Shown piece by piece: positions 1 through 64,000 of a stretch of 64,000 bases of DNA; position 1 is the stretch's first letter; every line of letters begins with the position of its first letter. The stretch spans positions 6,944,001-7,008,000 of the forward strand of contig OZ059899.1 in NCBI GenBank assembly GCA_964057225.1, in the 5' to 3' direction. This DNA comes from Auanema rhodensis. Taxonomy: Eukaryota; Animalia; Nematoda. The notes beneath the pieces are model-generated. The model saw nothing but the letters and a program-made list of their open reading frames with translations. It did not search any database and was not told the DNA's origin. The translations under genes and the position numbers were made by a program.

Positions 1-207
1 ACGAACGACCAGATACTTTTCTTTCATTAAATCTGTAGTCCCTTTAGCACCTTGCGTTCTTTTCCATATATATTTTCAAATTTTTTTATCACGCTTTTGG
101 TATATCATTACTTTCAGATACTCTCAGGCTAGTCTTATCGAAATTGATAACGAATGAAACTAGCGATTATCCAAAATCAAAACGGTTGTTGATACCTTCA
201 CTGAAGA

Positions 208-2225
208 ATGCCGGCCGACGTAGCACCGGGAACAACTTACATACCTACGGTTAGTTTCAAATTATTTTATTCTTTATAATCGTATTTAAGGTTGGCCTTT
301 TGTATATTTTCAATCTTATTGTCGGCACAGGAGCTTTAGCTCTTCCAAAAGCATTTCAAACAGCTGGTTGGGGTCTTAGTATAGTTGTTCTAGCTGTTTC
401 TGCTCTTATCAGGTCAGTTTTTTTTTGTGTGCAATCAGTTGTTTTTCTTTTCAGTTATGTAGCCGCTACGTTCGTTATAGAGGCACTTTCTGTTGCTAAT
501 GCAGTTCATGCTAAAACTACTCGTCGAACATCTACAACAGAATATGATGGTAAAATCCTCTTTTTCAGTTTTAGTTTTACTACATAGCATGTGTTCTAGA
601 TGTTGCTGTCAGTGAAGGAGGTCCATCATCATTTGAAATTACTCAACGTTTTGAAGTGGTAAGTAATTGATATATTATTAGATATTTAATATTTAACACA
701 CAGAGCCAAATGGCTACTATGTTCCTTGGATCAAAAGCAATTTTTTTCTCCCACTTATTCATGAATATATATTTGTTTGGAGATCTTGCTATTTATTCAA
801 CCACCGTACCAAAATCAACTATGAATGTAATTTGGTAATTGATGAATAGATGTGATGTTTCTTAGTTTCTGTCTCATTTTTAGCTCTAGTTTTAATGCCT
901 CCAGTGTTCTACCATCGGATCCATGCAGAGAAAACTGGCCTTTATTTTTTTCCAGAATGATGGGTTTGGTTAATTAATATATTCAAGATTTTAATATATT
1001 TTTTAGTTTATCGGGTTTGTGTATTTCTTTTCATAGCTGTGTGCACCCCAATGGTGTTGGTGGGGATTACTAAAACGAAATATCTTCAACTTGCAACCAC
1101 TTTATCACGCTGGTCCGGTAAGTTCAATTTGAAAGTTTTTCGTGTACTTCATATTTTATAGCATTCATATTAATGATTTTTCTGGCCACTACTCAATTGA
1201 TCAACGATGGTCCTGCTGGAAATCCTCCTGCTGCAAATGTTCACGGGTTTGGTTCGTTATTCGGATGCGCTGTGTATGCTTTTATGTGCCATCACAGTCT
1301 TCCCGGTTTGGTCACTCCAATGAGGTTTAATTTAGAGTTAGATTAAAATGAATAATTATTTTATTTACTAGCTCAAAAGCAGGCCTGTTTGGTAGACTCA
1401 GTATGATCTATATGATTGTTCTCATGTTTTATTTCACTTTATCTATTACTGGTGCTTTTACCTTCGAGCATGTGCAGGTTTGTTAAATTCGCATTGCATA
1501 ACGGATATCATGTTCTTGCAGGATATTTATACTCTTAATTTCTGGCATGATGATTATTCTTCTGCTTTATATTTCTTTATCGATTACTTCCTTGCATTTT
1601 TCCCTGTTTTCACACTTACTACTAATTATCCCATCGTAGCTATAACTTTAATTAATAATGTTAAAGTTCTGAAAGATATACTTTATCCTCAAGGAAGTGG
1701 AAGGTAGTTCAATTTTATTTTATTTCATTTTAATTATTTATTTTAGTACCTTATCAGAAGAAGAAACATTGTTATCTGATGATGATGAAATTGCACCAAG
1801 ACCTAGAAGCTCTAGTTTGCGTTCTGAAACTGTAAACCTTGTTTTTTTGTTGAATTTTCATTTTTTTTTTCAGAGAACTCCATCAGATATATTAATTCCG
1901 ATTATAGTAATTGGTGCTCCTACTTTAATAAGTTTAGCGACTGATAATGTACTTCTTTTAGCTGCTGCTACCGGTAGTTATCCAGGTATGGTGAAGCAAA
2001 AAATTTATATCATTCCTTTTAAATTTAGGTGTTGGTGTACAATTCGTTATTCCATGTTTGCTGGTCATCAGTGCACGTAAAATAGCTAAATCCCAATTAA
2101 ATTTTCCTGTTCCAAAGAAAAACGCTAGCCCATTCCAATCAGATGCTTGGCCCTTTTTCATATTTTTATGGGCTCTTTTATCAATCGTCATGGTTACTTT
2201 AAATATTCTCGGTGTGCAGTTTTAA
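208..2225 (+). CDS. TMEM104: Transmembrane protein 104 (amino-acid transporter family), multi-exon
   Basis: Spliced exons give MPADVAPGTTYIPT|VGLLYIFNLIVGTGALALPKAF...YLFGDLAIYSTTVPKS...CAVYAFMCHHSLPGLVTPM...FPVFTLTTNYPIVAITLINN, which are typical TMEM104 motifs. Stop TAA at 2223-2225. Confidence 0.88.
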
Positions 2226-2463
2226 TATTTCGGGTCTTCCTAAAGCATTTTTGCTAAGATTCTCTCTTTATAGTTTTTATCGAGCATTTCATTATACTAA
2301 ATTTGCAATTCAGTTCTTGTTTTAGATTATGCGTAGGTTATATTAAACGGATACTAGTCAATATGTGATTGTTTACTTTTGTGATAATTGTTTTTTTTTT
2401 GAAAGCAATAACAATTTTAACAAAAAAAATAAAAAGATCCTAAACAATTCTACTTTCTTAAAT

Positions 2464-3143
2464 TTACTCAGCTAATTCTTGAAACTCATTTGAATTTACA
2501 TCGTGATCAATAAAACTATTTGTCAGATGATGCCATTTTCCTAAGTAGCCAATATCAACGATATTCTCATATAACTCCTCCCAAGGCCACTTCTTCAAGT
2601 TTGAGTCTTGGGAAGAATGAATTCTTATCTAAATCAACAAGATAATAACGCATAATTAAATTAAGCTTACTGTATTATCATGCTTGCTTCTCACAAGAAG
2701 AGAAAAAAACCAAATGTCATAATAATGTAAACGATTTTGGCATAAAAGGAGGGATCTGTAGTCTAACTCTTTGTCTAAAAGTTTTAGTTTAATAATGATA
2801 CAGCATTAAATTTCTCACCTGTTACTGAATTATGTTCGGAGTTAGGAATTAGTACCATCTGCTGACGTTTTAGGCGTAATTCATTCATTGTGTCTTCGAA
2901 AGTTGGGTTTGTCTTATATGCATAATATAGTCCACCTAATATTGAACCAACAAAAACTAAAATTCGAAATTATAAAGCGAGAAAACGTTATACAAGGAAA
3001 CCTGTTTTATGTGGCTTATTTTTAGCTTCTTTCGCTGTATCTACTACTACCATTTTATAATCCCGAGCCATATCTTTCATGAATTCCATCATTTTTTGAC
3101 CTTGTCTTCGGAAAAACCCAACTTTCGTGGCAGAAACTGCCAT
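2464..3143 (-). CDS. TIMM29: Mitochondrial TIM22-complex subunit Tim29-like protein (missing from the ORF track)
   Basis: Spliced translation MAVSATKVGFFRRQGQKMMEFMKDMARDYKMVVVDTAKEAKNKPHK...YYAYKTNPTFEDTMNELR...NIVDIGYLGKWHHLTNSFIDHDVNSNEF. The VDxG..G.W..L....D.DVN..EF tail matches Tim29. TTCAG acceptor 6 nt before the ATG. Confidence 0.75.
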
Positions 3144-3329
3144 TTTGTTCTGAACACGAATAAGAAGAGCCCTGGTAATTTTATAAAAGATAATCGTTGA
3201 GTCAGTATCAAACTGAATATAGAAAAAAAGCTCATTTGATGTATAGATTATAATTTACCACGTTACAACATTAAAAGTTTCCCGAATAACGAATAAATAA
3301 CATAAGAAGTAGCATTATTATCACATTGT

Positions 3330-4495
3330 TTAGCTCATCTTCTTTCTCTTATCTGCATTCCAGTACAAGAAGAATTGAGCGAATATTAAAGCATTCAAAA
3401 CAGCAGCAGATCCATATGATACAATCAAAAGATTATCACCAGTATCTTGAACGGAAGTAAAAACTCTAGCAATGGTTCCTGAAATTAAGATAAATAGATA
3501 ATACATACAAAAGGGTATTACCAGCAAATTGGAGGAAAACGGATATCAGTGAAAGTTGGCCAGTGCTTTGATCTTTATAATTCTGATAGGCTTGAATGGT
3601 CTAAAATCCAAAATGAGAAAATTCTAAACATAAATTTCACCTTAGAAACAAAAACTATCGGGATGCCAGCGGCTTGAATACCAATAAGCACTGGAAGGGG
3701 AATATAATTTCCAATAACAGCAAATGTAAGAGCCCAACTAAATAGTATAAATCATCCATTGGCATAATAATATAGCATATAACTAACTATCTTAAGCATA
3801 AGTTAAAAGAGTGTTTCAAATAAATATAGATCAATTAAAAACTATGTTTAAGAAATTTCAAAAATCATCTTATCGATTAAATGAATTTTGTAACAAATAT
3901 GACTAATAATTTCTAAAAATAAATGTAAATATACCTCAAAGCTAAAAATGAGAAAGCATAGGCACTAGCATCTGAATAATATAGGATTTGCATAATGACA
4001 ATAACCAGTTGAATAGAAACAAAAAATGCATCTCCCCATTGACTGAAAAGACAAAATAGGTTTAAAGTATTTATTCTATTATAATTTTCTAAATATTAAA
4101 AGTCACCTAAACACAAATCCCTTACTGTAGCTGTAGGCAGCAGTACCAAAAGCTCCTACTAATGCTAAGAGCTGGGAAAAAAGTGAAATGCCCTAATTTA
4201 GTTAATTATGAAGAATTAATAGTGGAAATAAAACCTTAGCACTCTTGGAATGATAAATCTTAAGAATCTGAGGAACAAACAACAAAATTGAACCAGCTAC
4301 AACTCCTAATCCCAACAACCTGCTAAGAACCATTGAAGGGCATTTTGCTAAAATACAAATCGTCAATCGGATAAAAATGTATAACAACTTACGATGAAAA
4401 ACGTTAAACTTTATCAACAACTCTTCGAAGCAATTATCAGGGAATACAAATAGTATTGCTTTCTCTACATGCTTTTTTAACAGTTCAACAGCCAT
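3330..4495 (-). CDS. MPDU1: Mannose-P-dolichol utilization defect 1 (PQ-loop protein)
   Basis: CFEELL...LSRLLGLGVVAGSILLFVPQILKI...STGQLS...ARVFTSVQDTGD...QFFLYWN. TTCAG acceptor directly before the ATG. Confidence 0.9.
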
Positions 4496-5989
4496 CCTGA
4501 ATCAGAAGTTAAAAAACCAATATACTATATTATCATATAAAGACACGTTAGCAACAATAAATGAGAATTATTTGGCATTTCGCCAACATGATAAGACTGT
4601 GGAACGCAGTCGCACACGTACTGCAGCCAAACATAATTGAGCCAAAGTTATAAATTTGAATTGAAGGCTTTTAGGTTTATTTATTGGAGGTATCAATCTT
4701 GGCTAGGAATAAATATCAATCTTATCATTTAAATTATTTTGTAGAAAATTCGAGAACAGATAGATCCATTGATGCTCAACGCTCTGTAGAATTAGATACA
4801 GCAAAAAGTAATAATATCACAATAATTAAGACAAATTGGAATAAAAGAGGAATTTTAATTGCAGGTTAATTTTGTGTTTCTTTAATAAACCATTATTCCA
4901 TTCAATAGTCTACGACAAATTTGAACTAACGGAATATTGCACATCTAATTCCAAAGAAATTGAGTAGTTTCAACTTATTTGTTTATTATTAGCTCACACG
5001 ACTATTCAAGCCTTTATTTTATATTCAAAATGGTAGAAATATAATGGCATACACTCACTATTAAACAAATAACCTCATCTTTAGAAAATTTGAATTTGTA
5101 CACAATACAAATTGCATGTAACAAGGTAAGATTATTGACATAGTATTCAAGAGTTTTGATTGCATTTATTAAAATTATAAAATAAATACATCAAATGATT
5201 AAACATTAAAAAATATAAAAATTCAAATGAAAACATTTTATTAATACATTTGTACATTTTTTTCAAATGGTTGATTGCAAATGACAATAATTACAATATT
5301 TTATGTATAAAACTTTTAAAGCTTATAAAAATTGGACAGAACAATTCTCTAAGTTTTCTATATTAATGAAAACTACCATACAAATCAAACTTGCAAGTTA
5401 CAAAAAGCAAGATGTACAGTCTACAGGAATGTCTTAGAAACATAACCCGTTACAATTTCCAACTTTGTTCCATATTTTCTACTTGGAACCAAAGCTTATA
5501 TATATTCAGGTGTGTACAGTACGTTATCTACACAAAAAGAAAAAGAAAATATTTTTTAATAAAAGCTCACTATAAAAGTTTCATAGTATTCTCAAGATTT
5601 GCAAAAAATGAACAGATGTTTTAACAACTACTGAGATGTGTACGGGATAATACTTGTATCTGTATTGCTTTTTAATTAAAAGTAAAAGTCTTTGAATTGA
5701 AGCAAGATATAGCTTACCTTTGCTTCAATTAACCAACATTTATTTAGATCAATGCGAGAGAAGGATAATATTCCAGATACAGGCAATAGTATTAGTTTAC
5801 GGCAATTTAAAAAAAAAGTTTAAAATTATCGGAATGAGTGGGGGAAATCTAATCTCAAGAATTAAAAAAGGCAAAATATTACTAATTGTGGTTTATATTT
5901 TAAAAAACAAAATGAATTTTTCAAGCGTTTATTTAGTTTATTATGGGGAGTGAGCACATTAGCAAAAAACGTATGTACACACCTTATAT

Positions 5990-5998
<9 letters not shown>

Positions 5999-6052
<54 letters not shown>
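5999..6052. repeat. (TA)n microsatellite
   Basis: Perfect TA run downstream of the tbc-7 stop codon. Confidence 0.95.
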
Positions 6053-6055
<3 letters not shown>

Positions 6056-6237
6056 AGAGCTAATCTATCTATTTGGACTAGAAATCTAGAATGGCTAGAA
6101 GCTATAGCCAAGCAGCAAAATATTTAAACATGAGACTAAATGAGCACCTAGTGTAATAATATATCAAGTTAAGCATGTAAAAAAAAAACAAAAAAAAAAC
6201 AAAAAATTAAATTAAAGTGAATACTAACCCACTGCAA

Positions 6238-9200
6238 TTATGAACCCGTGGAAACTCCAAACACTTCTAATTGGTCAATGAAAAATGTTCTTTCTTCCAC
6301 AAGAGCTGGACTATCAAATGTTGTGGATGCAGAAGAAATTCCTTGAGTTAATTCGTCTACTATTCGGATAGCATCACCTCCGCCGGAACCAATCTAAAAT
6401 AGATTCTTATACTACTGGAAGTTCGATTTGAAAAGAGATTCATGGTAAATCTTATTTGACACTTTGAGAAAAAGATTGAACTCACCACGAGCATCCTATC
6501 ATTAGCAGCCATAAACATTTGAGGGCAAGAGTCAGCATGATCATTATTGTTTCCAACCCAGCCATATATTACCGGCTCATCTTCCGATTCCAATCTCCAA
6601 ACAAATGATTCTCCAGTTCCGAAATATCTAAAATTATTCAAACGACTCAAATGTTGAATTCAAAACGTAAGCTTACTTTGACTTGGTTCTTTCTCGTCGA
6701 TCATTCCGTTCGGCCCATGATGAACTACAATAGCCTCCAAAAACTTCTCCAGATAAAGTTCGTATTATCAACAGAGATTGATCAGCTTCATCAATTCTTT
6801 AAAAACATAAAAAATATAAAAATGTCTTTTCAAATGCAATACCTATGCCATAAATTAGTGAAACTGGCGCCATCGTCACTCAAACGGAAGAGTAGATTAG
6901 GTGTAATAAGTTGGAGTCGAAGAGGAAGATTAGTTATCAAAATTGCAGCTACTTCTGAAATTCAACAGTGAATGAAATATAAAAAAGAATAAAATATTCT
7001 ACCGCTATTTACTATATTGGACTCAAAGGCCCGTACGACAAGATCTCTAGTAGCTCTTCCTACTCGACTTCCTTTCTTCAAGGATTGCTGATGATTAACC
7101 TCATCTCGAAGCTAAAGAAAACTAATTAGCAAAAAGGAACAAAAATGTGATTACACCTTATCTTCAAATTCCTTTTGGAATAAAGAAATTTTCGAACTTT
7201 GCAAGTTGCGAATTCTGACACATGTTTCAATAAATGTTTCAGTGCTTAACTGAAAAAAAAAGAAAACATTAATAAACAGAACAAAATAATTTCTAACTTG
7301 TAACTGCTGAGCGGTTGTAGCAATTTCTCTTTTGACCAATTCAACACGTTCATCTTGCGATTTACCGGATAAATCTGTTGTATCGTGCTGAAAATATAAA
7401 AATTTTAAATAACAAGAATTAACACTACCTTGAAAGACTTCGACCAAATATATACAATCGCAATTCCTGCTCTGGTAATAAACTTATGTCCCTCTACAAG
7501 AAAACAGTCAATAACACGAACAACATGAGCCAAGGGTAGCCCTTGGAAAATCCAAGATAGCCAATCTCTTAACTAAAAAAAATTCGACTTTTAGAATTTC
7601 ATGAATATATTATACCGTTTCTGCCAAAACTTCATCGTTTGATGTGCCGCAGCGTCTCTTTAACAGTACATAAGATTGAGGTTTATGTTTTTTAAGCAAA
7701 GCCAAAATTGTATGAGCAGATGCCACCCATTCAACAGGAGACGTCATTAAGTAACCCTGAAACAGCAGAAACTAAAAAAGAGATAAGATAATCTTTCGAT
7801 AAACAATCATGCTTCATGCTATTTTTATAGAAATATTGTAGGAAAAGTCACCTTATGTGCTAATAATTGATGAATACAAGCAAAAACATCAGCATCCTCC
7901 AAATAGTGAAGCATAATAGCACATAACGGATAAAGAATCTTTAAAAAAAAATTATAAAATAATATTTACAATATTATTGTACCGGAGCAGAACTAATTTC
8001 GGGACGCATATTCTCTATGATTTTCAATAGCCTTAACAGCCGAATTGATCCTTGTTCATTCAAATCAAAGTTATTGATCACTACACCATCTTCACTGAGG
8101 AACTGGGGCTTGCTAGTTTTCTCTAAAATAAAGAAAGATTAGCTCGCTCGCTATTTTAATACCCTTCACACTAGGGTTAAGACTTTGCTATGTGCACGAC
8201 TAGAAGCTAGCTTGAAGCTTAATCAAACACGATAACACACAAACAACAGCCAGAAAGAAGCACGTTATGTGACAAATTCATTAAATACAGAGAGGTAAAA
8301 AACTTTTTTTGTTTACTTAATCAAGTAAAACTCGTACAATAAGAAACTCAACTTACTTCCACCTCTTAATAACTCTTCTAGTTGACCACGAAAAACAGAA
8401 CGACTGCTATCAAAGTCTTTGCCTTTACATAACTCTTTCCATAACTCTCTCCTAACTTCATGACGTGAAGGCCAGTCCGCTTTTCGAACAATTTTTTTTA
8501 CCTAAAAATTAATTCAGATTTAATGAACAATTAAAACAATAAAAATTTAGAAACTGCTTTTGTACTCAGTACATACGTCAGAGGAAAATAGATAATCTTG
8601 CCAGAAGTCATTAGCAAAAGAATCCTCAGAATAGCCTGAATCAGACGATGCTACATCAGAATCACAGCTCGACGAATGGTCAAACAGATGCACTCGACTG
8701 ATATCCATAGAAACTTCAAACCCAAATCTTACTATGATAGCATTAGAAAATCAATGAGACCTCTAAAGAAACAAGGCCAAGGTCCGGAAAGGATACAGAC
8801 TAGAAAGAGGACTGAACAGCGAGAAATGGAGATATATATGACAGCGCAAACCGTGTACGGTAAACAAATGAATTCAGAGTGGAGCACAAGAGGCGGAAGC
8901 TAGAATGAGGAGCAAATGCGAAAACCGGAAAGAACGAATGAACTTTTCAGGTCAAGAACGATACGGCAAATATACACAAGTTCCGTCAAGACTAGAATAC
9001 ATTGACGAAAATTTTAGAAGAAGAAACCTCAGAGAGAAAAATAGAAAAAGAGCAACTCGTAGGTTAACTTTAAAAGCTTATGACATATCATTTACTAATA
9101 TTATTTCAGGTTATCAAAATCAAGATTAAGGGACTAATTATTTGCATCTGAAGAATTTATTTATTGACTCAAACGACTAAATAATAAACAAGACCGCAAA

Positions 9201-10600
9201 TAACAAATATAACTATTGTAATATAAAATATTACAAGCTACTTTACAGTTAGGGTTGCAGAAATGAGAAGAAACTCATGACAACGAAAGAACCCAGCGTG
9301 TGCAACATGAACATCTGAATGAATTGCAAACAGAACTGAACTTATATTTGCCTAATAATAAAGAGGGCCCGAAATCGTATCTCTGTGTTTCATGCTTAAC
9401 CCATCTTGCACAACGTGAAAACTCACAAAATAGTATACTCTACACCAAAAATGGTATTTGCTATTCTCGATTTTGCTTCACGTCATGAGGAAACCTGTGA
9501 GTCAAGAAAAATCTTTGATCGTACAAATGACTATTCATCGTCAATATGTAAGTTGCAACCCAGAACATGTATACGAATTTTAGTGCGTAAGTAGAATCCC
9601 ACAAAATTTTCATAAACTATCAGATCACAAACCTTATCACTACGATTCAGCCGTAGATTTTCTTTTATTTCAGTAAGCCTGGATGGTAGGTCGGAAGCAG
9701 CCACTGCCAAATTACTGTTGCTACTGAAGGGAGGACCAGATTCCTAAAAAAAAAACATTTTATTAAGAAGCAGAAAAAAATATTCTCTCTGTGTAGCCGC
9801 ATGCTTATAAAAACGATAGTGGAACCGGAAAACTTACCATTTTTACAAAGTAAAACTCTTGAATAGATTTAGGAACAAAATTGAGTGAGAATTATTGAAA
9901 TTTAGAGAGCAAATGTAGTAGTAAAGCTTCAGAGGAAATCGTTGGGTCACAATCAATATCCTCCCGGCCTAAGAATGGATGGCAATAACCAGAAGCTGAG
10001 GGTTGCTATTACTAGATTCAAAATCGACTAAGCATAGTTAGTGGCAGATGGAAAGGTTTGCACGTTGTGAATATCTCATTATTGGCCATTCTTACACAAC
10101 CTTACTTTGTAAGAGCATCAGGTGGCAACCTAAGAAATTTACACAGAAAGAATATACAAAGTAAAGCCAACATTAGGATAATGAAAAGAATAAAAAAAAC
10201 ACCTTTTTTTCTTTTCTCGGTGCGAAGGATTCACGAGATTGCCGAGAGGAACGACTTGGCAACCGAATAGACCTTCTGATAGCGGCTGAAAGCCTCCTGA
10301 AACATCGGGAAATATGCCTCGAAAACAGAAAGTGGAATTTTGAAAAATATTTTCAAATTAATTTCAGTATATCAAACATAGTAAAATATGTAAATAAAAA
10401 TCTGTTTTCTTACTATATAAAGACATTAAGAATAAGCAAATTAAATTAAATCATTGATATAAAAATTACAGAACGTTGAAAGCAGAAAGTGCATAAACCT
10501 ACGCGAATGATCCGCCGCTTCTGGTATAACCTCTTTTAAAAATAGGTTCAGGGTTCTCGTCAAACGAGTCATCATCTTCAGCTGCCTCCAACGAATTCAT
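6238..10600 (-). CDS. TBC1D24: TBC + TLDc domain protein (TBC1D24/Skywalker/tbc-7 type), with alternative first exons
   Basis: TBC exons VKKIVRKADWP...RRELW and VVRVIDCFLVEGHKFI; TLDc exons LLFRLSDDGASF, YFGTGESFVW, IGSGGGDAIRIVDELTQGISSASTTFDSPALV...LEVFG. The 5' exons are phase-compatible. Confidence 0.88.
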
Positions 10601-11984
10601 TACGGCAAAAATTGGTGCCCTACCTGAAAATTATGTTTTCTCAAGTATAGTTATCACATTTAGTCATTAGGCAACTGTCTAATCTCATCTAGGACATCAA
10701 AAAGACAAGATATGCAAGATAAGCAACAAACAAGACATATGGATGAGCAGATACCATACATAATTTTTTTTAAAAATTAATTAAGTAAGAAATGAATTTT
10801 TGAAATTCATGAGTGTCTCATTCTTCCAAATGATCAATTCATAGAAACGCAGTAGTTACTGTCGCTTTCAATTTATTGATGATGATCACTTAAAGTGTGA
10901 CATAATTACCTTAACCGACAGTCCGGGCAAGTAGAACAAAAGTGGTAGCTAAAGTAAAAAAGCAATTAAGTAACACTAATTGAACCAAAATATCCTAAAA
11001 TTTGATCAGATCTAATTGGAAGATAACCTGATATTAAAACTTTGATAACATGAAAAGATGGGACAATTGATAATAATTTCATCTGCGCAGACAAGACCAA
11101 ATCAATAGGCCAAGAAAATATTCGGTTTCACGAGGAAATACGTACATCACAGTAGATGATAACCGTCGAATACAATGTACCACCAGTCATCTGGTTTCAA
11201 GCGAAAGAAAATGAGAGATACACTAGACACACACCAACTACTTCCTATATCACCCCACCAATCATAGACAGTCAAATTTTGTAAAAGAAAACGAAGAATA
11301 ACAATTGGCGATAATTTACGGACTACCTATCGATAAACTTATTCGAAACGTTGTCGTTGTTCTACAGATGGAACAAACCAAATTAATAATCTTTGTATGT
11401 AAATAAAAGTGCAATTCATGAGAATTAGTTTAAGAACAACCAAATTATAGAAGCATGTTAAATCAGCATTGGATATTTCATATATTACCTAGATAAACTT
11501 ACATCCAAAAATTAAAAATTGTCAAATTTATATAGATATATATAGTGAATATTTTTTTTTAATTGTAGAACAGCTATTTGGAATCAAATATAATTAAACA
11601 AAAAATAGAAAAGAAAAATAATAAAAATGCATAATGTTGAAACAAAAAATATAAATAGTAAGCTTTCTTATGATAAGATAAAAGAACTGTTACCTCAAAA
11701 AACGGGATCCTTCAAATATATACAAGCAAGCATTGAAGCATTATGTTAGAGGAAACAGAATTTTAACCTATAAACATTGAATCAATGTTTATATTTAGCA
11801 TTTTAAATTGCATCTGGTAGTACAGTACGGGATTACGTCGTGTGTTTAGAAATAAGATACGCAAAATACAAGCTAATAGGTTATTTTTATTCAAACGCTA
11901 CTTTAAGATACTAAGCTAAAATAAAATTTTTATTTGTTTCGATGTATTACTTAAGGAAATATGAAAAATAATTGAAAGTTTTAG

Positions 11985-12474
11985 ATGACGGATATTGAAT
12001 CAACTTCTACTGAAGGTATTACAGATACCGTAGACAAGTTAATTCAGGTACAAGCCACGGCTTCAAGGTATTCCACTCCGACAAAGAAATGGTGTTTTAA
12101 TAGTTTTTAGAGTTCAGAATCAAAAACGAGCTCTTATTAACCTGGACGAACGTAGACAAAAATTAAGAGAAGCTGAAGGAATGTTAAGGAAAAGTAAATT
12201 GCAGGTATACGCCATATTTTTCATTGGGAAGTGTTTTGTTGTTCTTTAGGGTCCCAATACATGGGTTTGCCTAGGCCCAACCACTTTCATACAATTTCCC
12301 ACGGACACTGCAGCCGGTTTTCTTTCAAAGGATCGAAATGTTGTAGAAGATGCTATATCGGAGACGCAAAAAGACGTTCATAAAAGTATAAATGAGCTTC
12401 TAAGTTTAGAAGGTGGAAAAACGTTAGCAGAGCGCGGGTTTGATCTTGAGTCCATAACTTCTGCTAAAAATTGA
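11985..12474 (+). CDS. PDRG1: p53 and DNA damage-regulated protein 1 (prefoldin-like, PAQosome subunit)
   Basis: Three exons: LINLDERRQKLREA...TWVCLGPTTFIQFP...INELLSLEGGKTLAERGFDLESI. TTTTAG immediately before the ATG. Confidence 0.8.
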
Positions 12475-12599
12475 ATTGTTATATAGTTGTTATTAAATTT
12501 TTTTGTTATATTCTTGTTTTCTAAATCAAGATTCCGTTCATTTTATATCGTTGTTGTATTTTCGTTCATTAGAATCTTTTTGTTACGTTTGCTTTTAGA

Positions 12600-13548
12600 A
12601 TGTCTATTCAACAAGTTTTTGTTATTAGTAGAGCTGGAAGTTTGATATATGACTGGGAATCCAAAGCTGAGCCGGTAAATTCAACATATTATCTCATTAC
12701 TTCTATGTTTCTTTAGATTGAAATTCAAAAAATGTTTGATTATCCTCTGGGTATTGTTTTAGAAGAAATAGACTCCAAAGCAGTTGTTGTGTTCGGAGAA
12801 CGCGATGGAATTAAACTACGGTTGGTAGAATTGTTCACATTATTATATTTTATTTTACATTGGAAAGTGTTTTAGTTATCATGTTACTGCGGTGAATAAG
12901 TGCCCAGTGGTAGGAACAAGGTTTACTCCTGAGGATTCAGGGGAGGAATGTAATGTGTTCTCATATGTAGAAGATGAAAATAATTATCCTGTGAGTAATT
13001 TTCTTTTTTAATATTATCTTTTGGTATCTCAGATGTTTTTGAAATTCTCAGCACCTTCCATAACTACTAATGAAAAAATCATTTTATCTTCAATGTTCCA
13101 TTCTCTCTTTACTATTGCTGTACAATTAAGCCCAGTTAACAAAAGCTCAGGAATTGAGGTTTTCTAGTGTATTTTGTCTATGTTTTTGTAACAATTTTTT
13201 TAAGGTTTTGGAAACTTCCCAATTTCGATTATGTTGTTTACAAAGCAGGACGGGTAAACTAATTATTTTCTTCTTGGTTATTTTTAATTTTTTAGGTGTA
13301 AAATTTGTAATAGTTACATCTGCCGGTGCAACAGTCCCCGTTGAATCTATTTTAAATAAGCTTTATGAACTTTATTCAGATTATGCTTTGAAGAATCCTT
13401 TTTATGCAATTGATATGCCTATCAGGTTTGATTTATAAACCTTGATTGGTTGTTTTAGAGAACATATTCTAGATGTCAAAAATTTGAAGATGGGCTCAAA
13501 TCACTTTTAGAAAAAGTGGAAAAAAATACTAGTGCTGTAGCCATATAG
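12600..13548 (+). CDS. TRAPPC4: Trafficking protein particle complex subunit 4 (Trs23)
   Basis: [18 protein letters not shown]...[48 protein letters not shown]...[27 protein letters not shown]. Confidence 0.93.
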
Positions 13549-13725
13549 TTCCACGATTCATGGGTAGTTTCAATAATATGTATTTATATGTTTTACTGTG
13601 ATTTTTTGAATTCATTGAACAATGCTTATAAATTTTTTTTTACATTCAGAATATTATTGTTTGGTATAATACCAATTTTATTTAGCAACAGCTCAACTCA
13701 AGTTTTTCTTATATAATCTGTTTAG

Positions 13726-14049
13726 ATGTCTGATACGAATTTTTCCTTTCTTAGTAAAATTCCCGATCAATGTGGATACATTGTGTACTCTGATGGTGCT
13801 CTTATTAAGGTATTTCAGAGCAGTATTTTTTTACTAATACTATTTTTTTCTAAGTCAGAAGGAGAGCTCGAAAATCGTGAAAGCATTGTCGAAATAGCTC
13901 AGAAACTTTTGCGCATTCCTCGAACAGACGAACTTCCAAAAGACACAAAATTCAATCAAATCACTGTCCAGTTTGCCAAGCATTTTTATACTATCTCTCA
14001 AAGTGGAAAAAATATTTACATTGTGAAAAGACGATGTGCTCAGTCATAA
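13726..14049 (+). CDS. LAMTOR4: Ragulator complex subunit LAMTOR4-like
   Basis: LSKIPDQCGYIVYSDGALIK|SEGELENRE...FNQITVQFAKHFYTISQSGKNIYIVKR. One 45-nt in-frame intron (13810-13854). Confidence 0.82.
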   Translation: MSDTNFSFLSKIPDQCGYIVYSDGALIKVFQSSIFLLILFFSKSEGELENRESIVEIAQKLLRIPRTDELPKDTKFNQITVQFAKHFYTISQSGKNIYIVKRRCAQS

Positions 14050-14249
14050 GTCACTTGTTTTATACGCCTTTTTTAGTTTCACATTCCTATGAAATGCTTA
14101 TGTGAATTTATGTTTCAATAGTTAAAAAAAACTAGATATATGTAAAAATTTGGAAAAGATTTGTACTAACATGAATAAAGCTTTATGCAAGGGAGATCAT
14201 GTGATTATGCGAAACATTTTGCTCCGTTTGTTATTGCTACATATAGTCA

Positions 14250-16607
14250 TCAGTTGCTCTTTGTCTTCACGGTTCTAGTCTCAATTCTTGTGGTTGTTTT
14301 AACTTGATTGTCGTTATTATTGTCCTAAAGGAAAAAAAAACTTTTAAACAGTTTTTTGAACCAAACTAACCTGATCGTAGTTATTTTTAGTTCTGTAAAA
14401 CGCTGAAAATAGGAATGACATATAGAATCCACTAATCATGAAAGCAGTGATATGATTTGGGGAATAAATTCCAAGAATCCAATGACCGAAGATATTCAGA
14501 AGAAATACTACTATTTGAGTCTGCAAAAATAGTTAGTTTTATTTATTATAATCAGTTGTTGTACTATAAGTCTGCTTGCAACATAAGTGATTTGCGCATT
14601 AGGAGAAAAGTATCTTGCTTGAATCGAACTCAAAGCAGGAATGAGAGATAAACATCCGAACAAGCGACACCAAAGAATATGATGAGAATCAATGTTATGT
14701 TCTGGTTTTATCTGAAGTAATTTTCTAAATAGTAAAACAGCATCTTCCTTAGCTACCACAATTTTCAAAATGTGCTGTGGAAAAGCAAAATGAAGCATGG
14801 TCATCAATAGTGACAAACCACCATCGATGTACATTGCATTCTCAAAATAAAAACTGCCTTTGCCCTAAACGAATAATTAGTATGTATTTTCATCTTTAAC
14901 AGACCTCTATCCATGTTGTTGAACGTTTAACCATGGAATCAACCTCTTCTTGGGATGTTCTTTTATTAAGAAAGAGACGAAGAACTTCTGTGAAGAACCA
15001 TATTCCTTCTGCTAATAAAGCACAAATGATAAACTATAAAATGGAAATACACATTTTATTGGATGCGGAATATTAAACAAACGTTATCAGAAATCAGTAA
15101 CCCTCTTGTAGATTTGTGACTGAAATTCCAAGCGGCAAAAAGCTGCGTGAATAGACAAAAGAACGAAGACATAACACGAGCATACAATAATGGTTGTTCA
15201 ATCTTTCCAGGTTCGTTTTCTATCGACCAAAGAAAATAAGAAAGACCGATCTATACAAGATTAAAACTTTTGGATTTCAAACACTAATACATACGTGAAA
15301 TGCTCCTTGATAAGCTTGAAGAAATTTATGTAAAACATTGAATTCTCCATTAACCTGATTATTGAAAAAACCTTAGAATCAATGTAATATACTAACTGTT
15401 ACACCAAGAAAATAAGAAGAGCACAGTAGGTAGAAAAAGCCAAGTGATACATGTGCAGCAAGCTGACTTCGATTCCGATATTTTAATGGTATAAAAGGAA
15501 TAAATGCCGCTAAGAAAAATGCAGCTACAAGAATATGAGGAATCAATGCCAGAACCATTATCCACCTGAATATATTCATTAATCTGCGTAAATTTTTGCC
15601 TCAAGATAAAACATGATAATAAGCATAAATAACTTTGTAGTATGAACCATTTTAATGAATTGAGCTTGCTGTTACTTGAAACAATATGATTCATGGAAAA
15701 ATCATTAAATTTAAAAGGAAGGCAGCTGCCAAAATGCAATCGATTGAATTGAAAATTAGGCTTACTAACATATTTCGGAGAATCGATTAAAGAAGACGAA
15801 AAAAAAACTCAAAGCTTCAATATCCGCAACTAAACGACGAAAGATGCTAAGTATTGCACAAACAAGCACAAAAAGCCAAAGTTCGTAGAGCCGGGTAGCC
15901 ACAAACAGCTTGGCTGCTATTTGTATTATCTTTTAAGCATAAGTCCGTGGCATTTCTACCCAATCACAATACAACGTTAAGTAAATAATATTACTAGCTA
16001 ACAGAAACAGATTCTTATAATATATGAAGCAGTTTTCAGAACAAGGCCGCAAAGGCTTTCAACGAATAGTACAGGCTTAGCTGCTAGACAACAGACGCTT
16101 GGCTAGTGGTCAATGGCACTCCTTCTCTTCTTACGCTCTATGTAGATCAGCGCAAGCTGACCTATTCTTACCAACGACAATGTGACAGATGGTCACTGAA
16201 AAGCTAGCTCATTTGAGAAGAGAACATTTGCAGAAAAGGGATAGACAGACGATAAATAGAGTATCTAATAATAAAATAAAAATTGTGCCCAATGATCAGC
16301 ATATTTCTATCTGAGTAACATCATAGATTTGTAGGCTATTGTTTTTATTTTTTCGATAAATAAATATGGCAAATAAAAAAATGTCATCATAAATAACGGA
16401 ACAATGCAGTCCTTTTTGAATTTATAATTATTTTACAACCATCTTAAAGCTCAAAAAAATATAGTTATCTTAAAATTATTACTTACGCCCCAATTACTAT
16501 TGCAATCATTAACGGTTTGTTCATCATCTCTTTCCAATAAAAGTCCTGAGGAACAGAATCAATTTTGAGTATTTGACATCTATTATTAATACCTTGTGCG
16601 ACAGCAT
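14250..16607 (-). CDS. Uncharacterised multipass membrane protein
   Basis: Phase-consistent exons MLSHK|DFYWKEMMNKPLMIAIVIGA|WIMVLALIPHILVAAFF...YIDGGLSLLMTMLHFAFPQHILK...HILWCRLFGCLSL...GHWILGIYSPNHIT, with many hydrophobic segments. The start codon is uncertain. Confidence 0.7.
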
Positions 16608-16981
16608 CTTGGATTTTGCTTTTCACCACATCCTTCTTGGGCCTTGTAAATTCTACCTGAGAGCCAGATTCTGAGAAATCACCCCATCTTCTTATTTTTT
16701 TCTATTAAAATAAACAACAAAAAGATTTCAACTAATAAACCTCTCGTTTTACGCATACTATGCAACAAAATATTACAGTTAATATAATGAAATACATCGG
16801 TATGCAGAGAATTTTTGTGGAGCACCGACCGATAATCCCAGAGAGTCAGAAAAAATAAACTTCGAAAGCATAATTTATTATTGATTAATCTTTAATTAAA
16901 TACAATCCATAAAACGACGCATGAGTTTAGAATCAGGGGTTTTTATATGCAGTTATGAAAATATAAAAGTAGTTATATAAA

Positions 16982-18579
16982 TTAGTTTTGAATTGGTGAA
17001 ATGAAACTCTCATACAGCGATTTAATTTGAGCTGCCCTATTGAGTTTGACATAGTCATAAATAATATTATCAGAAAGAGAGAGCATTTCGTCCAAAATTT
17101 GTTTCAGTTCACTCAATTTTTCCTTTTGATTTGCACTCTGCATTGCAGGAGAGCTAATAGGTCGATTTTCTTTATCTTCGGATATCGAATTGTCGAAATT
17201 CTATAAAAAAATTTAAATTCTAAGAATATAACTAAAAACTAACCTCAATTTTTATGAATGCCTGATTATTCTGGACGTTGCACAATGGACGAAAGCCGGT
17301 CGAGGATACAGTAGAAGTACTAATTGGTAAGCTGGGCTCATTGGAACTATTTGGCACTACAGGAGATGGTGCTACCACTGTAGAAACTGTAGTAGGAGGC
17401 ATTATGGGTGCCAAGGGATATGCGAGAGTATGAGGAATGGATTGTGAAACCGGTTGAGCCAACGAATTTTGCATATTTGGTTGTATTGTTTGAACCATAG
17501 TTTGAGGAAATACTTGAGGTATCGGTTGTGTAACAGATTGTGGCAAATTCTGTTGGAATGGTACGAGAGAGGACAAGGTAGTTATGTCAGGAAGACCAGG
17601 TTGATTAACTACGGGTACTTTACCACACAATGCGAGCTGAAGAAATAAAAAGGTGTAATTGAATTTATTTTAAAAGAACTAACCAAGTTGTTATAGAAAT
17701 TATGCATTTGTTGTGGATCAGTTGGCGCCGCACCATTGCCAGCAGACTTTATGTAATCATTAGAATCCGACGACTTAGTTTCAGGGGATGATACTGAAGT
17801 CTCTGTTGGAGTGCAGGACTGAGAACTCTCGCCATCTGAAGGAGATCGTTCCTTTGTACTGACAGGAGAAGACGCTAATGCCATGGAGAAACCTAGAAAC
17901 AAAAATAAAAGCTCCATGCAGTAAATAGAAACATACTTTTTCGGCTGTATCTTCTCTTGGGTTTAGAATCAGTTTTAGCCGGTAAGGGAGCAGCTGTAAC
18001 AGAATGACCGGAGTGAATGCTACGAAGCTGTGAAATACGTAGTGTCTAAAAAAAAAAATAAAAACACATAAAGATAATTTAAAAAGCTTACCTTGTTTTT
18101 GAAATGATAGCACACTCTTAGCATAGCCTCACAACCACAAGGTAAATAATTTTGATTAGGTCTGGAGCCATTGCCTAAAAATAGAAAATAATAGAAAATA
18201 ATAAAAAAGTGGATAGACTAGTGTTACCTCGCTTTCTAGGCTGTCCGTAATGTGCACACTGATAAACAATATAACGATAATGACAAACTGTATCGACATT
18301 TCCGTTAGCATCTTTAAGAGTCTCAGATGAAGCAACTCGGAATGGGTGATTGTACGTCTTCTTCCAAGCTTCAAATTCAGCTTTGAATTCGGCAAAACTA
18401 AACCAAATATAATATTTAAAAGCTAAGCACACTAAAAACAACCTCTTAAACTCGGCTTCTAGTTCGATTCTAGTTGCATTTTCTGATTGTGAAGTTCCAC
18501 TGGGACTAGAAGAATTAACTACAGATGATGAAGGTATCAGTGTAGAATCATTCAAAGAATCGTTAAACGTTGAATCCAT
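16982..18579 (-). CDS. FAR1/WRKY-like (ZSWIM3 N-terminal type) zinc-finger protein with a P/Q/S-rich C-terminal half
   Basis: FAEFKAEFEAWKKTYNHPFRVASSETL...YRYIVYQCAHYGQPRKRGNGSRPNQNYLPCGCEAMLRV...LRISQLRSIHSGH gives a C..C..H..H pattern like Mutator-derived DNA-binding domains. Confidence 0.7.
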
Positions 18580-18738
18580 AGATGTATCGGCTATAACTTA
18601 TATTGTATTAAGGAATCCAAACTTGCAACTATACCGGAGTTTGTGTGTGCAAATACGTTAGTATTGTAAAGGGTGTTCGGAATTCTTCTTCTTTTTGCAG
18701 CAGGTTCAGAAATCTAATATAAATCAAATAATATCAAT

Positions 18739-18746
<8 letters not shown>

Positions 18747-18826
<80 letters not shown>
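18747..18826. repeat. (TA)n microsatellite
   Basis: About 80 bp perfect TA run; it produces the spurious IYIY ORF. Confidence 0.95.
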
Positions 18827-18828
<2 letters not shown>

Positions 18829-19426
18829 TTATAAACGTTACCTCTTCTTCTCCTACTTCAACGAACTTAGAAGCGTCGTATGTCATTACACTAAAATGAA
18901 TTAAGGTAATTTCTTCTTCACAAATAATAGCTAGAAAATTGGTTTCGAGTAACTGCTTACAGGTTGAAACCTTTCAGTGACTAGAGCTGGTTAATAAATG
19001 TTCACTTGCTAACAATATCTGCCCTACTTATTAAATTGCCTAATCCCAACGGCAATTGTGACCGGAGGTGCTCACAGAGATGCCGACAGAACTGACGAAT
19101 ATTAGGCTAAGTATGAATTCCAATGTGCCTGGAACCGATTGCTTTTGATTCCTATTGGCAAAGATCATGTTATGAACAATTCTCATGTCAATCATATCCA
19201 ATCGGTAATACTACCTTTCCCGAACTGCCACGACCGATTACACTACAGTATCAGATTAGTATATCATTTTAAAAGTCGATAACTGGTGATTTCGAGAATA
19301 TAGTCATTTTATTTGGGAAAACTAGCAAACTTTCAAATCGCAACTTGTTTTGATATTGATTGTTCAAGTAACATAATCAATAATTACTATTGTTTTATTG
19401 TTTTTAGATGAAAGTACAAAATTAGT

Positions 19427-20915
19427 TCAGATATCATTAGTTGTGGTATCATTAATTTCTGCAATCCTCTCAGCATCAAATTCTTCTGGTTTAAGTTGAA
19501 TAAAAGTTATTTCCAAGCTTTCACTAATCTGATTTTAATATTTTTGATATTAGTAAATTAAAAATTAGAAACATACTTGCACGATTGCCGCATAATTTCT
19601 TAAACCGTCATGATATCGCGCAGCCGAAAATACAGTTATCAGCTTTCTGTTAGCAAAGAGCCCATATCCAAATTCCACAACCTATGAAATATTCGAGCAT
19701 TACACATGTGCTATACTTTTACTTTTACTTGATGTGCTCTAATTATTAAATCAATTTTTAGCTGTTCACACTTTTCATTAACAATATCTTCTCCAAACAT
19801 GTGAGATACTGATCGATTGGTATTAGCCTATGATATCTTTGAGCAAACTAACATAATTCAGAACTACCTGAAAACCTGTTATAGCTGGATCAGGATCAGA
19901 CCAAAGCAAATCTTGAGCCAATCCCTTAACAGCAGGCAATGGTCGTTTAATAGCTTTGATATCATTCAGAGATTTCAGTTCCGGTGATAATCCTAATTTA
20001 TATTAAAGATAGAAGATGCTGTTTGAATCGTACCTCCATGCATACAAAGAATTTTTTCAGAAACTAAGGCTGCAAGTGGCATAAGAGCAAAAACATTATT
20101 GAATTGATCATATAATGCCTTTGCTTCCCCAGGTCCTTTAAATCTTTCTTCTATTTCTTGCCAAAAGCCATAGATTCTATGTAAAAATAAAGAATTTCAA
20201 AATTATTTATACTAATACAATACTTGTTGATATGTTGAAGTTCATGGTTGCCTCTAAGCAGATATACCTTGCTTGGAAATTGTATTCGACACGATAATAA
20301 TAGAGTAATTACTTCAATTGAGTGTCTGCCTCTATCAACATAATCTCCAAGAAACAAAAATTTGTTTTTAAAAGGTAAACCACATGCCTATCATTAAAAA
20401 TCATTAATAATTGACATAATAATATGTTTTCTTACGTTGAATATTCTCATTAGATCACCATATTGCCCATGAATATCACCGCAAACATTTACAGGTGCGC
20501 GAAGCTAAAACTGGATGTATTATTATGTTTCATACAGTTTAAACTTCGATTAATGTTTCACTTTTAGTGAAAGCCTCTTTTGCTTTTTCAAGAATTACAA
20601 ACAGATCTCGTATCTAAATAAAAGTCACTTGCTTTTCGATGACTTATTCATACTTTATAATCCATTTGTTTAGGACCAGCTAGAAGATGTCTTTTTATGA
20701 ACGATTTAATATCAAAGTTGACAAAATCCTCTGTTGTGAAAAATTCGCTTTTCTTCTTAATATAATATTGATTATGTCAAGTTTTATTTTTCAACTCACG
20801 TTTTCTAGCTTCTGCAAAAAAATCACGAGATTTTAAATGGAGAGTCAGTTAACGTAATACCTACACTTTGGTCAGGGGGTTGCAAGATTTCTTGCTGGTG
20901 AACAGATTGTATCAT
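19427..20915 (-). CDS. PP1-like Ser/Thr protein phosphatase (nematode-expanded, sperm-type clade likely)
   Basis: PPP motifs [48 protein letters not shown] across the exons. Confidence 0.9.
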
Positions 20916-21052
20916 TCTTACTTAAAATTCTTTTAATGAATAATTATTAATTTAGAGCAGCTCCTTGCAACCGACTCTTAGAAGGATGAGAGAAAACAAA
21001 ACTTTCACGTCACCACGTGAAACTACTAGTATCATTTTTAAATGACACAACA

Positions 21053-22570
<1,518 letters not shown>

Positions 22571-22822
22571 AGTTTTATTCCATAAGTTGATAATGCCATT
22601 TTTTTAATAATTTAAATATAATAATTTTTTTTCACAGTATGTTATTGAGCAGAATCAAAAAATAATAAAAAAGTACTAAGTTTTAAAGTTGTAGGCAAAG
22701 TTTGTATTGCACTCTGTTACTCGCATTGTCAAAAAAATAATGATAGAAATACCAAGTAATTATAGGCACATGTAAATATTTGTAAGTTAAAGATATTTCT
22801 CTTTTCTCTTGTAAAGTTTTGG

Positions 22823-25800
22823 TTAATGCTTTATCCTAGGCAGCTTTAATACATTATTGTTATTATTGTTGTTTCGATCCCGTCGATTATGTTCTATCTG
22901 AAATATCATTAAATAATTTCATTCTAGATAATAATATTTTACTCGTTTGGATTCTCCGACGTTTTCTGTGGATTTTGTTCTGAATTTCGACTTTACTCTA
23001 TTCGGAAGCATGTAGATTTCAATCGGACTAAAATTATTTTCACTACTATTTCGAAAAAAAAATTAGAGTTGAAAACTCACTTTTCCTCTTGATTAGTGTC
23101 AACCTCTATTCGACGCAAACGAGCTGACCGAACTCCATAGTGACGAAGACTAGAATCGCAAAAAGCCATCAACCTCTGCATTTTAGCCAATAAATCAACT
23201 TCTTGCGGGAATTTTTTCTCTGCTATCCAAAACATGAATTGCAAAAAGGCATGGAATGGTAATCCTTCAAATTTTATTTAGTTTTATAGAAGTGCTAGTT
23301 GATGATACCATTTGCTATTGTGCCTACATCTCCACTGAAGAAATAATTTATTTCAGACATTTTTGTTTCCATTTGTTGCGGAGTGACAACATTTACCAAA
23401 TTACATTTTCTGTATAATATAAAATTAAAGTTTAAACAACTATATATATAAAAAGAAACCTGACGAATTGACGTATGCCACCAGCAGAGATGTTAACCGT
23501 ATTCCTAATTTGAACAAACTGCATAAAAATGTACATAGCTTTATCCAAGAAAAGCAAATGACCACTGTGAGCACCATATCTTGTTGGAAATATCTAAGAT
23601 AAAACAATATAAAACAAAAATTATTGAAATATTATATACTTCACTGAGATGAGGTTTTCTTTTAGTTTTTAATGTATTCATATCATCTTGAAATTGGGTA
23701 ATATTATTACCATTTCTCAATGTATATGACCTGAAATATATATGTTTCAAAATTTCAATTAATTATTATAATTACTCTGATCTTGTTGAATATTCTTCAT
23801 CCAATAAACCCAAAACTAACAAAATTGTGTCTTTAACCAAAGGTATTTTAATGACCTGAATATGCACTTGGTATGGAGCAAAAATCTAGCAGCCCTTTAC
23901 CTCATCCACAATGCTTCGAACTCTTTGAGCTCCACTTTCTTCTAATGATCGTCCAGGAGCTGGTACAATATGATCTAAACCCAAGAAAAATATTATTGTT
24001 CAAAGTGTTCAATGGTAACCTATTGACAGAGAAGGAGCAGCATTAACCTCCAAAAGAACTGGAGTTCCATCTGATCGAATCATAATGTCAAACCCCATTA
24101 TCTACAAAAATAAAGAATTTTTTTAAAAAACATTATGTAACCAATCACTTGAAAACATTGCGGACCACGTGCATCATGAAAATGATGTTCATAATGAAGC
24201 ATAATTTCTGGTAACATAGCTAACACTGTCTGAATAATTTCATTTATGAACATATAGCATGCAACTCTGATTCACCTTCACCAATATAAGCTTAATATCA
24301 TGCCATAAGCGTTTTGTTTTTAATCCTCTTGCTTCCAATTGATGAAAAACCGTCGATAACAATCTTTTACTTCCTTTTAATTTTTTAATTATCTCAAAAA
24401 GAAATTTTATTGAATCCCTACCTTTTATCTGGTCTTGCAATGAGTGACTATGAACATACTGATTATTCGATTTATTTAACGAATAGTTTGTTAGATGAGC
24501 AAACAAATTTTCAAAGTTTGCTGAGGTAGGCTTTTCGTACTTTTCAGTACAAAACCTAGCCATGCCTATAAATTTTGAATAAACTAGAAAATGCAACGAA
24601 CAGGATGGATAAATTGACATTAGATGGTCGGTTGTGTAGCGTTCGTGGTGTAATGGTCAGCATGGATGCCTTCCAAGCATTCGACGGGGGTTCGATTCCC
24701 CCCGAACGCATACTTTTTGAAATTTTTTCATATATAATAAGAAATCATACCTTCACGAGCAACATACATGGATAATGGATTTATACTTCGTATAACACCA
24801 TATACGCGAAAATCAAATTTTAGACCATCTGACATTAGGAAAGGATCAGATACGTATTCCTGAAATATGTTTATGAAGTTGAATTTCTATTATATAATTA
24901 TTTCTTTCCGGCTTACTGATTAAACACGTCATAAATACATACATGTATATGACATATTTCTTATTGAAAAGAGAAAATTTTATTTTCAAAACATTTCGTT
25001 GAACTATTACCTGAACTAACTGCTTTTCTTGAGGATTTTTTATTAGATTCGGATGATTAATAAGATATATACCTGTTCCTTGAGCTCCTTAAGAATATAG
25101 ATATAGATACGAACTTTAACATTATAAATTACCTTCATCAGGCTTAACTATAAACCACATTTCTTGATATTTTCCATTTTGCTTACGTTTGTCCATTTCA
25201 TTTTTGAAAAAGCGCTGAAATGGATAACTAGAATATAAACTTCTTCTTATAAGTATTAATAATTTGGAAAAATTCAATAATTTAAAACTAGAGCTAACTT
25301 GAAAATCAACATAATGTGCTGGAAGAAACCATGATTTGGGATAGAATGCATATTCCTTTGGAAAAATTTTCTGCATTGACGAAATAGAATGAGTTAATGA
25401 AATTTTTTTGGCTAATTCTGTCATTCCTGAAATATAAAAATATATTTATATAAAAAGATTGATAATGTTATACCTGGAAACTTATTAATTTTAGCATTAG
25501 ATGATTGAACTATATTCCTCATATCATTATAAACAACATTGTGCCAATATAAATCACATGGACGTCCATCTGGACGGCCATTTGGAAACTAAAGTAAAAA
25601 AAGGCAATATAGCTTTTAAGCGAGTTTTTTGTTTTTTTTTATGTTGTTTCATGAAGCATTATTAAGCTATACCTCTTGTATTCCAATTTTTCTACTGCAT
25701 AAACTAACAGCGGGCAAGTTTGATTTACATCTTGATGTATCAATGGAATATCGGTTTGTTGAAGTCAAACGATTACGATATACACGAGTAAATGATCCAC

Positions 25801-27581
25801 TAATATAAATAATTTAATATAAAAACATATTTGTATATATAACTGACTTTGATATTTCACTTGGTGGTCTATTTTCCATAATAGATCCAATAGAAGAAGC
25901 CCTTGTAATTGGTCGAAATGATGGTAAAATCTGAGGCTAAAAATGAAAAATTAATATTGTTTTTCAAAATATAATATGATATGATTTAGTAAAAGTTTTG
26001 TAAATATCTATATATAAACTTAATATTATAAAATGTCAGGTTTCTTTCTTGGTTTCATAGAAGAAATGAAAAGAAATAGAACATAATTTTGCCTGTTAGG
26101 CCGACGGTTTGTTCGAGCATAATAAAAATGTCCGAAAAGTTTAAATATAAAACTACAAATGTACAAATTTTAGTTATATTTTTTGTTATTATTTGACTTA
26201 AAATAGAAGAAAAAAATGATAAACATTAGAAAAATGATAAACAATAAAGGATTTGTAAGATATACATGTGAGGTATTATTCACTGAGTTCCATGTATACA
26301 AATATTGAATAAAGGAAAGGAATGCAGAGAAAATAGTCAAAAATATTTCTGAGAACAAAAAATTATTTAAGAAGAACTATATTAGTTTCTGATTAAACTT
26401 TTTAAAATATTAAACTATTAGGTATGAATATATAAAGGTTGTACTATCATAAAGCATGCTCTTTGAAGTATGTGAGTGCGTCGACGAGCTCACTCAGATG
26501 CCGGAACGAGCTTACCAAATAAATGGCCGAACGTCCGACATGGACGGAGCTCAATTGGCCTTCAAAATGAGAAGAGAATTCCGGATAAAGAAAAAGAGTA
26601 TATTTTATGAAGAAATGGAAAGAGAACAATCAGTACGAGAGCTGTTGAGTTCAGCAGCTTTTTCTTTTTCATTTCTATCTTGGTTATTCTCTTTGTGGGT
26701 TACTATGGCAATCAGCTACATCCACATCAATATGTTCTCACCGCCTCTCACATTCTTATACTCTCCTCTTCATCATTCAATTACTTTTTCATTTTTTAAA
26801 TGTATAATCATAATATTGCTCGAACTCGTAGAAAGAAAACAAAAAAAAAGAGTGAAAAGGTTAAATCGTTTAAAGCTTCAAACTAAAGCAGAAAACGATT
26901 GTAACTACGTTAAAGATTAAAAAACAAATGTTTATACCACCTGAATAACAGAAGAAACAGAATGGATCAGTCATGATCGAAGAATCAAAATGGATATCAG
27001 GAGCACTGTTACACCTGTTTTTTCTACAGTATGGCAGTATTTTTATATAATCGTATGACTGATATTAAACTATATACATATAATAAAGGTATTATTATCT
27101 TTTTATACAATTTTTAAGTAGAAAAAAAACTTTTCAGAAAATTTGGCATTTTTTCATTGTGTTGAGAAAATGTATTAACATATCTCCTCTACCGAATACG
27201 AATAAATTTTCTACATGTTAGGACAATAAAAGAACTTTGCAGTTAATGATTAAAGATTACCTGAAGGACATAGTCATCTCCATCTAATTGATCATCTATA
27301 TCTAAATCGGGTGCAGTTGCCGTCTGTACTTCTACTTCCTTTAAGCTACTATAAGTTGTAATTGAATTATCTTTGATCTCAGAATCCACAGCTTTCTGCT
27401 TCATCAGCTCAATATCTTCCATGTCTTTTACCATCTCTTCTATAACGTGTATAGGACTAACCTAAAATAGGGTATGAAATAAATTAAAATTATAAGTTTT
27501 AATCACCTTGGCCGTCAGTACACGGGGCTGAACATTTTTTCCTCCTCCATCAACGGTGAATGTGGACAAATCGCATCCCAT
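22823..27581 (-). CDS. ttll-11: Tubulin polyglutamylase TTLL11-like
   Basis: INKFPGMTELAKK, FYPKSWFLP, FIVKPDEGAQGTGIYLI, GLKFDFRVY, MARFCTEKYEKPTSANF, HLTNYSLNK, CFQIMGFDIMI, LLEVNAAPSL. N-terminus MGCDLS. Confidence 0.88.
24639..24710 (+). tRNA. tRNA-Gly (anticodon TCC)
   Basis: GCGTTCG acceptor stem pairing with CGAACGC-A, D-loop TAATGGT, anticodon arm GATGC-CTTCCAA-GCATT, T-loop GGTTCGATTCC. TTTTT Pol III terminator 3 nt downstream. Confidence 0.97.
26699..26712 (-). promoter_or_regulatory. RFX/DAF-19 X-box candidate
   Basis: The minus strand reads ATTGCC-AT-AGTAAC, matching the nematode X-box consensus RTHNYY-WT-RRNRAC. It lies in a long 5' intron of the ciliary gene ttll-11. Confidence 0.6.
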
Positions 27582-30500
27582 TCTTAAAAAAACTGCTTAA
27601 TATACATATCTAATTTATATTCATAAAAGTACGAACTACAACATAAAAATTTATAAGTAGTAAGTAGTAACCTAGAAAAAAATTAGTAATACTGGCTACT
27701 TTGAAAGTCGAGACACCGGAAGTCATGACTGCAATTGAGTTCTATTCGCAGCATGGCTCAATGCTTTTGACCGGAACTTAGCCAATGCTTTTTCAGATCA
27801 AAACTAATTTTTTATAATAGTAACATAAACTTTTTTTTTACATAATGAACTGATGTAGAAACATGAATATATAAATGTTATTAATCTTTACAATGTAATC
27901 GATAGAAAGAGAATTTTTTTCAAATAAGTATATAATTACAAATAAAAAACTATATGGTATATACTATTGTATACTATTGTATACTATATATATATATATA
28001 TAATGTCTAAAATAAAGTCTGAAACAAGTGGGTTTCCTTGTAAATTTATGACTACTTCGATGAAATAGAATATTTCAGAATCTACAAGAGAACGAAAGAT
28101 GAAAAGGCCTAGGTTGCCATGGCGCTTTAAAATTCGGTCGTTTTCAAATAACGAACTCTAGCTATTATTACTAAAATGTTAAAACTCTGATTTAGATAGA
28201 ATATAATTATTTATAAGATAATACGATAGAACATCTAATAATAGTGAAAAAATGAATAAAAACTTTTATATATATATATTAGAAGTTATAAAATAGTTAA
28301 TTAAAATAAGACTTCAATACATGAAGAAGAGATGCATACTATATGGCACACATATTATATAATACATAATATACGCTTTCTAGTTAATCTGAAAAAATAA
28401 ATAAACATAATTAACCACATAAGATTATCACCAAATAACATATTTATTTTATTATAGTATAATTATATATTACCTTTACTATGTGTTTATTATATGTTAT
28501 TAAGTTGCAAAAAAAAAACCTAATTGAATAATATCTATAATTGTAAAAAAAAAGTTACACCCGGTTTACGAAAGACAATTTACTTTCACTCTCTTCTTTT
28601 GCTTTTTAAAAATTTTTTTGTATGTTTCTTAATCTCCTGTTGTACTGTCTGCTATTTAAACTATTTTTTTATTTCAAATCTAATTAAGTCGAATGATTTA
28701 AGATGGCAACTTCTATACTTTTTTTATATAGTTTGCCGTTCGTCTATGAAACAACTGCTGATTATTTCTCAAAAAGATATTACACTATTGGAATGCGTGT
28801 GATATTTCTGAGCAGAATAAACCTATATTGTATCTTTCAAAAAAAAAACTTTCAAAAAATTAAGAATGATTCTTATTATATATCTTATAACGTTTATCAA
28901 AAATTTTGTGCGTACATAAGTGGGTCGTGGATGCTAAAGAAACTTAACAATCAAACCTTCTCTTTACATCATTTCGTTTTTTTTTAACGTTTTTTGTGTT
29001 CTGTGTCATCTGTCGTGTCACCTTTCATCGTTTATCATTCTTTACAATCAGCTTAGCATGTCTTTTCTCGTAGTTTTTTGTTTCTGTGGCTGCTCCGTCA
29101 TCGGGATTTTATGTGAAAAAAAAGCTGTGAAAGATTCAACCGCATGTTTCCGTCTCTTATCATACGATACGCCTTTTATTATATAATTATTATGTTATAT
29201 TTTTTAATCAAAAATTTATCTAAATATTCTGATATAAATGAAAATCTTTGTTATGATAGCTCTTGATATTTTCATTTATCTAAAATCAGTCTATTAGTTT
29301 CATTTAACGGCCTTGTCTTTAACAGATTCACTAACCGGACCAACACATATTATATTTTGACAGGTCATCAAACTAAATTGATATATAAGATAGATAGATG
29401 ATATTATTATAATACCTATATGTCAAATCAGAAAATTTCCCTTTTCACATACATACATATCATTTTCAATATTTTAGCCTTCTATTGCCTTTTATCGAAA
29501 ATTCTAAATTTAATTCAAATTTCTCAATTCTTTGTCTTCATCTTGGCTAATCACACATGAATTTGTTTTTTTTCTCAGGACAACATATAAGATTATGTTA
29601 TGACTTTTCCTAAGAAAGTACTTACACAATCATAAAACGAATTTATTTTTTTCTTTAAAATATCATATATTTTCATGTTTTTTTATATATTTTTATATTA
29701 TTTCATTGTTATCTCTGTATATTGATTTTTTTTATGTTCAAATAATGTTTAATAATCACTCATTTTACTAATGGTGCACCCTTTGAGAAAGCTTTTCCTG
29801 TTCCTCTTCTCTGCCACTGTATCGTTGTCGGCCATCATGATATGCTCTGATAGGCGTAGTTTTTATTTCTAATTTTATCAAAAATTTGTTTCAAACATTT
29901 CCCAGATGGTTCTGACTCAATGTTGTTTGTTCTATTCCTAAAATCTTTAATTTTTTCTGAGACAAACGATAATTATAATTTTTATTCTGACATACACCTA
30001 ATATAAAAATAATTACACATTATTTAAATTAATATATTTCTTATATATTGTCATATTTTAACTTGCAACTTAGTTTTAGCAAAAAATAATCGATTATCCT
30101 GTGAACACATGTGCTTCGGTTTATTTTGAAAAATCTTGTAGGCCTTTACATTAAGAAGAAATTTTGTCCTTATTTTATCGAATTGTCCTTTATTAATCAT
30201 CAAAACATAACAATATTCCTCTTCAGGAGATTATTTTCATAACAGAGTGGAATTTGATTTGATTTCCATCTCATTTCATCTCATCTCATCTCTCACTTAG
30301 TGATTTAAGTTGGTTCATGGTTAAAATGGTTCCTGTTTCACAAATGTTCTTCAATATCCGAGACAATGATCGACTAAATTTAATCCCTCAAGCTATGACA
30401 TTATCTTATCAAATTTCGATTACTCAAACAAAACGTTTTTTTTTTCAATAAAATAGTTTAACTATCCCATCATTATATTTATTCTTCTGATGTTTTTGCA

Positions 30501-31381
30501 GTTGATCTTCTCAAGATAAACTTGAAGAAGCTACTCCAAACGCCCCCAGTTCCGTTTGTAGATGAAGAAACTACCTATGACTGATATGATGAAACACTAA
30601 CAAACAGACCAGCTGACACCTGAAAACAAATCTCAATTAATCGTCAAATGTATAAACTTATGTATTTTTTCCCGAAACATCAAACTGGACAAACGCGGGT
30701 GAAAAGTGAGATGCAGAATAACAAGCGGCATCAATCATTTTTTCTACTTATTTCCAAATGATCGATGTTCTTCCTTTTTTTTAAATGTTAAATCGTTAGT
30801 TAAAAGAAGGCTCTTGTTGTTTTTCTGTGTTTATTTCACTATTCTCTTATCCAGATTTGTCAATCTTTTTTCAATATCAATTTGACAATCTATAGTTTCA
30901 TGATTTTATCATCTATTTCCTTCTTTTAAAGTTTCTGAATAGTTTTAACGTTATACAATTAAATATTTTCAAGATTAAAATACTATAAAATACTCAATCC
31001 AAGAACTTAGAAATATTTTTATCGTTCATATGTTCCTGTGCAAACACAAAAAAAATAGAAACAATACTGTCAAACATGGTTTTCATCCATCTTAAGCAGG
31101 TCGTTTCTCGCATTAGTTCCCTTTTGTTCTTTCCAAATTTTCAAACAAGGCCATCTCTACTCTAGTCTTTTCTCTCTCTCTCTCTCTCTTTCTCTTTCAG
31201 CACCACCCTCAAGTTACAAATTGATCACATCGTCCTTTTCTATTTTTCGCCATTTTGTTTGTATCGTTGCTGATAATTAACGAATCTATTGGATTTACTA
31301 TCTAAATTCACTAAACATTCAGTAAAATACTCTTCGAACGCCATCATATCTACCTTGAGCTTGTCGTCTGCTGAATAGAAG

Positions 31382-34300
31382 ATGCTCTCCAAGGGTATGT
31401 TTAAATATAGTTTTCTTGTTCATTTCACAATAATACTGTATAAATATATGATAGTACTAACAAAATAGTGATATTAACCAGTTTTTGCAACTGTAAGTTG
31501 AATAAATTTTAAAAAATAGTTGAATATGGGTATATATCTCATCTAAACAATCGAATTGTCTTTTAGTAGACAAATAACCTTCTCAAAAATCGATCGCGTA
31601 TTTCATAAAGTTGTTCCGATCTATTTTCAATTTCAACTTTCAGATTTGTTCATTTGAAACCGTAATGGCCTCATTTGATTTTACATCAATATTTCATTTA
31701 AGTTTGACAAAAAAAATTGTTGTGCAGTGCTAAGAATACATAAATAAATGAATGCAAATACAACTTAATTGCAACTCATACCAATAGAATAGATAGTTTT
31801 ACTATATTATGAAGTTTTTTTAAAAAAAACTGTCTTTTATTGATAAGAAAAGATAATAAATCACCAAATCAAATAGTCCATTCTGTCACATATTTTGAAC
31901 AGCGAACATTCTGTTAAAATTATTTTTGGGATTGTAATGTGACAATTTATTATTGTTGATAGTTCAAACATTCAAAAAATATTTAGTAATTTGTTTTTTT
32001 TAATACTAATACTTCAGGATGGGTTAAGCTACAGATTGAACCTGTCGATGTAACGGTCGATAACGAGGATTCTCTTCTATTCTCTACCGTTCAATCTGTA
32101 GTCCCTGGAGCCCATGGTCTGTATTACCGTGAAAATGGTCAGAGAAAAGCTTTGGGGTGAATAATTAAAAGATTAATAGTGAAATAATCTAAGAATTTCA
32201 GTTTTGACACTAATACAGGACGTGTGTTTGCACCTCCATCTGGATGGCAAGCTCAAGATATATTTGTTCATCTTGGTAAATATATTATATTACTTTTACT
32301 TTTGAAACTATAATTTTTTATGAGTATTTTACATGATTAATTTATCTATTAAACATCAAACAACGTCTAATTTATTTTTAGCTCATGGTTCTAAACACGG
32401 CATGCACTATGCAGACTATTCAAAGGCAACAGCTCAATTTGAGAAAAACGTATCAGCTGTTCAGAAGCTTTTCGGTTTGACTTCAACATCATGTTGCAAG
32501 TAATTCTAATATATTTTATTTTCAGCTGGACTAGGATATGGTGGCATGACTGGTATGAAACCTATGACGCGAGCTGGTGAAAAGAAAACGAGAAGCCGCT
32601 CCAAAGTGAAGTCAGGATTTGAAGCTCAACCAGAGAATGTGCATATTAGTGAAGAGGTATTATATCAGTTATTTTGAAAATACAAAGATGTTAACCTTGT
32701 GAATGCAACCAGTTCTCGCTTTTAATCAGTTACAAATGCATTCAATTCAATTGTTATTCACATAGGTTAAACTTTGCATGAACATCTGATACATGAACCG
32801 ACAGATTATAATAGAAAATAATAAATAAAAGAAATTCAACTGATTTTATTTAATTTTTATTTGAAAAAAAAATATTATTTTTAAGAGCGACGTTGTTACA
32901 CAGTCTTCACCTGATATTGAAACAAAGACTGTTCATGAGCTCAAACATCAGTAAGTTGTTTTATGGATATTATGTCTGTAAGATTTCTAAACTAATTATT
33001 TTAAGAATTAAGGAACTTAAAAAGATAAACGAAAAGCTGAAACGAAAAAGTATTGATGAAGTGTAGGTTCCAATTTCCAATAGTAAGATATGTAACTGCG
33101 TTTAGGACATCAACTCAAATTAATCAAGAATCTGAATTAGAAAAGCTTAAACTACGTAATTCAGAATTGGAAACTAAATTAGCATCATTGTCAAATGTTA
33201 TTCAAAGCCAAGATGTATCAGCTAGTGAATCGTTAGTAGAAGTATAGATATATTCTTCATTAAAAATTCATTTACAGTTCTCCGCGTCGTGACAATGAAA
33301 GTGAGAAAGAAGACATGAAACTATTGTAAGTGTTAACATTAAACAAGACATTAATTTTTTTATTTGAAGGCAAAACAGGCTAATTGAAAAGGAAGAAGAG
33401 ATGAAGTTTATAATCTTTTCTAGTTATATGTCATAGTTTAACAAATTTCAGTAATCTTCACAGTGTTATTGAGGAACTAAGAGAAAAGAATAGCAATAAT
33501 GAAAAATCTCATAATGAAACACGTAGTTCATTAGATCAGCACATAGATTTGCTGAAGACTGCTAGAGACAAGTAAAAAAGCTTAGAAGAACACGATTGAT
33601 TGTTTTCTATACTTTAGAATTGCATATTTGGAGAATCAACTCAATGTTCTCTCATCAAACGATGTTGTAATTCCAGGTTTACTCAATTTCATATCGTCTG
33701 ATATAAATTTATTTGTAGTTCCTAAATGCCGTAGTCGAAATACTTCTGAGTCTCAAGATGATTCATCTTCAAAGGTACTATATTTGGAATATGTTAGGTT
33801 ATTATGAAAGAATTCCAGCATCGCTCATTAGAAGTTAAGCTTCAAATGGCTACTAATCAACTCAGAATGTGTGAATCTGATAAGCAGAAACTACAAGAAG
33901 CTAATTGGTTTGCTAATGAGCGTGTAAGCAAACTAGAAAAGGAAGTTGGATATCTCAAAGGCATGAACGATGAGATGAGGTTACGAATATCGTATTTTTC
34001 TGAGTTTTTGAACCATTGTTCAGATCACGTCTTAATGATTCAACTAGCGCGAAACTTCTAGCAGAGAGAGACCAAAGAATATCCGAATTAGCTGATCAAC
34101 GTGCAAAACTAGAATGGCGCTTGGGTGAATTGAATCAATGGTGGAATGATTCGAAGTGGAAGTAAGAAATTTTAAACAATAATTTCAATATTTGTTTGAC
34201 TGTAGAATTGGAGAATTAGAATCTAACCTTGCTCATCAACGATATTTATTGGAAACAGCTGGTAATAAAATTCAAAATCTAAACGATCAGTAAGTTATAA

Positions 34301-35495
34301 ACTATTATCTTCTTGAATAGTTTAACCAGAATTATCAAAACTAATAATGAATATAAAACTTGAAAAATATTTCAGACTCATTCTTGCACTTCGGTAAGAT
34401 TATAACTTTGTTTGATGTTTTGATTTTAACAATCAAAGTTGAAGTTATATAACCTATGAGTGTTATTTATAAAAAAAAGTTCTGTTGTCGTGTTCTAAAT
34501 AATTAAAATATTTTATGAAATACATTATTTAACTATTTTAGTGCTCCACAAGCACCAAGTTCCTCTATACCAAATTACGCTATTCGACAGGATACCAACG
34601 GACTTTGGCAACTAGCTAATGGATAGTAAGTTTTCAAAACTAAAAACTTAAGCTCAGGGTTTAATTTTCTAATCATTATCTATAAGGCGTAACTTATCAC
34701 AAACATCACTGCATGCACATCTTTGTTTCTTTCTCATTTTTATACCAGCCATTTAATTTGTGTCGTATCTTTTACGGGTGGAGAGAACATCATCAAAACG
34801 CTTTGAAAGTGAATCGATTCCTGCGGAATTGAAATCGAGAGATTGAATGCAATGCACAGAAATAATAACTTTGTTCAAGTCGTAAATTTTTTCTCACTTT
34901 CTCACAACTCAGCTTACTCAATGGTATATACCTTAGATATACTGCTAGGCTAAACAATTCAAATTAATACGCGAAAATAGTCCAAAATAATAGTCAAATA
35001 CATATTAAAAATAATAGGTTTAGTGTATTTTATCACTTTCATAAAGTATTTTCAGTTTTCCTGCAATTTCTCAACAACAAATTTTGCCAAACATTAACTC
35101 CTATCCAGTTTCCCTACCACATGTTTATGGTTATCAAAACGCCAGTTCAGTTGATACTAAACGTGTTACATTAGAAATAGAAAATGCTGAGCAAACTGAA
35201 GTTTTTGTTCTGGTTCGTGTTGTCTATATTAAAATTTTGGATTTTTTTTGTTTCAGTGCTCATTTATGAACTGGCAATGTGCTGTAAGATGTGATGCGCA
35301 GAATGCTGGCAAATCAGGAGTGATTATGAATCTTCCTCGTGGAAAGTTAGCAATCATATTTTAGCGAATCCAACATTTTGTACTTCCAGACATGAGTTCC
35401 GTTTTTTGAAAAATGGTTCTTGGACAACATCATCTCTTTATTCTTCAGTACCTAATGGTTTCGGAGGCTTCAATAATATGCTCATTGTTGAATAA
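31382..35495 (+). CDS. Protein with TDP-43 N-terminal-like domain, central coiled coil and C-terminal AMPK-beta-type glycogen-binding (CBM48) domain
   Basis: N-terminus GWVKLQIEPVDVTVDNEDSLLFSTVQSVVPGAHGLYYRENGQRKALGFDTNTGRVFAPPSGW; heptad-rich middle; C-terminus EVFVLCSFMNWQ...NLPRGKHEFRFLKNGSWTTSSLYSSVPNGFGGFNNMLIVE*. Confidence 0.8.
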
Positions 35496-35660
35496 TATTG
35501 AAATATTTATTGAAAAACCTTTAAAAGTATAACTGTGGGTTCAGAACTGGTTAAACTAGTTATTGATGTAGTGATAATATGTTAAAGTTTATAATATATC
35601 TAATCTATAAGTAGTACATATAATATAAAAAAGCATAATAGTAACAGAGCTAATATCGAA

Positions 35661-37515
35661 TTACTTATTCATGTATTGTTGAAATTTTGCAAGTTGAGAT
35701 TCATCAACAGTGGGTAGGAAATTGGATAATACAGACTCTATCAGACCAACCGTGACTGGATTACAGACAGCTTCAGATTTGCACAATGCCTTTTGTTCCT
35801 GAAAAATCTTTTAACGATTCAAAACTGAAATCGTCTAACTTTGAATCGTCGAAATTGAGCATATGCTACTTCGCTGGCAAATCTCCTAAGATCATCTCCA
35901 CTGAATCCTTCAGTTTTTGTAGAAAGCCACTCCAAACTAACGGCTGGAGATCGTGCTGTATGCTGAAAACAGAAAATATAAAAGTATGAAAAGTGCTGAA
36001 TAATAGTCACAGCTAATTTTTTCCGCAAAATAGCAACTCGGGCTGACAAACTTGGCAATCCAACATAAATTTTCTTCTCAAAACTGAAGAAATGAATAAA
36101 TTTTTTTTCTCTAAATAACAGTTATCAAACCGACGCAAGAAAGCTGGATCTAAGTCCCAAGGACAGTTTGTTGCACAAACTAACATAATGTTGCAAGTTT
36201 GTTGTAATCTTTGGATTTGAACTAGTAATTCAGTCTGAAATCGAGAAGTTAATACCAGAAATAGTGTGGAGGAATAACTTTTACTCTCCGATTTGAATCG
36301 TCTTCCGAAGAGGAGCGCATTCTACATAAGCTATCAACTTCATCAATGAATATTACGACAACTGAAATATAATAGTAATCAATTTTCATCATGATTGGAG
36401 CATACTTAAGCATTAGCTTAAGTGCCACAAAACATCACTATGATATGTATATTCGAGTAAAACCACACCTTTGTTTTGTTCAATGGCATGATCGAAAAGT
36501 TCTCGGATCAATTTCTCAGATTGTCCACTCCACGAAGATATTAGATCGGAAGATGATATCTGAGGAACAAAAAAAATTAACAATGAAAATGGGAACAAAA
36601 CCTGATAGAGAGTTGCTTTAATTTCACGAGCAGCAGCATGGCACAACGCTGTCTTACCTTTATCATACAGAACATTATACTGTAACACAATTGATATGTT
36701 TGATACCTGTTCCAGGTGGACCATAGAGTAAAACTGATTTCCATGGTTTCAAATCCGTTTTTGTGAACCATTCTGGATACAATATAGGGTCAACTAATGC
36801 TTCATTAAGTGCATTTTTCGCCTAAACGCAATTGTATCAAAGTATAAGGGAAAAAATAGAACTTCTGTAAGTCCTGCAATATCAGTTAATAAAGGTAAAG
36901 TTTCTAAATTTTTTACTATTGTATTTTCAATAGCTGCTCTGAAAATACACAAAAGTTTTAGTGTTATTAAAAAAATAGAACTTTCTAGCTTCAGAAAAAT
37001 CGTCGAATCTTTCTCTTGAATCAGTAGCGCTTATTTTATTCAATTGAGAATTACCACAGGAGCTACATTAACAAAAATAACAATAAAAATAGCGTCAGGG
37101 AAACTCACACCTCTTACATTCAGTCACACCTAGTGACATTTGGATAGTTGGGGAACCAGGTTCCATTTCATAATCCTGTTCTCCTAACACAATGAATAAA
37201 ATTAGAGTGCATATATTCCGAAATTACTAGCTATTTTATCCATCTCTAGTTTGGCAGCCGAGCTAAGCATATGACTAATAATTGATAAACTTTCAACAGC
37301 CCTTGTACCCTGCTCCTCTTTTGGGACTGAGTCAAGAATCTCAACAACAGAATCATAAGCCTGCAAAAAAAGGAACACTATTAACTACTATAACCACACA
37401 CCTGCTTTAAATCATCAACTGTGGAAGCTGGTCCCTTTTGCGCAATAGCTCGTAGAAGACTTCTGCATTTAATAAGTTTATCCTTACTTTTCTGAGGACA
37501 ATCTTGGCTTGACAT
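35661..37515 (-). CDS. Divergent VPS4/katanin-clade AAA+ ATPase with an N-terminal helical (MIT-like) region
   Basis: [103 protein letters not shown]. Confidence 0.85.
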
Positions 37516-37844
37516 TCTTAAACCATAACAACAATAACAAAACGTTCCTAAGCTTACTAAAACCATGTAAAAGATGAAGTTGAAAAAGCATGGTTGACTG
37601 GCGCGTTCTGAGAAACAGGCGCAAATTTAGAGTCAAAATTTGCATAAATAACATTATAAGATATGTGGAAGCTACAGTAAGGACACGATGCGTAATGGAT
37701 ATAAGTTTAAATTAAAGTTCAATGGTTCAGTTTTAATCAAGCTGCTAAGTTCATTCTTAATCAATTTTCATTGTTCACCGGTCTGTTACATATTTGTATT
37801 ATCCTTCGGTTTTTCTTATGTTAGACGTTTAAGCAATAATCTTA

Positions 37845-38255
37845 ATGCTAAGCCTATATAGTATCCTGACTTTGTTTCTTGGAATGTTTTGTGGAATTTT
37901 CTGCCAAAGGGTATGTTGACTAACTCCATTCATTTCTGAGAGACTTTCTCAAAGAGGCACAGAAGAAGAAGCAGACATAGACATCACCGTTCATACTCTA
38001 TACCAGTTCCACGACCTGTAACATCTTCATGCTCTCAGGTTGAATTTATTTGTTTTTTTTTCATAACTATAATCAATTTAATCGTGATATTTATTAGGGA
38101 CGTTCAAGTGACGCAAAAAGTAGCGGTCCTAGGAAATGTAAGGAAGTTTGAAACTATAATAACTTTATATTTTCTAAGTGACTTTTGTACCACCTGATGA
38201 CAACAAAACTGTGGATGAGTGCACTAGCAACTGGAGTGGGCCGGTCAATATATAA
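37845..38255 (+). CDS. Small hypothetical protein with an N-terminal hydrophobic segment and a basic tract
   Basis: Short exons MLSLYSILTLFLGMFCGIFCQ...RHRRRSRHRHHRSYSIPVPRP...GRSSDAKSSGPRK|LTFVPPDDNKTVDECTSNWSGPVNI* with plausible GT-AG introns. The true start may lie upstream. Confidence 0.45.
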
Positions 38256-38336
38256 ATAAAATATGTATTTAAAACATATCATCGAAAAAAAAATTGTTAG
38301 CTTAATTAACTCGTTATGTACACAATTCGAAGCTAT

Positions 38337-39969
38337 TTAATAAAAGAACATTACCACCGAAAATATAGTTATGATAATATAAATTGAAGGTAACGAAACC
38401 AGTTGTCGTAAAGCGTATCCCGTGGTCCAGTCATCTGAAACTCAACGTTTTTCTATGGTAATATTTTGGTTAAAGAACCTAATTTTGCAGGTATTTTATA
38501 AATTATTATAGGATCTTGAATGTGTCGCCTTCTTACTTCTTTAATCAATAAATATATTATTCCTATTATGGATAAAAGAAGATGTAAAGACCAAAATATT
38601 ACTGAAAAACAAGTTATTCAATTAATTTTGCTGAAATCAAACCTTGGTTTGGTAAGGTGTAATAGTGTAGTGGAAGTACTTCAATCATATCTTGTAAGAA
38701 AATTCCAATAAATAGAATATTTATAAGGAATAAAGAAGCTGAATATGATTTCTCAATCGTAATTGATGCACATACGTTGAAAATTGCAAATAATATAGAT
38801 GGAAGAGTTACTGTAGTGTAGTAGTATGGTGCATTTCTCTGAAGTGTAACTGTGACAGCAATACTTTGTCTGAAATAATTATTTTATTCACATCAAACTT
38901 AGAAATGTTTTTACCTTCCACGTTGGCTTGTTACTTGAGAATCATTTAATCCCAAAATTTTGAAACTTCCACTAGTTGTACGATTTTCAACTTCATTTTC
39001 GCGAATAGTTATTGCTAAATACAGAAGTAAGTCATGTATTACTAAATCAGATATGGATACCAAATAATTCATCATTTCCCGAAACAGGTAAAGATTTGCC
39101 AATACGAATTTTATCTTCATTTGGCTTTAGAATAAAAATGCATTCATGTTTGTCATATGGATAATTAGTTAAATCTGTAAATTAAGTTTCATAATAAATT
39201 TTTTTAAAAAATGAACAAAATACCCAATGGACATCCAACTTTTATATAATAGGTTGGGCAAGTTATCAGCAAAGGTGGATCGTAATGTCTTACTTTCACT
39301 CGATCAGGGCGATGATCTACCATGTCAAATACTCCATTACCACTGCAAACATTATTTTCTTATATAATATAATCATATATAAGAAAAGTACCTCCCAACT
39401 ACATAAAGCTTTGGACTCCATATGTCGTATGGTCCGATCGCCATAAACTTTATGCCGCTATAGCTGTTAGGATCCCATTTTAATCTCTCATCTGTCCAAG
39501 TCTGTTAAGACAACGTATATAATTATCTTAAATGTTTTGCAAATTTAGTAATGTACCAAGCAAATAGTAAAAGAAGCATGAAACAACTGCTTATCCTCGT
39601 CTAGAAAGAAGTAAGGCATATGAGCAGGTACATAATCTAGAGTAACCTGAAAATTTTCAAAAATATTGTAGTTAATATTTTAACTTACCACATCGTTTTT
39701 TAAAGGCATGGTAGCTCCAAGTGAAAGAACTTTTTTCTCTAGTTCTCTCCGATACTCACCATCCGATTTTTCCTCTAAAATCATTATTGAATACAAAGTG
39801 AACAGAATAATTTCTAACCTTCTACTTCTATTCCTTCGGTATCATCTTGATAATCTTCAAAAAAAATATTTTTTAACGCAATTAAAAGGAAAATACCGTA
39901 ATCAAACTGTGCAGATATATATTCAGAAAATATCAGAATATAGAATAAGGTTAATGTGCGTATTTTCAT
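38337..39969 (-). CDS. Divergent Cys-loop ligand-gated ion channel subunit (orphan lgc type)
   Basis: Signal peptide MKIRTLTLFYILIFSEYISA; WTDERLKWDP; IWSPKL; Cys-loop CPLDLTNYPYDKHEC; pre-M1 LQRNAPYY; four hydrophobic segments. Confidence 0.8.
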
Positions 39970-40182
39970 TTCGAAATGATGTTTCTGATGTTTATTGGCT
40001 TCCATTCAATGAAGAGGTCAGATATAAACAGTTCAGTAGCTATGTATCAAATTTCTATATGATTGTATCATAGAAGCGGTTGTGATTCACTAATTTCGAA
40101 TATAGAAATATTTTTTATTTGAAGGCACTCGTACCAAATACGTCGCAATCATTGATATGCTTTGAAATGCCCACCGTATAAC

Positions 40183-40335
40183 TGTCTTCAGTCAGGATAA
40201 TTCTGATTTGCAAAGCTGTCAGTGATGTAAAAAAGTAATGATTCTAAGTGAATTAGAGCTAGCGGTAACACAGGACCGCAACTCCTGTTGTATATCATTT
40301 TTGAGGCAGAATAAACATTCTATTTAAGTGATGAA
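40183..40335 (+). repeat. 153-bp direct repeat, copy 1 (candidate structured ncRNA)
   Basis: Matches 41201-41353 except for 2 substitutions near the 3' end. Confidence 0.95.
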
Positions 40336-40418
40336 AGGTTAAATTTTCAAAGTAAAATTGTATTTCATATTAAGAAACAGTTTAAATGGTGAATTTCAAC
40401 ATACATCTTCAATTATTA

Positions 40419-41069
40419 ATTAATCATGATGAGGATTATAGAAAGTAGTATTGGCGAATTCAGAGGATAGCAGAGAATCGTTATGTATGCTTTCAGCAGA
40501 TACAGAGATGGATGATGATGTTGCTAAAATTTTATGAATTGGTAATCAACTATAATTACATAAATATGAACTTGTCTGATTAACATTCAGCATCGATTTA
40601 ACAGGCCTCAATCTCCTTCCTTCGGACACACTTTGTCTTCTATTATAATATTGTTGGAATCTATTTTAAATATTTCAACCTCCTGTGATTTTCAAAACGA
40701 TCTTCTGGCACCATCGTATGACAACAAGGATTATTCGGCATTATGATATACTGAGGGTGATTTTGACAGGCTGCCATGGTCTCTACAATATTTTGCATAA
40801 ATAAGGTCATTGGCTATTTGCTTACTTACCTTGTGCACCAAAAGAATTATCTATTTTTTCTAGCATATTCAATACATTTAGATTCAAAGAACGTATTTCT
40901 TCGCTTAGTTTATTTATTTTCTAAATCGCATTGATGCTAATAATAAATCATATCAAACCTCATCAGTAGTTTCCTTTTTGCTTACTTTGGATAGACTAAA
41001 TTTTTAAAGTTTTAAATGGATTAAATTCAAACCGCCTATTTACTTAACACTGCTAACTTTACGTGGCAT
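40419..41069 (-). CDS. Possible small multi-exon hypothetical gene
   Basis: Several short exon-like pieces with GT/AG ends (MPRKVSSV.., KVSKKETTDE, MAACQNHPQYIIMPNNPCCHTMVPEDRFENHR, FQQYYNRRQSVSEGRRLRPVKSMLN). I could not make every junction phase-consistent. Confidence 0.3.
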
Positions 41070-41200
41070 TGTCAACCGCTTTTCCTCTTTTCGGTTTTAT
41101 AAATGAATTTTAAAAAATCATATGAAACGCATTTCTAAAATACGAACTCGTATGAAATACGGTTTGAAATTAAATCTATTCCCAATATTCTTTTGTGTTT

Positions 41201-41353
41201 TGTCTTCAGTCAGGATAATTCTGATTTGCAAAGCTGTCAGTGATGTAAAAAAGTAATGATTCTAAGTGAATTAGAGCTAGCGGTAACACAGGACCGCAAC
41301 TCCTGTTGTATATCATTTTTGAGGCAGAATAAAAATTCTATTTAAATGATGAA
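41201..41353 (+). repeat. 153-bp direct repeat, copy 2 (candidate structured ncRNA)
   Basis: Matches 40183-40335 at an offset of 1018 bp. Confidence 0.95.
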
Positions 41354-41982
41354 GATCTTTTCAGGTTTCCTTTGGAATGCTGCAATTGTATTATTGTATG
41401 CTTCTGTCAAACATAAACCATGGTTTTACACTTGATTATTTACTTTATTAAAATAGTTAAAATTAATTTAATCTATATCTTGGCTACCATTAAACATCCC
41501 TGCATTTATATTATTCTTGGAAATGTTTGAGAGACCTATAGAAATTCTACAAAGGACGCAGCTCTTAAATAAAAGGTTTTGCACGCTGTTTACGCGTTGA
41601 CCCGCGTCACTCCATCTACTATAGGACGCTCACAAGCGAATTGATTTTCAAAATTTTTAAGTTTACTTCATATTTTACTTCAACTTCTATGTTAATGCTT
41701 AAAGATAACTAAACTTAAATCAATTACTTTATTCATGTTTTTTAAAAATTAATTTTCTTACTTTTTTTTTTCAAATATTTTTATTATTTTATTTTTAATG
41801 AATTTCTGCAATCTTACTTGTTCGGTTAGGGTGGCCTTCAATTTCTAAGAATATATTTTATATTTACTTATATTTAAAAAATTTTTTTTAGATCTTTATT
41901 TCATTTTTCTTAAAATTTGTCTGCTTTACTAAAATTTTATTTATCAAATTTTAATATATTATTGCAAAATTTTAGATTCAAA

Positions 41983-44900
41983 ATGAACGGAGATGTTAAA
42001 AAGGAAGAAACCGATTCATCTGTGCAGGACACTGAAGAATCTAAAACAGAAGTAAAACCAGAAGTAAAACCAGAAGTAGTTGAAGATGTAAGCTATTTCT
42101 ATATTTTTATTTTATTATTTAATTATTCAGAATGAGTCAACAAAAAATGAAATTGAGGAAGACGAAGGAGAGGAAGATGCTCTCGCTCCTGAAGTCGAGA
42201 AAAAAGAAATTAAACCACCTCCTCAGGTACCTCCTCTCAAATTATTATAAGAACTTGCCATGATATAGGTTGATGTCAAACAATTGCACAGTAATCCTGA
42301 TTTTGCTTCTATTTGTAGTTTTTTCAACAAATTCGGAGCTATGATAGGTATGCAAGTGTTTACAAAATTTATATAGTAATTTTACTAGGTTTCAAACCTA
42401 TGCCCTTTCCTAAGCTAGAACATATGCTGACTACGTTTGATGAAAAAGGGAGAAGTATGTTTAATATTTTTTAGTGCTTATGTAATTTATACTTCAGTTG
42501 GCAAAGAGTTAATTGATCTTCACCTCGCCCTAATGCGTCGGATTAGGATGACATCCGTACGATTTGAAACCTGGGAAAATTATTTGAAGAAATTTCTGGA
42601 GCTGAATGAAGTAACCCACTCTGAGCTTCTTCAACTTGAGAGGTTGTAATTTGAATTTTACAGAAGGCTTTATTTTTAAGTTTAGATATGGTTATGTTCA
42701 CTTACCCGTTTCAAGTAAAATACAGATTTTAAAAGCGTTATGTGATGCTCAATTTGATTTTAATCCTCGCCTTAAAGAAAACGTACTATTTATTTAGTTT
42801 TTATTTTATTATATAACTCTTCAAAATATAGATGATTGCTGCATGTAAAGCTGTTGATCTTCGACTTATTCCCGTTGGATTGGACAAAAATGGATTCTCT
42901 TATTGGTTCCAACAGGTAAATTTATTTTCTTTATTAGTTTTGACATTTTTTCGATTTATTAGGATGTAGAGTATAATATTCGTGTATATACTGAAGAACC
43001 TGATGATCTAAGTGGTGTTACTTGGACATTGGTGGTTAATTCTCCCGAGGATTTAATCAATTTAATAGCTCGATTGAAAAAGGAAGATTTGGGTTATGTA
43101 AAGAAAGAACCTACTAAAAAAGTTTGTGTTTTTTTTAACATTCTAGTAGTTAACATTTTATTTGAAGGAAAAGGAAAAGGAAGAAGCACGTAAAGCAGAA
43201 TGTGAGGATGGACTTATTCAAATGACGACCAAGAAGGGAACATTTTTGGATACATGTTATGATGATTGTACAATAAAGGTACTACATTATTGCTTATCAC
43301 CTTATCTATTTGTACTTTCCAGAAAATGCGTGAAAATTTGGGAAAACAAAAAGAAGAGAAGAAACAAAGAAAGGAAAAGAAAAGGCAAGAAAGTGAAAAT
43401 GAGGAGGAGGAGGAGGAAGAAGAGAAGCCCGAAGAAGAGCCTGAGGAGGACGTGAGATTCTGGTCCTTGGTTATCTTATTGATATTTCGTTTCAGCTTGA
43501 TCGTCGACTAATGCCTAGACGAAGTGCGGCCAGTAAAGCTGTCTCAAATATCAAAAAGTTTGCTTCAACACCACAGCGGAGAAGTCAGTTTTTTTTAATA
43601 ATATGATCCTCTGATTTTGAATGTTAAGGTAGTGGTCCACGCAAAAAGAAAGAAGTCGAAGATGAGCCGGAGGAAGAAGATTCAGAAAAAAAAGTGAGCC
43701 TGTTTAATACAAACACTCGAATAAGTTAAAGTTTAGTCTGAATCTGGATCAGGTTCTGAGGATGACGAAGACGGGGATGACTTCCAAACAGATGACGACG
43801 ATGATGATAATGAGGATGACGATGATGAGTTCAGACCTAAAAGTGAAAAGAAAAAGAAAGGGTTAGAATTTTTTTTACTATGATTTAGTTTATCTATTTA
43901 TTTTTAAAGAAAGAAGAGGCGAAGAAAGAAGAAAGTTGAAGTTGAAGAAGAGGATGATGATGATGATTCCGATGAAGAAGAGGTAATATTGAACCAAAAA
44001 AATTATTTATTATGTTAATTTTAATTTTAGGAACAAAAAGAAAGAAAAAAGGCTACTGGAGATTCTGCTTGTGGTCAATGCAAAAAAAGCTCTGATTGGG
44101 ATGTGGTATGAGATTCATTATTTTTTTTAAATTCTATAATTTTAATTTTGTAGCTCTTGTTATGTGATGTTTGTGATGATGCTTGGCATACATACTGTCT
44201 CAAGCCAATGCTTTGGTAAGCATATTATCTTATTGCATTTGATATTATTGGTTTCAGGTTCGTACCTGACGGCGATTGGTTCTGTCCTAAATGCGTACAT
44301 GGAATGCTCATCGAAAGATTAGAAGAAGTTGAGAAATGTCTTGATGGGCATTTAAAGAAAAAAATGGCTGAAGACAAGAAGTAAGTTTGTCATTTTTCAT
44401 AATAGTATGTAAAATACTGTTTGATACTGAATTAAGAAAATAAGCGCATTGAATACTGTCAATGTTTCTTTCGGTTAAAGAGACCTGTTACTTGTGTGAT
44501 ATGTACTTCTCCGCAACAAATAGAATAGCAAGGGGGAGGGGGTGGTGCTATTTAACTCTTATCTGAAGGGGGGTTGTTATCATATTCAGAACATCAATTC
44601 CATTGATTGGCCTTTTGCCATTTTAATTTCGAACTGTCTCGACGTCTGGTTTCTATTGCCCATTTCGTATTTTCTTTGAATTTTATGTTTTGAGCGTTTA
44701 TCGACAAGGACAGTCTGCGATATCACCATTCTTTTTTGCGCTCTCTTGAACTTTTTCCTTTCAAATTTGATTATAACGCTTAGTCATTCTGTATATAGAT
44801 TATTTCTGGTGCCAAAATTCTCACCAATTAATGATGAATAGTAATTTAAATAATATTACAAATGTTGATAATCTTGAAAGCACGGAGGGATTTTCTAATA

Positions 44901-47654
44901 ACGTTTCCGAAAACATTTTAAATAATCATGAGGACAGGTATAGGAAGGGAATTTCATAACAAGTGATCGTTTTTTACCGAAATATACTTGCAGGAAGAAG
45001 GCTGCCGCCGACAGGTTGAGACGTGAAATGGAGTATATTGGCGTTTCTTTGAATAATATTATTCCTACGACGGTATTTTGATTTGATTTTTTCTTGATTT
45101 TCATGACCACTGTTGTAGATGAAACAAGCCCCGCAATCGTCTAGTTCTTCTTCTGACGAAGATGATGGACAGCGGAAAAGTAAAAGAAAAGCTGTGAAGT
45201 ATGAATATTGCTTGAATATTGTTATTTCATTTTTCTATTTAGACGAATAGCACCGCGATCAAGATTTCAAATGGAAGTTATACAAACTATCGCAGAAGGT
45301 CGGTCCCGCCGCAGGACCAAACATGTAAGTGTTTAAAATTTTGTTATATTAATTATATGTGGTTTCAGGTTGATTATAACTTCTCTGAATACGATTCTAT
45401 GATTCATGAAGCATGCGTAGAACTTGGTGATTCTGCTCCAAAAGAAAATGAAGAAGGCCCAGCAGGTAATTTATACCGTTTTTTTGCCTAGATTATTTTT
45501 TTTTAGGTGTTGTCCGACCTACAGGTGGGGCTGGTAGAGGTAAAGATATGGCCAATATTTTGGAAGCTGAAAAAATAAGAAAAGGAAGTGCAGATGGTGA
45601 TGGTGATGGTGAAGAGGATGGTGAAGTAGAAAGGTATTTATTTATGCCTATATGCTGGTTTGAATTAAATATTTTTTTACAGACAAGTTGGGAAACCAGC
45701 CAGGTCACATGCGAAGCCTAAACGGAAACTTAACGATTTAGATATTGATAATCGTGAAGAAAGTGATTCTGAAGAATACCAAGCTAATGAGTGAGTCTTT
45801 CTATCGAGCAGCTTTTTAAGCGATACTTGTAGTTCTGAGGAAGAGATCGCCGATGAAGAGCAACTGTCTGGATCAGATTATGTGCCTTCTGATGAAAATC
45901 GTCGAACAAGAAGGTCAGGATTTAATTTAAATTTTTAAATTTTCTTATATTCTATTTTAGGAGTGGTCCAAGAGGTCCAGGGTTCCGTAACCTCGGCCCA
46001 ACCCAAAGTGATGAAGATTTTGTTGTGTCTGGATCAGAGGACAGCGATTTCGGATATAGAGGCAAAAAAAGAAAGATCGTTGAGAAAAAGAAAAAGAAGA
46101 AGAAGGGGCGATGGTTTGTTTGTTTGTTTGTTTATTATTATTATTATTGTATTGTTCAGGGATCCATCATCGGATTCTGAAGAGTCTGAAAATTATTCGG
46201 ATGATTCTGATTATGGCCCACGTAAGAAAAAACCCGTCCCCAAGCCACAACGTAAAGCCAAATATTCTTCATCTGAAGAAGATAACGAGGATGAAGAAGA
46301 GTTGGAAATGCCTTCTGACGACGACGAAGATGTTCCCCGCACTGAGACGGGAAGGTATCCACAATTTTAAATATTTGAAAACCATGAACATTATCATTTA
46401 AGGCCGATGAGAAAAGCTGTAGTTAAAGCGAAAGTCGTAAAAGATAGTGATGAAGAAGATGATTTGGACGAAGATGAAGAAGAAGGGGAGGAAGAAGAGG
46501 AATCGAAGAAAAAAGAAGAGAGACCTGTAGGTGCATTAGATCGCACTAATCGGAAGCGCCCTGTCGAAGAGTATGTTTTACTTTGATTATATTTTTATGT
46601 TCATTAATTTTCAGTAGTTCTGACGACGATTCTGAAGAAGACTTCAAACCCGAAAATGATGACGACGACGAAGAAGAGGAGGATGAGGAAGAAGAAGAAG
46701 AGGAAGAAAGAAAAAATGAATCAGAAAAACAAAAATCTAGGAAAACTAATGATGAAGACGATGACGATAATGATGAAGAAGATGATGTTGAGAAGAATAC
46801 ATCTTCTAAAACTCAAGTGAAAAAACGAAAACCAGAAGAGCCAACTAGCTCTAATTCAGGTTGTGTAATATATAATGGTTGAAAAATAATCATTTTGTTT
46901 TAGAACCTTTAACAAAAAAGTTACGAGAAGATATTCCTTCTTCAATCAAAAAAGAGGTATTATTCTACTGCTAGCAATGAAAAATTCATATAATGATTTA
47001 GATCGCACCAGCAGAGTCTTTTAGACCTGTACCGTCATCTCAACAATCTACCTCCTCATCAGTTCCTCCATCTGTTGTCAAACCTGTAGCTGTTGCTTCA
47101 AGTTCGGATATTGCCTCTCCTATTCCTAAAAAGGATGTTGAGCCTGTTGAAGCCAAACCTACTATTGCGTATGTTCTAGAAGAAGTTTTTAGTATTCATT
47201 GATTTTAACTTTAGGAAGCCTAAAGTTTTACCTCCCAAACCTGTGCCTCAAGGACCTCCAGGTTATGCGCCACCTCCCACGGGAGCATATCTGCATCCGT
47301 ATTATCAAGGTTTTTTTTTCTATGCATATTTTTACTTACATGTTGTTCAGGTCCTCCTCCTACTGCAATGCCTCCTTATGGACTACCCCCCGCGCCTTAC
47401 AATCCTTATGCTCCTCCTACTGGTCACTGGCAGCAACCACCTTTGAATCCGTACCCCCCTCCGCCAGCTACAGGACTGCCACACAATCCATATGCTCCTG
47501 TACATAATCCATACAGCCAGTCATCAACTCAGTAAGTGTTTTAAAAACAACAATTTTATGATTATACCTAAAAATTACTTCATTCTTATTCTATAAAATT
47601 GTGTTTAGGCCACCTCCAGGGGGAAGTAACCTCAATGATTTGCAATCTTTGTAA
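41983..47654 (+). CDS. RSF1: Remodeling and spacing factor 1-like (DDT/WHIM + PHD finger, acidic low-complexity tail)
   Basis: PDFASICSFFNKFG, KIQILKALCDAQFDFN, LRLIPVGLDKNGFSYWFQQD...IRVYTEEPDD, PHD finger CGQC...[52 protein letters not shown]. Long D/E/K tracts and a P/Y-rich end. Confidence 0.85.
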
Positions 47655-50600
47655 TTCTTCAGAAAGTATTCAAATTCGAAATCTCCCCGTGATAACTTTT
47701 AACTCTATTTTAATTTATATGGATACTCTTTTTTTATACGGTTATCTCAATTGCATATGTATCTTGTTATTTTGTAATTTTAATAGGTTGTATTTAACAT
47801 GTCAAACAAATTTGCGTAAACTACTCCGCTTGTATTGTACATAATGCCCTGTAATCAGGTTAATAAGAAAGCCCTACTCATAAATATGTTTTCAATTGTC
47901 TTAAAAAATATGAAAAAGTCCATAAATTCGTTTGAATTTATTGGGTTTTGCATTTGTTTACTGAGGGTTTTGCAAATCTTCTTAGTGAATATCTAATTTC
48001 TCATTTTCCTATCGCATATCAAGTTATTAACGTCTCCAGGCAGATTGGCGTTTTTTGGTGGTTAATGTAACAGGATATTCTTAGTTGAGAAGATTCATTG
48101 TTTCATATATTTTTGTTTGATTTCTCAGCGTTAATATACAGTATAATACTATGGAATTAATAGAAGGAGAATCTGTTTTTCAAATCTGCCATTTGGAGAA
48201 CGTGAAACAAATAAGCATTAAGTTTTTCTGGTTTCTGCGCAACAATCTATCAGGTCACATCACAGGAATGAGGCTCTTGCTCCGGCTGTTCTGAAATTCG
48301 ATAACACGATTATGAAGACGTGTTGTGCTGTAATCCTCTGACAATTTGACATCTGTCGTGATGACGAGCTGTCATTATAACATGATTTACTCGACAGGTA
48401 GACTGAAGGAATCTAATTATTGGACTCTTGCAAAATTGTGGAGGGTTGGCGGCATGCGTGATGCGTCTACCGTATACCTCCATATGGTATTGCGGGTTCC
48501 AAATACAGTAATACCTGTGTTTAGAATTTCTTATATTTGATTTCGAATATCTTGTTATTTTCATTTTTCTACATTATTTCGTAAAAAATAACTAAAATAA
48601 AGATTATTTGACAATGTGATATGTTTTGCATACTTGTCGATATTCTCCTGATTTTCTTAAGCCGACTGAATTCGAATAAAGTTCATTGAACCATTTTCTT
48701 AAATTAATTTATCACGATGTTTTAAGAATATCTTTGAGAGTAATAAGAATACTGAGTTTAAAATGTTTTTAAATAAATAAAAGACATGCATTATGATTTA
48801 AAGTTCTCATAAATTTTCTTTTGAACTTGAGTTTTATATTTTTTGATCGGAAACTTGAATTTGATTCTACCGTCTAAATGTGTTGATCTCTATAAATGAA
48901 TCAACCTCATTTCATTGCCATATACTTCAATTCTTTTGTCGCTCTCGCTGAAATTATAGTGAAAGTCTTTAAAGAAGTCAAAGAATTCATTTTAATTAGC
49001 TGTCTAGAAGACAATTTCTCCAATTGTTTCTATATTCTTTCATTGCCACTATATTGGCACAGCAGGATTTCCAAGGCTTTGCAACTGAGCTGTCGTAGTT
49101 GGCGTTGCTATCTTCATCTTTTCTGTTAAAGAGAAAACTGCCTTCAATCAACAAAATTGAGAATAGAAAATGGCTGATGATGTTTATTTAGATTTATGTC
49201 CTCTGATAAGTTAGCTTAACTGAAACAATAACTCTTGGGGAATTAAATAAAAGAAGATTTTCGAGTCAAAATATCAAAATGCTTTTTCTGGTGCTTTATT
49301 CCTCATAGTTTTTCATATTAAATTTCAATGATTGAACAATATTCTCAGTTTTGGATCTCACGATAGGAAACGGCAGCAGCAATTGTGAGCATCATCTTAT
49401 TTTCATTATTTAAAGTTTAATTTTTACAAATTTTATTTCATTTTCAATTATACATTTCAGGGCCATTTAAGTTATAAAGATTTACAAAGTTTAATTGATA
49501 GTAGAGAAAAAGAAAAAGTACAACTGAAATAGGATAAGTAATACGTTTAAACTACTTCCAACTTGATTTCTCTTTAATGCTTCTTTTCATCCTTTCTCTC
49601 ATTGAATGTCTTTAAGTTCATAGTACATAGTAATCTGAATACATGAACATGAAACTGCAGATTATCTAGAAACTCTATTAATCTGATAATTAGCCAGATA
49701 CAAATAAAACGATACGATGAGAGTGAGGGAAAACGAAAGCGAACACAAGTTCAAATTTAATAATCGTATTAGTTATGTGTAGATATGTGTTTATCGAAAT
49801 ATAGGCTATCATCAACCTGAAATCCCCTATTTCCTCATTTTCTAGCCCGATTTGAACCTTTTTCATTTATATCTACTTAATAGTAGAAACAGTCATCAAA
49901 TATCTGAATCAAAATAAATGATTCATCTTACTTTGTGATATATATTATTTAAACTTACTGTATTAAAAACCTTTTTTTTTATGAATTGGAAAGACAATTC
50001 ATCCTATCAACAAATAGACTTTATTCTTTACTTTTTATTTAATAAAACTATATTTCTTATATTAGTTATGAAAAACTTTTTTTACTAATCTTTTTGGACC
50101 GAAATTCTGAAATAAACGGAACCGTATTTTTGCTTTAAAATTGAAATTTCTCGTTCATGAATCAAAAACTTAATATAGAGTTTCAGATTAATTGATAGCG
50201 AAATCCTGACAACTTCGAAGACTCTCTGTTATATTTCATCAACCTTTTATGAAAATTAATTATTTCATATTATATCAAATTGAAGTCTTATCTTCAAACT
50301 GTATGTGACAACATGCTGTGAATTGTGATATTTCTCTGTCCTTTCAAGGCTATTCCGAAAGCTATGTATGTGTCAACATTTCATTTCCATTTTTTAAAAT
50401 TATTCTTCTCAATCATTAGTTAATGCTGAAACTTACTTAGTTTAGAAATAAACTTGTTTTTTCTCAGTCAAATGTTATTTTTGGTATTTAATCCCTTATT
50501 TCATAGATCAACTTAAATATTCTATTATACGATATATATATATATATATTATATATATATAGTATGTATATACAGGTCACCAAGTCTAATCGGCTTGTAA

Positions 50601-53600
50601 TATCTATGATTGTATGCTTTGTTTATCTAGTATCTCAACGTTTAAAAAGGATTATACTTCCTTTTATGTTCATTTACCGGAAGTGTTAGTCTTCTGGACT
50701 CCTACTGTGAAGTGATAGTTCTTAGTTAGAGCAAACATTTCAACAGTAGGATATAGTTATAAAGTAGCAGAAGATTACGCTGCTCGTGCAATTCCTAAAA
50801 GATACCGGAAATCCTTTGTATTTTCATATTTTTTGTTGCCGAAAAAGAGCCTTCATGATGCTGCTTGTCTATTAGGCTACTAGTTAGCTCTAACACATGG
50901 TTACATACTTAACCATAGTTCAGATTCAGAATCAACGCCTATCTAAGTGATTGTATCTGAAGGGTGGAGGAAGACCCTATAAGTTAAAATGTTTCAATAC
51001 TTACCATTTAATGTTTTATGAAATTTAATATGAATTTTAAAATTATACCAGATATTATAGAAGGAAGATCATTGTTCTTTTTTTATATCAAAAATGTTTA
51101 AGCTATAGTATCTGTATGAAATAATGATGTAAATAGTATTTAAAAGTGGGAATAGATAATATAAGCATAAATAAACTATATATCTATCTATATATATATA
51201 GATATATAGGTATATAATGGCTATGATTTCATACAAGATACTATTAAAGGTTATTAAAAAAAGGAAAAATTTTATAATCTCATTTGATCCAAATTTTTGA
51301 AATGACTAAAAATACACAAATTTTGCAACAACGATGATATTTTATTTCTATTTTTCTTTCTCGCTTTTCTCTCTCTCTCCATATAAAAAAATTCTTTTTC
51401 TCTCATAATACATCAGCAATAGTCTGTCTCTTGTTCTTTTTTTTTACCTTTTATCTATGTCTCTTTCTATATCAGTATATGATGTTAGTTGTTCAAATCT
51501 CGTTTTGTATAGTAATCTATTCTCATAATATCGTTTGTGCTAACATGAAATCAATCTACTATTAAATATGAGAAATGTCTGAAACAGTATATATCTCTAT
51601 ATATATATATTGATTACTCAATAATATAATGACGAATATAGTTAACAGAACATGCTTGATTAAACAATTTCAAAACTTCTCTATAGATGAAACATGAATA
51701 TAGTACATATATGATATAAAGTTTTCTAATTAATTTAATTTGCTGACAAGTTTGATAAATAAGAAATATCATCTTAATCCATCTATTACTTCTTTCATTC
51801 GGATGCTTCCTTTTGTGTTTGTATGATTTCGTTAGCTTTGAGATCTTTATGGATGATTATGCCACATTTCCTTAAGCTTTTTGGTCCAAGCAAATAATTC
51901 ACGATTGCATCTGGAATGTTTTGGTTGCCGCAAGCATTTGTGCGATCATATCTAAGCCAATTTAATACCATAGTCAATTTGAAACATATATATACCCATC
52001 AGTTTAAATATATATTCTATCAAATTAATATGATTTATATGTAATAATATTTAGTATAGGATTACTTTTATATATTTATTAAAATCTAAGATAAATTATA
52101 TTATTTAAATAATCTTCTGGTAAAATACATATGTATAGGTTTGGCCACACTAACAAGGTTATTTTTTGACAAAAAAAGGTTTATAAAATTAATGTGAAGG
52201 GATTTCTGTTGATCTAGTTTACGGATTTAACTTCAGATTGCTATTTTTATCGAACTTTGCGTCTTTTTCTAAGTCTATCTCTCCACCTATTAAGTAAAAC
52301 TAGCTGTTCTATGTGATCTATTCAGATTTCAGTTAAATGACATCAGTATCAAAATGGATGACAATGAGCAATGAGTGTTTTTCAGATGAACTTTCATACC
52401 TTTTTCATGAATGAAATTGAAAATTATTTATCCTTTCTATTATTTTTTTCAAAATTTCATTGATTTAATTGATTTATCTGTAATTTTAATATTGTTTTTC
52501 GGAATTTTTCGTGTTATATTAGAATTTAAACAAAATACGCTTAAAATAATATTTGGTATTATTTCTTATTCTTCCATATAACCTATTATCTTTTCTAAAT
52601 TGTTGGTCTTAGGTTTGACAGATGAGCACGATTTCAATTATTGTTTGAGGATAACAATATCTCAACAAGCATCAATGTAACGTGATTGAAAATTTACGAT
52701 AATTCTTAAAATTTTTGTTCTAATCTTAAGAATTTGCATGATTCTCAAGAATTAGATTGTAAAAACGTGATAATGTTTCTTCAAATGCTCCTGTTTGAGT
52801 TAGCTCAAATCATTACAAGAGATCCAAAAATTCTTTCATTTTACACTAAGTACCAATAATTTCATTTATTTTTCAAATAATTTTTTCTAAACGATTTTAA
52901 AACAATATATTCTTAAACTTCATTTCGAGTCTCCCTATTCTCTAGACCTCAAATCAGAGCAATTTTCCATATTTGGCCTCTTGTAGCTGTTCTGCTTCCT
53001 TCTCTGAATTTTAATAAAAGCAGTCTTCTTGCGTGCTAATGGCCTAATCTTCAACCCCTAAGTGCTAGTAATTAAATTTGTTACTCACATTTTATTGCGA
53101 TCCCTAGGTAAACATAGAAAATGAATGAATAAGAAGAAATTCGTTTGAATATAAATAGATGAATGTATAGATTGAGTCGTTATAGATGGTTAAATCTCAT
53201 TTTTCTTGTTATGCATCTGTTCTGTCTTGTAACCGCCATCACCATCTTAATGGATTACCATTTGACATCTGATGAGACGTTTGCTATCGCAATGTTTCAA
53301 TATTTTTCTTAATTTGTCTTTATCAGTCAGCTTAAATAAGCTTAAAAGTTTTATTTATTTCTATAACTTTTGATTAATTTGAAGTTTGTGGATACAGACT
53401 CCGAACGGTGGTGGGAATACGTACATAGCTATACTTTATTAAGTATATTGTAATAGTTAAACAGTACCACACTCTTTCCCTCCTATATTTTTATTTCATC
53501 AAAAAATGGTAGAGAGGTGCCAAATTTGACTTTCTAAGAAAATTCATCCTTTTTATTTAAAAATAAATTTGTTGACATAGTCATTTTGTCTTTGTTATGC

Positions 53601-56600
53601 AAACCAATTGAAATACGTTCAAAGATTTCAAAGAAATAGTTTATGAATTGAGAAAGTTTTAAGCTTTTTTTCAGAATAAGTTGGTAAAACTACCGTAGTT
53701 TACGATGTCTCTTGGGGTGCAGTTTGCTGCATAGGAATTAGTCCAATATATTTTCCGCCTGGAGATTTTTAATTACGCAATTAGGCTATTGTTCATATAG
53801 GTTCCTAATAACTCTCGGCTGGCGTCCATTCATTAAGACCTTAAGACACAAAATATATGACATTCAACGATTATATATAAACGATTGTCTTTTCCTTAAA
53901 AAGGAAATAACACAAAATTTTTATAAGTTTTCATGTAATATACATACATACTTTACTAGATTTTATGTATATTAAAACTTTATTCAACAAAATTTATGCT
54001 AACGTGTTTATGTGTATGCTGCTAGCAGCTCTTAAGACAGTATCCTATGTCACCTACCGTAATCAGATAAATAAGTCGGATGACTCATTATGACATATTA
54101 TATAAGTTGCAGAGATGACTATGTCTCATCTTCTCAATGTCTACAATTGGCATATTGAACTATAACATTTTCATACAAGGATAAGAGAGAAGGGCGGCTT
54201 TTGAGTTTTCCATCTTTTAGTTCCAACTTAAATCATGAAAAGCATAAAATGCTCATTTATTTTCCTGCAAAACCTGGATGCGTGTAAATTCAATTCATTC
54301 AAGCTATTGTTTCACAAATAGAGATTAGAAGGTAGTTAATGACTTTGCCAGAAGAACTCCAATTACATGGCCGACTGAGTCTAAGCTGTAGAACTTTCTT
54401 TTCATAATGCTACCTGAAGTTATATAAAAGCGAAGGTGTATGAGCAAGGTTTGATATGCTCACAAGAATATTAAATATTTTTTATTAAAATAATGTAGAA
54501 AAAAAAGTTTTTTTTTCCTATAAATTATGTGAAATGTGAAAATTATGCAAGACCACCATTGTATTTCTATAAAAAATAATAGAAACGAGAAAATGGACGA
54601 CCAGCTAGACCGTAATCCTAAAATTGAAATACAACAAGTCAATCATGAGATTGTCGTCAACCAAATACCAACACAACAAGTTGAACTAGTCATTTGGAGG
54701 CAATTCATCTTACAAATGGCAGTTGTTAATTGTTCCAATATCTTAGCACGATTAACGGCATCTACTTATTCAAATTCTTCTTTGATATTTTGTTTCATGA
54801 CGTTCAGGTTTTACTTCAACTAAATGAAGATGCTTGTTGAGGAGTAAAGAGTAAGAATGATGATAGTGTTTGATGAAGTATCAGAAATCTATAAACTACT
54901 TTTAATTACAAATCTTTCCAATATGTCCTTCATTGTATTCAAGATTTTCTTAATAAACAGACTAAATGTCTGCACGACAACTTGAAGAGATTCTTCATCT
55001 TGCACTCTTCTCAAGCTTTCCTGGGTTATTCTGTTCGCCTTCAAGCGATATCGTCTATGTTTCTCAATCTTATAGCTTATTCAATACAAATGGAATATGT
55101 ATAAAACTATTCAATTATTTTAGAAAAAAAGCTAAAAATATAAGACACTTTTTAGATTTAATGACCGAACATAGTCATGGTAACATATATAAACGAATAT
55201 TCATAATAAACAGAATTCAATGTCATTCTCTCTCACGTTTGAGCTTCATATTTCTTTTATTCCTCCTGTATCTCAGTTTTTCTCTCTATTAAAATAAAAA
55301 GAGTAAAATGGAAAAGGAAAAAAGAAATATAAGGAGATCCATGTATGCCTGGCCGACTCAACATTCTTAAATGTCTCTAATCCTAGTCATTTGTCGTCCA
55401 AATATGGACAGCACTGGAATAGAATAATGTCTCATAATTCTCTCTTATTATTGGCATTTAGACATCAGTATAATAATCCCTAACTCTCATTTTCCTTCTG
55501 TCTTGCGTTATGTCATACAGCAAAGATGAAACTCAATTGAATATTAGCCAACAATTTCTCATAAAAATGATTTCGATGGTTGATTTATCCTTACAAAAAC
55601 TTTTAAGAGTTATAAGGAAACACAAATGAATAACTTTGTTGTTTTTCATTTTGAATACATTGAACATATTCGTTTAACTATATGTATCGATGATCTACCT
55701 TAATCACACTCAAATGACTAGTTAACGTTTTTCCTTTTGTTCAACAACAGAAGCTTTTTTGAGAAAAAGGGAAGAGTTTCTATTAACCGTCATGGCTATT
55801 CACCTTCTCAGCTGTTTGATGAATGTGGCATCTTTTTTAGATGAAAATCTGACATGAATAAGGAGACGAGACTGGCGCCAGCTCAATCTCAAATTGACTC
55901 CAAATAATTGGTTCAGCTAATGGCAACATCTTCGAATGTTTATAATATAAATTTATATTTCATGTTATTTCAAAAAAACTATAAATGAAAACAAAATTAT
56001 ACAGCTAAGTATATGAGTGAAACTTCAACATGTAATAGTTTTCTCAACATTTCAAACCCGTCTTTCACTTTTAATTCTCAATAATTTCATCTCGTCATCC
56101 TCTTCTATTATTAGAAGTTTCTCTCTATTGATAGCCAATTAGAACTATTTAAGAAGCTTTTGATCCTTCACAAGCCGTTCCAGTAACAGAAGGAGCGTAA
56201 CTTGACAGAAGAAAGGCTGAGCCTTATGTGTTACTGCCGATTGACAGACCGAGAGACTGCAGATCCAAGACGCAATTTGTGCCCAACCGAGGATAAGCTC
56301 TCATAATAGCCTAATTTGGTAGACAAACAGGAAATTTGCATTGAAGTCCATCGTCTTTAGGCTGACTTTTCATTCACACACAATAAATTTCTAATCGGCT
56401 GCTCGTTTACGACACGAAATTCATCCAACCTCCTCTCACTCCTCTCTTCACTTCTACCACCCGTGGTAAACTAACTATTGACAAATTTCTCATTTATATA
56501 ATATGAGAAGATTTAGAAATTTTCAATTTTATCTATTATTTTCGATTTATTTGGCAAATATTCAAAAGATCATTATTCCTTTTTGAAATTTTCGATTTTC

Positions 56601-59044
56601 ATGTAGTTCATGACTAGACTCTATCTGTTGATTCTTTGTTCTCTTGCTACCTTTATATCTCATACTCTTGTCTCTCTTATTTTTTCTCTTTTTGCTTTAT
56701 TCTCTGAAAAGAGATAGAAACACAGTTATACAAAAGATATTTTTTATTTTTATTTTTCACACTTGTTGTTCTTATATATGATATCTTACTCTAACAATAC
56801 TATTTTCTAGATCTCATCACATTTCTAATTTCCATGTAAGACCTTATAATGTTTCTGAAATCTTTTATTTTATTTATTTATTTATTCTTTTAAACTACGG
56901 TAGCTATAATAAAAACTGTGGTTGTAAGCATTAATTAAAATTGGGCGGAGACTAGTGCTGATTGGCTCTTCCTTGACCACGCCCCCTTTTATACCCTTTG
57001 GCAGTTTATGCGGTTGCAGCTGGTTGACACACTTTGAATAATCGTCAGTCAGCTTCATATTATCATAAGAAATTGAATTTCTATTCTTATTTCTAATTTG
57101 ATATAATTTTTTTGGTGTTACAAGTAAGTACGTATAAAGAAATATCAATTCATACAGATTATATCTTATCAAATAATTTAAAAATTTGTCGTATTGATAC
57201 TCTTTATTTTATATTTAAACATACATATTACTATGATAATATCCTCAAAAACAACATGTTTTATTTCCTTTTTGTAGTGAATTCATCTATAATTTGAAAA
57301 CTTTTTTTCTGAATAACGACTTGAAATTCATTATTCCTTCTCCACTTATACTCACTTTGATCTAAATTTCTTTTATTTAGTTTGGAAAAAAAGTTTTATC
57401 CAGATTATTTCTTCATTATTCTATTTCATTATCAAATTCAAACCAATTCAATTAAATTCCACACTGCTAACTATAATGCTAATTTGAATGCTTTAATATA
57501 TTTTGAAAACTATTTACTTAATGCCATCGGGCAGAAATTTCTTCATTATGATGAAGTTGGTAAACCTGAAAAATTAAAATATTTTCTAATTATTACGTAT
57601 TAAAGCTTAAAACTTTTAATTATTCTTTATTAGTTTATTTATAAGAAAATCTTTATTCAATTTCAATTAATATTAATTTCTATAAATTATGATGAAAATC
57701 AACCGCGTGCACTTCTAATTAATTGAAAATGAGTTTCATTTTGGACGTGACTACTATCAAGTGCTGTGACTCTCTGTTCTGACTCTATAATATTTTCAAT
57801 TATAATTAAAATAATAATATTAATTCAATTAATTCAATTAATTTATATTTATATTTTTTCTAAATTTTCTGTTCATTTTCGATTATACACTGAATGCTCT
57901 GAACTCCCGTCTTCTTCATCATTAATCATGAACACAAAAAAAATCTATTTGTTTTTTCTTTCCCTTCCTTATACGTTTGAGCATGGAAATTCATTATTTT
58001 TACTATTAAATCCCAACTAATGACTATGATTTTACGTCTTCTGATTGATGATATTCATTTTCGTCTCATTGCGAGTTTTACGAAGGAAATATATAGAGAC
58101 AGTTTGATTAGTTTATTCTTTTTAAAATTCAAGGAATAACAATCAGAATTGTAAGTAAGTCAGTTAAAGCCTTTCAAGTCTTTTAATAATAATCTCTCAT
58201 TAGTCATTTGACAATTTTAATCATTTTGATATATTAATTCTTTTCTTTTATTTTCTAAGATACATTCATATATAATAGTAATCTATTACTTAGAAAACTA
58301 AAAACTGAATAAAAGAGGAAAAAAGAAGATCTAAATGTAATTTAGAAACTTAATTCATTAGAACAAATTATATAATTCAGAACATGATTTGAAACAAAAA
58401 TCTTAATTAATTAGTTCAATTTATTTAATAAATATAATATTATACATATTATATATATAGAATTGTATGCTAATTATTTAATCAAAGAAAACAAGAAAAA
58501 AATTAATTTAGATAATTTATTTTCAAATCAATCAAATTTTGATTTTATTTTTTATTTTTTCTTGTATCTTCTTAAATATTAATCTTCTGTTCTTTTTCAA
58601 TTCTCATCAAAACAATATATACATACATCATTAGATAATCTCTTCAGTGTGATGATGAAGTAAACAAATATATAGAACAATTAAAAATATTTTCAAAATG
58701 AACAACAAAATTATTTTCTTCAAATGGTAATTAAGTTCACGAAAAAGATTTTTTTTGTTCCCTTTTTAGCAAAGTTGTATTAACTTTTTTTCATTTCAAC
58801 CTTACAAGATAAATTTTGTTTTTAATTCTACATGCGTGAGATACGGTATGCATTTTGTTCAAAAATTGAAAGTTATAAGTAGTTTTCCGTATAGGATTCT
58901 GTATCTAATTGTGAATATAGTTGAACTAAGTATATTTAAGAAGGATTTTAATAGTCATCAAAGGATTTCATAGACTTGTATTTGATTGTACTACGATGGA
59001 GAAAGGTGAGACTAATAGTGAGAATAGAAAGAAAATGAGAAAGA

Positions 59045-59056
59045 GATAGAGATAAC

Positions 59057-59115
<59 letters not shown>

Positions 59116-59125
59116 AGATAGAGAG
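59045..59125. repeat. (GA)n microsatellite
   Basis: Interrupted GA run. Confidence 0.9.
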
Positions 59126-59369
59126 GAGTTATAATAAATAGAGGGAAATGAAAAGGATGATAGAAATAAAGAGTTAAATAAGACTATGAGTAGAATATGA
59201 ATGGTAAGAACAAGCTTCCTACCGTATTCTTCTCACTACATGCTGCTGTCCTTTCATCTCATCATCATCTTATGTTAATGGCTAAATATCTCAAGAATCC
59301 TTAAACTCATGAATCAACGAAAAATGAATACAATTCATAATAAACTTTTCATCGAACCTATTCTGTATC

Positions 59370-59935
59370 CTAGACGACATCACCGACATATGATCATCAG
59401 TCTTTGAGGAATTTGTGCAGCTGTAATCGAGATATTTCATTTCCTAACCCAATTCTCTTTTCCAATACGTCAGAAACTCAAAGCCTTATTAGCTTTCTAG
59501 CCAGTGTCAGTCATGGCAAATTTCAATTGTATAATCTTTTTCGTTTCTTTTTTTACAAAAAAAATAACGACAATCAAATACGATATTGACCATTTCGGCA
59601 GCTCATCAACTGTCTTTGTTACCTGTCAAAATCTGAAAGATGAATGACCCATATATGGTTTGTTGGCTAGCTCAAAGCCGAAGACTTCTTTCACAAATTT
59701 CATTGTTAGATTTGACGATTGCCCATCTGCACTCCTTATTAGGACGTCATTCGCCTCATTAACTTTGTACATCATTCACACCTTTGCTACCAATCGCATT
59801 TTTTTCGAAGATTTTTCACAAATATGCTTTAAAATTTCCAAAACGTCTGTCAGCTGAATATCCAATGTAACAACAGACTTGACCATTCTGTTTGAAACAT
59901 CAGCAACATGTTGATCTCAATTGTTTTTGCTCTCA
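59370..59935 (-). mobile_element. Highly decayed Tc1/mariner transposase remnant (N-terminal HTH region)
   Basis: Minus-strand DNA ...atttgtgaa...aatgcgatt...aaggtgtgaatgatgtacaaagttaatgaggcgaatgacgtcc...gagtgcagatgggcaatcgtca follows, with frameshifts and stops, the mariner pattern ICEVYGENA..KV..W..KF.EG..DV..E.RSGRPS. A degenerate LG..K..A..IP..LT motif lies downstream. Confidence 0.45.
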
Positions 59936-62580
59936 TACTAAACATATAATCTTCACAAATATTTTAGACAAATTAATATATGATTGTTAAGAATACAATT
60001 TGTTATCATAACAGTAATTCATAAATTCAAATTGATACCGTAGCCTAGTTCTTATTAATACCTTTTAATCTTTTAAGTTACTTAACCATATTAGGACACT
60101 TTAATATACATCTTGTTATCAATTGATTTTATAATCATTTCCGTAAACATCTTTTCTATTTCTATATACTATAACACAGTTCACGAATTTGTATATCTTA
60201 ACCTCCTATAACCTTCCATTTACTTCCCACCCCTTCTTCATCATCTCCTCCTCCCTCTTACCAGATTTTCTCTTTCCTTCTTTTTTTTTATACATAGTCT
60301 TCTTACTTTCTATCTAATCAAATGATAAATCTTTTACTTTTTAAATAATGTTATATCATAATCTTAGTATGATATCCGTTTCAAAAAGTTCCGGGAAATA
60401 ATCAGAGTTCTGTTTGTTGCAATCACAGGTCTAAATAGAATGAATTACTTGATTTCCTTTTTGAATTAAGAGACGTTTCCGATCGCTGTAATTCTTATTG
60501 CACACTTGAATCGTTTTAACTTCATTAACTATATGCATGCACATTTGCTTTAACTCATAGTAAATATTTTTTTTAAATAAAAGAATTGTGAATATTTGAA
60601 GAATTTCATTTCAATTTTACCTAAATTTTCACTTTTGTTCATTTCTTTTCTAGAAAAAAAAAACGAGAAATCTATTGAAGAAATATGATAATCATTCCTT
60701 TATTTGATTTTTGACTGTCTCTCTTGCTCTCTCTTTCTCTTTGTCAATCCCACTCGAGCATCCTTTATCATCTTTTTCCTTTTTTGCTATTAGGAAATGA
60801 ATAAAGTTTAAGAATTATTTTTAAAAAAATGTTTGGAGTCTTATATATGTACATACAATCAATTTATTTATTTAATTTTAATTAATTAATATATATTAAT
60901 ATTATATTAATATTATTTAAATATGCTATTATTATTATTGTTAATTGATTTTTTAATAATTCTGACCGTTATAACAGAGTTAGGATCATCTAGCTGTTTG
61001 GTTACTATGATGATGACTAGCTGACAATGTTTGCGTTACAAAACGTCTTCATAGTAAGACTCTGAGATCATCCCATAAATAGACAATGAGTCTTCTAGAT
61101 CTTACAACTTTTTTCTAATTTATTCTATTTTTCATAAGAATTTCTATCATTTCTCATCTCATTCATCTCTTTAGTTTTTCATTTAAAAATCAACTCTTTT
61201 TCATTCCATAAAAGCTAGCATTGTGATCTATAAGTATTTTCAACTTTTGCACAAAAAAAATTTGCAAAATGAAAACAAAGACGAATTTAGAATAATTTTT
61301 CTAAAATATAAGAAAAAAAACTTTTATTTATTCTTATCATATTATTAAAACTTTTTTTTTCTTCTATTATAGTGTTTGAGAAAGGTTAACTAGATAGACG
61401 AAAATCGTGCTTTTCTCAAGTTCTTCATATTTACATATTTTATCAGATCTTTTCTGATTCATATATAGAAAGCCTTATTTGTCAAACTGATCATTTATGA
61501 TCTTATCGTCACACGATTAATTCTAACACAATTTCATGAATCTTCTTCATATTATTTTTTTTCGACAAAAAAAATCTTTTTTAGATTCTTCTATAGTTTC
61601 CATAAAAAGTCTATTCCGTTATCAGTTTTTAATATTTTTATTCTTAATTGCAGTATCTCAAGTGTATAATTAGCCTAATTATAAATATTTTTGTTGATTT
61701 TATTCTTATGAAGTTAAAAAAATAAATAAAAATAGGATACCTTAATTTCCTGTATATTCGTTCACTTGGTATTTTTAGATATCATTTTAAAAAACATAAT
61801 TGTTTAATTGGCATAGTATGACATCATGCATATGCAGCGAATATCAACATTAGTATAAATAATATAAATTATAAAAAAAAATAAAATAAATATAACAATG
61901 CATATATAATATTAAGCCGATTCTTTCTCTTTACGAATCATATCTAGCTTACCTGTACACATTTTATTTATTTCAATCTTAAAGCATTTTCTCATATATG
62001 TTCTTATACCTATTGCCGTTTTTTATTATTTTAAACTAACTACTTAACTTTAGATTGAGCTTAATCGTTCGGACATCTGGTGCACTTCCTCTTATACACA
62101 TACGCGTGTTGGCGCCTTGTTGTCGCGATTCTACCTGTCTTAAAGCTTTAACCTGTCTAAGGATATTGTTCATCATATGCAGATGTTCAACATAATCTTT
62201 AGGGAATTGGTAATAATTTCAGAAAAAATAATAGAAAAATCTGTAATTGAGTGTATACCTTCTTTACCTTATTTGAAATATTCGAATACGAATGTTTTGA
62301 ATGAAACAACATAATTCACTATCTAATGATTACTGCTTAGAGCAATAGCCACTCTATTAAGCTTTTCATGGTTTCCGTGACACAAAACTCTTTCTCTTTC
62401 TCTCAGTTATACCTATTCTGAATAGCAATTTCTCCTCAACACTTTATCTTATATGGAAAATTGTCTTATTCAGTGTAAATTTCATTGAGCTGTTATTGCT
62501 GTTCTTTCCAGCATTTTGTATTTCGAACAGCAAACTATAATGACAAGTAAATGAAAGAAAAGCATAATCAGTTCTTCAAA

Positions 62581-62584
<4 letters not shown>

Positions 62585-62632
<48 letters not shown>

Positions 62633-62646
62633 CTCTCTCTCTCTCT
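62585..62646. repeat. (CT)n microsatellite
   Basis: Near-perfect CT run. Confidence 0.95.
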
Positions 62647-64000
62647 TACTTAGTCTGCCTTTCTCTTTTCTTACATTAAAAAAACTTAAGACCTAAGAAA
62701 AATAAGAAAAACATAATGGGTAAAGCAGAGAGAATTAGAGAAGAGAAAGAAAGGCAATTAATATCTACCGTATCCGGACTTAAACTGACGACATTACTCC
62801 TACGAAGGGTACAACAGAATCGACAATTCATTGCGACATGGCTTCCGACAATATTTGACATAAATATGATCAATTTCTTATATTATTTGTCTGAATCATC
62901 AAATTGACAGGCACTATGAGAGCACAGTGAAGCGAGGAGGGAGAGCGGGAGAGGAAGTTTGTAGCTGGTCATAATACTTAGTTCTACATTTCTTCGGATA
63001 TTTGGAAATATACAATCAAAAAGAATAAATTTTAAATTCAATTGATAGGTAAGATGAGTTGAACCTAAATTGTTTTGAAACAGACTTTGCATATCTTTAT
63101 AACTCAAAAAAAAGACTTAAAGATAAACACGTGATATCACTATTTTTTCTTTCTATCACTTTATGTGTAATATGCAAATTCTAATAAAAATATAATCAGA
63201 AAGAGAGAGAGAGATTAATCTCCAATCTTCGTTATTAGATTAACTTTTTTATCTTACTTCAATAATATTGATGAATTATTTAGATTAAAAGCTCCTATAT
63301 CTATGTAAATCGGACTAAAATTAAAAGAAATGTGTATACTATCTTTGGATTTAAATAATTTTATTTCAAATAATATTAATTTTATTGTATATATATATAT
63401 ATATAAATCTATATCTATATATATACAAAAATAGCTGAAATTTTAATTTTAACAGCTTATTGACATTAAACATACCGTAATCTACCTATCCTCATCTGGT
63501 TTTCTTATAATTATTGACGCGCTGCTCAATTTATCATATAAAAATTTTCAAAAAATATAATACCATATGTTTATACAAAATTGACATTTTTCAATGTTAT
63601 ATTTCTTCACTTTATATCTATTTTACTACTTAACAGTATGATTCTGTTCACTAAAGCTTTATTCCATTTGACGATCTTTCATGCATTTCATATTGCCATA
63701 GCGTGCAACTAATGGCACAGCTTATGCGGATATTATTCATTGTAGATAATATCCGTATTTAGACAAACAGTTTTTAAAACAGAAAATTCTAATAAATTTT
63801 CTCATTTATCTTTAACTTTTCATATTATGAAAGCATTAAACATAGATCTTTTAGTGCGATTCACCAATATTTTAGCAAATCATTTGCCATTTTAGACTAT
63901 AGTCCAGATCTCATTTGTGATGTCATCACTGACAATTCTTTAAATTTTTTATTAATTTTCACATTTTCCTCCCAATACACAGCAAATCTATCCTGCACTA

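Follow-up and report, generated by a model that had tools for sequence, protein, structure and literature searches.

The locus described here raises the question of whether a nematode gene joins the N-terminal domain (NTD) of TDP-43 to a glycogen-binding module in one protein and, if so, what such a protein might do. It lies in a 64,000-nucleotide stretch of the Auanema rhodensis genome (contig OZ059899.1), to which we refer as the window. A sequence-only reading of this stretch had described a TDP-43-type NTD without RRMs, a coiled coil and a C-terminal CBM48 domain, and had suggested that the product is a self-assembling scaffold for glycogen. By polymerising, the TDP-43 NTD regulates splicing and counteracts pathological aggregation; to our knowledge, this domain has been studied almost only inside TDP-43.

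Gene model and nematode orthologues

We identified a predicted gene of 20 exons and 611 codons, without an internal stop, on the forward (+) strand of the window at positions 31382–35495, exactly the span first given, extending from an ATG at 31382 to a TAA that ends at 35495. All 19 introns have GT-AG borders and consistent phases. A tblastn search with the 602-amino-acid Auanema protein P0001 showed that the gene is colinear with this homologue, at 57–91% identity across the exons that align. Searches of the window were done exon by exon, and statements about structure rest on P0001. All exons described below are on the forward strand.

Exon 1 (31382–31394) contains the start codon and encodes MLSK and the first base of Gly5, ahead of a gtatgt donor; the resulting MLSKGW start is that of P0001. 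The TDP-43-type domain spans residues 6–75 of the predicted protein, with its first part (residues 6–50) in exon 2 (32018–32156; 91% identity to P0001) and its second part (residues 52–75, including a GW motif) in exon 3 (32202–32275), which is also colinear with P0001. Exon 4 (32382–32474) encodes a conserved extension, AHG..H..YSKA..FEKNVSAVQKL, that includes a helix (88–108) in the AF2 model of the homologue. For exon 4, homology guided the choice of the donor, which follows QKLF, and read-through of this donor reaches a stop at 32501; a donor at 32499/32500 was rejected because it would give a 26-nt intron and a frame running into a stop. Exon 5 (32526–32656) encodes a Gly-rich/basic stretch and then a conserved acidic motif, KSGFEAQPENVHISEE, and is predicted to be disordered.

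The coiled-coil region starts in exon 6 (32886–32950), which is GT-AG-bordered, phase-consistent and free of stops; tblastn of P0001 returned no alignment for this exon, and its place in the P0001 order was assigned by eye. Exon 7 (33006–33062) has a weak tblastn match to P0001, and exon 8 (33106–33231) is 69% identical to P0001 residues 188–223. For exon 8, gttagt is the only donor that keeps the frame, and several others were rejected because they break it. Exon 9 (33278–33325), an acidic linker, is the least certain exon: it is based on frame and splice sites alone, in a region that is variable across the family alignment. The conserved EKEEE(I/M)NNLH block begins in exon 10 (33370–33405), and the coiled coil continues through exon 11 (33452–33571; NLHSVIEELREK...; 57% identity to P0001 residues 251–296) and exon 12 (33618–33676; IAYLENQLN), the latter placed by alignment with P0001. 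Exon 13 (33719–33774) encodes a Ser-rich break (PKCRSRNTSESQDDSSSK), and the P0001 alignment supports the 42-nt intron that precedes it. Coiled coil resumes in exon 14 (33819–33979; 81% identity to P0001 residues 331–387), for which an acceptor at 33798 was rejected because it would leave a 23-nt intron. Exon 15 (34024–34161; 81% identity to P0001) encodes the most conserved coiled-coil block (KLEWRLGELNQWWNDSKW), near-invariant in the family, and exon 16 (34206–34289; 82% identity) ends the coiled coil (IGELESNLAHQRYLLETAGNKIQNLND).

Exon 17 (34542–34625; 60% identity to P0001 residues 459–483) encodes a linker with a conserved G.W.LAN motif, and exon 18 (35056–35212; 58% identity) a Pro/aromatic-rich linker followed, from approximately position 35162, by the first strands of the CBM48 (RVTLEIEN...EVFVL). 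The middle of this domain is in exon 19 (35257–35345; 69% identity), which includes an SFMNW motif; its end and the stop codon are in exon 20 (35390–35495; 83% identity), such that the protein ends at the last strand of the domain. The exon 18 donor was picked so that the EVFVL/CSFMNW junction preserves the AMPK-beta spacing, and some donor choices in the model have frame and homology as their sole basis.

Intron 16 contains a candidate conserved alternative exon of 18 nt (34376–34393, +), reading (Q)LILAL(R), with tttcag/gtaaga borders and the frame kept. Six-residue inserts occur at the same junction in C. elegans isoform P0052 and C. angaria (both LIQEVR), in C. auriculariae (LIEEVS) and in Ostertagia (LTTALR).

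The family to which this gene belongs is spread across Chromadorea, as the earlier reading had anticipated in expecting homologues in other nematodes, and every named homologue belongs to a chromadorean species. In the databases, the closest protein is one of Auanema sp. JU1783, and the C. elegans member is F46H5.7 (NP_741829/30, NP_001360046; UniProt Q8MQ42, H2L048, H2L049), which has the same domain order and colinear blocks and shares 45% identity with the Auanema homologue along 99% of the latter's length. As in the F46H5.7 orthologue group, the window gene encodes a colinear NTD, the post-NTD motifs, the EKEEEINNLH and KLEWRLGEL..WW blocks and a C-terminal CBM; the position of the six-residue alternative insert and a C-terminus at the CBM are also common to F46H5.7 and the window protein. 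On the basis of these sequence comparisons, we conclude that the window gene is a real nematode gene and an orthologue of F46H5.7. Both domains of the family are already labelled automatically in public databases, and the window adds one orthologue.

Searches beyond this group returned little. No relative outside the nematodes emerged when the family alignment was used for a profile word search, and no homologue search returned a plant protein. P0001 had no Atlas feature match scoring higher than 0.84, a value at chance level. None of the Pfam scans linked the protein to a catalytic family, and they revealed no RRM in any searched exon or any homologue, in agreement with the original description. 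No signal peptide or membrane segment was apparent by eye. One candidate homologue, P0008, was treated as spurious, being a low-complexity repeat protein without a Pfam domain.

We considered whether two adjacent genes, one for the NTD and one for the coiled coil and CBM, had been merged by eye. Such an artefact would account for the stop at 32501, since read-through of the exon 4 donor would yield a short NTD-only product, and for the many NTD-only fragments among database entries. These short entries, however, stem from short contigs or partial predictions; the architecture is found as a colinear single protein in more than 20 nematode species; and in two intron-free assembled contigs of ~2 kb each, L001 and L002, a single unbroken ORF encodes both domains. 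Together with the 19 of 19 phase-consistent GT-AG introns, these observations make a merger hardly credible and favour one gene, as first proposed.

The TDP-43-type domain and the coiled coil

Exon 2 alone (32020–32154) matched the Pfam TDP-43_N profile (PF18694) with 49.4 bits (E 4e-13), above the curated cut-off of 27.1 bits, and exon 3 matched profile positions 53–74 (E 0.02). Homologues scored 50–69 bits against the same profile, and six full-length nematode homologues exceeded the Pfam cut-offs for both TDP-43_N and AMPK1_CBM. Consistent with the profile match, exon 2 aligned without gaps to human TDP-43 NTD chains in the PDB (E 0.006). In the AF2 model of the Auanema homologue, the NTD was predicted with a pLDDT of about 90, and its eight top-ranked PDB structures are TDP-43 NTDs without exception (TM ~0.75, rmsd 1.5–2.2 Å), with a TM of 0.70–0.76 for six of the eight. 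We conclude that, in the modelled homologue, this domain has the ubiquitin/DIX-like fold of the TDP-43 NTD, and the proposed presence of such a domain at the N-terminus is upheld. The window protein has neither RRMs nor a Gly-rich tail, and is therefore not an orthologue of TDP-43.

The idea that the domain polymerises head-to-tail just as in TDP-43 was not supported in that form when the interface was compared. The TDP-43 polymer pairs an acidic tail (E14, E17, E21) with a basic head (R52, R55), with a further contribution from S48, and published work on the TDP-43 NTD describes salt bridges formed by R52 and R55. Among 39 family sequences, the E14 equivalent is Glu in all 39, the E21 equivalent is Asp or Glu in all 39, and the E17 equivalent is Glu, Gln, Asp or Asn. 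By contrast, the R52 equivalent is Leu in 37 of the 39 and the R55 equivalent is Asp or Asn in 33, these residues being Leu and Asp in the window protein; the S48 equivalent is Gln or Glu. A basic pair is found instead at the positions of Q49 and C50 (Arg or Lys in 36/39 and 35/39, respectively), two to three residues before R52/R55. Since the two head arginines are replaced by Leu and Asp, TDP-43-like polymerisation is not to be assumed, although the acidic face is kept. Within the family, conservation of the NTD is highest in this acidic face and in the PGAHGLYYR block (PGA.GL.YR in the core common to TDP-43), and the block shows concentration-dependent NMR shifts in TDP-43. The domain might still self-associate through a modified interface.

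After the NTD, the protein is predicted to contain a helix, a disordered basic/acidic stretch and approximately 300 residues of heptad-rich helix, and a Pro/aromatic linker joins the coiled coil to the CBM48. In the homologue, the heptad signal exceeds 95% of shuffles over about residues 160–460. Pfam matches in the coiled-coil region are all sub-threshold and go to HOOK, tropomyosin, crescentin and other unrelated families. In the family alignment, conservation of the EKEEEINNLH and KLEWRLGELxQWWNDxKWKxGELE blocks greatly exceeds what a generic coiled coil requires. Separately, hhalign gave modest support for internal duplication of a coiled-coil unit of ~36 residues (E 1e-4, probability 53%). 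Inspection of the alignment by eye found no conserved canonical Atg8-interacting motif ([WFY]xx[LIV]) in the disordered linkers of the family, and no conserved PP1-binding RVxF motif in the family.

The C-terminal CBM48 module

The last exon alone (35391–35492) matched positions 47–80 of the Pfam AMPK1_CBM profile (PF16561) with 18.5 bits (E 0.002), below the curated cut-off of 26.8 bits, and the two CBM exons that precede it, which are too short to score, had no Pfam match individually. The three exons are, however, colinear with the CBM of P0001 at 58–83% identity, and the P0001 CBM scores 39.6 bits, within a range of 39.6–58.9 bits for the homologues. Hence, the Pfam check suggested for this domain was passed by the homologues and not by the last exon of the window on its own. 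Similarly, a phmmer search of the PDB with the last exon alone gave only chance matches (neonatal Fc receptor, E 0.34), while a longer homologue fragment revealed a match to AMPK beta. The AF2 model of the CBM of the Auanema homologue (pLDDT about 90) has as its best PDB matches the AMPK beta CBMs 4yee, 1z0m and 1z0n (TM 0.88–0.91, rmsd 1.3–1.6 Å), indicating that the C-terminal domain of the modelled homologue has the AMPK beta CBM beta-sandwich fold.

The motifs SFxNW, HEFRF...G.W and NN, which the earlier reading had quoted as the AMPK-beta carbohydrate-binding residues, are present in the window and invariant in the family, and the ORF closes four residues past the NN motif, where the module itself ends. 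The equivalents of AMPK beta1 W100, K126, W133, G147 and N150 in the window protein are W553, R581, W588, G602 and N605; the first is the Trp of SFMNW in exon 19, and the other four lie in exon 20. In AMPK beta1, glycogen binding is lost in the W100G and K126Q mutants and reduced in W133L and G147R (PMC6274970). The equivalents of W100, W133 and N150 are invariant in 21/21 family sequences, that of K126 is Arg or Lys in 21/21, and that of G147 is Gly in 20/21. Such near-complete invariance of the glycogen-contacting residues among the 21 members makes glucan binding by the CBM48 likely. The Pfam family, fold and glycogen-contacting residues are common to this module and the AMPK beta CBM48; a Cys pair (NWxCxxxC) is specific to the nematode family and absent from AMPK beta. 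The homologues have no Pfam match to the AMPK-beta C-terminal domain, and the window protein, which lacks this alpha/gamma-binding region, is therefore not an AMPK subunit.

The earlier reading had also likened the protein to plant PTST1/2/3 (PROTEIN TARGETING TO STARCH), which are non-catalytic, carry a CBM48 at the C-terminus after a coiled coil, and bring partners to alpha-glucan. The architectural part of this analogy stands; PTSTs are plastid proteins without a TDP-43-type domain, and we found no sequence relation to them outside the CBM48; the likeness lies in architecture and does not reflect descent. Another non-catalytic glycogen-binding adaptor is mammalian STBD1 (genethonin-1); it combines a CBM20 with a membrane anchor and an Atg8-interacting motif, whereas the module of the window protein is a CBM48. 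We found no described animal counterpart of PTST in the literature, that is, no non-catalytic coiled-coil and CBM48 protein.

Possible functions of the protein

With this combination of domains, the protein probably tethers an assembly of some kind to glycogen. We propose that the C-terminal CBM48 would bind glycogen, as expected from its retention of all the residues important in AMPK beta1, and that the coiled coil would render the protein at least dimeric, placing at least two glycogen-binding modules at one end and at least two NTDs at the other. The NTD would then have one of two roles: to build the dimers into a larger assembly by way of an interface not identical in detail to the TDP-43 one, or to dock a partner. 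Overall, the protein would act as a multivalent adaptor located on glycogen particles, clustering them or bringing something to them, and we give this reading about an even chance. It retains part of the self-assembling glycogen scaffold first suggested: the glycogen-binding residues are conserved, but the TDP-43 interface arginines are replaced.

That replacement, the conservation of the EKEEEINNLH and KLEWRLGELxQWWNDxKWKxGELE blocks and the retained glycogen-binding residues would also suit a targeting adaptor with no self-assembly past the coiled-coil dimer. In such an arrangement, the NTD or the coiled-coil blocks would bind a partner, perhaps a glycogen enzyme or another protein with a TDP-43-type NTD such as TDP-1, and the CBM48 would carry it to glycogen, much as plant PTST takes starch synthases to starch. 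The partner is so far hypothetical, and the strong conservation of the acidic face and PGAHGLYYR fits a homotypic contact just as well; we consider this arrangement somewhat unlikely, while taking it seriously. A function unrelated to glycogen, with the CBM48 fold serving as a protein-binding module in a coiled-coil trafficking or cytoskeleton factor, seems to us improbable. Without a glucan ligand, it would be difficult to explain the conservation of all carbohydrate-contacting positions in nematodes of clades III, IV and V, and the coiled-coil similarities to HOOK, Rab11-FIP3 and TMF that might point to it are weak, below cut-offs and scattered over unrelated families. Such a function would accord with the touch-neuron-specific splicing of F46H5.7 in C. 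elegans and with a two-hybrid match between F46H5.7 and the ITSN-1 EH domain (PMC3570524), the only reported physical link of this protein. An NPF motif, found by eye in C. elegans-group sequences only, could explain the ITSN-1 link; it is absent from the window protein, which counts against extending a protein-binding role to it. Our literature search yielded no glycogen-related data on where F46H5.7 is localised, on its phenotype or on its partners, and its mentions are incidental, bearing out the earlier remark that a functional description is lacking.

Returning to the multivalent adaptor on glycogen, a broader extension of self-assembly, to which we assign a slim chance, is that the TDP-43-type NTD is a general nematode assembly module carried on several cargo domains, whose bearers may form mixed filaments with each other or with TDP-1. 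If this is true, such filaments would form a physical connection between glycogen stores and assemblies of RNA and protein. More directly, a TDP-43 NTD fold on a protein without an RNA-binding part, in the lineage of C. elegans, offers a genetically tractable test of the domain alone.

A single gene for both domains

This stretch of eukaryotic DNA is AT-rich, and its introns are short. We modelled the gene using its closest full-length homologue, P0001 (602 aa, Auanema sp. JU1783), as a guide, and checked the model exon by exon, with the exons unjoined. The model comprises 20 exons on the + strand, from an ATG at 31382 to a TAA ending at 35495, precisely the limits proposed in the sequence-only reading. 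All 19 introns have GT-AG borders, and 13 are 42–55 nt long; the split codons are all sense codons, the exons contain no in-frame stop, and the coding total is 1836 nt (611 codons and the stop). Two borders were chosen on homology rather than on splice sites alone: the donor of exon 4 (32382–32474), after QKLF, and the removal of a 42-nt in-frame stretch between exon 12 (ending at 33676) and exon 13 (starting at 33719). Exon 9 (33278–33325) is supported by reading frame and splice sites only. If the exon 4 donor were left unused (32475–32503, + strand), nine more codons would be read before a stop at 32501, giving a hypothetical product of ~115 aa with the N-terminal domain (NTD) only.

The two domains might instead belong to two separate genes. 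In relatives, this is disfavoured because the assembled contigs L001 and L002 (~2 kb each) hold both domains within one uninterrupted open reading frame, of 572 and 578 codons, respectively. Downstream, the gene is bounded by a convergent, multi-exon AAA-ATPase gene (~35660–37400, - strand; Pfam AAA and AAA_lid_3 on exon pieces, Walker A GPPGTG), whose last coding exon lies ~170 nt from the stop codon. Further on, at ~38600–39500, the - strand carries exon fragments of a Cys-loop ligand-gated ion channel (Pfam Neur_chan_LBD, E 2e-7, on 39376–39498).

A nematode family with a coiled coil and a candidate micro-exon

Exon 2, at 45 aa, is too short for a word search to reach full-length proteins, and was therefore used as the query in an exhaustive search, which gave 24 matches. 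The top match was P0001, with 91% identity over exon 2 and the same MLSKGW start. Named matches were nematodes without exception, from Rhabditina (Caenorhabditis, strongylids, Pristionchus, Diploscapter, Mesorhabditis and Heterorhabditis), Tylenchina (Strongyloides, Steinernema, Rhabditophanes and Globodera) and Spirurina (Toxocara, Ascaris, Syphacia, Thelazia, Acanthocheilonema and Wuchereria), bearing out the expectation of homologues in other nematodes. No non-nematode member was returned when the family alignment served as the profile for a word search. Six full-length homologues, together with P0060 from Pristionchus mayeri, passed both Pfam cut-offs. P0008 was taken as spurious: this low-complexity repeat protein of 1024 aa matched exon 2 nine times, each time weakly, and has no Pfam domain. 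The C. elegans orthologue is F46H5.7, and the database names are "AMPK1_CBM domain-containing protein" or "uncharacterized protein". Because the sequence family and both domain labels are already public, the window adds an orthologue rather than a new family.

In P0001, the heptad signal in the middle of the protein exceeds that of shuffled controls; against Pfam, this region matched many unrelated coiled-coil families, all below threshold. The coiled coil appears in the family alignment to contain two copies of a ~36-residue unit, (W)xLGE..(W)L..AKxK(V)..LE.QL (33452–33676 and 34024–34289, + strand), with the Trp retained in both copies in strongylids; hhalign of the two blocks gave E 1e-4 and a probability of 53%. 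Intron 16 contains a candidate alternative micro-exon of 18 nt (34376–34393, + strand) that is open, keeps the frame and is bordered by tttcag and gtaaga. If included, it would add (Q)LILAL(R) where the coiled coil ends. At precisely the same junction, C. elegans isoform c (NP_001360046) carries LIQEVR, and proteins of C. angaria, C. auriculariae and Ostertagia carry similar 6-aa inserts. A cassette exon of F46H5.7 is mentioned in passing as included only in touch neurons, dependent on MEC-8 (PMC8934639); the candidate may be its counterpart, the text of that paper not naming the exon.

The N-terminal domain and possible self-assembly

Exon 2 by itself scored 49.4 bits against Pfam TDP-43_N (E 4e-13, cut-off 27.1), and exon 3 carried the profile on to its end. 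Human TDP-43 residues 14–45 align ungapped with exon 2. Pfam detected no RRM in any exon searched or in any homologue. The sequence-only reading had proposed a TDP-43 NTD lacking RRMs, and both points hold. Structures were predicted for P0001 with family alignments, rather than for the window's joined protein. Residues 10–75 had pLDDT ~90, followed by a helix at 88–108 and a disordered stretch. The best eight PDB matches to the NTD model were all TDP-43 NTDs, the top six with TM 0.70–0.76 and rmsd 1.5–2.2 Å.

In the TDP-43 crystal structure, a basic head (R52 and R55, with S48 and N45) contacts an acidic tail (E14, E17 and E21), with salt bridges R52-E17 and R55-E21 (PMC5491494), and E17R, Y4R or S48E each disrupts assembly (PMC5830921). 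We compared these columns through the ungapped alignment, with counts over 39 family sequences. The acidic tail is retained (first position E in 39/39; second E, Q, D or N; third D or E in 39/39). The R52 position is Leu in 37 of the 39, and the R55 position is Asp or Asn in 33; the Q49 and C50 positions are R or K in 36 and 35, respectively. By these counts, the interface as described for TDP-43 is not conserved in the nematode family, but one could conceive of a contact between complementary charges in a shifted register. For these reasons, we treat the proposed self-assembly as a possibility and give real weight to the alternative that the NTD binds a partner instead.

The CBM48 domain and a proposed function of the family

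In the window, the CBM is encoded by three short exons, which were searched unjoined, and its family membership therefore rests on relatives. The last exon, taken singly, aligned with the latter half of the AMPK1_CBM profile at E 0.002, which falls short of the cut-off; across the three exons, identity to the P0001 CBM, which exceeds the cut-off, is 58%, 69% and 83%. The C-terminal 85 residues of the P0001 model had pLDDT ~90, and matched the AMPK beta1 and beta2 CBMs with TM 0.88–0.91 and rmsd 1.3–1.6 Å. Unlike AMPK beta, the nematode CBM48 has a Cys pair, NWxCxxxC (35257–35290, + strand, exon 19), with the second Cys invariant and the first nearly so in the family.

Glycogen binding by AMPK beta1 is abolished by W100G and K126Q, and weakened by W133L and G147R (PMC6274970). 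Transferred through a HMMER alignment to AMPK beta2, these positions correspond to W553, R581, W588 and G602 in the window. N605 is equivalent to AMPK N150, a sugar-contacting residue. In all 21 family members compared, the W100 and W133 positions are Trp, the K126 position is R or K and the N150 position is Asn; the G147 position is Gly in 20 of the 21. The carbohydrate-binding residues are thus retained, as originally noticed. The case that the CBM48 would bind glucan rests mainly on the conservation of exactly these positions in three nematode clades.

Literature searches on the UniProt accessions, or on both Pfam names together, found nothing relevant. Besides the cassette exon, F46H5.7 is mentioned in passing as interacting with the ITSN-1 EH domain in a two-hybrid assay (PMC3570524) and in a table of NXF-1 co-immunoprecipitation (PMC6762213), consistent with the earlier remark that a functional description is lacking. 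Since the function of the family is undescribed in the literature searched, and no characterised protein there joins an NTD of the TDP-43 type to a glycogen-binding module, we would class the protein with the non-catalytic glucan-binding adaptors of PTST type. All that we suggest about function is drawn from conservation, and C. elegans provides a direct test bed for the function of the family.
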